In this document: in pieces, positions 1 to 64,000 of the stretch
Position numbering within the stretch: the stretch's first letter is position 1
How the letters are laid out: every line of letters begins with the position of its first letter
Assembly: GCA_963804955.1 (NCBI GenBank)
Contig: CAWDSQ010000007.1
Location: forward strand, 496,183 to 560,182
Length of the DNA stretch: 64,000 nt
Reading direction: 5' to 3'
DNA from: an uncultured delta proteobacterium
GTDB taxonomy: Bacteria > Desulfobacterota > WTBG01 > CAIYCZ01 > CAIRTM01
Notes under the pieces: model-generated
Database searches by the model: none
Told to the model about the DNA's origin: nothing
The model's input: the letters and a program-made list of their open reading frames with translations, nothing else
Position numbers and translations under genes: made by a program

Positions 1-245
1 GAAAGCGCGAAGGCTTCCTCGCGGGAATTAAAGATATAGCCGGTATTGCACAGCTCGGGCAGAACCATGAGCTTTGCGCCCATTTTGCCCGCCTTGTCGA
101 TGATCTTCAGGGTTTCGGCCATATTGTAATCTTTATCGCCGATATGGGGCTCCATCTGCAGGGCGGCAACTTTTACCAGGCTTTCCTTGCCCGGATCGCG
201 TTCGCCGGGATACGGTGGAACGGGCATCTGCTGATACTTTGACAT
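1..245 (-). CDS. Carbon-nitrogen hydrolase (nitrilase family), 3' end runs off the window
   Basis: Manual translation from ATG at 245 gives MSKYQQ...VKVAALQMEPHIGDKDYN...GAKLMVLPELCNTGY, containing the nitrilase VAAxQ and LPE motifs. Confidence 0.85.
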   Translation of the reverse strand, partial: MSKYQQMPVPPYPGERDPGKESLVKVAALQMEPHIGDKDYNMAETLKIIDKAGKMGAKLMVLPELCNTGYIFNSREEAFAL

Positions 246-302
246 GGTGATTCTCCTTTTTAAGTTAATCGTTTGCCTGCACAAGTCCGCAGGGCATATG
301 CT

Positions 303-1885
303 CTAATGCGTTGTGATTTCACGCTTAAGAATATCTTTAGCCACTGAACCTGCTCCGTCGCGGGGCAGGCTGCCGCGAAATTTGATAAAGCTTGGAATTT
401 TAAATTTTGCCAGGCGCTGGGAGCACCAGGTAATAATTTCCTCCTCGGTGCAGGTCACGCCATCCTTCACAACGATGAAAGCGGTCATGGCTTCATCGCG
501 GATGGGATCAGGGGCTGCAATTACCACCACCTCCTTGACCTTGTAATGGCTGGCAATAACCTGTTCAACCTCAGGGGCTGCGATGTTTTCGCCGGCCCGC
601 TTGATAACGTTTTTGATCCTGTCGAGAAAATGAAAATAGCCTTCCTCGTCCATATAGCCCCGGTCGCCCGTAAACACCCAGCCGTCGCGGATAATATTGG
701 CCGTGGCAGCAGGCTCCTTATAATAGCCCTTCATGATGGTGCGGCCCGGAACCCCTTTCACGACCATCTCGCCCGGCGTATTGACCGGGGCCTCTATGCC
801 GCTTTCATCAACGATCTTCACCTCATTGCCAAGGCGCGGCAGCCCGACGCAGTTGCGCTTAAACTTGCCGTCTATCGGGTTGATGGTGGTGGCGCCCAGG
901 GTTTCGGTCAGGCCCCAGAGGTCGCACAGACGCACATTAAACCGGGTTTCAAACATCTGCCACTCCTCATCGGAGACGGGGATGGCGAATTTGATGAGGC
1001 GTAAATTATTTTTTCCGTCAAGCTCATGGGCCGGCTGATTGAGAACCATGCGCACGGTGGCGCCGACAAGGCTTGCCGTAGTAATGGCGTAGCGGCGCAC
1101 CTGTTCCATGTAGCGGCTGGCGCTGAACTGCTCGGTCATAACGAGTGTGGCGCCGGAGGTAATCGTCGGCAGGGCAGAAATAAACAGGCCGTTCACATGA
1201 AACAGGGGCAGAACCATGAAATCGCGGTCTTCCGGGGTCATCTTGAAGACCTGCGCGCCGAAGATGCCGGCAAACACGGCATTGGCATGGGTGAGCACGA
1301 CAGCACTGTACTGGGCATTGGTGCTTGAGGAATAAATAATAAGCAGATCATCCTCCGGCGACAGCGGCCACCTCGGGGGGGTAGGCAGATACATCTCCCA
1401 TCATTTCGTCAAGCAGCACCACGTCGGGAAAAAGCTCGCTGTTGGGGTAGCTTGTCGAGGTTCGCGCCAGAAACAGCTCCCGCAGGTTCTGGCAGGTGGG
1501 CAGCACTTCGCGTATGAGGCCCAGATAGTCGGGCTGGGTCACCACGGCCACGGCATCGGAGTAGTTTATGAAATGCTGCATTTCCGGGGGTGTTGAAAGC
1601 ACATTGGTCGGCACCATGACAGCGCCTATTTTGGCAAGACCGAACCAGGCAAACAGATACTCGGGGCAGTTGCGCAGATGAACCACGACCTTGTCGCCCT
1701 TTTTGATGCCCTTGCCGGAAAAAAGATTTGCATAGCGGTTGGCCCGGTCATTGAACTGGGCAAAGCTGTAGCTGCATATTTTGCCCTCGGCGTCTTCATA
1801 GACGATGGCCTCCCTGCTCCCCAGAGCATAAGCCTTGTACTCAAGCGTTTTGCCTAAATTTCCGTATCCTATGATGTCCACCACT
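303..1885 (-). CDS. CaiC-like acyl-CoA ligase (AMP-binding), frameshifted near 1370; catalytic motifs degenerate
   Basis: ORFs 1348-1911 and 303-1394 join. Motifs WFGLAKIGAVMVP, WGLTET and TGDRGYMDEEGYFHFLDRIKNVIKRAGENI are present. Probable GTG start about 1885. Confidence 0.8.
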
Positions 1886-1972
1886 GCCTCAAGCAAAAGG
1901 CCGCGCTTCACGATATGCGCGGCAGGTTTATACTATCATTTTATTCTATAGAAGAACCATACGGCGGTCAAG

Positions 1973-2518
1973 CTATTTGGTGTGCAGAAAGCTCCAGTCA
2001 GCAGGAGGGATGCATCCCATATTCTCGGCAAGCATTTTTCGGAGTCCATCGGGGAAATACGGCGCAACGCGGACAATAAGGGGCGTGGTATAGGGAGCAA
2101 GCCGCGAATCCTTGAGCACCTCCTGCCCGAGGGGCGCCAGCAGCAGCCCGACGACCACTGCACAGGCAAGCACGTAGGCTTTGGCGCCGCCGATAAGCAG
2201 CCCAACCGCATGGTCAAGAAAACCGAGCCAGATAAGCTTTAAAAATTTTTCTATAAGCCAGCCGGCAAGGTTTACCGCAATCCATACTGCCAGAAAAATG
2301 CACAGGCAGGCCATGGCAAGCTGCCCCCACTTTGCGGCAATATAGGGCTGAATATAGGCAAGCACAAGAGGGTAGTAGCACAAAGCGGCAACGCTGGCCA
2401 GCAGCAGCGCTGCCAGTGAAAAAACTTCATGCACAGCACCTTTAATGATGCCCTTGATGACAAAAAAGCCTGCTGCGGCAATAAGAATCCAGTCAAAAGG
2501 ATTCATGGGCATGGGCAC
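1973..2518 (-). CDS. cvpA: CvpA family membrane protein
   Basis: Four hydrophobic segments; MNPFDWIL...GIIKGAVHEVFSL and LDHAVGLLIGGAK match the CvpA pattern. Confidence 0.85.
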   Translation of the reverse strand: MPMPMNPFDWILIAAAGFFVIKGIIKGAVHEVFSLAALLLASVAALCYYPLVLAYIQPYIAAKWGQLAMACLCIFLAVWIAVNLAGWLIEKFLKLIWLGFLDHAVGLLIGGAKAYVLACAVVVGLLLAPLGQEVLKDSRLAPYTTPLIVRVAPYFPDGLRKMLAENMGCIPPADWSFLHTK

Positions 2519-2532
2519 TGCTTTCTCTCAGG

Positions 2533-2844
2533 TCAGTGAAAGATACGCTCAAAATTTTTAGTCGTACGGTAGGTGCGGGCTCCGCGGCTGAACGGGTCGC
2601 GGGCAAAACGCCTGCGGCACCGGCTGCACAGCACAAATGAAAGCTCCTGATAAACCTCATCCTCCAGCTCCTGCTCATCCAGGGCATCGGCTGCATCCAG
2701 CATTTCCTGGGCCTCCATCTCGGGGTCGTCGGTTTCGCAAAGGATAACGCCGTCAAAATCGGAAATAATCTGTATCTGAACGGAATATTTGAGGCTGCCC
2801 TCGGGCAGGTATTCGCCGCACTTGTCGCAGAAATGGTCTGACAT
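2533..2844 (-). CDS. Small putative zinc-binding protein
   Basis: CDKC near the N-terminus and CSRC near the C-terminus, with an acidic middle; lies within an operon. Confidence 0.7.
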   Translation of the reverse strand: MSDHFCDKCGEYLPEGSLKYSVQIQIISDFDGVILCETDDPEMEAQEMLDAADALDEQELEDEVYQELSFVLCSRCRRRFARDPFSRGARTYRTTKNFERIFH

Positions 2845-2860
2845 GATAGTTGTTCCCGTA

Positions 2861-3286
2861 TTAAAGATTGTAGATTTCCCTGCCGAAAGTATGCACCCAG
2901 TTGCGTTTGAGGACTTTCTCGGCATCTTTTATCTTATCAACGCCCAGAATCACGATAGCCTGGTCGCTGGCGCGGCCAAGAAACGGATACAGATAGTGCA
3001 CATTGATTTTTGCCTCTTTCAGGGGCTTCACAACGGCAGTGAGCCCGCCGGGATGGTCGGGCGTCTCCACGGCCAGTACTTCGTTTTCATAGACCTGAAA
3101 CTTATGGCCGTTTAAAATATTTAAAGCCTTTGCGGGCTCATCAACCACAATGCGCACCGTGCTCACCTCGGACGTGTCGGCAACCGATATCGCCCGGATA
3201 TTGACGCCCTCCTTGCCGAGCAGCTCGCTCAAATCGGCCAGCTGACCCGGCACGTTTTTCAGCACCACGGAAATCTGCTTCAGCAT
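2861..3286 (-). CDS. Tandem ACT-domain protein
   Basis: KQISVVLKNVPGQL...GVNIRAIS and PDHPGGL...INVHYLY are two ACT repeats. Confidence 0.9.
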   Translation of the reverse strand: MLKQISVVLKNVPGQLADLSELLGKEGVNIRAISVADTSEVSTVRIVVDEPAKALNILNGHKFQVYENEVLAVETPDHPGGLTAVVKPLKEAKINVHYLYPFLGRASDQAIVILGVDKIKDAEKVLKRNWVHTFGREIYNL

Positions 3287-3834
3287 TTTTTCTGCTCCTT
3301 TTTCACAAAATCATAGCCCGCCTGAAACGCATCCCTGTTGGCTTTGAGCAGATGTGCCTTGCCCCCGCCCAGAATGTCGGGCAGGTTCTTCATCATGCGG
3401 TCAAACGAAAGCAAATTGCTTACGCCGACGAATGCGCCCATCATAACCATATTGGTGACCTTCACGTTACCGAGCTTCGTGGCGATGTCGGTTGTCGGCA
3501 CGCCCAGAACCTCGATGTCGCCGCGGGCATCGGCAGCAGTCACCAGCGTTGTATTGTACAGCATGAAGCCGCCCGAGGGCAACAGGTTCTGGAACCGGAA
3601 AAACGAGGGCTGATTGAGCGCCACCACGAACTCGGGCTCCGAAGCGATGGGGGAGGCAATTTCTTCGTCGGAGATGGTCACGGTGCAGTTTGCCGTACCG
3701 CCGCGCACCTCTGCGCCGTATGACGGCAGAAAGGTCACGAAACGGTCCTCAAGCATGGCGGCCTTTGCCAGCATCTGGCCCATGGAGATCACGCCCTGGC
3801 CGCCGAATCCTGAAAAAATTGTCTTGATCAGCAT
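3280..3834 (-). CDS. 2-oxoacid:ferredoxin oxidoreductase gamma subunit
   Basis: MLIKTIFSGFGGQG and PSYGAEVRGGTANC motifs. It is artificially fused into ORF 3280-5094 by frameshifts. Confidence 0.9.
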   Translation of the reverse strand: MLIKTIFSGFGGQGVISMGQMLAKAAMLEDRFVTFLPSYGAEVRGGTANCTVTISDEEIASPIASEPEFVVALNQPSFFRFQNLLPSGGFMLYNTTLVTAADARGDIEVLGVPTTDIATKLGNVKVTNMVMMGAFVGVSNLLSFDRMMKNLPDILGGGKAHLLKANRDAFQAGYDFVKKEQKKC

Positions 3835-4572
3835 TGCACCTCTTTTATTACCCCCAGCGGAAATTCCTTTGCCATAACCTCGTCGATCCATGCGCAGGAC
3901 GCCATGGCATCCATTTTCCAGTTGGTCGGGCAGGGCGACAGAATTTCGACAAGTGAGAATCCGCATCTTCTTTATCTGGTATTCAAAAGCCTTTTTAATG
4001 GCAGCTTTGGTCTTGCGGACTCCCGCAGGGGAGCTTACCGACACGCGCTCAAGGTAGCTCGGGCCGCCAAGCTGCGCCATGAGCTCGCAGACCCTGATGG
4101 GCTGGCCCTTCGGTTTTGCCATCGTGCGGCCAAGGGGCGAGGTGGTTGTTTTCTGGCCGATAAGAGAGGTCGGGGCCATCTGACCGCCGGTCATGCCGTA
4201 GACGGCATTATTGACAAAAATGACGGTAATATTTTCCCCGCGGTTTGCCGTATGCAGGGCCTCGGCAGTGCCGATGGCCGCCAGATCGCCGTCGCCCTGA
4301 TAGGAGAACACGAGATTATCGGGCCGCACGCGCTTAACGCCGGTTGCCACGGCCGTAGCCCTGCCATGGGGCGCCTCGACCATATCGATATCTAGATAAT
4401 TATAGGCAAGCACGGCGCATCCTGCGGGAGGCACGCATATGGCCTTGTCCTGCAGGTTCATTTCATCAAGCAGCTCGGCTATAAGCCGGTGAATAATGCT
4501 GTGGCCGCAGCCCGGGCAATAGTGCATGGACACTTTACGCAGAGATTTTGGCCGTGTGTATACTTTTTTCAT
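3828..4572 (-). CDS. 2-oxoacid:ferredoxin oxidoreductase beta (TPP-binding) subunit, frameshift near 3960
   Basis: HYCPGCGH, GDGDLAAIG and NNAVYGMTGGQ motifs; the C-terminus LSPCPTNW is in the alternate frame. Confidence 0.9.
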
Positions 4573-5662
4573 TTCTTGCGTGACCTCTTGGACTGATAAT
4601 AATGCCGCGCCATGCTGCGGGCAAGCTCGGCCGGTGCGGGCACGATCACCGCCGGGCCGCCCGTAGAAGTGTATTTTGCCTCTGCCTTCAAGGGCCAGGC
4701 GCACATCCTCGACCATCTGGCCGGTGCTCATCTCGAAAACAAAAAAATCACTCATCTTTTTTACCGCATCCCGCAGGGCCTTGGTCGGAAACGGCCACAG
4801 GGTTATGGGCCGGATGAGCCCGATGCGCACATTTTCATCCTCCTTGCGCAGGCGGTTGATAGCGCCCTTGGCAATGCGGGCCGCCGTGCCGTAGGCGATG
4901 ACCGCCATTTCGGCATCCTCCATCCGGTAGCTCTCCCAGCGCGTTTCGTTCTGCTCAATGCGCTGGTATTTGCGGTGCAGCTTCCAGTTGTGGTCCTCCA
5001 TCTCCTTCACGTCAAGGATAAGCGATTTCACAAGACGTGCGGGCCGGTCTTTAGCGCCGGTGAGGATATAGTCTTTTTCCGGAAGCGGCTTCATTCTTTT
5101 TGCGCACAGGGATGACGACCGGCTCCATGAGCTGCCCCAGCATGCCGTCGCCTAAAATCAGCACCGGGTTGCGGTACTGATCCGCCATGTCGAAGGCCAG
5201 AAACGTGAGGTCGGCAAGCTCCTGCACCGAGGCCGGCGCCAGCACCGGCGTGCGGTAGTCGCCGTGACCTCCCCCGCGGGTTGCCTGAAAATAGTCCGAC
5301 TGGGCCGGGGCGATATTGCCGAGTCCGGGCCCGCCGCGCATGATATTGACGATCACCGCCGGCAGCTCCATGCCCGCCATGAATGAAATGCCCTCCTGCT
5401 TGAGGCTGATGCCGGGGCTGCTGGATGAGGTCATGGCCCGGGCGCCTGCCACGCTTGCGCCGAGCACCATGTTAATGGACGCAAGCTCGCTTTCAGCCTG
5501 AATGAATACGCCGCCCACCTCCGGCAGCCTTCGGGACATATACTCCGGCAGCTCGTTCTGGGGGGTTATGGGATAGCCGAAATAGCAGGTGCAGCCCGCC
5601 TGAATGGCGGCCTCGCCCGCGGCATGGGTTCCGTACATGAGCTGCTTAGTTTTCGTCGTCAC
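4569..5662 (-). CDS. vorB: 2-oxoacid:ferredoxin oxidoreductase alpha subunit (VorB-like), frameshifted
   Basis: [23 protein letters not shown] and RGGPGLG motifs; continues in ORF 3280-5094 ([20 protein letters not shown]). Confidence 0.85.
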
Positions 5663-5864
5663 GGTACACCTCGATAGCGGCCTCCGGGCACATCAGGGCG
5701 CAAATGCCGCAGCCGTTGCACACCTTATGTGTATCGGCCTGAGCCGGGAAATACCCCTTGGCATTGAGCTGCGACGACAGGGAGATATTCTTCTTCGGGC
5801 AGAAGCCGATGCAGAGCTGGCAGCCCTTGCACATACTGGTATCGATGACAATTTTGCCCTTCAT
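5646..5864 (-). CDS. 2x[4Fe-4S] ferredoxin (oxidoreductase delta subunit)
   Basis: [12 protein letters not shown] and [12 protein letters not shown] motifs. Confidence 0.92.
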
Positions 5865-5959
5865 ACACTGCTGACCGTACTCATGGTTTAATGTTAAATC
5901 AAGTCTAGCCTCTGGCCCGCGGCTTTGTCAATTGTTTCCTGCCCGGTGCGGCCATACTG

Positions 5960-6000
5960 AAAAAAAGCGCAGGCCCGCATCCTGCGCGGATGCGGGCTTT
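5960..6000 (-). terminator. Probable intrinsic terminator
   Basis: Stem GCCCGCATCC/GGATGCGGGC downstream of the yqeY-like gene, with a T-tract a few nt further on the minus strand. Confidence 0.55.
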
Positions 6001-6066
6001 CGGTCTCTACGTGCTTGTCATTATGCGATTGCTACGCCCTGGTGAGACACATGCCGGAAGGCAGCT

Positions 6067-6516
6067 CTAGGAGCCCAGCTTCTGCAGTTCTTCCTTCACA
6101 ATGCGGCTGATAACTGAGCCGTCGGCCTGGCCGGCAAGCTTCTTGGTGAGCATGCCCATGACCCTGCCCATATCCTTGGGGGTTTTGGCGTCTACCTCGG
6201 CGATAGCGGCAAGAGCGAGTTCGCGCACCTGCTCTTCCGGCAGCTGCGCCGGCAGGTAGCTTTCTATTATTGTCACTTCAGCCAGTTCTTTTGCAGCAAG
6301 TTCGGGCCGGTTTCCGTTGGTGAACTGCTCAGCTGCGTCCCTGCACTTGCGAACCATTGTTTGCAGGATCTGCACGCACTGCTCATCGGTTGGCGGTATG
6401 CCCTTTTCTTTTTCCTTGCGCACAAATTCCGTCAGAATAAGACGCAGCGTTGAAAGCCGCGCCTCATCCTTTGCCTTCATGGCAGCTTTAATTTCCTGGC
6501 TGATTCTATCCTTCAC
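6067..6516 (-). CDS. GatB/YqeY domain protein
   Basis: IKAAMKAKDEARLSTLR, YLPAQL and KDMGRVMG motifs. Confidence 0.92.
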   Translation of the reverse strand: MKDRISQEIKAAMKAKDEARLSTLRLILTEFVRKEKEKGIPPTDEQCVQILQTMVRKCRDAAEQFTNGNRPELAAKELAEVTIIESYLPAQLPEEQVRELALAAIAEVDAKTPKDMGRVMGMLTKKLAGQADGSVISRIVKEELQKLGS

Positions 6517-6536
6517 TGCAGGCGCCTTTTAATTAA

Positions 6537-6884
6537 TTATTTGCTTTTTGCTTTTTTCGGGGTCTTTGGGCCCTTCTCGACAATCATGCGGGTTTTGCGC
6601 TTCAGCTTGGCTATCTTCTTGCGCAGCTCCGTATTCTTCTTGGCATCCTTTGCCTCCATGGCCTGAGCCTGCTCAGCCTTCAGCTGGCGAATGGTCTTTT
6701 TTAAATCCGTAACGGGAACATGCTTTTTCGCCTCATGCGTCGGCTCGCCGCGGGCCTTAAGAATCTGCACAACCAGTTCTTCTTTTTTCATGGCATGGGC
6801 GCCCTGTATTTCGGGATACTCGGCTGCGATAAGCTCGCGCAGTTTAATCGCGGTCAATTTTTCAAGCTCGGGTCTGCTGCTCAT
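6537..6884 (-). CDS. Basic hypothetical protein with a Rho-N-like helix-extension-helix
   Basis: LEKLTAIKLRELI...IQGAHAMKKEELV followed by a Lys-rich coiled coil; GGAG RBS upstream. Confidence 0.7.
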   Translation of the reverse strand: MSSRPELEKLTAIKLRELIAAEYPEIQGAHAMKKEELVVQILKARGEPTHEAKKHVPVTDLKKTIRQLKAEQAQAMEAKDAKKNTELRKKIAKLKRKTRMIVEKGPKTPKKAKSK

Positions 6885-6978
6885 GTAACTCCTCCAAAAT
6901 AGAATAGGAAAGTGCCTTTTGTTAAAATACGAATCGTACTTTTAACCTATTTGCTCAAAAAAGTCAAGGAAACACAAT

Positions 6979-7848
6979 TTATTCGCTCACCGGTATCTGC
7001 ACATTCCAGAAGCTGTCCATCCAGAATTTCTTAAACTGGTCCTTGAATATCTTCTTGCCGAGATTTATTGCCACATCATTTTTATATAATGCCGTGACCA
7101 GCTCCTTCATTTTCTGCTCATGCCGCACAGCATAGGCAGGCTCGGGAGCAAGGGCTGCAAGACTTTTGAGATACGCGGTTAACATAATTTTATAGGCCTC
7201 GCCTGCCGTCTGAAAGTACTGTTTGCGGGCTGCCTCATCGCCTTTTGGCTCCTGCAGCTCAACACGGTAGGGGCTTTTATACGGATCAAGATATTTGGTG
7301 ATCTTGCCGCGGCCCTGCTCGACCGTGCGCTGATATTTTTCCACCATTGCCAGGGCTTTCTTCACATTCTCAAGCTCGCTGCCGAAAAATTTCTCATAAT
7401 TGATATTTTCAGGATCAACATTGAAAATATCCATCGAGCAGAGGCCCGGCACGCCGACAGAGGGTTTCATGAAATCGATATGAAATATGGGGGCCTTAAA
7501 ACTATAGCTGGGCCGGATATTGAAGGTGAAATCCCGGAAATAGCCCGAGCCGGGCGGCACTTCAAACTGGCTGATGCTTGCCGCCCCAATCCGGTCGGTT
7601 TCAAAGGATTTCAGGGGCAGCGCGATCACATCGCTGCCGAAAATTTTTGAATACGGAAATGAAAGCTGCAGGGTCATGGTTTCAACAGGCCGGGCCTTGG
7701 CTACTAAAAAGCGCTCGAGGGTAAATTTTTTCAGATCATTGTACACGCCGAAGTCCTCATACTTGGGAGGTGTGAAGGTTGCGACAAAAATACCCACCAC
7801 GACAATAAGTAGTACGACAATGAGACCGATAGCTTTTAAAATTTTCAT
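6979..7848 (-). CDS. Membrane-anchored protein resembling the ferredoxin-dependent bilin reductase fold
   Basis: N-terminal TM helix. IRPSYSFKAPIFHIDF, KSPY and KNDVAINLGKKIF...WMDSFW recall PcyA/PebA/RCCR motifs, judged by eye. Confidence 0.5.
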   Translation of the reverse strand: MKILKAIGLIVVLLIVVVGIFVATFTPPKYEDFGVYNDLKKFTLERFLVAKARPVETMTLQLSFPYSKIFGSDVIALPLKSFETDRIGAASISQFEVPPGSGYFRDFTFNIRPSYSFKAPIFHIDFMKPSVGVPGLCSMDIFNVDPENINYEKFFGSELENVKKALAMVEKYQRTVEQGRGKITKYLDPYKSPYRVELQEPKGDEAARKQYFQTAGEAYKIMLTAYLKSLAALAPEPAYAVRHEQKMKELVTALYKNDVAINLGKKIFKDQFKKFWMDSFWNVQIPVSE

Positions 7849-7903
7849 ATATTCTCCCTTTCCCATAAATCAGTTACGGTTTTGGCAGACATTTTCTGCT
7901 GTG

Positions 7904-9821
7904 TTAAATTGATTCTATATCATCAATGCCAGGCTTCGGCAACCTTTGCGTTAAGGGGAACGCCATGTGCGTCCCAGCCGCGCAGGCGGTAGTAGTCGTC
8001 AAGCATGCTCTCCCATTTCTGCCAGTCGATTGTTTCGCCCTTATACGGCCCGCTGGGCAGGGGCCCGTCAATCCACTTGCCCACAAGTCGGTCGTCCTTT
8101 CGGGTAATACCCTCGCGGCAAAGAAAGGCGCGCTCCAGCGTATAGACGCGCTCTGCGCAGACTCTCAGTTTTTCTTCGTCCATCTCAATGCCAAAGGCCA
8201 GGCTGAAAAGTCTGCACAGGTCCCCCATGGGGCAGTCCTTTTCGCTGCCCCGTACGGCAAAAAGGCACACTTCAAAAAGATCAAGTGCAAGTGACTGGTT
8301 CTGGAAATACACAGCTCCTGCCGCCTTGTTGTAGGACAGCGGGTCAAGAATATCTGTCGTGCCGAAGCGTTCAAGGGCCTTCTCCGGCGTCATGGGCTTG
8401 AACCACACAAACTCGGGCGGCACCACGCAGCGCAGGTGGTCGGCCCCGCGGGTTGAGGTTGCCATGCCAAGGGCGCTGCCCTTGATCATGCGCGGCTCAA
8501 TGCCTGCCATGACCATGCCTTTGCTGTGGCTCACATATTTTTCAGCCTCCGGCCCGAAATGCTTAGCCGCGCGCACAATGCCCTCGGCAAGCACATTGCC
8601 CACGCCCTCGCGCCGGGCGATCTTCTCCATAAGGGCCATCATGCCGGGAACACTACCCCAGGTAAGCTCTATGCCGTCAAGGTCTGCGGCAGTCACCACG
8701 CCGTGCTCATACCAGTCCATCACCACAGCCAGGGCCTGCCCCAGCTCTATCATGTCTATACCGAGTCCGTTTGCCATATTGTTCATTTTAAATATTGAGT
8801 CGATATCGGCATTGCCGCAGACCGGCCCCATGGGTGTGAAAGCTCCCTCCTCGATTTTTTTGCCATGCTCGCCGGCATATGGCCCGTCTTTCACTTTATA
8901 CGTATGGCCGCAGCCGATGGGGCAGCCATAGCAGGGTGTGCTGCCCTCATAGAAACGGGCGGCCACAGACTGGGCTGAGAAATTCTCCACTCCTTCGAAA
9001 TCGCCGGCCTGATTGAAATTGCGTATGGCCATAATGTGAAACTTATTTGTTGGCGCAACGCCGCCGATGCCGGCAAACTTGCGGAAGCCGTCATATACTT
9101 TTGAATCCTTGATGCGCTTCTGCATCGCCATGGCAAATTCTTTAAACCCTGCCGCATTATGCAGCGGCACTGTACCCGTGCCGATAACGGCAACGGCCTT
9201 GAGATTTTTCGAGCCCATCACCGCCCCCAGGCCGGTGCGCGAGGCAGAGCGGTCTTCATGGGTAATGCTGGCAATTTTTACAAGATTTTCGCCCGCAGGC
9301 CCGATTGAGGCAATGCGCACACGCCGGTCGCCAAGCTCTGCCGTAATCAGCGCTTCTGTTTCCCGCGTGGTTTTACCCCAGAGACGCGCCGCGCCGCGGA
9401 TTTCAATTTTTCCGTCATTAATAAATATGTAGACGGGCTTATCCGATCGGCCATGCACCACCAGATGATCAACCCCTGCGCGCCGCAGCGCCGGGCCGAA
9501 CCTGCCGCCCGCATTGGCGTCACCAAGAAGCCCTGTGAGCGGCGATTTGCCCGTAACGGTGAACCTCGCAGCGCAGGGCGCTGCCGTGCCGGAAAGCGCT
9601 CCTGCTGCAAAGATGACCACATTCTCCGGCCCCAGTGGGTCAGCGCCCTTTGGCACAAGATCATACAACAGCCGCGCGCTTATACCCCGGCCGCCGATAT
9701 ACAGCCGCCGCATCTCTTGCGTGATGCTTTCGCGCCGGACCTTCCCTGTCGTCAGATCAACATGGACAATCGTGCCAAATTTTTCCATGGATGTGCCTTT
9801 AAAATTCATGTATCCATCCAC
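7904..9821 (-). CDS. Aldehyde:ferredoxin oxidoreductase (AOR family); probable frameshift at the extreme C-terminus
   Basis: KSPLTG, DANAGG, SIGPAGENLV, GAVMGSKNLKAV, CYGCPIGC, RGADH and YYRLRGWD motifs. Confidence 0.92.
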
Positions 9822-10459
9822 CGCACCACTTCCTCAACGGGCAGGCGCTCGCGCGGGATTTTGTTGATCGGCGAATCGGGATCGGGGTAGCCCACAGCGA
9901 TGCCGTCAACCAGGATCAGCTCATCCTCAAGCGCAAGCTCCCGCTTGATATGCTCCTGGCAGATGGAAACCGCATTCATCCAGCAGGTGCCAAGGCCCCG
10001 GCTCCAGGCGGCAAGCATAAAATTCTGCATGGCTGCAACGGTTGATTTTAAATAGTTCTGGTCCTTGCAGGGATAGACGCCAAAGATGATGCCCACCGGC
10101 GCGCCGTGAAAGGTAAAGTTGCCGTCGGCACCTGACTGCATATTGTAATCATGCTCCTTGAGAAATGCAAGCATGCGGGAAAAATTCTCCTGCTTGCGCT
10201 TTGCAAGCATTTCCTGCGTTGCCGCGCTGATGGGCACCTGCTGCGGGCCGGGCACGGGTTTAAAATTTTCCTTGATGGCGTGGCAGACCGCCTGCAGCGG
10301 CTTGCCCGTAAGCACGATAAACTGCCAGGGTTGCTGGCTTGTGGGGTTGGGCGCCCATGAGGCTGCTTCAAGGCATTCCAGAATCAGCTCCCGCGGCGGC
10401 ATTTCGGTTTTGAACGCCCGAATACTGCGCCGCTGTTTTATAAGGTCGATCATGTTCAT
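9806..10459 (-). CDS. Nitroreductase family protein
   Basis: RRSIRAF, AP..S.QPWQF and QNFMLAAWSRGLGTCW motifs. Confidence 0.92.
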   Translation of the reverse strand: MNMIDLIKQRRSIRAFKTEMPPRELILECLEAASWAPNPTSQQPWQFIVLTGKPLQAVCHAIKENFKPVPGPQQVPISAATQEMLAKRKQENFSRMLAFLKEHDYNMQSGADGNFTFHGAPVGIIFGVYPCKDQNYLKSTVAAMQNFMLAAWSRGLGTCWMNAVSICQEHIKRELALEDELILVDGIAVGYPDPDSPINKIPRERLPVEEVVRWMDT

Positions 10460-10517
10460 GGGTATTCCTCACGCGTGATGTACTACTGTTGATTTTTTTA
10501 TATGAAGTGTATTTATC

Positions 10518-10543
10518 GTAGGGGCGGTTCGCGAACCGCCCCT
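10518..10543. repeat. GTAG-headed REP-like palindrome
   Basis: GTAGGGGCGGTTCGCGAACCGCCCCT; related copies at 20294-20320 and 20340-20363. Confidence 0.7.
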
Positions 10544-10592
10544 GCATTATGATTTATTTATTTTCCCGGCTGTGCCCTACAAACCCCCCAAC

Positions 10593-11015
10593 TCAATGCA
10601 TCACGACCGGCTGGGCCGGTTTTCTTTCGCGAATGAAAAACTCATGCACGATCTGGGGCTGTTCTTCGTCAAAGAAGAAAAGCTCGAATTTTGCCCGGCC
10701 CTCCTGCGGGATTTTTGCCGGGGCCAGGGCCACGATGATGGTATGGTGCGAGCCCTGCGGCGGGCCGGGGGCAGCCTGTATGGGCAGCACCACAGGCTCG
10801 CTGCCCGGCATGCTCACTTTGGCTTTTGCCGAAGTGAAGGACTGCGAGATCTGATCGAGCATCACCACAAAGCACAAATGCGGCATCAGCGCCGGAACTT
10901 TGCCCACCCACAGCTCGGGGCCGTACACGCCCATGAATGAGAGTTTGTTGCCGACCTCATTTCGCACATCGTCGCAGAGAATGACATGATATTTTTTTGC
11001 TATGTCCATGAGCAT
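10593..11015 (-). CDS. Hypothetical protein (DUF6941-like)
   Basis: ILCDDVRNEVGNKLSFMGVY pattern in a beta-rich small protein. Confidence 0.6.
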   Translation of the reverse strand: MLMDIAKKYHVILCDDVRNEVGNKLSFMGVYGPELWVGKVPALMPHLCFVVMLDQISQSFTSAKAKVSMPGSEPVVLPIQAAPGPPQGSHHTIIVALAPAKIPQEGRAKFELFFFDEEQPQIVHEFFIRERKPAQPVVMH

Positions 11016-11117
11016 GCTCCATCTATTTCTAAATTACTGTTTAACAAAATGTAGTTTTAAATTTGTTGGGTTCGCCCTTGGGGGCGTGCTTTTTTATAAA
11101 CATCGGTATTTTCGCAG

Positions 11118-11166
11118 GTTGGGTTGAGGTACGAAATCCAACATTCTTTTCCGGGCTTAACCCAAC
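11118..11166 (+). repeat. REP-like repeat, copy 1 (GGGTTGAGGTACGAAA family)
   Basis: Near-identical to 32881-32929; a partial inverted copy lies at 63906-63931. Confidence 0.8.
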
Positions 11167-11189
11167 AAAAAAAACTTTTCAGCCATTCA

Positions 11190-11852
11190 TCATGCTTGCC
11201 CCAGGGCCTGCTTCGGGCAGACGCTGCAGCACTGGCAGCATCGCAGGCAGTCGTGATCAGGCAGGCTGCCCGTGTCTTTATGTTTTGTAATCGCAAGATT
11301 CATGGGGCAGGCTTTTTCGCAGGCCCCGCATTCGATGCATTTTTCAGCATCGATTATAATACGGTGTTGGCCCCGGTCAAGGGCGCTCTGCATAGTGCCC
11401 ATGGGACAGAACGTGCACCAGGCCCGCGGGTGAATAAAAACAGCAAGAACCACGCCGACGGCTGTAGTCACCGTGCACAGAAGCCAGAACACGCGGCCCC
11501 AGTGGTCGAAGTCCGTGGGGTTGAGCATAATCCGGTAGACCATGAAGGCCATGAGCGCGGCAAAGACCGGCCAGCGGAACCAGCCGCTTCTCATCCATGC
11601 GGGTATAGGCCGCTTAAAACTCATGCGGGGCATGATGCGATCAAAGAAAGCTCCCCGCGGGCAGAGATAGCCGCATACATACCGGCCACGCACAAAGCCG
11701 CCAGCCATGCCCATGAGCATAACCACGGGCACGCTGTAGCCGAGCCAGGGATAGTGCCAGCCGAAGGCAATGACGATTACGACGATGGGCCACAGACTCA
11801 GCTGCACGGTCTTGCGCAGGGCTGTGTGTTTTTTATAATCTGCAGACGGCAT
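11190..11852 (-). CDS. Membrane 4Fe-4S binding protein (NapH/MauN/YccM-like)
   Basis: TM helices with CGYLCP and WCTFCPMG, plus CIECGACEKACP and CLRCCQCCSVCP. Confidence 0.9.
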   Translation of the reverse strand: MPSADYKKHTALRKTVQLSLWPIVVIVIAFGWHYPWLGYSVPVVMLMGMAGGFVRGRYVCGYLCPRGAFFDRIMPRMSFKRPIPAWMRSGWFRWPVFAALMAFMVYRIMLNPTDFDHWGRVFWLLCTVTTAVGVVLAVFIHPRAWCTFCPMGTMQSALDRGQHRIIIDAEKCIECGACEKACPMNLAITKHKDTGSLPDHDCLRCCQCCSVCPKQALGQA

Positions 11853-11946
11853 AGCTGCTCACGAATAGATTCGGCTTAAGTAGTACAGTAATGGCAGACT
11901 TCCGCCATGTCAAGGAGAGGATTTTGACAACAGGGTGATCGGGGAT

Positions 11947-11978
11947 AAAAAAGGCCGGCAGCGATTGCTGCCGGCCCA
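11947..11978 (-). terminator. Intrinsic terminator after the cytochrome gene
   Basis: Stem GGCCGGCAGC/GCTGCCGGCC followed by a T-tract on the minus strand. Confidence 0.7.
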
Positions 11979-11998
11979 GTGCTGAACCGTAAAAATTT

Positions 11999-13573
11999 TT
12001 ACCGTGGCTGCTGCAGTGCCCGCAGTTCCGATTTTTTGTAGCCCAAAAATTTCCAGAATTTGCTATCGCTGCTATGGCAGCTATTGCAGCCCTGCTGGTC
12101 ATAGCCCAGGGCATTGGCGCCCGTCTGAATGCCATGATCAACTTTCAGCGCGCAGTTCATGGGGAAGGTGAATACGACGCCCATGGCGCGGCGAAGGGCG
12201 AAATTATAATTTTCTTTATTGCCCCGCAGCCAGCTTGTGGCTTCCATGCCCTCATTGGCGGCTGTTACCAGGTCGCCGTCGACAAGGAAATATTTCAGCA
12301 CATAGGGCACCGGCTGCAGCACGAACAAGATCAAACCACAGCAGCGCTTCATAGCGCTTGAACGGTGCAATCTTCGAGCCGTCGCCCTCTGCATAGCCTT
12401 TCTTGCTGCCCTTGGGCCCGATGGGGCATGGGCCTTCCAGATCGCCTTCCCAGCCGCCGGATGTACCGTTAAACCACCGGTACTCAGGCTCAACGCCGTA
12501 TTTCACGACGTCTTTGAATTCATAAAACGCCCCGTCCTCTCGGCAGATAGGGCCGCCGCAAATCCCGCTGCATAAGCCCGCCGGTATGCCGGATATGGCA
12601 GGTCTGGCAGGCAAGATAGTGCTGTGTGCATGTCAAGGGAGGCCTTGTTGGCATTGGCCGATGCGGTGTGCGGGGTAGAGCCGTGGCAGTCGGAGCAGTC
12701 CAGCGTGTCGGGCACCACGTCGCGGCCCCAGGACACATTGTGCTTGCCGTATTTAAATTTATGATCGCCTGCATAGTGGCACTCGGCGCAGCGAATTCCT
12801 GCTGCGGCATGCACGTCGCCATCGATGGTAGCGGTTTCCTGAACGCCCTGGCCATTATCGTAGGTCAGTTCATAGGGCTCGGCAACATAGTCGGTGCCGT
12901 ATTTGAAAGCCTTCGACATAGTGCCGTCGGGTGCAAACACCTTGCCGCCGGAATTCACATGGCAACGGTTGCAGGCTTGCGATGTTACATTGTCGCCGAC
13001 CGACTGCGCGTCCTCAAGCGAGGCATGGCTCCAGTAGGTGCGGCTCTGATTATCGCTGAGCACAACGCGCTGCCCGCCTTCGCCGCCGCCGTCATAGGTT
13101 TTGCCGTGGCACAGCACGCAGTCGATCTGGTCTTTGGCCGCTTCGGTGGCCTCGATGGGCTCACCGTCTATGGTTACCGGCATGGCATCGGCTCCTGCCG
13201 AAATATGGCAGCTGCCGCAGCCGGCATTTTTGGTATGTGTATCATCAATGGTGCTGGTCCAGACTTCAGCCCAATTGGCCCCGACGAGGCCACCGGGAAG
13301 TCCTCAATACCGGTTGCCTTTCCCTTTTTCGACATCCGCCGGATACGGTTTATTGGTCAAAAAATCATACACCCCCTGCGTCGGGCCAAGCATGCGATAG
13401 TGCAGCACATGGCTCACATCATCAACCTCGTCCGGATGGCACACACGGCAGGTTTTCGAGCCTTCATACGAGGTTATCATGCCGGTATGGTCCGTGGCGG
13501 CAAAGCCCTGCGAGCTGAGCATCAGCAGTCCAAGCCCTGCACCCCAAAAGGCAAAGAACCTTTTCTTTTTCAT
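11999..13573 (-). CDS. Secreted octaheme cytochrome c (tetrathionate-reductase-like), probable selenoprotein; in-frame UGA at 13304-13306, downstream frameshifts likely errors
   Basis: Signal peptide and 8 CxxCH motifs (CRVCH, CGSCH, CVLCH, CNRCH, CAECH, CSDCH, CQTCH, CNSCH). ORFs 13304-13573 and 12503-13183 are in the same frame, separated by only one TGA. Confidence 0.85.
13261..13303 (-). promoter_or_regulatory. Putative bacterial SECIS element
   Basis: mRNA UGA-GGACUUC CCGGU GGCCUC GUC GGGGCC A AUUGG GCU GAAGUCU folds as one hairpin. The apical loop starts with G, 18 nt after the UGA. Confidence 0.75.
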
Positions 13574-13705
13574 ACGTACTCCTTCTCCTCATTGATGATG
13601 TTTATATTTCCTTTTTATTTATATACTGAAATAAAAAAAAAGCAAGCTGCTGCAGTCAATATAAATCCGGATGATTTAGGGGGTTAAGGCGCTGCACAGA
13701 AGCAA

Positions 13706-13745
13706 TAAAAAAACACCGGGCAATTGTGCCTGGTGCTTTTTTTAT
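13706..13745. terminator. Bidirectional-type terminator downstream of the tRNA
   Basis: A-tract, CACCGGGCA/TGCCTGGTG stem, T-tract. Confidence 0.65.
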
Positions 13746-13750
13746 ATTCC

Positions 13751-13826
13751 TGGTGGAGCTGAACGGGATCGAACCGTCGGCCTCTTGAATGCCATTCAAG
13801 CGCTCTCCCAGCTGAGCTACAGCCCC
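13751..13826 (-). tRNA. tRNA-Ala (anticodon GGC)
   Basis: GGGGCTGTAGCTCAGCTGGGAGAGCGCTTGAATGGCATTCAAGAGGCCGACGGTTCGATCCCGTTCAGCTCCACCA; 76 nt with CCA end and G3:U70 pair. Confidence 0.97.
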
Positions 13827-14008
13827 ACGGAGGTCATTTTTAAAAAATTACTATACCAGAATACGCGGCATTGTCAAAAAGAAAATAGGATGTATGCGCC
13901 CGGACGCCGGATGCCTGCGCATATAATGATTTGATAAAGGCACAAAAAAAAGTTAAGCTGTTTTATAAGATTAATGCTTGCTGCCTGTACGGAACAGGAG
14001 GTCCTGGT

Positions 14009-15070
14009 ATGCGCCGCGTCGGCATTGTTCGCGCCCAGCTGTATATTGAGCACCGAACCGGTGTGCATCATATAGAGGTGCCACGGCGTCTTGAAACAAT
14101 CTACGGCATGATCGATGAAAACGGGCTCAAAGAACGCCTTGTGGAAATCGAGCCGCGGTATGCGAGCCTTGAAGAGGTAGAGAGGGTGCATGACGCCGAC
14201 TATGTCGAAAAAATCCTCGACACCGCAGGCGAGCCCCTGCGCTACCTCGATCCCGACACCGTGACCTCGGGGCAGTCCTGCCGCGCTGCATTTCTTGCCG
14301 CAGGCGGCGTGCTCGAAGCGGTGCGCCGCGTTGCGGCCCGCGAGATAGATACCGCCTTTGCCCTTATACGGCCCCCCGGGCACCATGCCGAGCGCAACCG
14401 CCAGATGGGCTTCTGCCTCTTCAACAACGCAGCCATCGCCGCAGAATATGCGCGCCGCCAGCTGGGGGTTGAGCGCGTGCTGATCGTAGACTGGGACGTG
14501 CATCACCCCAACGGCACGCAGCATATATTCGAGCAGTCTTCCCGGGTTCTGCTTTTCTCCTCGCACCGCCATCCGTTCTTCCCCGGCACGGGCGATATGC
14601 TTGAAGTGGGGCTGGGCAAAGGCCGGGGCTTCTCGGTCAATGTGCCGCTGCCGGCGCAGCGCGACGACAGCGACCTTGTGCTTGTCTACCGGCGCCTGCT
14701 TGAACCCCTGGCCCGCGAATTTCAACCGCAGCTGATTCTGGTGTCAGCGGGCTTTGACGCGCACGTCGACGACCCCATCGGCGGCATGCGCCTCACCGAA
14801 CGCGGATTTGCAGCGCTGGCCCAGATCGTTCTCGGCCTTGCCGATGATCTCTGCGGCGGAAAAAGCATTTTCATGCTTGAAGGAGGCTATGACCTTGGCG
14901 CATTGCGCAGCTCGACGCGGGCTGTACTTGAAACAATGCTTGACGGCGCGCCTGAAGGCCTTGTGCAGCGCCTTGAGCGCGGCGTGAAGCCTGCCTCTCC
15001 CGTGCCGGATATAATTGAAAGCGTTATTGAAGTGCAGGGCCAGTACTGGAGATGTTTCAGCAATGTTTGA
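14009..15070 (+). CDS. Zn-dependent deacetylase (HDAC/AcuC family)
   Basis: RPPGHHA, GFCLFNNAA, DWDVHH, SAGFDAH and LEGGY motifs; AGGAGG RBS. Confidence 0.93.
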   Translation: MRRVGIVRAQLYIEHRTGVHHIEVPRRLETIYGMIDENGLKERLVEIEPRYASLEEVERVHDADYVEKILDTAGEPLRYLDPDTVTSGQSCRAAFLAAGGVLEAVRRVAAREIDTAFALIRPPGHHAERNRQMGFCLFNNAAIAAEYARRQLGVERVLIVDWDVHHPNGTQHIFEQSSRVLLFSSHRHPFFPGTGDMLEVGLGKGRGFSVNVPLPAQRDDSDLVLVYRRLLEPLAREFQPQLILVSAGFDAHVDDPIGGMRLTERGFAALAQIVLGLADDLCGGKSIFMLEGGYDLGALRSSTRAVLETMLDGAPEGLVQRLERGVKPASPVPDIIESVIEVQGQYWRCFSNV

Positions 15071-16772
15071 AAACCAGATACCCCCCCGATCAAAGAACCC
15101 CGTTCTGGCGCAGTATGACGAAGTCTGCGCTTCTTTTTCCTGGGAGCAGGTTAACCGGGAGTTCTCCTGGCATGAGACGGGCAGGCTCAATATCGCCCAT
15201 GAAGCAATCGGCCGCTTTGCCGCAGACCCTGCCATGGCCAATCAGCCATGCCTTATTTATTCGCTTCGGGAGCGGCGGGAAGTGTTTTCGTATGCCGAAA
15301 TGGACAGGCTTTCAAACCGTTTCGGCAATGTGCTGCGGGGGCTGGGCGTCGGACGCGGCGACCGCGTTTTTCTTTTTCTGCCCAATATACCCGAGCTGTA
15401 TATAGCCCTTGCCGGGTGCGCCAAAATCGGCGCGGTTATTGTTCCCCTGTATGCACAGTTCCGCAAAGCAGCCCTGCGCGACCGCATGCTTGACGCTCAG
15501 GGCTCGGTGCTCGTAACCACGCCGCGCCACCGCAGCCATATACCTGATCAGGAGCTTCCCGCGCTTGAGCACATCATCATCGTGGGCGGGCAGACCGCAG
15601 CGCCTGAAGACGGCGAAACTTTATGGAAAGACGAAATGGCACAGGCCCCGGACGAGCTGGCCATGGAGTGGCTGGAGCCGGATGCCCCGCTGTTCCTCAT
15701 TTATACCTCCGGGCATGACGGCAGGCCCATGGGGCTCGTGCATGTGCATGATGCCATGCGGGGCTATCTCATGACAGGCCGGTGGGCCCTTGATTTAAGG
15801 CCGGGGGACGTGCTCTGGACGCAGGCCCAGCCCGGCTGGTTCATGAACGTGGTGTATACTGCTTTCGCGCCCTGGCTGTGCGGCGTGCCGAGCTTTATAA
15901 CCGGGAAGCTCACAAGCGCCGAAGAGTTCTACCGCCATGTGCAGGAAGACGGCATTTCCGTGGTCTACGCCACGCCGACCGTCTACCGCATGCTTGTCGA
16001 AGCCGAAACAGACACGGCCCGTCGTTTCGACCTGAAAAGCCTGCGGCATCTGGTGAGCGTGATGGAGCCGCTGTACCCCGATCTTATTTACGGTCTCATG
16101 CGCATTCTTGATATGCCGGTGCATGACACCTGGTGGACAGCCGAAACGGGAATGATCACAATAGCCAATTTCCCCTGCCTTCCCATCAAGCCGGGGTATC
16201 TGGGCAAGGCCATGCCGGGGCTCGAGATAAAAATTTTTGATCCCGAGGGCAAAGAGCCGGCGCCCTTCACCATGGGCGATCTTGCCATCAGGCAGGGCTG
16301 GCCTGCCATGGCACGCGGGATATGGAACAACCGGGAGGCTTTTTCGCTGCTTGTGGCCAGGCCGCCGTGGCTGCTCATCAATGATACCGCTTTTGTTGAC
16401 TATGACGGCTATTTTTATCACCAGGGCCGCAACGATGATGTCATTGTTACCGCAGCCGGAAAAACCGGCTTTACCGAAATTGAGCGCGCCCTGGCCGAGC
16501 ACCCTGCGGTAGCCGAAGCTGCAGTCATACGCAGCGCCGACGAGCATGGCAAAAAAAAGGTAAAGGCTTTCGTTTCCCTGAAGGCAGCCTACAAACCGTC
16601 AGCGCTGCTGCAAAAAAAAATCATGGCCTACCTGCTGCAAACGCTTGACCCGGATCTTGCCCTTGCCGAAATCGAGTTCCGCGACAGCCTGCCCCGTGAC
16701 AAAAACGCAAGGCTCATGCGCCGGGTACTCAAAGCCTGGGAGCTTGGCCTGCCGGTTGGACAGGTGGAGTGA
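15063..16772 (+). CDS. Acetyl-CoA synthetase-like AMP-binding protein with degenerate catalytic motifs
   Basis: LNIAHEAI, DTWWTAETG, PIKPGYLGK and GRNDDVI motifs; overlaps the stop of the deacetylase. Confidence 0.85.
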   Translation: MFENQIPPRSKNPVLAQYDEVCASFSWEQVNREFSWHETGRLNIAHEAIGRFAADPAMANQPCLIYSLRERREVFSYAEMDRLSNRFGNVLRGLGVGRGDRVFLFLPNIPELYIALAGCAKIGAVIVPLYAQFRKAALRDRMLDAQGSVLVTTPRHRSHIPDQELPALEHIIIVGGQTAAPEDGETLWKDEMAQAPDELAMEWLEPDAPLFLIYTSGHDGRPMGLVHVHDAMRGYLMTGRWALDLRPGDVLWTQAQPGWFMNVVYTAFAPWLCGVPSFITGKLTSAEEFYRHVQEDGISVVYATPTVYRMLVEAETDTARRFDLKSLRHLVSVMEPLYPDLIYGLMRILDMPVHDTWWTAETGMITIANFPCLPIKPGYLGKAMPGLEIKIFDPEGKEPAPFTMGDLAIRQGWPAMARGIWNNREAFSLLVARPPWLLINDTAFVDYDGYFYHQGRNDDVIVTAAGKTGFTEIERALAEHPAVAEAAVIRSADEHGKKKVKAFVSLKAAYKPSALLQKKIMAYLLQTLDPDLALAEIEFRDSLPRDKNARLMRRVLKAWELGLPVGQVE

Positions 16773-16774
16773 GG

Positions 16775-16879
16775 CTTCCCGCTTACAAGGCTGGGCATCC
16801 CGGTGCATAAAATTGATTTTAATTGACCCCTGCCTTTTCAGCCCCCGCTTACAAAATGAAGCCTTCCAGGCAGGGTTCC
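16775..16879 (+). repeat. About 100-bp dispersed intergenic element, copy 1
   Basis: Similar to the reverse complement of 51721-51817; shares CAAGGC-GGGCAT, TAAAATTGATTT, CCTGCCTTT, CCCCGCTTACAA and AGGCAGGGTTC. Confidence 0.7.
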
Positions 16880-17055
16880 GGCAACCTTCTGCTTGTGCAA
16901 CTAACGCAAAAACACGGGGTTCAGAGTATATTATATCGGCATCATGCGAAGACGGCCGCCCCACAGTCAGAAGAAACCCCTTGAATTTTCACATAATTTG
17001 GGACATTATATTCAATTTAAGAGCAAAGCCGTATAAAAAATGAGGATAGAAAAAA

Positions 17056-18273
17056 ATGGCCGATTCAAAATCCTATGATCTTGCAGCCCTCAAGATAGAT
17101 CAGAAGTCGCGCAACCGCTCCGGTCCCGGCATGCGGACCAAAGTGCTTATTATTGCAGGAGCTGTGGCTGCTGTCGTTATAGCCTTCATGATTTTTTCGG
17201 GTAAAAAAACCCTCGTTGAAGTATCGCCTGCACGGTCGATAAGCGCTTCTGAAGGCGCCTCCCTGCTCAATGCAAGCGGCTATGTCACGCCGCGCCGCCG
17301 GGCGACCGTGGCGGCCAAAATAACGGGCCGGGTGCAGGAGCTTATGGTTGAAGAGGGCATGCATGTCGAGCTGGGCCAGGTGCTTGCAAAAATCGACAGC
17401 TCGGATGCAGAGGCGCGCCTTAAAGCGGCCGAAGCCGACCTTGCGGTAGCCGGCGCCACCATCGCAGAGATCAAGGTAAATCTTGCCGATGGCGAGCGAT
17501 CGCTCAGGCGCATCACCAACCTGCATAAAAACGGCGTTGCCAGCAATGATGATTTTGATAAAACGCAGGCCCTCGTCGACGGCCTGAAAGCACGCCTGGC
17601 CATGACGCAGATGCAGGTAACGGCTGCACAGGCCCGGCGGGAAATGGCTCTCACCGACATTGAAAACTGCATTGTCCGCGCCCCGTTTTCAGGCGTTGCC
17701 GTGTCAAAGGATGCCCAGGTCGGTGAAATGGTTTCTCCCATATCAGCCGGCGGCGGATTTACCCGCACGGGCATTTCCACTATCGTCGACATGCTGTCAC
17801 TTGAAATCGAGGTTGACGTCAATGAATCCTATCTTGCCAAGGTGAGTATCGGACAAAAAGTCGATGCGACACTTGACGCCTATCCCGACTGGCATATACC
17901 CGCAACCGTGCGCACCATCATACCCACCGCAGACAGGCAGAAGGCTACGATCAAGGTGCGTATCGCGTTTGACGTGCTGGATCCGAAAATTCTGCCCGAC
18001 ATGGGCGTGAAGGTTTCATTTATGAGCAAGAATGAAAAGGGCGCGGGCAGCATTATCGTCGTGCGGCGCTCGGGTCTTCAGGATGAGGACGGCAAGCAGG
18101 CCGTCTATCTCTTCAAGAACGGCCGTGCACAGCGCCGCCCGGTCAAAACGGGTGAGGTATTTGAAAATGACGTTCAAATAACCGACGGCGTTGCCGCCGG
18201 TGACGAGATCATTGTCAGCAGTTCACTGCAGCCGCTTCAGGACGGCATGCGGGCAGAGATAAAAAAACAATAA
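17056..18273 (+). CDS. Periplasmic adaptor (membrane fusion protein) of a MacAB-type exporter
   Basis: N-terminal TM, ASGYVTPRR, lipoyl/coiled-coil region, VRAPFSG and LPDMGV. Confidence 0.92.
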   Translation: MADSKSYDLAALKIDQKSRNRSGPGMRTKVLIIAGAVAAVVIAFMIFSGKKTLVEVSPARSISASEGASLLNASGYVTPRRRATVAAKITGRVQELMVEEGMHVELGQVLAKIDSSDAEARLKAAEADLAVAGATIAEIKVNLADGERSLRRITNLHKNGVASNDDFDKTQALVDGLKARLAMTQMQVTAAQARREMALTDIENCIVRAPFSGVAVSKDAQVGEMVSPISAGGGFTRTGISTIVDMLSLEIEVDVNESYLAKVSIGQKVDATLDAYPDWHIPATVRTIIPTADRQKATIKVRIAFDVLDPKILPDMGVKVSFMSKNEKGAGSIIVVRRSGLQDEDGKQAVYLFKNGRAQRRPVKTGEVFENDVQITDGVAAGDEIIVSSSLQPLQDGMRAEIKKQ

Positions 18274-18324
18274 TGTTTTCCCGGAGGCGCGGTCGTGCCG
18301 CGCTGTCAACCGCACAAGAAGGCC

Positions 18325-19041
18325 ATGGTCAGCGTAGACGCACTGGAAAATTCAGAGGGCCTTATTCAGGTCCGCAATCTCGATAAAAAATACGTCCGCG
18401 GCGGCGAAGAGATTCACGTGCTGCAGGGGCTCAACCTCAATGTTGAAGAGGGCGAGTTTGTCGCTTTCATGGGTCCCAGCGGCTCGGGCAAGACCACCCT
18501 TTTGAATCTGCTCGGTGGGCTTGATGTGCCCTCGGCCGGCAGCATCACCGTGGCGGGAGACGAGGTGACGCATATGTCGGGCCCGAAGCTCACGACCTGG
18601 CGTGCCCGGCATGTCGGCTTCATCTTCCAGATGTACAACCTCATCCCCGTGCTCACGGCGTTTCAGAATGTGGAGATGCCGCTGCTGCTCACCAGCCTCA
18701 CCAAGGCCGAGCGCAGGCAGCATGTGGAGATGGCCCTCAGCGCGGTTAACCTTACCGAGCGCAAGTCCCATTATCCGCGGCAGCTCTCGGGCGGCCAGGA
18801 GCAGCGCGTTTCCATTGCCCGTGCTATCGTGGCAGACCCCACGTTTCTTTTGTGCGACGAGCCCACAGGCGACCTCGACCGCAACAGCGCCGATGAAATC
18901 CTCAACCTGCTTGAAGAGCTTTCCACAGTACACCGCAAAACCATTCTCATGGTCACCCATGACCCGCGCGCGGCAGAGCGCGCCGGCACGGTGCTGCATC
19001 TTGATAAAGGAGTCCTCATCGAGGGCAAAAAGCTGCAATGA
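18325..19041 (+). CDS. ABC transporter ATP-binding protein (LolD/MacB type)
   Basis: GPSGSGKT, LSGGQEQRV, CDEPTGDLD and VTHD motifs. Confidence 0.95.
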   Translation: MVSVDALENSEGLIQVRNLDKKYVRGGEEIHVLQGLNLNVEEGEFVAFMGPSGSGKTTLLNLLGGLDVPSAGSITVAGDEVTHMSGPKLTTWRARHVGFIFQMYNLIPVLTAFQNVEMPLLLTSLTKAERRQHVEMALSAVNLTERKSHYPRQLSGGQEQRVSIARAIVADPTFLLCDEPTGDLDRNSADEILNLLEELSTVHRKTILMVTHDPRAAERAGTVLHLDKGVLIEGKKLQ

Positions 19042-20186
19042 TTATTTTCAAATTTTTCCCCCTGCTGGTGGCCAACCTGCTGCGCAAAAAAACCCGCTCG
19101 GCCCTGACCATGGGGTCGTTTGCCGTGGCGCTGTTTTTGTTCAGCCTGCTCGGAACCATCGACAGCTCATTCAACCAGGGCGTAGAGGTTGCGGGCGCCG
19201 ACCGGCTTCTGGTCATGAACAAAACATCCCTTGTTCAGCCCCTGCCGGTTGCCTACATGGAGCGCATACAGCAGATCAGGGGGATCAAGGATGTCACCTT
19301 CGCGACCTGGTTCGGCGGCATTTACAAGGATGAAAAAAACTTTTTTGCCCAGATGGTCATCGATCACAAAAACTATCTGCAGATGTACCGGGAGTTTACC
19401 GTTCCGCCGGCACAGTGGCGCGACTTCTGCGCCGACCGCGAGGGCGCCATCGTGGGTAAAAAGCTGCTGAAGCGCTTCGGCTGGAAAATCGGCGACCGCG
19501 TTCCCATTCAGGGCGGCATTTTCCCCGGCACATGGGAATTTAATATACGGGGCGTCTACAGCGGCACGCGCAATGAAGACGACGAAACCCAGTTCTGGTT
19601 CCGCTATGATTATCTGGATGAACGCCGCGACCTTGGCAAGGGCACGGTCGGCTGGTACATGGTGCGGGTGGACAATCCAGACAATACCCCGGTAATCGCC
19701 AAAGCCATTGAAAACCAGTTTGCCAATTCCCCGGCTGAAGTCAAGGCGGAGTCGGAAAAATCTTTTGCCACGGGCTTTGTCAAGCAGATCGGCAATATCA
19801 AGGCCATCATGATATCAGTGGGGAGCATCGTTTTTTTCACCCTGCTGCTGGTAACGGGCAGCACCATGGCCATGTCCGTGCGGGAACGCACGGGGGAGCT
19901 TGCGGTCCTGAAAACTCTGGGATTTTCCGACTGGACGGTCATGGCCCTGGTTCTTGCCGAATCGCTTCTCTACGCCCTTGCGGGCGGATTGATAGGCATA
20001 GCCCTTGCCAAAATCTACACCCTCGGGGGCGATCCGACAAACGGCTTTCTGCCCTCGTTTTATCTGTCGCCGGAAAAAATGTGCTCCGGTATGGTGTTTG
20101 CTCTTGTGGCGGGCATAGCTGCCGGGTGGATCCCTGCCATGCTTGCCATGAGGATGAAAATAGTGGAAGCATTACGACGAATTTAA
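19038..20186 (+). CDS. ABC transporter permease (MacB/FtsX)
   Basis: NLLRKKTRS, a large periplasmic domain and SVRERTGELAVLKTLGF. Confidence 0.92.
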   Translation: MIIFKFFPLLVANLLRKKTRSALTMGSFAVALFLFSLLGTIDSSFNQGVEVAGADRLLVMNKTSLVQPLPVAYMERIQQIRGIKDVTFATWFGGIYKDEKNFFAQMVIDHKNYLQMYREFTVPPAQWRDFCADREGAIVGKKLLKRFGWKIGDRVPIQGGIFPGTWEFNIRGVYSGTRNEDDETQFWFRYDYLDERRDLGKGTVGWYMVRVDNPDNTPVIAKAIENQFANSPAEVKAESEKSFATGFVKQIGNIKAIMISVGSIVFFTLLLVTGSTMAMSVRERTGELAVLKTLGFSDWTVMALVLAESLLYALAGGLIGIALAKIYTLGGDPTNGFLPSFYLSPEKMCSGMVFALVAGIAAGWIPAMLAMRMKIVEALRRI

Positions 20187-20202
20187 AAATTAGTCGGGAA
20201 AC

Positions 20203-20420
20203 AGAATTCAGGAGTCAGAAGCCAGAATTCAGAAGGTTTGGAAAGAAGTTCGGAGTAAAGAAATTCAAGATTCCGGATTTAAAATTCAAGATCGTAGGCG
20301 CAGACATGAGTGTCTGCCCTAAAACCGGAGTTCAAAATCGTAGGGGCGGGGTTATCCCGCCCTAAAGATCACCTGGAAGCCCGCTTCTTCCATTCTGAAT
20401 TCTGACTACTGAATTCAGGC
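20203..20420. repeat. Composite palindromic intergenic element: heptamer-like repeats in inverted arms enclosing two GTAG REPs
   Basis: GAATTCAGGAGTCAGAAGCCAGAATTCAGAA at left; TTCTGAATTCTGACTACTGAATTC at right. Confidence 0.65.
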
Positions 20421-20454
20421 TTCTTTTGCAACTTGGATTTTAGAGGTTAACCCC

Positions 20455-21627
20455 ATGTCCATCCCGATCATATATAATATTCGCAGCGTGCGGGTCAGGT
20501 GGGTGTCAACGGCTGTTGCCGTATTCGGCATAGCCGGCGTCGTGTCGGTTTTTATCGCCATGCTTGCCATGGCGCAGGGATTTCAGGCAACGCTTGTCGC
20601 TTCGGGATCCCCCTATAATGCCATAATCCGGCGCGGCGGGGCCACATCTGAGATGGACAGCGCGCTGACTTCCGAACAGATCCGCATAGCAGCCGATGCC
20701 CCCGATGTCATGCGGGGTAAGGGCCGGCAGCCGCTGGTAAGCCCCGAGGTGGTAGTGATCGTCATGCTGCCGATACGCAATGGACAGACAAATGCCATGG
20801 TGCAGCTGCGCGGCGTCTCACAGCGCGCCCTTGATGTGCGAAGCGTCGTAAAAATCGGGCAGGGCAGATTTCTCAAGCCGGGCCTGACCGAGCTCGTCGT
20901 GGGCGCCAATGTCGCCCATGCTTACAAGGATTGCGAACTGGGGGGCAGGCCGTATTTCGGAGGCAGACAGTGGCATGTCGTGGGAGTGCTGGATGCCCAG
21001 GGCAGCGCCTTTGATTCAGAGCTCTGGGCCGATGCGATACTGCTGCAGCAGACCTACAAGCGGCCCGGCAATATTTTTCAGTCGGCGACCATCAGGCTCA
21101 CCTCGCCGGAAGCATTTTCCGACTTTACGAAATCCCTTGCCGGCGACCCGCGCCTGACGCTGCAGATCGACCGCGAGCGCGACTACTATGAACGCCAGTC
21201 CCAGGCCGTCACCACCATCATCCGGGTGCTGGGCGTGAGCGTGGCGCTGGTGATGGGCGTGGGGGCCATTTTCGGCGCGCTCAATACCATGTATGCATCG
21301 GTTGCCGCCCGCGCGCGCGAGATTGCTACGATACGGGCCATTGGGTTTGCCGAGTGGAGTATCGTCGCATCGTTTCTGATCGAGTCACTTTTTATTTCTT
21401 TCATCGGCGGGCTTGTCGGCTGCCTGGGGGTCATCCCCCTCAACGGCTACTCTACCTCCACTATCAACTGGCAGACATTTTCAAGCCTTGCTTTCGCTTT
21501 CGAAATAACCCCCCTGCTGCTGGGCCTGGGCATGCTGTTCGCTCTTGCCATGGGCCTTGTCGGCGGGCTGCCGCCCTCCATCCGCGCCGCACGAATGCCG
21601 GTTATTACCGCACTGCGGGAGCTGTGA
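20455..21627 (+). CDS. ABC transporter permease (MacB/FtsX), second copy
   Basis: ALNTMYASVAARAREIATIRAIGF and C-terminal TM helices. Confidence 0.92.
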   Translation: MSIPIIYNIRSVRVRWVSTAVAVFGIAGVVSVFIAMLAMAQGFQATLVASGSPYNAIIRRGGATSEMDSALTSEQIRIAADAPDVMRGKGRQPLVSPEVVVIVMLPIRNGQTNAMVQLRGVSQRALDVRSVVKIGQGRFLKPGLTELVVGANVAHAYKDCELGGRPYFGGRQWHVVGVLDAQGSAFDSELWADAILLQQTYKRPGNIFQSATIRLTSPEAFSDFTKSLAGDPRLTLQIDRERDYYERQSQAVTTIIRVLGVSVALVMGVGAIFGALNTMYASVAARAREIATIRAIGFAEWSIVASFLIESLFISFIGGLVGCLGVIPLNGYSTSTINWQTFSSLAFAFEITPLLLGLGMLFALAMGLVGGLPPSIRAARMPVITALREL

Positions 21628-21695
21628 GAATTGCGGATTAAAAAAATTTTCATTCAGCTGCATCATTCGTGCTGTAGCCTCAACAGCTTCAAACA

Positions 21696-22902
21696 ATGGC
21701 CCTCGCCTGCATATTTATGCTAGAGTATCAGCACTATGGAAGCAGCACGCTCAACAGTAGCGCCTCGCTTTCCGATATTTTTTTATCCTTTCTCCGGCTC
21801 GGCGCAACCGCATTCGGCGGCCCGGCCATCGTGCCCCAGATGCGCGTGATGGCTGTCGAACGGAATGGCTGGGTCGACGAGCAGACCTTTGACAGCGGCA
21901 ATGCAATGGCGCAGGTACTGCCCGGAGCAATAAGCGTGCAGGTTGCGGCCTATATCGGTCTGCAGATTCGGGGGCTTGCAGGCGCACTTGCCGCCTGCAC
22001 CGGCTATATTCTCCCGGCGTTTCTGCTGATGCTCGGCCTTTCAGTCCTGTATACGCGCTGGCATGATGCGGCGACGGCTGCTGCAGGATTCAGCGGCCTG
22101 CGAGCCGTGGTGATCGCGATTCTTGCACATGCGGCCTTTCTGACAAGCTGTGATTATATAAAAAATAAAACCGGCGCGGCAGTGGCGCTGCTGGCGGCGC
22201 TGTTGTTCGGCTTTCGCATAAACCCTGTTTTTGTGATTCTCGCGGCTGGGCTCGCCGGGCGGCTGGTGTTTGCCGCAGAGTGCCGCGAATCGTCTTCGGG
22301 CCTAAGGCAAGCACGGGCAAAGCTCTGGCCAACCGTGCTGCTTCTTGTCGCAGTTGCTGCAGGCTTTGTATTTTTATATCTGCTTGACGGGAAGCTGTTT
22401 TCGCTTGCCCTGCTCATGGCCAAGATCGATTTGTTTGCTTTTGGCGGAGGGTATACTTCGGTGCCGCTCATGTTTCATGAAATAGTTGAGGTGCGCGGCT
22501 GGCTTGATGGGAAAACGCTGCTTGACGGCATAGCCCTGGGGCAGCTCACCCCCGGCCCGATTGTGATTACCGCAACTTTTGTCGGCTATCTGCTCAAAGG
22601 TGTGGTCGGTGCGGCGGCAGCCACCATCTGCATATTTCTGCCGTCATTTCTTATGGTAGTCGTGCTCAGCCCGGTCATTGACCGGCTGCGCCACAAAAAG
22701 GGTTTTGACTGCTTCATTACCGGGATACTCTGTTCGTTTGTGGGGCTTTTAGTGAGCACGGTCTATCATTTCAGCCGCCATGTGGAATGGTCGTGGAGCC
22801 TGGGCCTGATTGCGGCTGCGGCCTTTTGCCGCTCTCTGTGCCCGGATTCCCATTCTGGTCGTATTGACTGCGGGCATTGCCGCGGCGGTTGTGCTACTGT
22901 AG
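21696..22902 (+). CDS. chrA: Chromate efflux transporter (long-chain ChrA); frameshift near 22825
   Basis: LGATAFGGP, AQVLPGA, FAFGGGY and GQLTPGP motifs; the alternate-frame C-terminus ends with TAG at 22902. Confidence 0.88.
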
Positions 22903-23119
22903 GGCTGCTGTGTACAGGGATCATTTTCCCTGCCATACGCTTTTACAATATATTTAATTTATTAAGGTTTATCAATGTTCTGCCGATATTTAAGAGATAG
23001 AATAGAGCCTTTGAATGGTAGTGATGAATATCCTTATTCCGGGTTGCCGTATCGCTTAAAATTTTTTGCACTGTACCGGCCGACGGAAATTCAAAAATTG
23101 ACGTAATAAAAGGGACCCC

Positions 23120-24558
23120 ATGAAAAAAAAAGCTACTCTTTCAACAAAAGTAAAGCTGATGAGTACGATATTTATCTGTCATTTTTTTCATATCCATATT
23201 GTTTTTATCGTTCAGTATTCAGCGGACAATAATGGAAGTAAAAATTAAAACATCACAAAAACTGGTCTATTCAGCTTATGCCCTTTTCAGCCAGTATGAT
23301 GAACTGGTCAAAAGCAAAGCACTGACGCTTGAGGAAGCTCAAAAAAGAACCGCACTGGCAATTAAAAACATGCAGCATAAGGAGCATGAAGGCTTCTGGC
23401 TGCTTGACAGCAGTGCTAAAATGATTGTGGAGCCAAACAAGCCGGAACTTGACGGGAAGGATATGAGCAGCTACAGGGATTCTCACGGTAAACTGGCTTT
23501 TGTTGACATGGTAAATCTCTGCAAAGCAAAGGGCGAAGGGGAGATCGAATATTATTTTCAAAAAACAGGCACTGACAAGCCTATTAAAAAAATTGCCTAT
23601 GTGCAGATGTTTGAGCCCTGGGGATGGATTCTGGGCAGCGGATTTTACGTTGATGATATATTCAATGACGTCGCACAAACAAGGAATATTTCTCTCACAA
23701 TAATCGCGCTGGTTTCAGTCGTTGTAAGTATCATGTTTTTCTGGCTCGGGCGCTCCGTTTCCGGGCCTGTCAATAAAGCCACGCACGGCCTTGCTCAGAT
23801 CGGCCTGGAGCTGCACTCGGCAGCCGAACAGTTTTCCGAATCAAGCCAGGTGCTGGCCCAGACTTCATCCGAGCAGGCCGCAGCGCTTGAGGAGACATCA
23901 TCATCGCTTGAAGAGCTCGCATCGATGACCAAACAAAATGCCGACAATGCCTCGCAGGCCGACATTCTCATGAAGGATGCCAGCCGGGTTATCAAAGAAG
24001 CGGAAGCATGGATGCTGGAGCTGACCAGATCCATGTCCGATATTTCCCGGTCAAGCGAGGAAATATCGGCGATCAATAAAACGATCGATGAAATAGCCTT
24101 TCAGACCAATCTGCTTGCCCTGAATGCCGCAGTGGAGGCTGCGCGGGCAGGTGAGGCAGGCGCCGGTTTTGCTGTTGTGGCCGATGAAGTACGCAATCTT
24201 GCCATGCGCTCTACAACCGCGTCCAAAAGCACGGCAGATCTCATTGAAACCACGGTCGGCAAAATTACCGCCGGAGTCGGAATTGATGGACAAAACCAAT
24301 CAGGCTTTTGGAGATGTATCGGACAAGTCATCACGCGTGGCGCAGCTTGTGGCGGAAATAGCCGCAGCAACCCAGGAGCAGGCACAGGGAATAACGCAGG
24401 TAAGCAAGGTCGTTGCCGAAATGGACAGAGTTACTCAGTCAAATTCCGCCAATGCCGAAGAGTCTGCCTCGGGTTCAGAGGAAATTAAATATAAAGCAGA
24501 TCACATGAAGCACTATATTGATGAACTGAGAGACATGGTCGGCGTCAAGCGCACCTGA
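23120..24558 (+). CDS. Methyl-accepting chemotaxis protein with single Cache domain, frameshifted
   Basis: Cache motif [10 protein letters not shown] and signalling hairpin [34 protein letters not shown]; the C-terminus is in ORF 24124-24558. Confidence 0.9.
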
Positions 24559-24937
24559 TCTCAGCCTCTGCTTAGTACAGAGAGCTCTTCCGCAATAAAA
24601 AAATACGCTGCAACGCAATCATGAATCCTTAAGATTACCCTTTAGGCACAATGCCGGACACGAACCTCCGAGTATCGGTCAATTCGAGGCCGGACAAAGC
24701 AAAGCATATCCGGCTGCAAAAAATGATTAAAGTATACTCGGTTTTTTTATCCAGCCCACGTTTTTTTCGCTTCCTGTATTGCGGAGTTTTGTACTGAACC
24801 GCATTGCTCTCCGCACGTGCACAACCAAAGCACTCAGACCGCATAATGAACAATCCCATTGAGCAGTATTCCGATGGCTCTGCCTCATGTGTCATGCCAA
24901 AGCACATAGCTTGATTTTGCAGCCTCAGACCAAAGAA

Positions 24938-25033
24938 AAGATAAGCCGTTCGTGGTGAGCGTGTCGAACCATGAACGGCTTATCTTTTAAGGCATTAACC
25001 CGTAAAGCCCTTCGACAGGCTCAGGGCGAACGG
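24938..25033. repeat. REP-like double hairpin element
   Basis: AAGATAAGCCGTTCGTGGTGAGCGTGTCGAACCATGAACGGCTTATCTT followed by CCCTTCGACAGGCTCAGGGCGAACGG. Confidence 0.7.
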
Positions 25034-25388
25034 ACAGAGCTTTCATTGTCGGATTGAAAATTTAGCAGAAGGATCTATTTTATCATCAAAATTTAAATAG
25101 CCTAAAAAAAATATTTCAAAATCATAAACTTTTTTATTGGTCGAAATGAGCCAATCACCTGTCTGCTTGATTGTTTCCTTGGTTCAATTTAGCCAATATT
25201 AGCGTGCTTATTTTTAGAAAAAAATCTCTATTTAGCTAAAAGAACTAGCCTTTTTGTTATGGCACTAAACCTGCAATAAGAACTGGCAAATAATTGCTCT
25301 GGAACGGATTTGAATACAGACTGAATGGAACCTGTGCGGATATGGATTTTTTAACAAAACAAACGCAACAAAAAATGGAGAAGACGTT

Positions 25389-26754
25389 ATGCGGCAAATA
25401 AAAAAAATACTGGTGGCCAACAGAGGTGAAATAGCGGTTCGAATACTGCGTGCAATTCGCGAGATGGGCTTGAAGTCGGCAGTGGTATATTCCGATGCAG
25501 ACAGTGACTCTATGGCGGTGCAGCTTGCAGACGAAGCCTATCATATCGGCTCCTCACCCGCGCGTGACAGTTATCTTAAAATAAAAAACATCATACAGGC
25601 GGCAAAGAGTGCGGGAGCAGATGCCATACACCCGGGCTACGGTTTTCTGGCCGAAAACGCAGTATTTGCCGAAGCTGTCAGAAGCAATAATATTATTTTT
25701 ATCGGCCCTTCCACTGAAGCAATCAAAACCATGGGCTGCAAGCTGCTCTCCCGCACCATGATGGAGCGCGCCGGCATACCCGTTGTGCCCGGAGCCATGG
25801 CTGCCATTAAAGACCGGGAGGACATGTTCGCCACGGCACGGCATATTGGTTTTCCTCTGCTTCTGAAAGCCTCCGGCGGCGGCGGCGGCAAAGGCATGCG
25901 CAGAGTCAACAGCGAGCAGGAGCTTGCCCGGGCCTATGAGCTGGCGCGCAGCGAATCGTTTTCAAGCTTCGGGACCAATACGATATACATGGAAAAATTC
26001 ATCCCCAACCCCCACCATATAGAAGTCCAGATTATGGCTGATATGCTGGGCACAACGGTAAGCCTGGGTGAGCGCGAATGCTCGGTGCAGCGGCGGTACC
26101 AGAAACTGCTGGAGGAATCGCCGTCACCTTTTATCGACCATGAAACCCGCGCCCGTCTTGCAAAAATTGCAATCATGGCTGCTAAAACCGTTCACTATGT
26201 CAATGCCGGAACTGTGGAGTTCATCGTCGATGATAACCGCAATTGCTATTTTCTTGAAATGAACACGCGGCTGCAGGTCGAGCATGCAGTAACCGAAATG
26301 GTGACGGGCATTGACATTGTAAAAGAGCAGATACGAATCGCCCGCGGCGAACCCCTGAGCTTTACGCAGGACCACATACAGCCCACAGGAACCTCTATCG
26401 AGTGCCGCATCTATGCCGAAGACCCCGATAATAATTTCATGCCATCGCCCGGCATGCTGCTTGACTACCGCGAGCCGGGAGGCAGCGGCGTGAGATCGGA
26501 CTCCGGGGTGTATACGGGCTCTGATATTTCCTTTCACTATGATCCGCTGATTTCCAAACTGGTCACCTGGGGCCGCACCCGCGACGAAGGCATCAGCCGC
26601 ATGAAGCGGGCTCTTGCAGAGTACCGGATTGAAGGCATTAAAACAAATATTCCGTATTTTTTTCAGAATACTTGAAAACGAGGAATTCCTTTCCGGCAAT
26701 TACACGACATCGCTCATTGACAACATGGGCGCTTATGCCGCAGGAAGGGCCTAG
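25389..26754 (+). CDS. accC: Biotin carboxylase (AccC-like); frameshift at the T-run near 26660
   Basis: KILVANRGEIA, IHPGYGFLAEN, GGGGKGMR, ERECSVQRR and EMNTRLQVEH motifs. Confidence 0.92.
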
Positions 26755-26827
26755 GGCATGACCGGCACGAACAGACCGGCAGCGGAGAAGCCTGCTTAAA
26801 AGAACTTCTGACAACATGGTTTTATCA

Positions 26828-26862
26828 AACGGCGGCGCATGAAGCCCTTGCTCCGCCGTTTG
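26828..26862. terminator. Hairpin between convergent genes
   Basis: AAACGGCGG...CCGCCGTTT inverted repeat. Confidence 0.5.
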
Positions 26863-26870
26863 ATTCTTCG

Positions 26871-27116
26871 TCAGGCGAAAAAATCTTTTACAATATTTTC
26901 GATAATCGGCCAGGGCGCAAGGGCCGGCTTTTTCGTGATCGTCACGGTCACCTGACCGCCGTCCACCGAATAATTTCCCTCAACACCCCTGCCTGAAAAG
27001 ATGCCGGCTTTTCCGTCCCCGTCAAGCGTTGCGCCCATAGCCTCAACGGCCGAACGGGTGTTTTCCAGAAAATTATCATCCTCCGGCGGAATCGTAACGG
27101 TAAATGTTCTGCACAT
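26871..27116 (-). CDS. Small hypothetical protein
   Basis: 81-aa ORF with a GGGGGAAG RBS-like sequence and plausible composition. Confidence 0.65.
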   Translation of the reverse strand: MCRTFTVTIPPEDDNFLENTRSAVEAMGATLDGDGKAGIFSGRGVEGNYSVDGGQVTVTITKKPALAPWPIIENIVKDFFA

Positions 27117-27286
27117 AATCTTCCCCCTGAAAACTGTTTATGTCCGTCTGTGCCCCTTGCATCCTCTGCACAGAAACCATCGCTATCAAAAGTTATGCCG
27201 TCAAAAAAAGCAGGCCGCATATGTCGCTTTTTCGCTTATATCCGTGCAGCGTGAAACCAAAAAGCACGAAGTGTTTGAGTCGCTTT

Positions 27287-30200
27287 TTATGCGGTTGATT
27301 GCCGATTTGCCAGAACAGCCTGCAGGGTCGCGGCAATTTCACGCATATTATAGGGCTTCATGACAAATGCGCGTATGCCGGCCGCCTGTGCCTGCTCTTC
27401 AGAAATCTGGCTGCTGAACCCGGTACATAAAATAATGGGGATGTCCGCCCGAATGCGGAGAAACTCTTGCGCCAGCTCATACCCGGTCAAATACGGCATG
27501 GTGAAGTCCGTAATGACCGCATCAAAGCTCTGCGGATCTGCCGTAAATGTCTTCAACGCCTCCGGGCTGCTGGTGCTGCTGACAACACTGTATCCCAGTG
27601 TCTTCAGTATGGTTGTTCCCAAATCAACAAGCATTTCCTCATCATCAATTAAAAGGACCGTTCCCCCGCCGCTCCGCGGAATTTCGGGCAGCGCTTCAGG
27701 TTTTTCAACAAATTCCCCTGAAACGTGCGGGATGAGCACATAAAATGTTGCTCCTTTTCCCGGCCGGCTGTATGCGGTGATTGAGCCGCCATGGTCTTTG
27801 ACAATACCGTGCGCAACGGCAAGCCCCATGCCCGTACCCTTACCGACATCCTTTGTTGTAAAAAAAGGATCAAAAATGCGCTGCATATGCCGGGGCTCTA
27901 TGCCGGAGCCCGTATCGCGCACCATAATACGCACATAGCGGCCGGGGGCGGCATCCGGATAGCGATTCCGATTACGGGCATCAAGCTGCATCGATGAAAC
28001 TTCGATTTCCAGCACCCCCCCACCGGCTTCCATGGCCTGCGCCGCGTTTGTACAGAGATTGATGATAACCTGGTGGATGCGCGTGGGGTCTGCCTCTGCA
28101 ATATGCGCATCGGCAGGCACACTGGTTTTCAAATCAATCGTTGTGGGAACTATGGCGCGCAGGAGCTTTACCGCTTCATTGACAATTATGCACATATCCA
28201 CCGGCCTGCGCTCCTGATCCTGCCTCCGGCTGAAGGCCAGAATCTGACGCACGAGATTCCGCGCCCGTTCGCTGGCCTTGAGTATCTGGTCGACATTACC
28301 GGCAGCGGGAGCTTCCGGCGGAAGCTCTAAAAGCGCCAGCTCGGCATTACCCACAATTGCAGCGAGGATATTGTTGAAGTCATGAGCAATACCACCGGCA
28401 AGCGTGCCTATCGCCTCCATTTTCTGTGACTGGCGAAGCTGTTCTTCCATCTGCCTGCGCTGGGTAATGTCCTGCATCGAGGCAATGACAAAACGAACCC
28501 GCCGGTCCTGCTCCCGAAAGCAGGCTGTGGCAAGGTGAACCCAGAGAATATCGCCGTTTTTTTGGACATACCGCTTGTCCAGCTCGTAGGTATCAATCTC
28601 TCCGGCTATCATCCTGTCAAACTGCTCCATCGATCCGGCCACGTCAACCGGATAGGTCATGTCATCCCAGGTTTTTTCATAAAACTCTTCTTCCGTGTAG
28701 CCGAGCATGCTGCACAGTCTCCGGTTAACGCGCAGCCAGACCCTGTCAACAGAGATGATGGCAATACCGATATTGCCCAGTTCGAACTGAGCGCGAAAAA
28801 AGGCTTCGCGTTCACCCAGTTTCTCTTCCATTTCCCTGCGCTTGGTGATATCTTCCGTCACCTCAATAAAACCGGTGACGGCGCCGTTTTCAAAAACAGG
28901 AAATGCCCTGACATTGGAGTCAAACCTGCTCCCGTCACTGCGAGCAGCCTGCCTCTCGAGTTGCGCCATGGCGCCGGTTTTCATCGCCGCGGCGCCCGGA
29001 CAGCCGGGGCACCCATAGCCAAGTTTTTCAAATTCGGCATAACAGAATTTGCCGGTATAATACTCTGCAGGCTTGCCATACATCTCGGCGCATTTGCGAT
29101 TGACCATGATTATTCTGTAGTTTGTGTCAATCAGGGCTATGCCCAGCTCAATATGCTCAACCAGCGAACGATAGCGCTCTTCGCTTTCCCGCAGCGTATG
29201 CTCGCTTGCCTTCAGCTGCTGCATATGAGCCTCAATCTGCTGATTCAGGGACTGCAGGGTCTGCTCGCGCGCCCGCAATATGCCATTTGCGTTTTCCAGC
29301 TCTTCCTGGGCATGCCGCCGCTCAGCGATTTCCCGGGAAAGATCCTGCTGCTGTCTGAAAAAGCTTATAATAAGACGTGCGAAATCACCATATTCTGTTT
29401 TCTGTTTTTGCAGCCGCGCAAGAGGTTCTGCATCACGTGCAGCAAGGCTTCTTGAGAGCCTTCTCAGCGGCAGCTGCACCCAGCCTGCAAAGGCTATAAA
29501 AAGCACGGTCAGAATTATGCTGAGAAATGCCAGCAGCTGCAGGAACTGGCCTCTGGCGGAGCGGGCAAGCTCACGCAGCACAGGAACTTCGCTGCGAACT
29601 GAAAGCTCGGCCAGTGGCTTCTCATCCCAGGAGTAAAAAATGCGGGAAAAGCTTATGGCTCCTTTGGCCAAATCAAAGGAAGGCGGCGGAACCGCAACCC
29701 CGGAAGTAATCGGACGAAGCATGATCCTGCTTTCCGTCAGCGCGGAAAGCTCATCGATATAGATATCGTTCCAGAGACGGCCTATGAAAAGGAAACCGCG
29801 GGGGGGGCTTTTGCGCTCCCAGTCATCCCTGGGCTGAACAGGCGCACAGCGCACTTCGAGCATGCCCCCGTCAAACGGCACGAAAAAATGATGGAAATAG
29901 CGCTGCCCCAGCAGCTGCGGCAGCGCCTGACGCGGGACGGGCAGTTCGCGCAGGTGCATCCCTTCGGCAAACGATACAGCATACACGCAGGTAAAACTGC
30001 TGTCGTAAATCCATGCCCCGCTCAGCTGAAAGCTTGGCAGAAAGCTGGCAAGACGTTCGTCGGCCCAGGCCTTCTCGGGCTTTTGCATAAAAGCAAAAAA
30101 ATCATCACGGCTGGAAAAATCATAAACAAAAGCCTCAAAGGGAGCTCCTTCAAGCTTTATATTGCGGTCAAAGGCCGTATTTTTGCTGTTGACATTAATG

Positions 30201-30313
30201 CTTAAAAGAAGCTCTGCCTGCTGCTGGGCGGAGCGCTGGACATAGAGCGCCCACACCACAAAAAGTGCGGCAATCGCGAACAGCACGGCCATCAGCCGGG
30301 TTGTTATTTTCAT
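27287..30313 (-). CDS. Hybrid sensor kinase (periplasmic CHASE4-like domain, 2 PAS, HisKA, HATPase, receiver)
   Basis: QSQKMEAIGTLAGGIAHDFNN, FDPFFTTK, GTGMGL and receiver motif VITDFTMP. Confidence 0.95.
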   Translation of the reverse strand: MKITTRLMAVLFAIAALFVVWALYVQRSAQQQAELLLSINVNSKNTAFDRNIKLEGAPFEAFVYDFSSRDDFFAFMQKPEKAWADERLASFLPSFQLSGAWIYDSSFTCVYAVSFAEGMHLRELPVPRQALPQLLGQRYFHHFFVPFDGGMLEVRCAPVQPRDDWERKSPPRGFLFIGRLWNDIYIDELSALTESRIMLRPITSGVAVPPPSFDLAKGAISFSRIFYSWDEKPLAELSVRSEVPVLRELARSARGQFLQLLAFLSIILTVLFIAFAGWVQLPLRRLSRSLAARDAEPLARLQKQKTEYGDFARLIISFFRQQQDLSREIAERRHAQEELENANGILRAREQTLQSLNQQIEAHMQQLKASEHTLRESEERYRSLVEHIELGIALIDTNYRIIMVNRKCAEMYGKPAEYYTGKFCYAEFEKLGYGCPGCPGAAAMKTGAMAQLERQAARSDGSRFDSNVRAFPVFENGAVTGFIEVTEDITKRREMEEKLGEREAFFRAQFELGNIGIAIISVDRVWLRVNRRLCSMLGYTEEEFYEKTWDDMTYPVDVAGSMEQFDRMIAGEIDTYELDKRYVQKNGDILWVHLATACFREQDRRVRFVIASMQDITQRRQMEEQLRQSQKMEAIGTLAGGIAHDFNNILAAIVGNAELALLELPPEAPAAGNVDQILKASERARNLVRQILAFSRRQDQERRPVDMCIIVNEAVKLLRAIVPTTIDLKTSVPADAHIAEADPTRIHQVIINLCTNAAQAMEAGGGVLEIEVSSMQLDARNRNRYPDAAPGRYVRIMVRDTGSGIEPRHMQRIFDPFFTTKDVGKGTGMGLAVAHGIVKDHGGSITAYSRPGKGATFYVLIPHVSGEFVEKPEALPEIPRSGGGTVLLIDDEEMLVDLGTTILKTLGYSVVSSTSSPEALKTFTADPQSFDAVITDFTMPYLTGYELAQEFLRIRADIPIILCTGFSSQISEEQAQAAGIRAFVMKPYNMREIAATLQAVLANRQSTA

Positions 30314-30316
30314 GCC

Positions 30317-31567
30317 TCAGTATCCATACTTCTGGAGATAGTCTATTTTAAACATGCTCTGCGGCAGATCAACGCCGAATTCAATTTTTGCGGTTGCCAG
30401 TGTTGCATGCGTGCGCTGCACATCAATCATCTGGTTGGCGGAAAAATAATTCACCTCTGTGCCGCCATAGCCTTGCGCCACATACCCGAACTGGTCAAGC
30501 ACCTTCCAGAGCTTTCCCTCCCGGTCAAACCGGTCGGAATAGAGTATCTGCCAGGTTTCGGGATCAAGATACCAGATCATTTTGCTGTAGAGAAAATTGG
30601 GCTCGCGGTTCACCGCCTCTATCACATGTGCCTTGATGCGCTCGCGCTGAACACCTGACCACAGGCACTCTCCCCGTGTATGCTCAAGCTTGTCCGCGTC
30701 ATTGTGGCGGGCAAGAAGCAGCTCTTTTGCGCCCATATACGTGTAGGTATTGAAGGAAATCGGCCCGTCCCAGCCCATATTGTCAAATCCGCAATAATCA
30801 GCCCCGCCCTGGGCATCCTGCCGCTCGCTTGTGGAGCGCCGCCGCACGCGCCTGATGGTCGGATTCCATATCCATGAATCATAGGCTTTCATCCGGTCTT
30901 TATAATGCAGTTCCAGAATCCGCAGGTTTCTCGTTTCGGGAGGCTGGATCTGCAGCATTGAAAATGCCCGCCATATCTGGGCCGGATTGTCCTGCAAATC
31001 GGGAACAGGAGGCTTGTCTGTTCTTCCTGAAAAGAACAGCATGTTATTGTGGATTTCAAGACTCATATCGTACTTGAGCCTGCCGTCGACAATATAGCCC
31101 TGCTCCGACGTTTTATTTGAATCGCCGGCTGAACGGGTGCGGAAGTTATGAGCCATCTCGGCGGCATTCTTTGTTTCGGGAAACGGAACACCGGAGACAT
31201 AATTGAGGATCTCGCCGGTTTTATCAAGTTTTGCAAGGCCATAATATTTTTTGGTACAGGCACTATTTCCCGGCGTTGGCAGAATCTGGCGATAGGGCAC
31301 GATGAGAAACCAGGATGTGCCCCAGCGCTTTTCATCCTTTATAAGATTATAAAGGCTTTCCGGCACAAATTGCTTGATTTCATCCACATTGCCGCTGGTG
31401 ATTTTCTCCCCGGACCATGTCTTCTCCCAGGAGCGCACAGAGGCAAGCTCATCCCCGCTGTAGCATGCTTTCGGATACACAAGCTCCGCAGCATGGCAGG
31501 AAACATGCGCCATAAAAACCCAGACCGCACAGCAGACAACACTTTTTAGAAATATATGGGCGGGCAT
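30317..31567 (-). CDS. DUF1329 family exported protein
   Basis: Signal peptide; KITSGNVDEIKQFVP, SGVPFP, WIWNPTIRRVRR and YSKMIWYLDPETWQ...FDREGKLWK. Confidence 0.8.
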   Translation of the reverse strand: MPAHIFLKSVVCCAVWVFMAHVSCHAAELVYPKACYSGDELASVRSWEKTWSGEKITSGNVDEIKQFVPESLYNLIKDEKRWGTSWFLIVPYRQILPTPGNSACTKKYYGLAKLDKTGEILNYVSGVPFPETKNAAEMAHNFRTRSAGDSNKTSEQGYIVDGRLKYDMSLEIHNNMLFFSGRTDKPPVPDLQDNPAQIWRAFSMLQIQPPETRNLRILELHYKDRMKAYDSWIWNPTIRRVRRRSTSERQDAQGGADYCGFDNMGWDGPISFNTYTYMGAKELLLARHNDADKLEHTRGECLWSGVQRERIKAHVIEAVNREPNFLYSKMIWYLDPETWQILYSDRFDREGKLWKVLDQFGYVAQGYGGTEVNYFSANQMIDVQRTHATLATAKIEFGVDLPQSMFKIDYLQKYGY

Positions 31568-31775
31568 AGTGGTTTTCCCCTTCAACGGTTATTCCTGTTC
31601 TAATAAATAATATATTTATATTTATATATATGGTCTTATTTCGAAAGCGTCAATACTGGCATGGAGAAATTATTAGCCTGACGAAAAAATTTCACCTGCC
31701 CGGGCAATGATGGCACATGCCCGTGAAGACTGCCTGAACAACGCAGGTGCAGGCATATCTGGCTGGAAACCGCAG

Positions 31776-32774
31776 CTATGTTACCCTGCCGTACATAATG
31801 CCGGAATCATTGGGTCCGGTGAAATCAAGACGCTGAATATTTTTGACGCCTGCCTGCGCAAGCATATGCCGCAGCTGCTCTTCGGAGTACGACTGGCCGC
31901 CTTTGGTTGCCACGAGCATATTGAGGGAAAAAATGGCAGGAAAGGCAGGACCTGCCATGTCATTATTCAGGATAAATTCATGGATATACATGGTTCCGCC
32001 GGGATTCAGTGCCGCGGCTGCTTTGCTGATGAGCTTCTGACAATCAGCCGGGCTTTCGGCATGCAGAATCTGCGACAGCCAGACAGCATCATAGGTTCCG
32101 GGTATATCTTCCGCAGCATAATTGCCCGGAATAAAGGTGATCCGATCGGACAGGCCTGCCAGAGCTATGGTGCGCTGGGCATACTGGCGTGATTCGGGCA
32201 GATCATACACGCAGGCCTGCAGGTCGGGGTTTTTCAAACAGAAATTGACGGCATAGGTGCCGGGCCCGCCGCCAAGATCAAGAAGGCTTCCCGCGCTGCC
32301 AAGATCAAGAATGTCGGCAATTTTAGGCGCCAGGGCAGATGCAAGATTATGCATGCCCATAAGAAAGCTCTCGCGCTCATCATCGGTTTTTTCATACACC
32401 GATGAAATCTGCGCGCCGGTCAGTATGGCCTGCGGCAAATGCCACCAGGACTCAACGGTATGATAAAAATGGGTTATAATATAACCGATATAGTCAGGAG
32501 AGCTCTTCACCAGGTACTTCCGGGCCGACTCGGCGTTTCGAAACCGTTCACCCTCTTTTTTCAACAGTCCCATAGCGGCAAGCGCATTGCACAGCATGGT
32601 CACTGCGCGGGCATCAGCCCCGAGGTCACGTGAAATATCCGCGGCATAAGCCTCACCTCCTTCAATGCAGGAAAAAACATCAAGCTTCACCGCTGTCTGA
32701 AGCGTAATAGCTTCCCAGCAGGAAGATGCCGTACTTAAAATGTCTTTTGGATTCCACTGCCGCTGCTGTGCCAT
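31776..32774 (-). CDS. SAM-dependent O-methyltransferase with N-terminal dimerisation domain
   Basis: LLDLGGGPG, YDAVWLSQILH and ALNPGG motifs. Confidence 0.9.
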   Translation of the reverse strand: MAQQRQWNPKDILSTASSCWEAITLQTAVKLDVFSCIEGGEAYAADISRDLGADARAVTMLCNALAAMGLLKKEGERFRNAESARKYLVKSSPDYIGYIITHFYHTVESWWHLPQAILTGAQISSVYEKTDDERESFLMGMHNLASALAPKIADILDLGSAGSLLDLGGGPGTYAVNFCLKNPDLQACVYDLPESRQYAQRTIALAGLSDRITFIPGNYAAEDIPGTYDAVWLSQILHAESPADCQKLISKAAAALNPGGTMYIHEFILNNDMAGPAFPAIFSLNMLVATKGGQSYSEEQLRHMLAQAGVKNIQRLDFTGPNDSGIMYGRVT

Positions 32775-32880
32775 ACAAAGCCCTCCTGCCTGCTGGTTAG
32801 TGGCTGAACAAAAACCCCGAACACTGCCTTTGCCGGGTTTGTTCTTATGCCTGTCGTTGTTCGTAAGCATTTGTTTTTGC

Positions 32881-32929
32881 GTCGGGTTGAGGTACGAAAC
32901 CCAGCGGTCTCTTCCGGGCTTAACCCAGC
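32881..32929 (+). repeat. REP-like repeat, copy 2 (GGGTTGAGGTACGAAA family)
   Basis: Matches 11118-11166. Confidence 0.8.
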
Positions 32930-32960
32930 GCTGCAAAAAAAACGGCTTTTTGTTCAGGAG

Positions 32961-34334
32961 CTAGTTCTTGAGCGAATGCAGCGGCGCGGGTATGCGGCCG
33001 CCCCTGGCCACAAACGAAGCAGAGGTGCCGACTGTCGGAATATCGATAATGGCGGCCTCTCCGAACAGTCCCCCGAACACGGCCATATCGCCCGCCTTTT
33101 TTCCCGGAACGGGAATAAGCCGAACGCCCGTGGTCTTGTTATTGACCATGCCGATGGCAGCCTCGTCGGCGATGATGGCGGAAATCGTATCGGCATCGGT
33201 ATCGCCGGGTACAGCGATCATGTCAAGGCCAACGGAGCAGACGCTGGTCATGGCCTCGAGCTTTTCAAGGCGCAGGGTGCCCTGCTGAACGGCATGGGCA
33301 AGCGCGCGGTCTTCCGACACGGGAATAAAGGCGCCGCTCATGCCCCCGACAGACGACGAAGCAAAAAGCCCGCCTTTTTTTACCGCGTCATTTAAAAGCG
33401 CAAGAGCGGCTGTGGAGCCAGGCGCACCCAGCACCGTTATGCCCATGGCCTGCAGTATTTCACCGACGCTGTCGCCCATTTTGGGTGTCGGGGCAAGAGA
33501 GAGATCGACTATGCCGAAGGGAAAGCCCAGGGCCGATGCCACCTCGCGGCCGATGAGTTCGCCGACACGCGTGACGCGAAACGATGTTGTTTTAATCTCT
33601 TCTGCAACCTGACCCAGATCAGGCGATTTGCCCATGGCAATGAATCGCTCAAGGGCGCGCTTCACCACGCCCGGCCCGCTGACGCCGATATTGACCACGC
33701 ACTCAGGCTCGCCATAGCCGTGATAGGCGCCGGCCATAAACGGATTATCTTCCGGGATATTGGCAAACACCACAAGCTTTGCGCAGCCGAATCCATCGCG
33801 GTCTGCCGTGCTCAGAGCTATATCCAGAATAATCCGGCCCATCATTTTGACGGCATCCATATTGATGCCCGCCTTGGTCGAGGCCACATTCACCGACGAG
33901 CAAACCCGTTCGGTCTGAGAGAGAACCACGGGCAGAGATCGCATCAGAGCAAGCTCTGACGGGGTTGCGCCCTTCTGTACAAGGGCCGTATACCCGCCCA
34001 CCAGGTCGACCTTCACCTCACGCGCCGCACGGTCAAGCGTGCGTGCAACAGCAAGCAGGCCTTCCTCGCCATGCCCGGCAGCAACCGAGCTTATGGGGCT
34101 TACGGCAATCCGTTTATTGACTATCGGGATGCCGTAGGTGCCGGCAATATCAGTGCAGACCGAAACCAGGCGGCTTGCCTTATTGACCAGCTTGCGCTCA
34201 ATCTTCTGGCACAGCTGGTCGATATCCGGCGAGCTGCAGTCCATCAAATTTATCCCGAGCGTCACCGTGCGCACATCGAGATTTTCCTCCTGCAGCATGC
34301 GCACGGTTCGCAGAATATCTTCAGTTCTCAGCAT
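32961..34334 (-). CDS. UPF0210/DUF711 (PFL-like) protein
   Basis: [27 protein letters not shown] and [12 protein letters not shown] motifs. Confidence 0.92.
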
Positions 34335-34351
34335 GGCTGGTCCTCAGGCTT

Positions 34352-34922
34352 TCAGATTTTTGAATGGGTGAAGGCTATTTCATTGGTGGCGGCGAATATG
34401 TCCTCATGCTGCAGATGCACCGCCAGCGGGTAGTCTTTCCAGAGGCCCTTCAGGTCGATCTGCAGCTGCATGATGTCCTGATCGCGGGGGACAACCACCT
34501 GGCTGATCAAAAGAAAAGCATCACTCGCGGGTATGGGCAAAAAGATCGATGATATTAATGGCGCGTCCTGCAAGATAGGCGGAAACGCGGCTGATGATGT
34601 CGGGCCGGTCGCGGCCCGTGAGGGTGAGCACAAAGCCGTCGCCGTTGCGGGCCTGCGGCGGCCTGGGCTGAGCGCTGTCACGCTGCCGGACCGACACATA
34701 AAACTCGCCCGGTGAGCCTGCTGCTTCAAGCCCCTGCCGCACCTCGTCAAGGGATGGCTCGCCGGGGAAATCAGCCGTCAGCAGAATGGTAAAATACTCA
34801 TCCATAACCGTCTGACTGATGGCGCCGATGGTTCCCCCGAGAGAAAATATACTCTTTGCCACGGCAGCGATGATGCCGACCCGGTCCCGGCTCATGAGTG
34901 AAATAACAACATGCGCTGGCAT
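34352..34922 (-). CDS. Double ACT-domain protein (GcvR-like), frameshift near 34525
   Basis: SRDRVGIIAAV and GRDRPDII motifs, C-terminal LQHEDIF; the usual neighbour of DUF711. Confidence 0.85.
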
Positions 34923-34947
34923 GATGAATCCTTCTAAAGTTCAAAAT

Positions 34948-36042
34948 TTATTTTGGGTACTTCACAAATAATTTACCCCAGGGCGATTCGCGCTGCCATT
35001 TTTCAACAACCGGGAGGCCCTTGGACGGGTACCATATCTTATCGTGATAAGACTCGGAGGCAAAAATAAAAAGGTTCACGAGGGGCGTATGAAACAACAG
35101 GGGCTGCAGGTGCTTGAGCGGCGTGTCATGCCACAGGAGACGGCCTGCACCGGTTGCCATATTGACGCCCACCTCGAAATTCCAGTTCTCCTTTGCCGCA
35201 TCAACATCCCCCACAATCTCGATATCGGCCGGATCGCCGACGCCCAGACCATGTTCGTGGGAAAGCGCGATGCAGGGCAGATCCCGCCAGTTAAACCCCA
35301 TGAGCTTTGCCGCAACGGAATCGATGGCAACCTGATCGGCAGAGGCAAGAATCACGTTTTTATCATGGGGCCGCACCGTGCGCGGGCCGGGGCCTGACCC
35401 TGCGGTGGTGCCGTCCATGGTGGCAAACATCCCTGAGTGTATCTCCCGCCCGATGGCCAGCAGGTCAACCAGGGTTTCATGAATCCAGGTATGCGTGTAG
35501 TGCCGCTGGCGGTTCAAGAGCCCGCCAAAGGCGTTTTTCAGGGCGCCGGTATAGGTCGTATAGGAATGGGTTTTGACCGTGGGCAAATGCACGATATTTT
35601 TGCCCTGGAAATAATCGGGGATGAAGATGCCGTCGGGAAAAATCTTATGCAGAGCAATGGTTTTAAACTTCGGCTTATAGGGAATCCACTTCATATGCTC
35701 ATCACGAAAATTGAACAGCACGGGGATATCATATTTGGCATACAGGGGCTTGAACTTCAGATCCTCTTCGCCCTTCTCGGGGATGGTAACGACGGTATGA
35801 TTATGCACGGCCACAAGATCCCTGCACCCTGCATCCTTTATGCCCAGTATGGTTCCCTCAAGCTGCCAGGGGGTTGTGTTGACGCCGGGAAACACATTGT
35901 GCCAGGTAATATTATCTTTCAAAATGGTTGTTGCCCCGGGATCAAGGGCTTTGTCTATGCCTGCAAGGCTGCACAGCCTGCGGTAATCCTCGACTACCGT
36001 TTCAGGCTTTGTGCGCAGAATCGCCACTTTTGCTTTTGCCAT
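34948..36042 (-). CDS. DUF362 domain protein
   Basis: LPTVKTH, TGALKNAFG, GSGPGP and ASADQVAIDSVAAKLMG motifs. Confidence 0.88.
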   Translation of the reverse strand: MAKAKVAILRTKPETVVEDYRRLCSLAGIDKALDPGATTILKDNITWHNVFPGVNTTPWQLEGTILGIKDAGCRDLVAVHNHTVVTIPEKGEEDLKFKPLYAKYDIPVLFNFRDEHMKWIPYKPKFKTIALHKIFPDGIFIPDYFQGKNIVHLPTVKTHSYTTYTGALKNAFGGLLNRQRHYTHTWIHETLVDLLAIGREIHSGMFATMDGTTAGSGPGPRTVRPHDKNVILASADQVAIDSVAAKLMGFNWRDLPCIALSHEHGLGVGDPADIEIVGDVDAAKENWNFEVGVNMATGAGRLLWHDTPLKHLQPLLFHTPLVNLFIFASESYHDKIWYPSKGLPVVEKWQRESPWGKLFVKYPK

Positions 36043-36154
36043 CGCTTCATCTCCTTGTATGAACTATCATAACAGTCCGGGCGCACATGGATATGCCCGT
36101 GCACATTCCGTCTGTTACCTGTATATATATGTAATTCTGCTCAAAAAACCAATA

Positions 36155-36187
36155 AAAAATCCCCAGCTATGCGGGCAGCCGGGGATT
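36155..36187 (-). terminator. Terminator after the HU gene
   Basis: AATCCCC...GGGGATT stem with a T-tract on the minus strand. Confidence 0.55.
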
Positions 36188-36211
36188 GTGTGCAGATATG
36201 GGCCGGATAAA

Positions 36212-36520
36212 TTACTTGGCAGGGATGATGGCATCCTTGCAGGCCTTGGCCACGCGAAACTTCACAACGGTCTTTGCCTTGATCTTGATCGCTTCGCCGG
36301 TGGCGGGGTTGCGGCCGGTACGGGCCTTGCGCGCCACTTTCACGAGTTTGCCGAAACCGGGCATCGTGAACTCGCCCTTTTTCTTGGTTTCCTTGTAGGC
36401 GATGTCGGTAAGGGCGTCAAAAAAATTGCTTACGTCCTTTTTGGTGATGCCGAGCTTTTCAGAAATTTCGCCGACCAACTGAGCTTTCGTGAGTGCTTTG
36501 ACTGTTACTTCTTTTGCCAT
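36212..36520 (-). CDS. hup: HU family DNA-binding protein
   Basis: GFGKL and RKARTGRNPATGEAIKI motifs. Confidence 0.95.
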   Translation of the reverse strand: MAKEVTVKALTKAQLVGEISEKLGITKKDVSNFFDALTDIAYKETKKKGEFTMPGFGKLVKVARKARTGRNPATGEAIKIKAKTVVKFRVAKACKDAIIPAK

Positions 36521-36919
36521 GCTGTTCCTCCCTCTGCTTAAAAGCGTTTTTCATTGTTTGTTTATATGCTTCTCCCGCAAGGTCGTTTAACTGGGGCAAT
36601 ACTACAGAACCCTTTTTATTTAATCAAGAAAAAAAAACCTGTTTCTTCCAAAAAAAAACATTTTTCAACCAATAAAAAGGGGGTGTTTTATCTGTTGACA
36701 CGGCAGAGCACTTATACGTATTGTTAATATGGCTTGCAGCAGCCAACAGAAAAGCTGTTTGCGACAGACAGCATAAACAACAGGCATGCTCACCGCATGC
36801 TGCGTCAGCTACACCTGAAGCTTCGGTCAAACATGTCAGGCCGCCTGAGCCGGACTCTGCCGGCGCTGTCGAGGGCGAAGGCGTGAGCTTCGGCGACTGA
36901 AAAGAAACGGAACTAAAGT

Positions 36920-38312
36920 ATGATTATCGACGACACCAGCATCGCTGCGCAGCTTAAGCGCAGCGGCAACACTAACACTAACGACGCCCCCCGTGCGCGG
37001 GAAATTTTCACCAAAGCGCGCGAGCTTCATGGCATCAGCCAGACAGAGGCGCTTGCGCTGCTGCAGCTGACTGAACCTGAACTCCTGCATGAACTCTTTG
37101 AAACCGCCCGGTTTGTTAAAAATGAAATCTACGGCAACCGCCTGGTGCTGTTCGCCCCGCTCTATATTTCGAATCTCTGCGGCAATGAGTGCCTGTACTG
37201 CGCCTTCCGCCGCTCAAACAAAGAGATCGTGCGCAAGGCTCTTTCGCAGGAAGAGATCGCCAGGGAGACGGAAGTGCTGCTCGCGCAGGGCCATAAGCGG
37301 GTACTCATGGTGGCGGGCGAAGCATACCCGAAAGAGGGGCTTGAATATATCTTTCGCTCCATTGAAACCATCTACAGTGTTTCAGTGCCCAGGGGTGCCG
37401 TGCGCCGCGTCAATGTCAATATTGCACCCCTCACGGTTGATGAATTCCGGGAACTCGGCAAGCACCGCATCGGCACCTATCAGCTGTTCCAGGAAACCTA
37501 CCACCGCCCAACCTATGCAAAGCTGCATACCGGCGGGCTTAAAGCTAATTATGATTACCGGCTTGAGGCAATGGATCGCGCTTTCCAGGGCGGGCTAAAA
37601 GACCTGGGCATCGGCCTGCTGTTCGGGCTGCATGACTGGCGCTATGAAATACTGGCCCTGCTGCAGCACATAGCGCATCTTGGAAAAAAATTTCGGCGTC
37701 GGCCCGCACACTATCTCCGTGCCGCGGCTTGAGCCCGCCGTGGGATCGGATGTAAGCACCCACCCGCCCTATCCCGTCACGGATGACGACTTTCGCAAAA
37801 TCATCGCCGTGCTGCGCATCGCAGTGCCCTATACGGGCATCATCCTGAGCACGCGCGAATCGGCAGCCATGCGGCGCGAGGCATTCGAGCTGGGGGTTTC
37901 CCAGATTTCCGCGGGCTCGCGCACGAACCCGGGCGGCTACAGCGAAAGCGCCCATGAAACCGGCGAGCAGTTTTCACTGGGCGATACGCGGCCCCTCATG
38001 TCCGTCATACATGACATTATCGAGCACAACCATATTCCGTCGTTCTGCACCGGCTGCTACCGCCTGGGCCGGGTGGGCAAAGATTTTATGGACATGGCCA
38101 AGCCGGGCCTTATCAAGCAGCACTGCCTGCCCAATGCCATCTTCACCTTTGCAGAATACCTGCATGATTTTGCCGACGCAGAATTAAAAGAAAAAGGCTT
38201 TGCTCTTATCGATCAGATGCTCAGCAGTGAAATCGGCGCCGGCAAGCTTAAAAAAACCACCCTCAAAAACCTTGAGCGGATTGCTTCTGGCGAACGCGAC
38301 CTTTATCTGTAA
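36920..38312 (+). CDS. hydG: [FeFe]-hydrogenase maturase HydG (radical SAM), frameshift at the A-run near 37685
   Basis: APLYISNLCGNECLYC, FQETYH, GVGPHTISVPR and C-terminal CX2CX22C (CTGC...C). Confidence 0.9.
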
Positions 38313-38314
38313 AG

Positions 38315-38495
38315 GCTGTTGGATTGGTTACATTGGTTGAAAAAAGGTTGTATTAGTTAGATTAATTAGATTGGTTTTATTGGCTGCTTTTTTAACGAAT
38401 CAAACTAACTGAACCAACTGAACCAATTGAACCAATTGAACCAATTGAACCAACTGAACTAATTGAACCAACTGAACTAATTTAACCAATTAAAC
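38315..38495 (+). repeat. AT-rich element with inverted 9-bp tandem arrays (AACCAAYTG), copy 1
   Basis: About 10 nonamer units at 38403-38495. The roughly 70-bp core is nearly identical to the reverse complement of 42415-42488. Confidence 0.85.
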
Positions 38496-38505
38496 ATTTT
38501 TTTAC

Positions 38506-39555
38506 ATGATTACCGACGAAACTTCATTCTTTGACGCCCCGCTTTCCCGCAGCGAGATCGTGCAGTTTTTAAAAGAAGACGATCTTTCGACTCTGGCAAA
38601 ACTCTATACCACTGCCGACGATGTGCGCGCCCTGTGCGTGGGCGAAGATATACACGTGCGCGCCCTCATCAACTTTTCAAATTACTGCCGACGAAACTGC
38701 CTGTACTGCGGCCTGCGCCAGGGCAATGCCGATCTGGCGCGCTTCCGCATGTCTGAGCAGGAAATCATCTCTGCCGCTGTTAAAGCTTCTGAAAAAGGCT
38801 ACCGTACCGTTGTGCTTCAGTCCGGCGAAGACCCCTGGTATACGGAAGAAACCATGTGCCGCATTATCGACGGCATCAAAGAAGCCTGCGATATGGCCAT
38901 AACCCTGTCGGTGGGGGAGCATCCGTACAAAACTCTCAAAGCCTGGTTTAACGAGGGCGCCGACCGGTATCTGCTGAAGCATGAGACAAGCGATCCTGAC
39001 CTGTATGAGCAGCTGCATCCTGACCTGCGGTTTGAAGACCGCATCGACACGCTGCGCAATCTCAAGGAAATCGGGTACCAGACCGGCTCCGGCATTATGG
39101 TCGGCATACCGGGCCAGACCTATGAATCGGTGGCCGAGGACATCCTGCTGTTCAAGGAACTGGATATCGACATGATCGGCTGCGGGCCCTATATTCACAA
39201 TCCCAAAACGCCGCTTGCAACAATGACGCCCGACGCCGGCAGATACATCCAGCCCGAGCCGGAATATGTCTACAAGGTGGTGGCTTTGTCGCGCATCATC
39301 ACCCGCGATACGCTCATTCCCGCAACCACGGCGCTCTCGGTGCTGAATCCCGACCTGGGCGTCCTTTCGGCCATCAGCGCAGGCGCTAATGTCGTTATGA
39401 TCAATGAAACGCCCGAGGCCTACCGGCGTCTGTATGAAATCTATCCCAAGGGCGAAAATGCCGTCACCATTCTGTCTCCCGAGAGCCCCTTTGCCACCAT
39501 CGAGCGCATGACCGGTCGCCCCGTGTCCCGCGATTACGGCCACCGGCATTTGTAA
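38506..39555 (+). CDS. hydE: [FeFe]-hydrogenase maturase HydE (radical SAM)
   Basis: SNYCRRNCLYCGLR, VVLQSGED, GADRYLLKHET, IPATTAL and GANVVM...LYEIYP motifs. Confidence 0.9.
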   Translation: MITDETSFFDAPLSRSEIVQFLKEDDLSTLAKLYTTADDVRALCVGEDIHVRALINFSNYCRRNCLYCGLRQGNADLARFRMSEQEIISAAVKASEKGYRTVVLQSGEDPWYTEETMCRIIDGIKEACDMAITLSVGEHPYKTLKAWFNEGADRYLLKHETSDPDLYEQLHPDLRFEDRIDTLRNLKEIGYQTGSGIMVGIPGQTYESVAEDILLFKELDIDMIGCGPYIHNPKTPLATMTPDAGRYIQPEPEYVYKVVALSRIITRDTLIPATTALSVLNPDLGVLSAISAGANVVMINETPEAYRRLYEIYPKGENAVTILSPESPFATIERMTGRPVSRDYGHRHL

Positions 39556-39735
39556 TGTGGTTTATGTGCCGGGCTGAATCATGCTGTCCGGCCGGCTTTG
39601 GGGGCCTTTTGTCATGTCACGCAGAACATGATCAAGTGCAGAATTCTTTCGAAAAAAATTAAAGTTTTTCGGTGGGCAGTAAACTCGCTGTTTCTTGTTT
39701 TCTGGCGGTCTGGGAAACAATTGAAGACAGCTGTG

Positions 39736-39774
39736 CGCTGCGCTCCACCACGCCAGTAACCTTTAGCGTTACCC
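39736..39774 (+). mobile_element. Right half of an integron attC site (R' core GTTACCC)
   Basis: CGCTGCGCTCCACCACGCCAGTAACCTTTAGC-GTTACCC. The core is the reverse complement of the GGGTAAC that ends the next cassette. Confidence 0.65.
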
Positions 39775-39859
39775 GGAAAATAAACAATGCGCAACTAATG
39801 ATTGCATTATGTTGCATTATGTTATATAATGTACACATAAACAATTTGGAGGAAAAACC

Positions 39860-40078
39860 ATGGCGACAGCAGTTAGAATATCAGAAAAACTTGTTGATGA
39901 GGCAAAGAGATTTAGCCGGATCGACCATCGATCTTTAGCTGGTCAGATTGAGCATTGGGCGCGTATGGGAAAATGCGCTGAGGAGAATCCCGACTTATCA
40001 TATTCCTTCATTAAAGAAATCTTGATCGGACTTGATGAATTAGATCAGGGCGAAAAAACGGAATACAAGTTTGGATAG
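39860..40078 (+). CDS. ParD-like antitoxin (RHH)
   Basis: MATAVRISEKLV...RSLAGQIEHWARMGK..EENPDL; GGAGG RBS. Confidence 0.88.
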   Translation: MATAVRISEKLVDEAKRFSRIDHRSLAGQIEHWARMGKCAEENPDLSYSFIKEILIGLDELDQGEKTEYKFG

Positions 40079-40084
40079 GTTACC

Positions 40085-40366
40085 ATGAAAATCTACCAAT
40101 CAAGATTATTCGAGAAAAAAATAAAGAAGATGTCTAAGGCAGAAAAGGAATCTTTAGATCGCGAAGTTAGAAATATTGCTGAAAACCCACATATTGGTGA
40201 AGAAAAGAAGGGAGATTTGAAGGGTGTTTTTGTGCATAAATTCAAGCTCAAGACGAATTTATACTTGCTGGCATATAGGAAAACAGGTTCAGATTTAGAA
40301 CTGATCATGATTGGAGCTCATGAAAATTACTATCGTGATCTGAAGAGTTACTTAAAAAGCAGATAA
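40085..40366 (+). CDS. RelE/ParE family toxin
   Basis: NPHIGEEKKGDL..VFVHKF and IGAHENYYRDLK motifs; directly follows the antitoxin. Confidence 0.88.
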   Translation: MKIYQSRLFEKKIKKMSKAEKESLDREVRNIAENPHIGEEKKGDLKGVFVHKFKLKTNLYLLAYRKTGSDLELIMIGAHENYYRDLKSYLKSR

Positions 40367-40369
40367 AGG

Positions 40370-40427
40370 GGGTAACGAATCACTGCAGCCGACCGCTTCC
40401 AGCGGCGGCTGACTTTTAGCGTTATGC
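40370..40427 (+). mobile_element. Integron attC site (58 bp)
   Basis: R'' GGGTAAC, stem CAGCCGACCGC/GCGGCGGCTG and R' GTTATGC, immediately after the toxin stop codon. Confidence 0.85.
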
Positions 40428-40476
40428 CTCTACAAAACCTTGACTTATTAAATATAATAAGTTATTAAAATTAATT

Positions 40477-40749
40477 ATGTGGCGCATACAGGAACATCGA
40501 AGCCTGGATAAGATAATTGAGAAACTGCCTTTACAAGTCGTTAAAAAATACGAACTCTGGAAAGACATTGTTTTTCGGCATGGGCCGGAAAAATTACGCG
40601 AATTTTCCGGATTTCATGACGAAAAACTAAGAGGAGAGCTGGAAGGACAACGATCTTCACGGCTTAATATTCAATACCGGATCATTTATTCCGTCGAAAA
40701 AGATATTATTACAGTTTATGTGATTGATATTACGCCGCATAAATATTAA
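40477..40749 (+). CDS. HigB-like (RelE superfamily) toxin
   Basis: GFHDEKLRGELEGQRSSRLNIQYRIIY; toxin-first order. Confidence 0.85.
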   Translation: MWRIQEHRSLDKIIEKLPLQVVKKYELWKDIVFRHGPEKLREFSGFHDEKLRGELEGQRSSRLNIQYRIIYSVEKDIITVYVIDITPHKY

Positions 40750-40760
40750 GGAGATAAAAC

Positions 40761-41036
40761 ATGGGTGCTAATAAATCAAATTTCAAGCCAGCAAAACAGC
40801 ATGCGACCTTAACCACCGGCGAGGTAATAAAAATGCTGCGTGAATTAAAAGGGTGGACTCAGGAGGAATTATCAAAATATTGCTCTATCAATGCAAAAAA
40901 TATCAGCATGCTTGAAAACGATAAACTGGAAATTGGAAAAAAAAGAACGGAGCAGCTTGCTAAAGCATTTAATGTACATCCCGCAATAATTATGTTTCCA
41001 GAGTACGAAGCAATAGAAATTCATAGAGCGGCATAA
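40761..41036 (+). CDS. HigA-like XRE-HTH antitoxin
   Basis: IKMLRELKGWTQEELS...ISMLEN..LAKAF HTH motif. Confidence 0.88.
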   Translation: MGANKSNFKPAKQHATLTTGEVIKMLRELKGWTQEELSKYCSINAKNISMLENDKLEIGKKRTEQLAKAFNVHPAIIMFPEYEAIEIHRAA

Positions 41037-41071
41037 CCTGGCGCTGCACTGGGCGCGGTTCCGCTTCGCTC
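41031..41071 (+). mobile_element. Left half of an attC site (R'' GCATAAC), truncated
   Basis: GCATAAC overlaps the antitoxin stop and is the reverse complement of GTTATGC at 40421; followed by CTGGCGCTGCACTGG...CGCTTCGCTC. Confidence 0.65.
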
Positions 41072-41224
41072 AGATACCTTCATAGTATCTACGAACTATA
41101 TGGCAAATTAAATTGACAAGATTATAAAAACTTGGAATAAGAGCATTAGGCAAGGGCTGAAAATTACAGAGCTCTCTATATTAGGGGTTCAGTCACATTC
41201 AAAAGAACCTACTGGAAAATAAAA

Positions 41225-41767
41225 ATGCGCAAAAAATTGTTTACGTTGTTGGGGATTGTATTGTGCATATATATCCTCTGGTGGTTTGACCTGTACACAG
41301 GGTGCGAATATAGTTTTTTTATATTTTATTTTATTCCTGTGAGCATTACAGCCTGGTTTTTTGGATTTAACCTATCAATAATTTGTTCAATATTGTGTGT
41401 ATATGTTTGGTTTTTTGCCGACGATGTTTCCGGGCAACAATATTCTTCAAATACGGTTGCTGTATGGAATACATTAATTCGCCTTATTTCTTTTTTGATA
41501 ATTGGTTGGAGTATGGCGAAAATACATATTTTGCTGCAATCCGAAAAAATAAAAACAGAGAATTTGCAAAAAGCGTTATCTGACATAAAAACACTTGAAA
41601 GATTTCTTTCCATTTGTTGTGTCTGCAAGAAGATTCGCAATGAAGACGGAAAATGGCAGGACATTGAGTTTTACATTGCAAACCATTCCGAAACCAAATT
41701 TGAGCACGGTTTTTGTCCCGAATGCGCCAAAAAAGCTATTGAAGAGTCTGGATTAATAAAAACATAA
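41225..41767 (+). CDS. Membrane protein (DUF4118-like TM bundle) with C-terminal CxxCKKIR...HGxCPxC motif
   Basis: Four TM segments followed by ICCVCKKIR...W...HGFCPEC; low GC. Confidence 0.75.
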   Translation: MRKKLFTLLGIVLCIYILWWFDLYTGCEYSFFIFYFIPVSITAWFFGFNLSIICSILCVYVWFFADDVSGQQYSSNTVAVWNTLIRLISFLIIGWSMAKIHILLQSEKIKTENLQKALSDIKTLERFLSICCVCKKIRNEDGKWQDIEFYIANHSETKFEHGFCPECAKKAIEESGLIKT

Positions 41768-41835
41768 CCGAACAATCTGGGCAATCTGACTGCGACGAGC
41801 CCGGCGGCGCTGCGCAGTCAGGGTTATTGTTCGCC
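41762..41835 (+). mobile_element. attC-like site
   Basis: CGAACAAT...CTGACTGCG/CGCAGTCAG...ATTGTTCG palindrome right after the stop codon, ending in GTTCGCC. Confidence 0.55.
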
Positions 41836-41881
41836 GGATATCGTCCGCAGAACGAGTTCAATCCAACCTGCCAACCAGCAT

Positions 41882-42304
41882 ATGAATGCACCGCTGCTAA
41901 AAAGGAACCGGCTGTGGTATGCCGTGGCCATACTTGTTGTCATCCTTGCCGGACTGGCCTCAAGGCGCTATCCATGGCTCTTGCCTGAGTTCATGGGCAA
42001 ATACCCCGGCGATGCTCTGTGGGCATTGATGGTTTTTCTAAGCTGGGGCATTGTCTTCCCCGGCATCTCAACCCGAAGGATTGCCATGTATGCCCTGGCA
42101 ACAAGCTTTGTTGATGAGTTCAGCCAGCTCTACCAGGCTCCCTGGATAGACAGTTACCGAAGCACGTTTCTGGGGCACATCATTCTGGGCAGCGGGTTCA
42201 TGTGGTTTGACTTTGCGGCATACGCAATCGGCATCCTTCTTGGCGTGCTTGGTGAGAGCGTGCTGAGTTCAGGCATCCTCGACCGCCGTATCTCCAGCGA
42301 TTAG
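41882..42304 (+). CDS. DUF2809 family membrane protein
   Basis: GLASRR, YPGDALWA, EFSQLYQAPWID..R.T.LG and GSGF.W.D motifs. Confidence 0.85.
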   Translation: MNAPLLKRNRLWYAVAILVVILAGLASRRYPWLLPEFMGKYPGDALWALMVFLSWGIVFPGISTRRIAMYALATSFVDEFSQLYQAPWIDSYRSTFLGHIILGSGFMWFDFAAYAIGILLGVLGESVLSSGILDRRISSD

Positions 42305-42384
42305 AGCATTTTTCTCCTTGCTCTAGCTCCAACAACAGAGCACACAAAAAGCCCGACAGCTCCTCTTTCTCGTCATGCCGGCGT

Positions 42385-42520
42385 ATTAGTTAAATTAGTT
42401 TCATTGGTTTCATTGGTTTGATTCATTAAAAAAGCAGCCAATAAAACAAACTAATTAATCTAACTAATACAACCTTTTTTCAACCAATCCAACCAATTGA
42501 ACCAACCGAACCAATCAACC
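42385..42520 (-). repeat. AT-rich nonamer-array element, copy 2 (inverted)
   Basis: Contains AAAAAAGCAGCCAATAAAAC..CTAATTAATCTAACTAATACAACCTTTTTTCAACCAAT, the reverse complement of the copy 1 core. Confidence 0.85.
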
Positions 42521-42526
42521 CGCCTC

Positions 42527-43837
42527 TCACCCCCACTGCTTCCGGTTATCAACCACCCGCACAGCCTTGCCTTCGCTCTGGGGCAGCGTGCCTGGCTCCA
42601 CGAGCTCGACCTCGGGCGTTACCAGAAGCTCGGAGCGCAGATTTTCAGTAATGGTCTTGCGCAGCACCTGCAGCTCCTTCAGATCGCCGTGAAACATCTC
42701 GGCCTGCACCTCAACCTTGACGATCATATGGTCGTTAAAATCCTTGTGGTCCAGCTGAATCAGGTAATTGGAGCCCACCTGGGGTAGGGCCATAAGCGTT
42801 TTCTCGATCTGCACCGGATACATGTTGACGCCCTTGACGATCAGCATATCATCCGTGCGGCCCTTGATGCGCGTCAGCCTGCGGTGCGTGCGGCCGCAGG
42901 GGCATGGTTCGGTTATAACGGCGGCAATGTCCTTTGAGCGGTAGCGCAGCAGGGGCATGCCCTCGCGCTTGAGCGTTGTGAAAACAATTTCGCCATCCTC
43001 GCCCTCTTCCACCGGCTCGAGAGTTACGGGGTTTATAATCTCGATCAGGAAGTTATCTTCCCAGACATGCATGCCGTGCTTGTGCGTGCACTCGAAGGCC
43101 ACGCCTGGCCCGTTCATCTCCGAAAGCCCGTAGGAGTTGAAGGCCTGCACGCCAAGGGCCGCCTCAACCCGCAGCCGCGTTTCATCGGAGTGCGGCTCTG
43201 CGCCCAGATAGGCTATGCGCAGCTTGAATTCGCGCTTCGGGTCGATGCCTGCCTCCTGCAGCGATTTGATGAAATGCAGCGCATAGCTCGGGATTATATG
43301 AATGACGCTGGTCTCGAATTCGCGCATGAGCATGATCTGCCGCTTGGTATTGCCGGCTCCCACGGGAATGACCATGGCCCCGAGCTGCTCGGCGCCGTAG
43401 TGAAACCCGAGGCCGCCGGTGAACAGGCCGTAGCCGGTCATGTTCTGGAACACGTCGCTTTCCCGCACGCCGGTCATGTACATGCAGCGGGCGATGAGGC
43501 CCGACCATTCGCGGATGTCCTGCATGGTGTGAAAAATGACGGTCGGCTTGCCCGTGCTGCCGGAGGAGGAATGCATGCGCACGATTTTATCGCGCGGCAC
43601 GGCCAGGAAGCCGTAGGGGTACTGGTCGCGCAGGTCATCTTTGGTGATAAAAGGAATGCGCCGAAGATCGTCGAGGCTTTTGATGCTAGCCGGCGCGATG
43701 CGCTCTTTTTTGAAAAGCTCCGCATAATAGGGCGCCTGCTGCGCCCGTTGGACCGTTGCCTGCAGCAGGCTCAGCTGCAGCTTTTCAAGAGAGCTCCTGT
43801 CCATAGTCTCGGTATGGGTGTCCCAGCACATGCTCAT
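42527..43837 (-). CDS. paaK: Phenylacetate-CoA ligase
   Basis: HSSSGSTGKP, YGLFTGGLGFHYGAE, YGLSEMNGPGV, GRTDDMLIVKGVN and EGKAVRV motifs. Confidence 0.93.
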   Translation of the reverse strand: MSMCWDTHTETMDRSSLEKLQLSLLQATVQRAQQAPYYAELFKKERIAPASIKSLDDLRRIPFITKDDLRDQYPYGFLAVPRDKIVRMHSSSGSTGKPTVIFHTMQDIREWSGLIARCMYMTGVRESDVFQNMTGYGLFTGGLGFHYGAEQLGAMVIPVGAGNTKRQIMLMREFETSVIHIIPSYALHFIKSLQEAGIDPKREFKLRIAYLGAEPHSDETRLRVEAALGVQAFNSYGLSEMNGPGVAFECTHKHGMHVWEDNFLIEIINPVTLEPVEEGEDGEIVFTTLKREGMPLLRYRSKDIAAVITEPCPCGRTHRRLTRIKGRTDDMLIVKGVNMYPVQIEKTLMALPQVGSNYLIQLDHKDFNDHMIVKVEVQAEMFHGDLKELQVLRKTITENLRSELLVTPEVELVEPGTLPQSEGKAVRVVDNRKQWG

Positions 43838-43958
43838 ATCCTCACGGTAGATAGTTAAAAAGGTTAACAATAAAACAGCTTAATGGAAAAGTATAAAGGG
43901 CGGATGCAGGGGGTGTCAATACAAATATCCCGCCAGGCTCATGTCAGCATGCGGAGTA

Positions 43959-45435
43959 TTAAGGGGGCCAATCCGAAAATGTGCAAAAACCCAGGTCCGA
44001 CAGGGGCTTGCGGCTGAGCACCCAAAGATTGGTATTGACAAGCCTGCAGGCATTGTCAAGCCCTGCACGCGCGGCAATATCTTTTTTTCGGGTATCAGCC
44101 CAGGTGCGGGGCTGAAAGACCATCGTATCAACGGCGTCTATGTCGGAGGCTGCAAAATCCAAGAAGTATTTCCACTGGCTTCCCGTAACAGCACCGGGCC
44201 TCAGAGACGCAACAGCATCGTCTACAATAAATCTACCAAGATGTCCGCCGCTGGTGAATACCCTGTCAAGGGCAGCCTCCGTGGGAGCGCACCTGCCGAT
44301 ATACTGAAAAAGGAAACTACGCCAGGGTGCAGAGTCATGATTGCCGCTGCTGAGTGGAAAAAGACCCAGTGAAAGAACGATAGCAACTATCTGCAGCAGA
44401 ATATAGGCAGCGCAGCCCGAGCCGGTTATCTTTTGCCTGAGCGCCTGCGCAATTGCAGGCCATAGAAGCGGAATAACCGCTGGAAAGGCATAATAATCTG
44501 TCAAAGTGCCCGCTTCGTGCGCAACCGCAGTGAGAGAAACCGCAAGCCAGGGAAGACACGACACCGGACCTGCCGACAGGAGCATATCACGCCTGCAAGC
44601 GGCAATCAGGACAATGACAGCCAGTGGCGCCACGACATACAGCCGGTTAACTGCTAAAAAACGCAGGCGCGTAAAAATGAATTCTGCGCCAAGATGGGAA
44701 AAAGCCGGATTGCTCAGATAAATACGCTCCAGAGCATTATCACCGGCAGCAAAAAAAAGCTTCTGCACTGTCAAGGCACAGACTGAATAGACAAAGCAGG
44801 CCCCGGCTGCTGAAAAAAAACTCCCGTGCATGCTTCGGCATTGCCTGACAATACCGCAGGGAGCATCCGAGCAGAACAAATAAACAAAAATAATGCAGGC
44901 CTGCATCCTCCCGCATCATAAGCCCGCAGGTAAGAGCCGCATAGGCTGCCACACCCCACCCTCGCACATGAAGAGCAAAAAAAAGCAGCAGTAACGCGGG
45001 AATGCCAATTTCAAAATGAGGGAACCCGACTATGGACAAAGATATGCCATTCAAGGCAGCAACCACGGCAAGGAATCCTATGGCAAGGCCTGTAACCCGT
45101 CGCGCAGCCGTGCTGTACAGCAAACAAACGGAAAGCCCGATAAGGCCAAACCAGAAGCCCTGGGTGATGCTGAAAAACATGCTGCTCGTGAGAAAGGGCA
45201 TGAGTGAATAAATGCCCGTTAAGAGATAAAAAATCGGGGAAAAATGCGTAGAGAAATACGTGCCGCCGATAGCAGGCGGATTTGCCGGGGGACACATAAC
45301 GCTATGAGTAGACAGGTACGCAAACCAGCCGCTGTCCATCATATACCCGCCATGCACATAGAAATGATTCAGGGTATAATTGGCAGTCAGCAATGCCGGC
45401 ACAGCAAAGCACAGTACTGCAACCACAGCCGTCAT
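43959..45435 (-). CDS. Polytopic membrane protein (possibly GT-C glycosyltransferase-like), frameshift near 44890
   Basis: ORFs 44740-45435 and 43959-44906 are both hydrophobic; YMMDSGWF, THFSPI and FPHFE..REDAG recall DUF2079-like proteins. Confidence 0.55.
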
Positions 45436-45584
45436 ATATCTCCGGGATATCTAAAATTTTTTAAACCGGGTTCAGGCTTCTATCGTATCCCTCCGGAGAG
45501 ACATTCCGGTTTGCTCTGATCGCAAGGCATACTGGCGTCCTGTATGCCGGAATAAAATAACCAAGCATACATATCCACGTATGG

Positions 45585-46874
45585 TCAGCGCGGCGATTGC
45601 CCCAGCACCGCTTCCAGCATATCAACGCTGCGGCGCACAGCGCCGATGTTCTCCTGAATCACGCCGAAAGCGTTCCGCCCGATCTCGCCGCAGGCATCGG
45701 GATTTTCAAAAAGCTGCAAAGCCTGCGCGGTCAATTGCTCCTGGCCGGTAACCTGAATGCCTGCTTTTTTCTGCAAAAGCATGCGTGCTATCTCCCTGAA
45801 ATTGTGCATGTGGCGGCCGAAGATAACGGGCTTGCCGAACACCGCCGGCTCAAGCACATTGTGCCCGCCAACAGGAACAAGACTGCCGCCGATAAAAACA
45901 ACCGTGCCCATGCTGTAGGTTTTGAAAAGCTCGCCGATCGTATCAAGCAGTATGACGCTGAGCTCCCGTGCGCGGGGCTCCTGTTTAAGTACCGTTCTGC
46001 GGGCATAGAGTAAGCCTGATTGCCGCAGCAGGCCGTCAACCTCATCGAAGCGCTCCGGATGGCGCGGCGCCAGAATAAGCGCGGCCTGCGGAAAGCGGCG
46101 CCGAATGGCTGAAAAAACCGCTATGATAATTTCCTCTTCGCCCTTATGCGTGCTGCCGGCAATAAAGACCTGCTGCTCAGGGTCAAAGCCGAAATCGCTG
46201 CGCAGCCGCTCCTGCTCCTGAAGCGTTATGGGCGGCACCTGCAAATCGAATTTGATATTGCCGCCCACCAGCACGCGCTCCTGCGGCGCGCCGATATCAA
46301 TAATGCGCTGGGCATCTTCCGCCGTCTGCATGCACAGCCGGCTGACCTGCGTCAGCACCCGCTTAAAGAAAAAGCTGAACAGCTTGTAATTCCTGAATGA
46401 CCGCTCGGAGATCCTGCCGCTGATCATCAGCACCGGTATGGACCGGCGTGACAGTTCGCGCAAAAAATTCGGCCAGATTTCGGTTTCAAGCATGATAAAC
46501 ACCCGGGGGTTGACAGCTCTCACCACCCGGCTCACGATGAAAGGATAATCAAATGGAAAATAGATAATGCGGTCGGCCTGCTTCAAGTTGCGGTGAGCGG
46601 TCTGATTGCCGGTTTCGGTAATGGTTGATACAACAAGCGGCACATCGGGGAAACGCTGCTTAATTTCCTTGATAAGCGGCACGGCTGCCATCACCTCGCC
46701 TACCGATACGGCATGCACCCAGATGGGCCGCCCGGAGCCGGCCCGGGGCTTGAGCAAGCCGCACTTTTCCAGAAAGCCTGCACGGTATTTTTTGCGCGAA
46801 AGAAGCGCGGCGCAGGCAAGCGGCGCGCATACAACGGAAAGAATGGCAAGGATGCTGTTGTAGATCGTATACAT
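45585..46874 (-). CDS. waaA: Kdo transferase
   Basis: IWVHAVSVGE, ETEIWPN, AGSTH.GEE, APRHPERF and GGHNVLEP motifs. Confidence 0.95.
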   Translation of the reverse strand: MYTIYNSILAILSVVCAPLACAALLSRKKYRAGFLEKCGLLKPRAGSGRPIWVHAVSVGEVMAAVPLIKEIKQRFPDVPLVVSTITETGNQTAHRNLKQADRIIYFPFDYPFIVSRVVRAVNPRVFIMLETEIWPNFLRELSRRSIPVLMISGRISERSFRNYKLFSFFFKRVLTQVSRLCMQTAEDAQRIIDIGAPQERVLVGGNIKFDLQVPPITLQEQERLRSDFGFDPEQQVFIAGSTHKGEEEIIIAVFSAIRRRFPQAALILAPRHPERFDEVDGLLRQSGLLYARRTVLKQEPRARELSVILLDTIGELFKTYSMGTVVFIGGSLVPVGGHNVLEPAVFGKPVIFGRHMHNFREIARMLLQKKAGIQVTGQEQLTAQALQLFENPDACGEIGRNAFGVIQENIGAVRRSVDMLEAVLGQSPR

Positions 46875-46885
46875 GGTGCAGTCTG

Positions 46886-48671
46886 TCAGGCGCTTGCCTG
46901 TTGGTTATCCTGCAGATACACGGAATAGAGCTTGGTGTATTCTCCGCCGCGCTGCAGCAAATCGTCATGCCTGCCTTCTTCAACAATTCTGCCCGCAGCC
47001 AGCACGATGATGCGGTCGGCATTGCGGATGGTTGAAAGGCGGTGCGAAATGATAAAGGTCGTTCGCGATTTAATCAGCAGTTCAAGTGAATGCTGAATTT
47101 CTTTTTCCAGCTGGCTGTCAAGAGATGAGGTTGCCTCATCAAGAATCAGAATAGGGGCATTTTTCAGTATGGCCCGTGCTATTGCCAGACGCTGCCGCTG
47201 CCCGCCGGAAAGCTTCATGCCCCGCTCGCCGATGACGGCATCATAGCCCTCGGGAATTTCCCGTATAAACTCATCGGCAAACGCTGCCTGCGCAGCCCGT
47301 ATGACATCCTCGCGGCTGCGGCTTGTGTCGCCATAGACGATATTATTATAAATTGTGTCATTAAAGAGATCGGGGTTCTGGCTCACCAGCGATATCTGCG
47401 AGCGAAGCGACTGAAAGGTAACATCGCGCACATCATTTCCGTCAATCCGCACAGCGCCCTGCGTCACATCATAAAAACGCGGCACGAGATTGACAAGCGT
47501 TGTTTTTCCGCAGCCGGTCATCCCGACCAGAGCAACAACCTCACCGGGCCTGACATGCAGATTGATGTCATGCAGCACCAGATGCTCTCCGCCATAGGAA
47601 AACGACACGCCGTCAAAACGGACCTCGCCACGCGCCGCCGGCAGCACCAGGGCGTTTGCCTTCTCCACAAGCTCAGGCCTGGTATCAAGCACGTCAAATA
47701 CGCGCTTGGCGCCTGCCAGGCCTTCCTGGATATCCTGAACGGCAGTGCTGATATTTCGCGCCGGGCCGTACAGCAGGAGCAGCGCCGTGGTGAAGGAAAA
47801 AAACGTGCCTGCGGTTGCCGTGCCCTTAATGACATTATAGCCGCCGTAGAGGATGACCGCCGCGCCCGCGCACCCGCCGATAAACTCCATGAGCGGCCCG
47901 GAAAGCGAACGTATGACCATGCGTTTGAGCCTAATCTGCATAAGGCGCCGGTTCTCCTGCGCGAACCGGGCGCATTCATATTCCTCCATGCAGAAGGCCT
48001 TCACGATCCGGCAGCCTGAGATGGCCTCGTGTATAAAGGTGGCAATGACACCGACCTTCTCCTGGCCTTTTGTCGTAAACTTGCGGCTTTTGCGGCCAAA
48101 GCGGATAATCGGCAGCACCATCCACGGCAGGATGAGAAAAGAAACGCAGGCAAGTTTCGGGTCCTGTTTGAAAAGAACTGCCATAAGGCCGATGGCCGTC
48201 ACTACTTCTTTGAATATGTCGACGCAGCCCTCATTGAGGGCCCCCGATAAAACGGTCACATCATTGGTGACGCGGGTGATGATGGCGCCGGTCTGGTTTT
48301 TCTGAAAGTAGGAAAGCGACAGAGTCTGCAGGTGTTTATACAAAGCGTTACGAATGTCATTGGTAATATACTGGCCGATCGAGCCCAGAAAATAATTAAA
48401 CCCGTACTCGAAAGATCCCCTGATCGCATACAGCGCAAGAATGCAGATCGGCACAAGGATCAGCATCTGGAGATCTTTTTTCAAGGAATATATCATCAAG
48501 GGCCGGTTTCACCAGATAGGCTATGCCGCCCGCGCACAGCGAAACAGGCACGCTGCAGGCAACCGCCAGAAAAAATTTTTTCCAGTACGGACGCACAAAC
48601 GGATACAGGCGCTTATAGAGATACAGGGTGTCTTTCCAGACCACCTGTGATTTTTTCTTTTTTTTGCTCAT
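46886..48671 (-). CDS. msbA: Lipid A exporter MsbA-like ABC transporter, frameshift near 48480
   Basis: TM domain plus GMTGCGKT, LSGGQRQR and LDEATSSLD; the N-terminus is in ORF 48396-48719; lpx gene context. Confidence 0.9.
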
Positions 48672-48715
48672 ACAGTAATCCAATTCAGGGATTGAGGGAT
48701 TGAAAAACAAATTCC

Positions 48716-49865
48716 TCAATTTCCCAATTTTTCAACAATTATTTCCGCCACACGCTGCGAGCCGCCGGGCTGACCGAGAGCGGCACGTATGCCGGAAAGC
48801 CCCTCTCGCATGGTTGCCATGCGCCCGGGATCCGAGAGTATGGCGCAGGCCTCGGCGGCAATGCGCGGGGGGCTTGCATCATGCTGTATCAGCTCGGGCA
48901 CCACCTGGCTGCCTGCAACGATATTTGCCAGCCCTATCCAGGGCACGCGAATCATGATGCGGCCGACCAGATAGGTCACTGGCGAAACCTTATAAATAAT
49001 GATCATCGGTTTGCCCATGAGAGCCGTCTGCAGCGTTGCCGTGCCTGAGGCCACCAGCACCAGATCGCAGACATCAAGAACCTTATAAAAGCTGCCCTCC
49101 ACTACCGTGGCAGTGAGATTCCGCTGCTGCACCATGGCCTGCACATGGTCGCGGCTGATGCCCTGGGCAACAGGAATGACAAACCCCGCATCGGGAAAAT
49201 TCTGTTTCACAAGCACAGCGGCGTCGAGCATGGGCTCAAGCAGCCGGTCGATTTCACCGGGGCGGCTGCCGGGCAGCAGCCCGATAACAGGCCGTGCGCT
49301 GCTCAGGCCGAAATGCCTGATAGACTCCTGCCTGTCGCCGACCTGCATCTCATGATCAAGCAGCGGATGTCCGACAAAGCGCGCATCGAGCCCCACCTTC
49401 TCATAAAACTGCACCTCGAACGGGAATATGACCGCCATGGTATCGACAAGCCGCGCGATTTTTTTAGCCCTGCCCTGCCGCCATGCCCAGATCTGCGGGC
49501 TGATATAATAGAGCACCGGAACATTGTTCTTTTTTGCAATGGCCGCAATGCGCAGATTAAAATCGGGATAATCAATCAGCACAAGCAGATCCGGCTTGTC
49601 CGGCCCGGACAGGCGCTGCTTCAGAAGCCGGTAGGCAGCCAGAATATTGCCCGCCCGCGGAAGAATTTCCAGAAGCCCGACCACGGACAAATCCCGCACA
49701 TGATAGAGCAGCTCCATGCCGGCAGCGGCAAGTTCCTGCCCGCCGATGCCGGTCACCTGAACATCAGGCTTCATCATGCGCAGAGCCTTCACGACCAGTG
49801 CGCCATGATGGTCTCCCGATGCCTCTCCGGTGACAAGCAGTATTTTTTTAGCGTTGTCGGTACAT
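48716..49865 (-). CDS. lpxB: Lipid-A-disaccharide synthase
   Basis: VTGEASGD upstream in frame, plus IDYPDFN, SPQIWAWR, LLPGSR and SGTATL. The start codon appears shifted by one base. Confidence 0.93.
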
Positions 49866-49897
49866 TCGTGAATCCGTCCTGCTGTGCTTATGGAATG

Positions 49898-49923
49898 AAA
49901 AACCTCCCCCGCAGGGGGAGGTT
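49898..49923 (-). terminator. Intra-operon hairpin/terminator
   Basis: Perfect AACCTCCCCC-GCA-GGGGGAGGTT stem followed by Ts on the minus strand. Confidence 0.55.
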
Positions 49924-49948
49924 GTCGGCCGTGGTATGCGTAAGCGCT

Positions 49949-50914
49949 TCAGCGCATCTGCGGCAGAGCCTGTTTTCTGGCCTCAACCTGGTGCACAATT
50001 TCAAGGGCGATCTTGAGCGCGTCGCGGCCTGCTTCGCCGGACACCACGGGGGCGCAACGGGTCTGAACGGCATTAATAAAAGAGCTGATCTCATCCTTCA
50101 GGGAATCGGCCTGCTTGATGTCAATGTCGTCGTACATGATCTGAGGAGTGTCATACTGTTCACCCAGCTCCATTTTGCGGTAGACTTCAATGTCCTGTGC
50201 GGCGTAGTCGATGGAGATATAGGCGTCCTGCTGGAATATCCTGATCTTGCGCATCTCTTTCACCGATATTCTGCTTGCCGTGACATTTGCGATACAGCCC
50301 GTTGCGAACTCGAGGCGCACATTGGCTATGTCGTTGGTCTGGGTTGAAACGACCGGAACGCCCACCGCATGAATGGCGGTGACCGGAGCGCCGACAAGGT
50401 TCAGAATGATATCGATGTCGTGAATCATAATATCAAGAATCACGTCCACCTCGATGCCGCGGTCCTTGAACGGCGCCAGGCGGTGCGACTCGATAAACAT
50501 GGGCTTATTAAGAATGCCGTTGAGGGCGACTATTGCGCCGTTGAACCGCTCGAGATGCCCCACCTGCAGGATGCGGTTCTTGTCTTTTGCCGCTGCGACA
50601 AGCTCGTCGGCTTCTTCCAGGGTGACGGTGATCGGCTTCTCCACCAGCACATCAACGCCGGCGAGCAAAAAATCCCTGGCTATGGCATGATGCAGGTTTG
50701 TGGGCACCACGATGCTTACGGCATCCACTTTGCCGATCAGTTCGCGGTAATCGCTATAGGCTGCCGCATTATGTTTCGCCGCGATCTCGCGGGCCCGATC
50801 AATATCGGCATCCACCACAGCGACAAGCTCCGCCCCGGCAAGACCGGCATACTTTTCAGCATGAAATTTCCCCAGATACCCGACACCGACAACAGCAGCA
50901 CGAACCGGCTTCAT
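49949..50914 (-). CDS. gnnA: Gfo/Idh/MocA oxidoreductase, GnnA-like (UDP-GlcNAc 3-dehydrogenase)
   Basis: [24 protein letters not shown] and DIMIHDID motifs; located between lpxA and lpxB. Confidence 0.75.
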
Positions 50915-51686
50915 TTCCTCAGCACCCCCCGCTCCGAATTCAGAATAAAATTGCTCAGGTACTGCACCTCGGCCGACTGAAGGCCTTCCTCCTCTATCGT
51001 TTGAATGGCCCGCTTCACCGTCAGTCCCGAGCGGAAAAAAATACGATAGGCGGCCTTCAGCTCGGAAATTACTTCGGGAGAAAAACCGTGGCGCTTGAGA
51101 CCGACGATATTGAGGCCGCTCAGCTTCGTGCGCTCGCCGGCGGCGAGCATATACGGCGGCACATCCTGCGGCACGCCCGAAACCCCGCCAACCATGGCAT
51201 AGGCGCCGATACGCACGAACTGCTGCATGCCCGACAAGACCGCCGATGATGGCATGATCTTCTATGATGATATGCCCGGCAAGGGTTGCGCAGTTGGACA
51301 TAATGATGTTATTGGCAAGCCGGCAGTCATGGGCGACATGGCAGTACGCCATGATAAGATTGTTGTTGCCGATGCTGGTGATGCCGCCGCCGCCTTCAGT
51401 GCCGCGGTTGACGGTCACGAATTCGCGGATCGTATTGTTGTCGCCGATGGTGAGCAGGGTGCGCTCGCCGTGATATTTCAGATCCTGCGGGTCTTCGCCG
51501 ATTGAGGAAAACTGGTAAATCCGGCAACCCTGGCCGATGGTGGTCGGGCCTTTCATGACCACATGAGGTCCGATGACCGTGCCCTGTGCCGATTGTGACC
51601 TCATCGCCGATAATGCTGTAGGGACCGATCTCAACGCCTGCGCCGAGCTCAGCCTTACTGCTGACAATTGCAGTGCTGTGAATCAT
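50911..51686 (-). CDS. lpxA: UDP-GlcNAc acyltransferase, frameshifted
   Basis: [30 protein letters not shown] and [12 protein letters not shown] spread across three frames. Confidence 0.92.
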
Positions 51687-51720
51687 TGGCTGCCCCTTTC
51701 CCTGAACAGGTTCATATACC

Positions 51721-51817
51721 GAACCCTGCCTTGCAAGCCCCTCTTGTAAGCGGGGATGAAAGGCAGGTATCTCATTAAATCAATTTTAATCTCCTGCATG
51801 CCCCGCCTTGCAGGCGG
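51721..51817 (-). repeat. About 100-bp dispersed intergenic element, copy 2
   Basis: Reverse complement resembles 16775-16879. Confidence 0.7.
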
Positions 51818-51823
51818 CGATCA

Positions 51824-52252
51824 TTACATTGTCGCCATCAGTTCAGCTTCAGCCGCCACTTCATCGCCCACATAGGCCTTGCCGCCGAATTTCCATATCC
51901 CGCGCTTGACCGCAATGGCTTCAAGCTCGAACCGGAGCTGGTCGCCGGGCACCACTGCCCTGCGGAACCGGCAGTTGTCGATGCCGAGAAACCGGATATT
52001 GCTGTTCTTTGAAACATCAATATCGCCGCTGCTCATCAGCAGTATGCCCCAGGTCTGCGCCATCGCCTCAACGATCAGCACGCCGGGCATGATGGGCTCG
52101 CCGGGGAAGTGGCCCTGAAAAAACGGCTCATTGATGGTGACGTTTTTTATCGCCACGATGCGCTTCTGCGGCACGGTCTCAAGCACACGGTCAACCAGCA
52201 GAAACGGGTACCGGTGCGGCAGCAGCCGCATGATTTCCTTAATGTCAAGCAT
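51824..52252 (-). CDS. fabZ: 3-hydroxyacyl-ACP dehydratase
   Basis: LPHRYPFLLVDR and FFQGHFP..PIMPGVLIVEAMAQ motifs. Confidence 0.97.
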   Translation of the reverse strand: MLDIKEIMRLLPHRYPFLLVDRVLETVPQKRIVAIKNVTINEPFFQGHFPGEPIMPGVLIVEAMAQTWGILLMSSGDIDVSKNSNIRFLGIDNCRFRRAVVPGDQLRFELEAIAVKRGIWKFGGKAYVGDEVAAEAELMATM

Positions 52253-52268
52253 GCTCTCTCAAGCTCCC

Positions 52269-53307
52269 TTATTTCTTGTTCAGTTCTTCCTCAAGCTGCG
52301 CTATTCTGCGCTCAAGCTCGGTTATGGTCCTTCGCATTTCAGGCAGCTTCGGAATGCAGCGCATGGCCCTGAGCCACTGGCGGTGCGGCATATGCGGCGC
52401 TCCTGAAACAATCTGGCCCGCGGGACATGCTGCTGAACACGCTGCCGCTGCGCGCCGACTATGACATCATCGCCGATGGTGATATGCCCAACGGTGGCGG
52501 CCTGGCCGGCCATGGTCACCCGATTGCCGATTTTGGTGCTGCCGGAAATGCCCGACCTGCGAAACAATGGCCGAGTCTTCCCCGATCACCACGTTATGGG
52601 CCACCTGCACCAGGTTATCGATCTTGGTGCCGCGCTGTATCCATGTTTTCCCCGTGGCTGCACGGTCGATGGTTACATTAGCGCCGATCTCTACATCATC
52701 GTCGATCTGCACGATGCCGACCTGCGGGATCTTAAAATACCTGGCTCCGTCTTTGGCGAATCCGAATCCATCGCTGCCGATAACCGCACCGGCATGAATG
52801 ATCACGCGGGAGCCGATAACGCACTGCTCGCGGACGGTCACATTGGCATAGATAAGGGTATCGGCGCCAACCATTCACCTGCTCGCCCAGATGGCAGCCG
52901 GAGTAGATGGTCGTATTGTCGCCGATCCGGCACCCGTCGCCTATACAGGCAAACGGGTAGATGGTTACATTGGCCCCAAGCTCTACGCCGCTGCCCACAT
53001 ATGCCCGGGAGTCAACCGTTCCCGGCTGCTTTTTCGGCGGAAAAATAAACTGCATGACCCTGGCATAGGCAAGATAGGGATTATCGACCTTCAAAAGGTT
53101 TTTGCCCGGAGCGGTGATCGTGGGCGCGCAAATTATTGCCGTGGCGCCCGTCGTTGCGATGAACCGCGCATACTTCGGATTTGCCACGAAGGCCAGATCA
53201 CCCTGCCCGGCCTTTTCAATGCCCGCAAGGTTTCCGACAACCGCATCAGGGTCGCCTTCAAGCACAGCACCGATCAGCTGCGCCACATCTTTGAGCCGAG
53301 CTTCCAT
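52269..53307 (-). CDS. lpxD: UDP-3-O-acyl-glucosamine N-acyltransferase, frameshifted
   Basis: [23 protein letters not shown] and [14 protein letters not shown] motifs. Confidence 0.92.
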
Positions 53308-53326
53308 GCAGTTAGCCCCTGTGGTT

Positions 53327-53861
53327 TTATTTCTTTTTGTTCTTGTATTCGGCATCGAGAATAGGCGTGATCTTATCGGTAATATCCAGAGAATCCGCTG
53401 CAGTACAGCAGCAGCACATCGCTTTTGCCGAAAATGATGCTGTAGCCGTTTTCCTTGCCGTACTTCTGAATAATGGGAATCAGCAGGCTGAGAATTTCAT
53501 TTTTAAGCTCGGCCTCCTTGATCTGCAGCTCGGTCTGCTGGTCCTTCAGGAGGCGCTCATAGTCGCGCTTGCGCCGCAGAAAATCCTTTTCTTTTTCCCG
53601 CCGGGAATCCTCGGAAAGCATGGCGCTCTGCTTTTCAAGCGTTTCTCCAAGCTTTTCAACCGAGTTTTTTTCCTTCATCAGGCTGTCCTCGGCCTTTTTT
53701 ACGTCCCCTTTGAACTTCTCGCCTGCGCTCTTGCCCGCCGCGCTCTCGCCCACAACCTTCTGAATATCTACATAGGCTATCTTCAGATCAGCTGCCTGGG
53801 CAACCGATACCGCGCAAAATGCCGCACAGATTACTGCTGCTACAATAAAATTTTTTTTCAT
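53327..53861 (-). CDS. skp: Skp/OmpH chaperone, frameshift near the C-terminus
   Basis: Signal peptide, KIAYVDIQKV, a coiled coil and DITD; lies between bamA and lpxD. Confidence 0.9.
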
Positions 53862-53925
53862 GCTCCTGCTCCTTCTTGAATTATAATAATTGCTTGCCTG
53901 GCACTTTGCCGTGTGTGCGCTCCCG

Positions 53926-56736
53926 TTAAAATGTATTGCCCATGGAAAATTCGAAATTGCTGGAGGGCTCGTCATACTTTGATTTCGGGCTCGGATTATA
54001 GCCCCACTCAACGCGCAGTGGCCCGAACGGCGAATACCACCGGATACCCAGACCAACATCATAGCGCAGGTCGGAAAAATAGGTGTCGCTCTTATCGTAG
54101 GAGTTGCCGATATCGGTAAACACTACACCCCGGATTCCCGCCTCCTTCATGATGGGGAAAAGGTATTCAAAGTTGAAATACAGCGCCTTGTCGCCGCCCA
54201 CGCATTCATAGTCATCGTCGTAGCCCTTTTGCGGTATCTTGATCGTCCTCTTCACGTTGCCGTTGCGGTCATAGATATAATACTTTTTCGACCCCTTTGG
54301 CCGGCGCTCCATCGGCCCCATGCTGCGCGCCTCAAACCCGCGCATGCTGTCGATGCCGCCCAGAAAATATTTTTCCGAAATGGGGATATCTTCACCCAGC
54401 TCAAAGAACTGGCCGATTGTGCCGCGCATCATAAACGCCGTGTCCCAGAACAGGGGAAACCATTTGGCGGCGCTGAAGTTCAGGCCAAGGTAGCGGGCAT
54501 CGCCGCCGAAGCCGGCAAGCTCGGCCGATCCGCTCGATTACGGTGCCCATGCGCGGCTTGAATTTGTCATCGCGCGTGTCGCGCGTGATGCTGTTGATAA
54601 TGCTGCTGATGATGGTTTTGCCCGCCTGACTTCTGGATTTCAAGAGGCGCATCATCGCCATCGCCGTAGTAGTATCCTCATCATTCCAGTCATCACTTCG
54701 ATCGTAGTCGGAATTACCCCGTAACTTGATGTCGATAGACTCAAGCCGGTACGTGATGTGATAGCGCGTATAGTCGTACTTGAAGAAAGGAAAGCTCGGC
54801 GCGCAGGTTCAGGCCGATGCTTTCGCGGTCGAAGTCCTCATACTCGCGGTTTATGTTGAACAGGTCGAAACCCGACGGACATGCGCGAATCTTTATACCA
54901 GGGCTCGGTAAACGATATATTATAATAGCTCGATCTGCCGCCGAGCTGGGCCATGAACGACAGCTGCTGGCCCTTGCCGAAAAGGTTGTTCTGGGAAATG
55001 GAAAACATGCCCATGACGCTGTCAACGGAGCTGTAGCCCTGCGCCGATGCTGAAGGAGCCGGTGGGGCGCTCCTTGACCTCGACATGCAGCTTCACCTTG
55101 CCGGGGATTAGAGCCGGGCTCGGTGTTGATGTTTACCTCTTCGAAGTAGCCGAGCTTGTTGACATCCTGCTTGCCGCGCTTGATTTCCTCGGAATTGTAC
55201 ACGCCGCCTTCCCACAGGCGCAGTTCGCGGCGGATGACATTGTCGCGCGTTCGGGTATTGCCCGTAACGCGGATCTCCTCAATGAATATCTTGTCGCCGC
55301 GGTCGATGGCAAAAATGATATTCACCTTCTTTTCTTCGGCCTGGATATCGGTAAGCGGTGAAACATCGGCATACGCGAAGCCTTTTTCAGAATAGATGCC
55401 CTTAAGGGCTACCAGATCGTCATTCAGGGTGCGGCCGTTGAAAATCTGACCGGGCAGATATTTTTACCTTGTTCTGCAAGCTCATTCGGGGGATAGATGA
55501 GATCACCCTTGAACTCACTGGTTCCGATGGTGAAGCGGTCGCCCTCGGTGATAGTGAAATGCACATAGATGCCATCGTCCTTGAAATCAACGGTCGGCTT
55601 ATCGACCTTCACCATCAGGAAAGCCCTTGCTGTAGTAATAGGCTGTCAGGCGCTCAGCGTCCTTGTCAAGGGATTCGTCCTTGAAAACGCCCACAGTGGT
55701 GAAATACGACAGGAGCCAGTGTTTTTTCCGCGTCTCCATAATACCCCGAAGCTCGCCGGCCTTGATGGAGTCGTTGCCGGAAAAGGTTACCCCCTTGACC
55801 TTAACAATCTTATTTTCCGTTATATCAAAATCAACGGAAGCAAAATCCTCATCAATGGGATTGACCCGGTAGGTTATCTCGGCATTGTAGTAGCCCTTTT
55901 CCATATAGGCCTTCTTGATGCGGCCCACATCCCCGACGACCTTGTTGACATCAAGAATCGTGCGCGGCTTGACCTCCATGACCTTCTGAATATCCTCTAT
56001 CTTAAGGCTTTTGGTGCCGTTGATCTGCACGGCCCGTATCATGGGCTTTTCCACACGGTGAAGGTCACTTCCTTGCCGCCCTCAATATCCTGCGTGGTGA
56101 TCTGAATATCCTTGAAATAGCCCATTTCATAGACTTTTTTCAGATCTTCCTGCACCATGTCGGGGGAATACGGCTCGCCCTTTTTCGTCTGCATGACATA
56201 CAGGATGGCGTCCTTCTCAATGAACTTATTGCCGTTTATGAGCACATCGGCCACAAGCTCCCGGTTGAGGATCACAAAGCTCAAACGCCTGGCCAGATCC
56301 TGCATGCTGGCCGGAAGTTCAGCGGTGTCATCGGCGGTAAGGTATACGCGCTGCAGGGGCCTTTTGCCGCTCATATCGATGATGGCAGCGTCGATGCTTG
56401 CCGCCTTGCCGATTTTTGTGAGCGTGCCGCCAACGACAAAATCAGCGCCCACTGCCCGGCCGACAGAGCGGGCACGCCTGCTCGGTGAAGCCCTTCCACC
56501 CGAGCTGCAGCAAGGGCCTTTGCCACCACGGGTTTGGGCACGACCATAATTTCCCCGGGCTTTTCAAGGCGCGTGGCGACCATGTCCGGCAGGGCGCGGC
56601 TGAGATAATCTATGGAATCCTTGCTGTTGACGGTAAAGGGCAGCACACACACCTTGACCCCGTCTGCCGCATAGACATTTCCCGGGCCGGCATACAGCAG
56701 CGCCGCTGCAACAATGAATAGTATTTTTTTAAACAT
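53926..56736 (-). CDS. bamA: Outer-membrane assembly factor BamA with extra N-terminal domain, multiple frameshifts
   Basis: POTRA motifs (GNTRTRDNVIRRE), NLFGKGQ, LGGIDSMRGF, WYSPFGPLR and C-terminal FSMGNTF. Confidence 0.92.
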
Positions 56737-56797
56737 CGCTTCGACTCTCTCGCCTGATGAGTACGTTTTTATCTCAGCCGCCAGGCGGCATAGCATA

Positions 56798-57502
56798 TCA
56801 TGCACTAACGATGCAGCCATCGACGAGCGTTACGCATCGCGGCGTGCTGCGTGCAAATTCTTCATTGTGTGTCACAATAATAAGCGTCATCCCGAACTCC
56901 CGGTTCAGCTCCTGCAGCAGGCCAAACACTTCATGGCCCGTATGCGTGTCGAGATTGCCGGTTGGCTCATCGGCAAGCACCACCTCGGGGCTCATCACCA
57001 GAGCCCGCGCCACGGCAACGCGCTGCTGCTCGCCGCCGGAAAGCTCTCCCGGGCTTATGCTCAAGCCGCTGCCCCAGCCCCATGCGCTCAAGAAGCCCCC
57101 GGGCTTTGGCCTCTGCCGCCTTCAGGTCCGACGCCTGCAATACGGGCCGGCATCATGGTGTTTTCAAGCGCTGTAAACTCCGGCAGCAGATGATGAAACT
57201 GAAAAATAAACCCGAGCTTGCGGTTTCTGAAATCGGCAAGGGCGCTGTGGCTGCTGCGAAAACAGATCGCTGCCGCCATACAGGACTTTGCCCGAAGTCG
57301 GATGGTCAACCGTTCCGATAATATTTAAAAGCGTGCTTTTGCCCGCGCCTGATGGCCCGATTACCGACAGCAGCTCGCCCCGGGCAATCGAAAAACTCAC
57401 ACCCCTGAGAACCTCGGTGCGCGTGCTGTTATGCACATAGGCCTTGCCTACGCCTTCAAGCCTGATCAGCTCCCCTGCCCCGGCAGCCCCGCTGTTATTC
57501 AT
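56798..57502 (-). CDS. lolD: Lipoprotein-releasing ABC ATPase, frameshifted
   Basis: [35 protein letters not shown] and ADEPTGNLD motifs. Confidence 0.9.
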
Positions 57503-58744
57503 AGCGCAGCGCCTCGGCAGGCTCGAGCTTTGCCGCCTGACCCGATGGATACAGCGTGGCGACAAAACAGATAATGATGGTGCAGCAGGCCACCCAGAAG
57601 ACGTCCAGCAGACCTATCTTCACGGTCAGCGCCGGAATATAGTAGACGTCCTTTGCCAGCGATACAATCTGGAAGCTGTTCTGCAGCCAGGCCAGCACAA
57701 GCCCCAGCACAAGCCCCAGCACCGTTCCGAAAAAACCGATGATCAGGCCCTGCAGCATGAATATCCGCTTGATAGCGCCAGAGGTTGCGCCCATGGATTT
57801 CAGTATGGCAATCTCCCTGTTCTTGTCATTGACCATCATCACAAGGGTGGCCACGATGCTGAAGGCCGCCACCAGAATAATCAGCGTCAGGATCACGAAC
57901 ATGGCCAGCTTCTCAAGCTTCAGGGCCGAATACAGGTTGCGGTGCATATCTTTCCAGTCACGCACCTGGTAGGACGGCCCCACAAGACTCGCTTATGGCC
58001 TGCACCACGCCTGCGGTCTGATATATGTCGCGAACCTTCACCTCGATGCCCGTCGCCGTATCGTCCATTTTGAAAAAGCTCTGGGCATTTGCGATGGACA
58101 CATAGGCCATGGACGTATCGTATTCGTACATGCCCGATTCGAATATCCCAACCACCTGAAACTTCTTCCACCGCGGCATCATGCCGGTTGGCGAGCAGCA
58201 GCCCTGTGGGAGAAATCACGGTCAGGGGGCTGCCCGGTGAAATGCAAGCGAGTGCGCAAGCTCCCGGCCGATAATAATGCCGGGAAGCCGTCGCGTTTTC
58301 CTCGGCCGCCACCTCGCCGTCAAGCTGCTTGAGCTCGCCGTCTACGAGAAACTTTTTTATGTCGGTGACTTTCGGGGCGCTCAGCGTATCGATGCCGTGC
58401 AGCACGACGCCCGAAACGCTCGACCCGGTTGACAGCATGACCTGATTCAGGATAAACGGCGTTGCCGCCACCACATCCGGCACGGCACCGATCTGCTGCA
58501 TCACCTGACGGTACTCGGCAATAGAGCTCCCGTAGGCGGTTATGACCACATGGGAATTGGTGCCGAGAATCTTGTTGCGAAGATCGTCGGTAAACCCCGT
58601 CATAACGCCCTGCACCAGAATCAGCGCCATCACGCCGATGGCCACGCCGGCCACTGAAATGATGGTAATCACGGATATGAAGGCCTGCTTGCGCTTGGCC
58701 CTCAAATACCGCAGTGCTATAAATGCTTCATAGGGCAGATTCAT
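57495..58744 (-). CDS. lolC: Lipoprotein-releasing ABC permease LolC/E, frameshifted
   Basis: FIALRYLRAKRKQAFISVI, GMYEYD, EIAILKSMGA and PAEALRYE motifs. Confidence 0.9.
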
Positions 58745-60232
58745 GTGATTTTCTGCGCCCTGTCGGAGCGAAACAGCGGAAACAAAATAACATCGCGGAT
58801 TGAGGCTGAGTCGGTAAACAGCATCACCAGCCGGTCAATGCCGATGCCCTGCCCCGCCGCAGGCGGCATGCCGTGCTCAAGGGCCAGCAGAAAATCCTCA
58901 TCCATCTCCACCGGCCCGCCTTCAATCTTCTCCTTGGCTGCGACCTGAGACTCAAACCGCTGCCGCTGGTCGACCGGGTCGTTCAGCTCGGAAAAAGCAT
59001 TGGCTATTTCACGGCCCGTTATATACAGCTCAAAACGGTCTGTCACGGTCGGATCAAGCTCATTTTTGCGCGCCAGGGGCGACACCTCAACCGGATACTG
59101 CGTGATAAAGGTGGGCTGCATCAGGTGCTTCTCCGCCGCCTCTTCAAAAATCGTGGTCACAATCTCGCCCAGGGCCTCATGGCCGGCAAGCTCAATGCCC
59201 AGCCGTTGCGCATGGCCGCGGGTTTTTTCAAGGTCATCGAGGTCTGCCATGGGAATACTGCCATACTGCGCCGCAGCCTCTTTAATGGTCAGGCGCTTCC
59301 AGGGCGGCGTAAGGTCGATCTCGGTTCCCTGATACATGGTTTTGAACGTGCCGTTGAGCTCTTTGCAAATCGAGCAGAACATCTCCTCGGTCAGATTCAT
59401 CAGATCTTCATAGGTTGCATAGGCATGGTAGAATTCCACCATGGTGAACTCGGGGTTATGCTGGGTGGATATGCCCTCATTGCGGAAATTGCGGTTGATC
59501 TCAAACACGCGCTCGATGCCGCCCACCAGCAGCCGCTTGAGATACAGCTCCGGGGCTATGCGCAGGTACAGGTCCATGTCAAGGGCATTATGGTGCGTTT
59601 TGAACGGCAGGGCTGTTGCGCCGCCGGCAATGGGGTGCATCATGGGCGTCTCGACTTCCACGAAATCTTTCCCGAGCAGAAACTGCCGAACCAGAGTGAT
59701 GATCTTTGCGCGCGTCAGAAATGTTGCGCGCACATCCTCATTGGCGATAAGATCAAGATAGCGCTGGCGGTAGCGCGTCTCCACATCCTGCAGGCCATGC
59801 CATTTCTCGGGCAGCGGCCGCAGCGACTTGGTAAGCATGACAAGGCTGTCGGCAAGCACGGTAATCTCGCCGGTCTTGGTGAGAAAGGCGCGGCCCTCTA
59901 TGCCGAGAAAATCGCCCATATCGACTTTTTTGAAATGTGCCGTACTGCTGCTCGCCGACCCGGTTCTTCTGTACATAGGCCTGAATGCGGCCCTTGCGGT
60001 CCTGCAGATGAAAAAAAGCCGATTTGCCGAAATCGCGCATGCCGACCACGCGGCCGGCAATGCGAAAAACGGACTCGCATGCCTCAACCTCCTCGGCCGA
60101 CTTGCCGGCGCAGGCCTCTGCAACATCATGGGTGGTATGGGTTGCGGCAAAACCGTTGGCATAGGGGTTCACCCCTGCCTGGCGCAGTTCATCAATTTTT
60201 TGAAGCCGTACCTGTAACAGATGATCTTCCAT
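58741..60232 (-). CDS. lysS: Lysine-tRNA ligase (class II), frameshift near 59940
   Basis: LRPLPEKWHGL, YRQRYLDLI, YLRIAPELYLKRL, FRNEG and GIGIDRL motifs. Confidence 0.96.
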
Positions 60233-60387
60233 GTCTCTCCGGTTCACAAAATCATAGCGCAGCCATTGCGCACAAACTGCCAAGTTAAAGGAAAGTAGCA
60301 AAATAACGTAAGACTCCCCATTAGTCAAGGTGAAAAGCGCCGCTGCATTTTGGGCGAAAAGCAAGAAATTTAAATAGGTTGGATTTT

Positions 60388-60620
60388 TCAGGGTCAGAGA
60401 TCGGGGAGCCGGGGTTCAGGGGTTGGGGGGGCAGGTGTTAGGGTTCAGGGGCCGGGGGTCGGGGATCAGGGTGGGACGAGGAGACCTCGCCCGTAATAAA
60501 AAAACCAATCCGGAACCTTTTTCCCCAAAGTCATTATCCCGCTTATAATTCCTGAGTCGACCGCAGCGGCAAACATCTCGTTTTTACCTACCCTGCCACC
60601 TGAACCCCGACCCCTGACCC
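60388..60620. repeat. G-rich heptamer-like repeats with an inverted C-rich partner
   Basis: GGGGTTCAGG/GGGGTCGGGG units at 60390-60470 and CCTGAACCCCGACCCCTGACCC at 60599-60620. Confidence 0.6.
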
Positions 60621-63580
60621 CTATTCTTTCCTTCCCACCATTGGCGCAATCACTTCGAGAACCCTTCGGGTTACGGATCGCAACGCCGGGCTGCGCTCCA
60701 GAGCGGCATTGATGCTGCCGGCATTATTATAATAGATTGCAATGATCTTCCGGCCAATGGCGTTCTTAGCAACGGTTTTATCACGGAAAGACCTGAGCTG
60801 TGAAAGATTCGGGTTGCCATCGCCCAGCAGATTCACAAATGGGCATTTCTTACCGTCGCAATCCTCCTCAATAAGCCCGTTGCAGTTGTTGTCGATACCA
60901 TCGCCACATATCTCCTCAGCCTCTGGCTTCACATACTTGTCTGCATCGTTGCAATCCTGCGCTTTAGCGCACTTCGGGCCTATACCGTACCCGTCACCAT
61001 CATTATCAATACAGCCGGTCGATATGGTTGTCGTAGTTGTGGTTGTGACAACGGTTGTAGTGGTAGATGAACTCGTGCTTGGAGCCGTTGTGGTTGTTGT
61101 CGGTGCTGTTGTCGTACTGGTTGGTTGAGTAGTGGTCGTTGTCGGCTGCGTAGTTGTGGTCGTGACAACGGTTGTAGTGGTAGATGAACTCGTACTTGGA
61201 GCCGTTGTGGTTGTTGTCGGAACAATAGTGGTTGTAGTTGTTATCGGCTCAGCAGTCGTGGTCGTACTGCTGACATAGTAATGTAATATTGTTCCGTTAT
61301 CTCCGACAGCAAAAACATCACCGCTCGAACTGACCCATACGCTGCGCATATGATTGATCGTGCTGCTTGTCATTGCTGACCATGCAGAGCCATCATAATG
61401 GAGTATGCTGCCGCCATCACCAACAGCAAAAACATCGCTGCCTGAAGTGCCCCAGACCCCCCTTAGGTCCACTGTTGTACCGCTGGTCATATTGTCCCAT
61501 GATATGCCGTCATAATAAACTATTGCCCCATTGGTCCCGACAGCAAAAACAGCACTGTCCGAATCACCCCAGACGCCAAACAGTAGATTCGGCGTCTGGT
61601 CAGATGTAACAGTCCATGATGCGCCATTATAATAGGTTATTCGACTTTTATAATACGCAAAACAATTCTCAGGATCAGGCGGGAAAGATCCACAACCACC
61701 TCCGCTAAACCCAGTACTACCGCCCACGCTAAAAATATCACTATCTGAAGCCCCCCATAGGTCATAGCCAGAGCAGTCGGTTGAAACACTATCCCATGAA
61801 GCGCCGTTATAATTAAATAGGGATGTACCTCCAGCAAAGGTGTTAATGTTTGAACTCCCCCAAATGCAGTTAAAATCCATCGTCGTGCCACTGGTCATAT
61901 TATCCCAAGCTATACCGTCATAATGCAGTATCACGCCGTCATACCCAACAACAAAGACATCATTGCCGCCAGAGCCCCAAATTCCCCGAAGCGTAGTGGT
62001 TATGCCGCTGGTTATATTACCCCAGGCTGTTCCATCATAATGCAGTATTGCGCCTCCAGCCCCAACAGCAAAAACATCTGTGCTGGAATTTCCCCAGACG
62101 CGATAAAGAGATTTGGTTGTTCCGCTGGTCATTGAGGTCCAGCCGCACACAGACGTTGTGGTAGTGCTTGGTGCTGTAGTCGTGGTTGTTGGAACTAAAT
62201 CGAAGGTTGCCGATACCGTCAGATTTGTATTCATGATAACTGTGCAGGAACCAGTGCCCGAGCACCCGCCGCCGCTCCAACCGACAAAAGTTGAGACTCC
62301 ATCAGCCGTCGCGGCAAGAGCCACCTCCGTGCAGCTTGTATATGTTTCACTGCAGTGACTGCCGCAGTCTATCTTCCCGTCGTTGCTTCCGACTGTGCCC
62401 CCACCGGTGCCTGATTTTGAAATGATTAAATCACCTAATCCGCCACGCACCGCACGGGCCCAACCGCTGAATGTCTTATAGGCGTTAGACACACTGCCGT
62501 GGTTGAAGCCCACGAGCCACGCGTAGGTTGTACTGCTTGCGTAAGTAGTAGACGACCAGTAACCGGACGGCTCCTCATTGGGGAAATAGTCGGTATTTAT
62601 GGCCGGAACATACCGACTATAATCAACAATTGATCCCAGTTCTTCACAAATTGGCATGCGCCAGTCTGAGAACCCCCCATAGTTAGAGGTATTCAGGGCT
62701 CGGATAAAATCCATAGTGTCGGTACCGTCGCCCGGCTTGCCTGGATTGCCGCCATTTGTGGCGGAATTGTTATCATACCAGGTGTACATATTGTCAGCAT
62801 CATTGGGGTCTGCATAATTTGTTGCATTGTTCCAGGCATGCTTTTCTTCCCAGACAAGGCCGGTCACATCGTCACGAACCATGGCCCAGGTGGTGGCATT
62901 GTCAGGAAGTAGTGTGCAGCCTGCCGCAAGCTTGGTATATCCCGGGGTATTGATACTGTAGCTTGCATCCTGCCCATAGAAGGCCTGTCCCGGCTGAGGG
63001 CAGGGGATTTCCGTCGTACTATTATAACATTTTGTCTGCCCGGTATCAGGCACAGGCCAAAGGGCCACATTATCAAATGCCCCAGACTGTCCCGAACGCA
63101 CCGCGCGAACGTAATTGTAGCCCGTCTTATTGTAGATGTAGACGTAGCCGTAGCCGAAGCACACGTACCACGCGCCGTAAGTATCGTAGGCGTCCGTAGT
63201 AGACGACCAGTAATAGGACGCCACCGTGTCGGAGAAAAACACGGTATTTATTGCTGGATTGTACCGGCTTTTGTCGGTAAGAGACTCAAGCTCTTTAGCC
63301 GTAGGCAGGCGCCAGTCGCTATATTTAGCTCCGGAGGCATTGGCGTACCACTTGTCCACTCCCCGTCATTGTTGAGCATCAAATTCCCACAGTAGGCAAG
63401 GGCTTGCTCCCAGGTATAGGTACCCGGTGCCGTTGTCTGCTGCCACATGAGACCCGTACCATTATCGGTGACCGTGCCGTCGCCATTGTCTATAAAGCCC
63501 GCTTGCGCGCCGGAGCACTGCAGCAGCAAGGCGATTGCAGCGGCAAGAACAAGAAGGTCGCATGATTTGCTTATGTTCAT
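60621..63580 (-). CDS. Secreted modular surface protein: 2x DUF1566 (C-type-lectin fold), InlB-B-like repeat, beta-propeller repeats, Thr-rich linkers, MopE-like metal motif, CFI-box-CTERM-like tail; frameshift near 63360
   Basis: Signal peptide; FIDNGDGTVTDNGTGLMWQ, DWRLPT..EL, two YWSST..AW.V.F..G..RAVR motifs, repeated L.GVWG.S..DVFAVG..G.ILHYDG..W, DNDGDGYG..DCND..EICGDGIDNNCNG and LRSFRD...GRKII.IYY. Confidence 0.88.
61033..61220. repeat. About 70-bp direct duplication in the Thr-rich linker
   Basis: 61033-61102 and 61150-61220 are nearly identical and encode PTTTTTAPSTSSSTTTTVVTTTT twice. Confidence 0.85.
62439..62570 (-). other. Putative DGR variable region 2
   Basis: 132 nt, colinear with 63090-63221. 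Differences concentrate in codon positions 1-2 of NNC/NNT codons. Confidence 0.6.
63090..63221 (-). other. Putative DGR variable region 1
   Basis: TCC TAT TAC TGG TCG TCT ACT ACG GAC GCC TAC GAT...GCG TGG TAC GTG TGC TTC GGC TAC GGC TAC GTC TAC ATC TAC AAT AAG; almost every variable codon ends in C or T. Confidence 0.7.
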
Positions 63581-63648
63581 CGTTTCTTCCTTGGGTGGTT
63601 TAGGGTTCCGAGGTCGGGAAACAGAAAACCCAAGTCGAAATCCGGCCT

Positions 63649-63683
63649 AAAAAAAAAGGCCTGTCCGTGTAAAGACATGCCTT
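63649..63683 (-). terminator. Terminator-like hairpin in the 5' leader of the DUF1566 gene
   Basis: AAGGCATGTC-TTTACACG-GACAGGCCTT (one mismatch) running into a T9 tract, about 70 nt before the ATG. Confidence 0.65.
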
Positions 63684-63800
63684 GGTAGTTCTCTATTCAA
63701 TTTTGAAAACGCTTGTATGTAAAAAAACGGGAAACCCCCTGTCTGCTGTCTATGTTAGCGCAAGCCATACATCCCCCCTCTGCTTTAAATTATCGACTCA

Positions 63801-63830
63801 ACTATAACACGGCACCAGCCCAACTGTCAA
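63801..63830 (-). promoter_or_regulatory. Sigma70-type promoter
   Basis: TTGACA-18 nt-TATAGT with an extended -10 TG on the minus strand. Confidence 0.6.
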
Positions 63831-64000
63831 ACCTGCAAAAGCCTCATACAGTCCGCCCGCAAAATACAAACACCCTTAATAGCGCCTAAACGAAAAGAAA
63901 AAACCGTTAGGTTTCGTGCCTCAAACCCAACCAAAAATAGCTGCTTGCGCAAAAAACATATAAATAAGGGCAAACTAAACAAATCCATGTTGCCCCCGCA

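Follow-up and report, generated by a model that had tools for sequence, protein, structure and literature searches.

A probable selenocysteine-containing octaheme cytochrome c of the OTR superfamily encoded by an uncultured delta proteobacterium

To our knowledge, MccSep (also ExtKL) of Geobacter sulfurreducens is the only multiheme cytochrome containing selenocysteine (Sec) to have been characterised, and we know of none studied that carries Sec at the active-site position of octaheme tetrathionate reductase (OTR). This protein (GSU2937-2936) is described as a Sec-containing pentaheme polysulfide reductase (PMC13510729). In OTR of Shewanella oneidensis (SO4144; PDB 1SP3), heme 2 is ligated by Lys56 (PMC3769277). 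Sec-containing cytochromes of the OTR family are listed as GenBank-annotated selenoproteins in a 2026 review, with WP_331457571.1 as the example, and one table row of that review, without analysis, was the sole treatment of a Sec-containing OTR-type cytochrome in the literature examined (PMC13188914).

The window analysed here is a 64,000-nucleotide stretch of a contig from an uncultured delta proteobacterium (GenBank accession number CAWDSQ010000007.1; coordinates 496183–560182). Its minus strand between 13573 and 11999 very probably holds, to judge from the sequence, a single gene encoding a periplasmic cytochrome c with eight hemes that belongs to the OTR superfamily, in which codon 90, a UGA, would be decoded as Sec. 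Three-frame translation found a single in-frame TGA in the gene, which is ~524 codons long once three 1-nt insertions are discounted and ends at a TAA stop (12001-11999). The first-pass annotation had placed the ORF with the signal peptide (13573-13304; 89 codons) in the same frame as the heme ORF that follows from 13183, on either side of a single TGA, and this arrangement was confirmed, as was its claim that the break at the TGA is not an indel. The read-through it proposed (...EKGKGNRY-U-GLPGGLVGANW...CGSCH) does restore the heme-2 motif, giving eight CxxCH motifs, but reaching hemes 7 and 8 takes three further frame changes. A search of the organism's own genome with the A3 profile gave a match of 725.5 bits at this locus, the only full copy present.

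The gene was compared with the intact gene at related locus L028, to which it is 86.6% identical at the nucleotide level, and with contigs of four runs, which derive from relatives mostly 95–99% alike, the best run containing 0.21 of the sampled words. The features, all on the minus strand, are as follows.

13658..13687, match to a sigma-70-like promoter ahead of the start codon, weak (9/12 hexamer positions) and not above chance (1 site found against 1.7 expected in shuffles)
11999..13573, whole gene, predicted to encode an exported octaheme cytochrome c and to include one Sec codon (three-frame translation)
13496..13573, predicted signal peptide MKKKRFFAFWGAGLGLLMLSSQGFAA, with an Ala-x-Ala-type cleavage site and without a lipobox Cys (identified by eye from the sequence)
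13436..13450, heme 1 motif CRVCH (translation)
13319..13321, Lys85 (GKGNRY), invariant in the family and aligned with OTR Lys56 (family alignment and hhalign)
13304..13306, in-frame TGA, codon 90, probably read as Sec (translation, TGA/TGC column, hhalign)
13270..13297, conserved SECIS-like element (12 consensus pairs in 20 sequences, synonymous-site freeze)
13205..13219, heme 2 motif CGSCH, presumed active-site heme, within the segment missed by ORF callers (translation, hhalign)
12683..13120, block of heme motifs 3–6 (translation)
13120-13106, heme 3 motif CVLCH (translation)
12973-12959, heme 4 motif CNRCH (translation)
12790-12776, heme 5 motif CAECH (translation)
12697-12683, heme 6 motif CSDCH (translation)
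12620, single-base insertion 1, shifting frame 0 to +1 (X3 and X4 contigs lack one base here; gap against L028)
12595..12609, heme 7 motif CQTCH, read in frame +1 beyond insertion 1 (translation)
12528..12541, single-base insertion 2, placement ambiguous (contigs of all four runs lack a base at 12540/12541; L028 gap at 12528)
12323..12329, single-base insertion 3, restoring the original frame (base missing at 12323/12326 in X2, X3 and X4; L028 gap at 12329)
12074..12088, heme 8 motif CNSCH, in the original frame again (translation)
11952..11977, intrinsic-terminator-like hairpin and T run directly past the stop codon (11 pairs, 9 of them G-C)

The codon homologous to the TGA was examined in 23 related loci sharing 58–89% protein identity, of which 21 have TGA and two have TGC. 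Past the TGA, the frame stays open for 432–443 codons to the natural C-terminus in 12 TGA-type related loci. Cys also occupies this column in 18 of 25 distant homologues, and Cys or TGA is what had been predicted for it. The lysine of the GK motif (K84 in L028 numbering) is invariant in all 12 full-length sequences. No difference from the contigs of the relatives was among those listed at the TGA (13306-13304). In the databases, 34 of 37 homologues cover only 42–69% of the query, in line with the earlier expectation that gene callers would split such a gene; the 11 of these short entries that were aligned all begin downstream of the TGA column, and residue 89 is the exact end of three N-terminal fragments. 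Both full-length database homologues (2/37) have Cys at the Sec column.

The 43 nt after the UGA had been described in the first-pass annotation as a single hairpin fitting the bacterial SECIS model. A single hairpin was indeed obtained (bases 4–46 paired, -22.4 kcal/mol), but the lower stem named there, GGACUUC/GAAGUCU, is not conserved and contributes only the pair C7-G40 to the consensus. The folding energy was unremarkable (z = -0.92; equalled or bettered by 36 of 200 shuffles) and was therefore not used as evidence, the case for the hairpin being made by sequence comparison. In 20 TGA-type sequences the consensus has 12 pairs, none of them broken, and includes a 5-bp stem (bases 10–14 / 33–37 after the U of the UGA) below a 6-bp G+C stem (16–21 / 25–30), with an apical loop G22-U23-N24 (13285-13283), so that the upper stem reads GGCCUC-GUN-GGGGCC. 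Three of the pairs vary through one-sided changes that preserve pairing by wobble (C-G/U-G 13:7, G-U/G-C 11:9, G-C/G-U 19:1), and a two-sided compensatory change was absent from all hairpin pairs in these 20 sequences. Codon entropy is zero at the four upper-stem codons, a value shared by 2 of 95 comparable columns in the rest of the gene, and the loop codon is variable; the 12-codon stretch of lowest entropy in the whole gene begins 5 codons past the TGA. Neither of the TGC (Cys-type) genes retains an intact stem. A bacterial SECIS element has a hairpin at a canonical distance from the UGA and a G (GU) at the start of its apical loop. The conserved hairpin agrees with both. There was no Rfam match: Rfam, which may lack a suitable bacterial SECIS model, gave only tRNA in the whole window at the gathering threshold and no SECIS family in 13200-13350 at E <= 10.

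The genome was also searched for the selenocysteine machinery, as the first-pass annotation had proposed, and all components were found. Matches to selB (345 bits), selA (492 bits) and selD (334 bits) were above their cut-offs, and a tRNA-Sec (selC) was detected at 76.7 bits, for which ARAGORN reports the anticodon tca. The selD gene has one in-frame TGA of its own, and the genome also holds FdhA-like matches with an in-frame TGA.

The relationship to OTR was recovered by a profile search of the PDB, which found 1sp3 (E 1.3e-10). A profile was required, as OTR was not among the matches of a single-sequence PDB search with P0003, a full-length Cys-type homologue. When the families were compared using hhalign, the family of the window gene aligned with canonical OTR genes over 388 columns (Prob 99.9, E 3.7e-32, identities 29%), and GK---NRY[U] was paired with GK...NNF[C], which corresponds to OTR Lys56 and Cys64 and lies between hemes 1 and 2. 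The placement that the first-pass annotation had given, with Sec at the Cys that follows GK...NNF, is therefore the one seen in the alignment. Cys64 is reported by Mowat et al. (2004) to lie in the active site of OTR; its role was not found in open literature text. A C-terminal PF11783 domain was detected (24.8 bits, cut-off 22.1). The cut-off of TIGR04315 (375 bits) was not reached by P0003 (78.3 bits) or by the read-through piece from the window (43.9 bits), and the organism's own genome had no TIGR04315 match at E <= 1e-40. Foldseek with a low-confidence model of the protein gave 1sp3 as the sole significant match (E 5.5e-12, identity ~21%). This AlphaFold2 model, built from a 41-sequence alignment, had a mean pLDDT of 58.9, falling to ~40 around the Sec and mostly below 50 in the N-terminal 100 residues, and hence the placement of Sec relative to heme 2 rests on the alignment with OTR and not on structure.

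From these comparisons we infer selenium incorporation, lysine ligation, a position of Sec near heme 2 and the type of substrate. SelB carrying Sec-tRNA(Sec) would bind the hairpin 10–37 nt downstream of the UGA, with its apical loop G-U-N, Sec would be inserted, and the full-length protein of ~524 residues would be exported and would receive its eight hemes. Sec90 would then lie five residues past the invariant Lys85, the likely counterpart of the lysine that axially ligates catalytic heme 2 in OTR, and as it takes the place of Cys64 near that lysine it would be expected in the active-site pocket. There it may serve as nucleophile or redox partner in the reduction of a small sulfur, selenium or nitrogen compound, the likeliest substrates being tetrathionate, polysulfide or thiosulfate-type S-S bonds.

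Other readings of the UGA have to be set against decoding as Sec. If the TGA were a true stop, the locus would consist of two genes, the first for a monoheme protein of 89 residues and the second for a protein with seven hemes, which is how gene callers treat it and is what the 34 of 37 N-terminally short homologues and the three fragments ending at residue 89 would suggest. However, the 40 codons from the TGA to the first ATG (13183) are conserved as protein and hold the heme-2 motif but no start codon, and the part after the TGA lacks the signal peptide needed by a c-type cytochrome. Together with the two homologues that read through with TGC, and with the conservation of the Cys/Sec column and the preceding Lys across the OTR superfamily, this makes termination at codon 90 extremely improbable. 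Read-through by a route other than Sec, either by near-cognate insertion of Trp or Cys or under a reassigned code, would be consistent with the unremarkable energy of the hairpin and with selenium incorporation being deduced from sequence. It is nevertheless very hard to reconcile with a complete set of sel genes and a tRNA-Sec, with Cys as the only alternate residue at the column, which is the usual signature of a Sec/Cys pair, or with synonymous constraint that falls exactly on a hairpin at the bacterial SECIS distance, and TGA is an ordinary stop elsewhere in the window (table 11, long intact ORFs).

A further question is whether the gene is intact in this strain. The first-pass annotation had contrasted the TGA with gene breaks caused by indels, and while the TGA itself is not an indel, the same gene contains, in addition, the three frameshifts listed above. 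Past insertion 1 the original frame stops at 12503, short of hemes 7 and 8, and as assembled the window copy cannot yield the full protein. Frame splits also affect AMP-binding, POR, radical-SAM and BamA genes of the window, with BamA, which diderm bacteria cannot lose, in at least four pieces, indicating that the assembly of this genome carries many indel errors. Because these genes are split too, it is likely that the three insertions are assembly errors, in which case the organism's gene would be intact. A genuine pseudogene, in which a member of a selenoprotein family has been truncated before hemes 7 and 8 by real insertions in the window strain, is given a small chance, as all three insertions fall within a 300-nt part of a single gene, outside any clean homopolymer run. 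The relatives, mostly at 95–99% identity, do not have the insertions, as would be expected of a change specific to this strain no less than of an error. Besides the other split genes, the state of the genome, which is 87% complete with long contigs and appears typical of indel-rich long-read assemblies, speaks against a pseudogene, as does the frame break that is also present in L026, the closest genome relative. Moreover, the insertions total +3 and restore the frame, and apart from them and one 3-nt in-frame indel the alignment with L028 is gapless. An intact gene encoding a Sec-containing cytochrome is thus the preferred reading.

The genetic context was not conserved. Neither the downstream 4Fe-4S membrane protein (11190-11852) nor four other neighbours in the window had a tblastn match at E <= 1e-5 in the 23 related loci, a histone-deacetylase-family gene being the only window neighbour with a match, in L042, and the Pfam content of the neighbours differs between related loci. 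The context therefore offers little help with the substrate, and no operon partner can be named.

The first-pass annotation considered Sec-containing multiheme cytochromes rare, and this does not hold for the phylum. Among 401 genomes of the phylum, one in-frame TGA was found in 28 of the 67 TIGR04315 matches over the cut-off, indicating that Sec at the OTR site is common in Desulfobacterota genes, and at the same column canonical OTR genes were divided equally between TGA (15/30 loci) and Cys (15/30). The canonical family is present in 79 of the 401 genomes (E <= 1e-40), and the subfamily of the window gene in five, all of one order. No NCBIfam model names this subfamily, and its NCBI entries read 'cytochrome c3 family protein'. 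A Sec-type OTR cytochrome is thus an already known kind of protein, and the window gene belongs to a divergent, unannotated subfamily of it.

As 34 of the 37 database entries of the subfamily are truncated, lacking the signal peptide, heme 1, the heme-2 lysine and heme 2, metabolic readings of these genomes miss a complete redox enzyme. The natural Sec/Cys pairs found here and in the canonical family provide a ready test of the contribution of selenium to heme sulfur/nitrogen chemistry. More speculatively, the narrow clade might represent a functionally distinct selenoenzyme and not another tetrathionate reductase, with a selenolate over a Lys-ligated heme forming a second, independently evolved Sec-plus-heme centre beside that of MccSep. 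Its substrates could perhaps be polysulfide, thiosulfate or selenite in freshwater-sediment Desulfobacterota, and the clade-specific GLPGGLVGANW insert could be both the stretch that codes for the SECIS and part of a remodelled substrate pocket.

OTR, like the window gene, has eight CxxCH motifs, and its Lys56 and Cys64 align with the GK lysine and the Sec column, respectively. However, OTR has Cys where the window gene would have Sec, the spacing from Lys to Cys/Sec is 8 residues in OTR and 5 in the window gene, and the latter has ~19 extra residues between the Sec and heme 2 (GLPGGLVGANWAE...). The Sec-type canonical OTRs (TIGR04315) of the same phylum have their predicted Sec in the same column, after GK...NNF and before heme 2, but they form another subfamily with a different hairpin sequence, and the canonical family is widespread, whereas the subfamily of the window gene is narrow.

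Membership of the MccSep/ExtKL family was considered and rejected on the basis of the eight motifs, the Sec at residue 90 and the lack of a match to NF040886, the MccSep/ExtKL model, which did not come up when three proteins were searched against NCBIfam at E <= 0.01. Nothing named MccSep or ExtKL was found in PDB sequence searches at E <= 1, the copy searched perhaps not including its entry. MccSep (PMC13510729) resembles the predicted product of the window gene in being a periplasmic c-type cytochrome with several hemes and a single Sec, and its gene is likewise split at the UGA by gene callers, with a SECIS-like hairpin just past the UGA and Cys-type relatives. It differs in having five hemes and not eight, and in the location of its Sec (U325), which is in a C-terminal Ig-like domain, whereas residue 90 lies between hemes 1 and 2. 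In the same paper (PMC13510729), heme 2 of MccSep is His/Cys-ligated, whereas that of the window gene product is presumed to be Lys-ligated, and the MccSep Sec adjoins this unusually ligated heme, a neighbourhood that the Sec of the window gene would share. MccSep is thus a plausible model for the sulfur chemistry of a Sec-plus-heme centre.

The candidate gene (minus strand, 13573 to 11999) was examined by three-frame translation. Past the TGA codon the frame has no start codon but runs on through GLPGGLVGANW... into the ORF called from 13183, regaining a heme motif on the way. These features, and those on either side, are as follows.

13751–13826: tRNA-Ala(GGC), just upstream of the gene
13573 to the TGA at 13306–13304, minus strand: ORF encoding a typical-looking signal peptide and the heme 1 motif CRVCH
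13219–13205, minus strand: heme 2 motif CGSCH, between the TGA and 13183
11977–11952: strong terminator-like hairpin after the TAA stop

A total of eight CxxCH motifs were found, those of hemes 7 and 8 being reached only after three frame changes (starting in frame 0: into +1 near 12620, into +2 near 12541–12528, and into 0 once more near 12329–12323). The same-frame ORFs with a single TGA between them, the regained heme motif and the count of eight are as the first-pass annotation described them. The gene looks monocistronic.

The selA, selB, selC and selD genes expected for selenocysteine (Sec) decoding were sought in the source genome, an 87% complete assembly of 4.26 Mb in 36 contigs, and selA (492 bits), selB (345 bits) and selD (334 bits), each above its NCBIfam cut-off, were all present together with a tRNA-Sec adjoining selA (76.7 bits; anticodon tca, identified by ARAGORN). 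The selD gene (G000:C28:1709-2632, on contig C28 of this genome) includes one in-frame TGA of its own, and two FdhA-like matches with an in-frame TGA were found at C7:184907-186261 and C13:110135-110893. The match on C7 also appears in two pieces.

A search of 5.8 billion proteins identified 37 homologues, 34 of which cover only 42–69% of the query. All 11 short homologues aligned start downstream of the TGA column, three fragments of 97–100 aa from a search of representative proteins end exactly at residue 89, and the two full-length homologues (527 and 530 aa) both have Cys at the TGA column. In 23 related loci for which DNA was fetched (five of them in species genomes and the other 18 metagenomic, with L044 and L045 duplicating L027 across the 72 nt compared), the homologous codon was TGA in 21 and TGC in two, as predicted for a column holding either Sec or Cys. 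The frame is open for 432–443 codons after the TGA, to a common ...LQxPR C-terminus, in 12 of the 21 TGA-type loci; eight leave the contig end with the frame still open, and one (L026) is broken 38 codons past the TGA. L026 (3184-3300), at 88% protein identity the nearest relative among the genomes, retains the TGA and hairpin ahead of this break; it looks like another indel-rich assembly. The TGC loci, L025 and L030, have substitutions in common (GGVVGANW, FTF-K-P and SLEAVFEG), suggesting that a single Sec-to-Cys switch may have occurred within the subfamily. It is well supported that the window gene is a real selenoprotein gene, and the original Sec reading was right in essentials.

In the window, bases 4–46 after the U of the UGA form one hairpin (-22.4 kcal/mol). 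As 36 of 200 shuffled sequences fold as well (z -0.92), this energy is not exceptional and provides no evidence for the hairpin, which comes instead from comparison. The consensus of 20 TGA-type sequences includes a 6 bp upper stem (16–21/25–30, GGCCUC/GGGGCC) that closes a G-U-N loop, and a 5 bp second stem beneath it (10–14/33–37). Across 12 consensus pairs in these 20 sequences no cell is broken and three pairs vary, always preserving the pairing by wobble; no two-sided compensatory change was found among them. In ten full-length TGA-type genes, the four upper-stem codons have zero codon entropy, whereas of 95 further invariant columns with four- or six-fold degeneracy just 2 do; the loop codon is variable. 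The strongest synonymous constraint over 12 codons in the whole gene is in a stretch starting 5 codons past the TGA. Where TGA-type genes have the stem, the TGC genes carry GGCGUG...GGUGCG and GGGGUU...GGAGCA. Of the hairpin initially proposed, the single 43-nt fold and the conserved upper stem hold, but the lower stem (GGACUUC/GAAGUCU) is particular to the window. An Rfam search of 13200–13350 (E <= 10) returned no SECIS match.

Relative to the intact gene in L028 (86.6% nt identity), the window gene has exactly three 1-nt insertions and one in-frame codon difference. Among the differences listed for contigs of four further public runs, which are mostly 95–99% alike, one base is lacking at 12620 (X3 and X4), at 12540/12541 (all four runs) and at 12323/12326 (X2, X3 and X4). 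The insertion sites are not clean homopolymers. Other genes in the window are also split, each into overlapping ORFs in different frames.

303–1908: AMP-binding enzyme
3280–5659: pyruvate:ferredoxin oxidoreductase
36920–38309: radical-SAM/BATS enzyme
53926–56817: BamA, in at least four pieces

These four split genes suggest an assembly in which indel errors are common and, as relatives also lack the inserted bases, the three insertions are probably assembly errors.

Pfam analysis identified cytochrome c3/c7-type stretches and, on intact homologues, the PF11783 C-terminal domain above its cut-off. The best NCBIfam model, TIGR04315 (tetrathionate reductase family octaheme cytochrome), scored 78 bits, below its cut-off of 375. 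PDB 1SP3, the octaheme tetrathionate reductase (OTR) of Shewanella, was matched by the subfamily profile (E 1.3e-10), and was the sole significant Foldseek match (E 5.5e-12, 485 columns) of a poor, low-confidence AlphaFold model of the L028 protein (pLDDT 58.9). Alignment of 12 full-length subfamily members with 14 canonical OTR-family genes, taken from other members of the phylum, using hhalign (Prob 99.9, E 3.7e-32) paired GK---NRY[U] with GK...NNF[C], corresponding to Lys56 and Cys64 in 1SP3, and supports the proposal that Sec replaces the Cys following GK...NNF in OTR-like proteins. Cys64 is reportedly in the OTR active site. Among 25 homologues at greater distance, 18 have Cys where this family has Sec. 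Lys56 is a ligand of heme 2 in OTR, according to PMC3769277. By homology, Sec90 would act in the distal pocket of a putatively Lys-ligated heme 2, and we infer that its target would be an S-S or similar bond.

Gene context is not conserved among the related loci. Other multiheme cytochromes were found near homologues in L023, L024, L025 and L034, NiFeSe hydrogenase large subunits downstream of homologues in L034 and L037, and AhpD-like genes in L031 and L032. Rhodanese genes adjoin homologues in L024 (2722-3756) and L026 (4687-6381), which hints weakly at sulfur chemistry; the L026 gene encodes a fusion of the rhodanese domain with a pyridine-nucleotide disulfide oxidoreductase. The downstream gene in the window (11190–11852) encodes a NapH/MauN-like membrane protein with Fer4_5 and 4Fe-4S dicluster domains (Pfam) that could be an electron donor; it was absent from all 23 related loci (tblastn, E <= 1e-5).

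In 401 genomes of the phylum, TIGR04315 matches over the cut-off numbered 67, and 28 of these include one in-frame TGA. Among 30 canonical OTR loci fetched, the GK...NNF[C/U] column, that of Cys64, is TGA in 15 (L058, L060, L061, L066-L068, L074-L076 and L079-L084) and a Cys codon in 15. The hairpins after these TGA codons are unlike that of the window gene. Before heme 2, the Sec-type canonical genes have NWCRC/NEARC and most Cys-type genes have NWPRC/NEPRC, L071 (Cys type with NWCRC) being an exception; judging from these sequences, the need to keep a SECIS may limit which residues the protein can have there.

A Sec-containing octaheme cytochrome of the OTR type is not new as a kind: the review PMC13188914 already includes the OTR family among selenoproteins annotated in GenBank. 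What is new is the divergent, unannotated subfamily around the window gene, which is almost always Sec-type and was found in 5 of the 401 genomes, all in one order. Compared with canonical OTR, its Lys and Sec lie closer together, ~19 residues are inserted ahead of heme 2, and the hairpin is its own. No sequence match between MccSep/ExtKL of Geobacter and the window gene was found with NCBIfam models (E <= 0.01). According to PMC13510729, MccSep/ExtKL, the characterised Sec multiheme cytochrome, has five hemes, the second of them ligated by His and Cys, and carries its Sec (U325) in an Ig-like domain at the C-terminus; differing in heme number, the place of Sec and the predicted ligation of heme 2, it belongs to a different family from the window gene.

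What the first reader, a model, noticed from the sequence alone, without database searches (positions are those of the whole stretch)
62439..63221. Two DGR-type variable regions inside one secreted surface protein (remote target, no RT in window)
Seen in the sequence: the 3' ends of both DUF1566 domains (63221-63090 and 62570-62439) are gap-free 132-nt paralogues. Scaffold codons are identical, including the 18-mer TTACTGGTCGTCTACTAC, GCGTGG, TTC, GGC, AAG and GCGGTGCGT. Variable codons differ at positions 1-2 but mostly keep the same third C or T (TAT/GGT, GAC/TAC, TAC/AGC, GAT/AGT, TAC/ACC, GGC/TAC, TAC/CTC, TGC/GGC, GGC/AAC, GGC/TTC, AAT/GGT); about 5 codons break the rule. This is the reverse of ordinary drift, where third positions change first. 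Established: DGRs mutate only template adenines, so AAC/AAT codons give NNC/NNT, and C-type-lectin folds including DUF1566 are common targets. Inference: both regions derive from a template like TCC AAT TAC TGG TCG TCT ACT ACA AAC GCA AAC AAT ACA AAC AAC GCG TGG AAC GTG AAC TTC AAC AAC GGC. That would make a cellular, trans-acting DGR diversifying two internal (not C-terminal) binding sites of a bivalent adhesin.
Basis: partly seen in the sequence, partly recalled or inferred. Interest (0 to 1): 0.85.

Follow-up and report, generated by a model that had tools for sequence, protein, structure and literature searches.

The report
Orphan DGR-written tips in surface lectin
Two binding-site segments of one secreted surface protein were written by a mutagenic reverse-transcriptase system (DGR), but that system is missing from this genome, so they are most likely frozen relics of a well-known mechanism.

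Summary
The two gap-free 132-nt segments differ at 46 positions: 18, 17 and 11 at codon positions 1, 2 and 3. They end the two Lcl_C/DUF1566 domains of one gene.

They are DGR variable regions. A same-genus genome (G004) carries a complete cassette: target, bAvd, template repeat (TR), RT, second target. Its own VR differs from its TR at 23 adenine sites and 0 other sites. A metagenome contig (L071) holds a TR that differs from vrA at 21 of 46 A sites but only 3 of 86 non-A sites. vrB differs at 24 and 12. vrA keeps the TR's exact third base in 18 of 18 AAY codons and vrB in 16 of 18. Nine other paralogues score 6-16.

An active trans-acting DGR here is not supported. The 87%-complete assembly has no RVT_1, no bAvd above cut-off and no TR. 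The site that holds the cassette in G004 is empty. vrB has diverged ends. Contigs from three studies show near-identical VRs.

The scan has reported orphan DUF1566 VRs in other genomes before. This is a new member of a known kind.

The parts
60621..63580 (-). Whole gene for a secreted multidomain surface protein. As assembled it is split into ORFs 63580..63248 (110 aa) and 63359..60621 (912 aa). Read as one frame it would be about 986 aa.
   Evidence: frame arithmetic
63500..63580 (-). N-terminal signal-peptide-like segment (MNISKSCDLLVLAAAIALLLQCSGAQA...). Judged by eye; no predictor was run.
   Evidence: translation; inference
63096..63478 (-). First Lcl_C/DUF1566 domain, matched in two pieces either side of the frameshift.
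   Evidence: C7:559278-559520 and C7:559538-559660, converted to window coordinates
63344..63345 (-). Site of the 1-nt frameshift. One contig of run X3 has one extra base between these two positions, which joins the two ORFs into a single frame.
   Evidence: table 4; (frame check)
63090..63226 (-). vrA, a DGR variable region. It keeps the 5' 'cggtg' and 3' 'GGAcagt.tggg' flanks seen at VRs of intact cassettes.
62445..62882 (-). Second Lcl_C/DUF1566 domain.
   Evidence: C7:558627-559064
62439..62570 (-). vrB, an older or decayed DGR variable region. Both ends have diverged: Y to W and V to A in the YVRAVR scaffold, and different flanks.
61274..62119 (-). Diverged 117-nt (39-aa) repeats, which look like propeller blades (my reading). 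They are flanked by Thr-rich linkers.
   Evidence: families D2, D3; translation
60867..60956 (-). MopE-type putative metal-binding motif (PF11617).
   Evidence: residues 802-831 of the 912-aa ORF
60654..60818 (-). CFI-box-CTERM domain (NF041770; 41.2 bits, cut-off 40). The second target of the G004 cassette ends in the same kind of tail.
   Evidence: (translation of L025 3367..4149)

Best explanation
The gene encodes a secreted surface protein. It has a signal peptide, two Lcl_C/DUF1566 lectin-like heads, repeat blades, Thr-rich linkers, a MopE motif and a CFI-box C-terminal tail. The ligand-facing end of each head was written by a diversity-generating retroelement (DGR). In that mechanism, recalled from the DGR literature, an RT with Avd copies a template repeat (TR) into cDNA, misreads template adenines, and the cDNA replaces the variable region. 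AAC/AAT template codons therefore become NNC/NNT codons. The template was of the type ASNYWSSTTNANNTNNAWNVNFNNGNVNNNNKTNNNYVRAVRSG, found intact in a same-genus genome and on a metagenome contig. In this genome the avd-TR-RT cassette is most likely gone, so both regions are now frozen. vrA is nearly pristine and still has target-like flanks. vrB is older and drifting. Shown: the DGR origin of the two regions, and the absence of the cassette from the assembly and from its syntenic site. Inferred: that the cassette is truly absent from the organism, and that the regions no longer vary. The confidence of 0.6 is for the whole statement; the DGR origin alone I put at about 0.93.
For: 1. G004 contig C55 (L025) carries a canonical cassette: target 318-833, bAvd 951-1331 (PF22296, 50.3 bits), TR about 1455-1586, RT (RVT_1, 42.7 bits, with an IGNLTSQ motif in the translation), and a second target 3367-4149. 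The second target's VR differs from the TR at 23 A sites and 0 non-A sites.
2. Against that TR (46 A, 86 non-A), vrA has 21 A-site and 6 non-A mismatches, and vrB has 24 and 13.
3. Against the TR of L071, vrA has 21 and 3, and vrB has 24 and 12. In the interior (positions 4-110) vrA has 1 non-A mismatch of 62. vrB has 6 of 62, all at third codon positions.
4. The third bases at the 18 AAY codons read TCCTCCCCCCCCCCTCCT in the TR and identically in vrA. vrB differs at 2 of them. Neither has K/E/Q/M/W or stop at these codons.
5. Absence in G000: RVT_1 gives 0 matches at E<=0.01 and at E<=10. The best bAvd match is 18.7 bits against a cut-off of 40. tblastn with the G004 RT and Avd finds only the TR-encoded stretch. 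The A-tolerant scan finds no TR. The four PF05635 genes have no RT beside them.
6. Empty site: in G004 and L070 the block PIN-target2-RT-TR-avd-target1 lies between LemA and an M16 peptidase. In G000:C32 these two genes are about 210 nt apart (147922 to 148132) inside a 162,899-nt contig.
7. Contigs of runs from three studies match the window's VRs. X1 covers 62881-63218 with 2 differences and 62457-62907 with 5. X2 covers 62457-62607 with 0. X3 covers 63152-63405 with 1 difference plus the extra base.
8. In G004 itself, a second pair of target-like genes (L026) lacks a cassette and has 9-10 non-A mismatches to G004's own TR. Stranded copies therefore occur in this lineage.
Against: The assembly is only 87.41% complete. 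The window ends at a contig end 420 nt upstream of this gene, so a cassette could lie in unassembled DNA. Each of vrA's 3 non-A mismatches to the L071 TR is a state seen in another TR or VR of the clade: T42 in the G004 TR, G129 in the L053 TR, T114 in the G004 C300 and G003 VRs. A TR matching vrA perfectly is therefore plausible. vrA keeps flanks like those of live VRs. The read evidence is weak. All four runs are low-depth contigs (depth about 2-4) that drop rare variants. They were found through shared 31-mers, which favours identical sequence, and X1 may be the source sample. Collection scans may omit records very near this genome (notes). Related cassettes sit on short contigs (7,967, 3,159 and 2,413 nt), which suggests they assemble or bin poorly.
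Confidence: 0.6

Rival explanations
1. A live, trans-acting DGR exists in this organism but is not assembled or binned (in the missing ~13%, beyond the contig end, or on a mobile element). It still rewrites vrA as a remote target. vrB is either retired or served by a second TR.
For: vrA has only 3 of 86 non-A mismatches to a TR from another organism, and 1 of 62 in the interior. Its flanks match those of live VRs. The assembly is 87.41% complete and the contig ends 420 nt upstream of the gene. Related cassettes lie on short contigs. Remote targets more than 100 kb from the RT are documented for chromosomal DGRs (PMC5758913, passages read).
Against: No RT, bAvd or TR was found by four kinds of search. 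The syntenic site is empty and contiguous. VRs are near-identical in contigs from three studies. Only 1 of the 4 other same-genus genomes holds this RT, yet all 4 hold vrA-like segments. The gene is frameshifted in this assembly.
Confidence: 0.3
2. The two segments are ordinary paralogous domain ends. Their NNY codons reflect only the Tyr/Asn/Asp/Gly/Ser-rich make-up of lectin binding sites, and no retroelement was ever involved.
For: The genome holds 35 Lcl_C matches that share the YWSSTT...AW.V.F..G....K....VRAVR scaffold. Other paralogues also differ more at template A sites than elsewhere, for example C26:65445 with 28 A and 19 non-A mismatches, Fisher p = 1.2e-5. Variable residues coincide with A sites in any family member.
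Against: vrA reproduces the template's exact C/T choice at 18 of 18 AAY codons, including T at just the four AAT codons. Other paralogues keep 6-13 of 18, except one at 16. vrA has 1 non-A mismatch in 62 interior sites against a TR found independently in a metagenome. That is far less than the 14-21% divergence of ordinary orthologous genes between G000 and G004 (79-86% identity). The 5' and 3' TR-VR homology boundaries are shared with an intact cassette.
Confidence: 0.04
3. The heads were written in another genome that carries the DGR. They arrived here by horizontal transfer or recombination of the gene or domain, so this lineage never had its own cassette.
For: DGR presence is patchy: 4 of 17 genomes of the family have a match to the G004 RT. 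The region upstream of the gene is 76% identical to the region upstream of target1 in L070 (L070 4814-4913 against C7 559834-559933). Synteny with the G003 counterpart is not conserved.
Against: Nothing distinguishes this from local loss of the cassette. G003 holds a counterpart gene with two VR-like segments. No mobile-element genes were seen next to the gene within the 420 nt available.
Confidence: 0.06

Closest known systems
DGRs with DUF1566/DUF823/Fib_succ_major targets ('category d', CLec2 VRs; example: Legionella pneumophila DGR and LdtA), Wu et al. 2018, PMC5758913 (passages read)
   Same: The variable region overlaps a DUF1566/Lcl_C domain. It shows the A-to-N pattern against a TR with AAY codons. 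The constant residues are at both VR ends. The target is a surface-exposed protein with appended domains.
   Different: Here the VRs have no cassette in the genome. They lie inside a ~986-aa protein rather than at its C-terminus; the survey found only one CLec2 DGR with an internal VR. There are two of them in one protein.
Treponema denticola DGR with up to seven non-adjacent targets, and other remote targets of chromosomal (Lineage 4) DGRs, Wu et al. 2018 (passages)
   Same: The idea that one chromosomal TR/RT can serve target genes far away.
   Different: Those remote targets show only A-to-N differences to a TR in the same genome. Here no TR is present, and vrB has 12-13 non-A mismatches to the nearest TRs found.
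The CLec1 target gene with three VRs, two of them internal, Wu et al. 2018 (passage)
   Same: More than one VR in one target gene, with internal VRs whose 3' recognition sequence must also encode protein.
   Different: Different VR class (CLec1 versus CLec2). All three of those VRs appear to be under mutagenesis, whereas here at most one could be.
The intact cassettes of relatives found here: G004:C55 (L025), L070 and L071
   Same: Same TR family (3-6 non-A mismatches to vrA). Same Lcl_C heads. Same CFI-box-type tail on target2. Similar upstream region.
   Different: Their targets are single-head proteins of 171 and 260 aa next to avd-TR-RT, and their VRs have 0 non-A mismatches. The window's gene fuses two heads to a long stalk and stands alone.
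Orphan DGR variable regions in DUF1566 genes reported earlier by this scan in other genomes (unchecked AI notes)
   Same: A DGR-marked VR with no RT or TR in reach, judged frozen.
   Different: Other organisms and loci. Here there are two internal VRs at different stages of decay in one protein, and a matching TR was recovered from a congener and from a metagenome.

Membership tests
DGR target (variable region) | VR differs from a cognate TR almost only at template adenines | tested here: met
   No TR exists in the own genome, so the test used TRs of relatives. For vrA the counts are 21 A and 3 non-A mismatches against L071, and 21 and 6 against G004. For vrB they are 24 and 12, and 24 and 13. 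vrB meets the feature only loosely.
DGR target (variable region) | AAY template codons appear as NNY codons with the third base kept and no stop, K, E, Q, M or W | tested here: met
   vrA 18 of 18, vrB 16 of 18 (18 of 18 are Y), and 0 forbidden residues. Nine control paralogues score 6-16 of 18.
DGR target (variable region) | VR lies in a C-type-lectin-like or Ig-like ligand-binding fold | tested here: met
   Both VRs end Pfam Lcl_C (DUF1566) matches; the protein scores 173.4 bits. No fold was predicted. That DUF1566 VRs are treated as C-type-lectin type (CLec2) comes from PMC5758913.
Complete, functional DGR in this genome | DGR-type reverse transcriptase gene | tested here: not met
   RVT_1 gives 0 matches at E<=0.01 and at E<=10. 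tblastn with the G004 RT finds only the TR-encoded part. The assembly is 87.41% complete.
Complete, functional DGR in this genome | Template repeat in the same genome | tested here: not met
   An A-tolerant ungapped scan of all 36 contigs on both strands was run. The best non-self windows have 22 or more non-A mismatches, and those are A-rich low-complexity DNA. blastn with the L071 and L070 cassettes finds only VR-like copies.
Complete, functional DGR in this genome | Accessory protein Avd (bAvd) | tested here: not met
   The best PF22296 match is 18.7 bits against a cut-off of 40. Four PF05635 four-helix-bundle genes stand among housekeeping genes with no RT nearby.
Complete, functional DGR in this genome | Ongoing hypervariation of the VR in the population | tested here: inconclusive
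   Contigs of X1, X2 and X3 carry near-identical VRs (0-5 differences per piece). They are low-depth contigs chosen through shared words, and no raw reads were available.
Complete, functional DGR in this genome | VR 3' recognition sequence (IMH) and downstream structure able to accept cDNA | tested here: inconclusive
   vrA shares the 'GGAcagt.tggg.catt' 3' flank with VRs of intact cassettes; vrB does not. No hairpin was tested, and function cannot be judged from sequence.

The most novel reading that the evidence does not exclude
vrA is still a live remote target of a chromosomal DGR that the assembly missed, while vrB in the same protein has been retired. The protein would then be a two-headed adhesin with one evolvable head and one fixed head. 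The 35 Lcl_C domains of this genome, whose DGR mark fades stepwise (18, 16, 16, then 6-13 of 18 third bases kept), would be a record of heads that were written by a DGR, duplicated and then frozen as a standing library of binding specificities.
Probability: 0.22. Interest if true: 0.5.

Novelty: new member of a known kind. Interest (0 to 1): 0.3.

Why it matters
DGRs are the only known natural system that rewrites a protein's binding site on purpose. This case adds a clean example of what is left when the machine is lost: two internal, DGR-written lectin heads in one surface protein, one almost untouched and one drifting, with the matching template recoverable from a congener and from a metagenome. 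It also suggests that large DUF1566 families in sediment bacteria may be built partly from retired DGR products. Surveys that require a TR and RT nearby will miss such genes. None of this changes the known mechanism, and the scan has reported similar orphans in other genomes.

Tried and rejected
1. Repeats inside the window: there is no third, A-rich copy. Only the gene's own 117-nt repeats and unrelated repeats turned up.
2. The four PF05635 (Avd-like) genes of G000 as possible cassette cores: all stand among housekeeping genes with no RT nearby, and none reaches the bAvd cut-off.
3. The RT of G004:C392 (L020): by its YADDF motif and maturase-like tail I read it as a group II intron RT, not a DGR RT (my reading, no family scan).
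4. TRs of 36 species-representative genomes that carry the core motif: the best have 6-7 non-A mismatches to vrA, and none is perfect.
5. Viral contigs: 2 loci, each with 35 or more non-A mismatches, so no phage-borne template for these VRs was found in that collection.
6. Read laying: parts of the stretch have no cover in one or more runs, and the places of the 2 and 5 'other letters' in the X1 pieces were not listed. The data cannot show absence of variants.
7. Protein search: 1578 proteins at E<=1e-20, but the best is 70% identical. No near-identical alleles were available to compare VRs. 10 of the first 30 hits show two scaffold motifs by my regex.
8. Literature on orphan or decayed VRs: the four-term search found 0 papers. 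One search listed 12 of 24 papers, and I read none for this point. One search (PMC8144416, term search only) gave nothing relevant. I therefore make no claim about whether orphan VRs are in print.
Full report
**What is there.** The window is G000:C7:496183-560182, and its last base is the end of the contig. On the minus strand lies one long gene. As assembled it is split into ORF 63580..63248 (110 aa, a signal-peptide-like start plus the beginning of an Lcl_C domain) and ORF 63359..60621 (912 aa).

Pfam finds two Lcl_C/DUF1566 domains (173.4 bits) and a MopE-type motif. NCBIfam finds a CFI-box-CTERM domain at the C-terminus (41.2 bits, cut-off 40). Between them lie Thr-rich linkers and diverged 117-nt repeats.

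The split is a 1-nt frameshift. One contig of run X3 carries one extra base between 63344 and 63345, and frame arithmetic shows that this joins the two ORFs into one of about 986 aa. I cannot tell whether the break in G000 is real or an assembly error.

**The observation.** vrA (63221-63090) and vrB (62570-62439) align without gaps. 86 of 132 bases are identical. The 46 differences fall 18, 17 and 11 at codon positions 1, 2 and 3. The 11 third-position differences are 6 synonymous changes in scaffold codons and 5 in variable codons.

**No partner in the window or genome.**
- The window has no third copy.
- The genome (4.26 Mb, 36 contigs, 87.41% complete) has 35 Lcl_C matches, and many share the YWSSTT...VRAVR scaffold.
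- A scan that forgives mismatches wherever the genome has A finds no template. The best non-self windows have 22 or more non-A mismatches and are A-rich low-complexity DNA.
- RVT_1 gives no match at E<=0.01 or E<=10.
- bAvd gives nothing above cut-off.
- The four PF05635 genes have no RT beside them.

**The template exists in relatives.** Searching the four other same-genus genomes with vrA gave three hits on one small contig of G004 that also holds an RVT_1 match. That contig (L025, 7,967 nt) is a textbook cassette:
- an Lcl_C target at 318-833;
- bAvd at 951-1331 (PF22296, 50.3 bits);
- a TR at about 1455-1586, which translates to ASNYWSSTTNANNTNNAWNVNFNNGNVNNNNKTNNNYVRAVRAG;
- an RT (RVT_1, 42.7 bits) with an IGNLTSQ motif, which I recall as a DGR-RT hallmark;
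- a second Lcl_C target at 3367-4149 with the same kind of C-terminal tail as the window's protein.

The second target's VR differs from the TR at 23 A sites and 0 non-A sites, so the cassette is, or recently was, active.

Against this TR (46 A, 86 non-A), vrA has 21 and 6 mismatches and vrB 24 and 13. The TR core motif occurs in 36 species-representative genomes of many phyla; the best of these TRs have 6-7 non-A mismatches to vrA.

A longer pattern found 3 metagenome loci. One of them, L071 (3,159 nt), carries bAvd, TR+RT and a target. It is 84.5% identical to the G004 cassette over 2,142 nt, and its own VR has 15 A and 0 non-A mismatches. Its TR differs from vrA at 21 A sites and only 3 non-A sites. 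For vrB the figures are 24 and 12. In the interior (positions 4-110), vrA has 1 non-A mismatch of 62. vrB has 6 of 62, all at third codon positions.

**Control for ordinary paralogy.** Variable residues coincide with template A sites in any family member, so excess A-site differences alone prove little. Several ordinary paralogues also give small Fisher p values.

The sharper test is the third base of the 18 AAY codons of the TR. vrA reproduces the template's string TCCTCCCCCCCCCCTCCT exactly, 18 of 18, with T at just the four AAT codons. vrB keeps 16 of 18. Neither has K, E, Q, M, W or stop at these codons. Nine other in-register paralogues of G000 keep 6-13, except C5:241881 at 16.

The 5' ('cggtg') and 3' ('GGA' then 'cagt') limits of TR-VR homology in the intact cassettes are shared by vrA. 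I conclude with high confidence that both segments were written by a DGR.

**Is it active here?** Evidence against:
- No RT, Avd or TR was found (above).
- The cassette's site is empty. In G004 and L070 the block PIN-target2-RT-TR-avd-target1 lies between LemA and an M16 peptidase. In G000:C32 these genes are about 210 nt apart inside a 162,899-nt contig.
- vrA and vrB differ at 14 of 86 non-A sites, so one TR cannot serve both.
- vrB has lost the shared flanks and carries scaffold changes, with WARAVR in place of YVRAVR.
- Contigs from three studies carry near-identical VRs.
- Only 1 of the 4 other same-genus genomes holds this RT, yet all 4 hold vrA-like segments.
- G004 itself has a cassette-less pair of target-like genes with 9-10 non-A mismatches to its own TR.

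Evidence for activity:
- The assembly is incomplete, and the contig ends 420 nt upstream of the gene.
- Related cassettes sit on short contigs.
- vrA is almost pristine. Each of its 3 mismatches is a state seen in another TR or VR of the clade.
- The read data are low-depth contigs chosen through shared words.

I put the orphan, frozen reading at about 0.6 and a live but unassembled DGR acting on vrA at about 0.3.

**Comparison with what is known.** Wu et al. 2018 (PMC5758913; passages read) describe DUF1566/DUF823/Fib_succ_major targets as 'category d' with CLec2 VRs, 14% of the DGRs surveyed, exemplified by Legionella LdtA. They also report remote targets more than 100 kb away for non-phage DGRs, one CLec2 DGR with an internal VR, and one CLec1 gene with three VRs. 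Two internal CLec2 VRs in one protein is a rare arrangement.

The scan has already noted orphan DUF1566 VRs in other genomes (unchecked notes). My searches for papers on orphan VRs found nothing usable, so I make no claim about whether this is in print.

**Verdict.** This is a genuine but ordinary relic of a known system, and a new member of a known kind. Its modest interest lies in the two differently aged VRs in one protein and in the graded DGR mark across the genome's Lcl_C family.

Noticed in passing
L025 1620-3092 and L071 861-2330 (RT proteins of the relatives' cassettes): Both DGR RTs carry a C-terminal match to MutS domain I (PF01624; 27.5 and 36.4 bits, cut-off 20.6). This looks like an RT fused to a mismatch-recognition-like domain. 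I did not check whether it is described.
   Followed up: no
G000:C5:241083-242020 (outside the window): Two tandem Lcl_C heads, the first with stop codons. The second head's end keeps the template's third base at 16 of 18 AAY codons but has 25 non-A mismatches, so it is probably an older stranded DGR-written head.
   Followed up: partly
L027 2409-4208 (G003:C25): The counterpart gene in G003 is also broken into two ORFs (211 and 313 aa). Its first VR-like segment carries insertions and reads out of frame for a stretch.
   Followed up: partly
L026 2773-4145 (G004:C300): A pair of genes resembling target1 and target2 of the G004 cassette lie directly next to each other with no avd-TR-RT between them. 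Their VRs have 9-10 non-A mismatches to G004's TR.
   Followed up: partly
window 38318-38504 and 42385-42529: Runs of a 9-nt tandem repeat (CTGAACCAA-like, about 9 copies) and 60-66-nt inverted repeats (82-90% complementary) bracket about 4 kb. That stretch holds a 349-aa ORF with a Cys-rich motif suggestive of a radical-SAM enzyme (my reading, no family scan) and two small membrane-protein-like ORFs.
   Followed up: no
window 11118-11164, 32881-32927 and about 63900-63935: Copies of a short repeated element (GTTGGGTT.GAGG.ACGAAA...) lie in intergenic DNA, one of them close to the contig end. The third copy was spotted by eye. A different ~100-nt element next to the cassette in L070 (5169-5274) is repeated on C5, C12 and C13 of G000.
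   Followed up: no
G000 whole genome: Four stand-alone PF05635 (23S rRNA intervening-sequence / Avd-like four-helix-bundle) genes are scattered among housekeeping genes. One of them has two in-frame TGA codons and lies near a contig end.
   Followed up: partly
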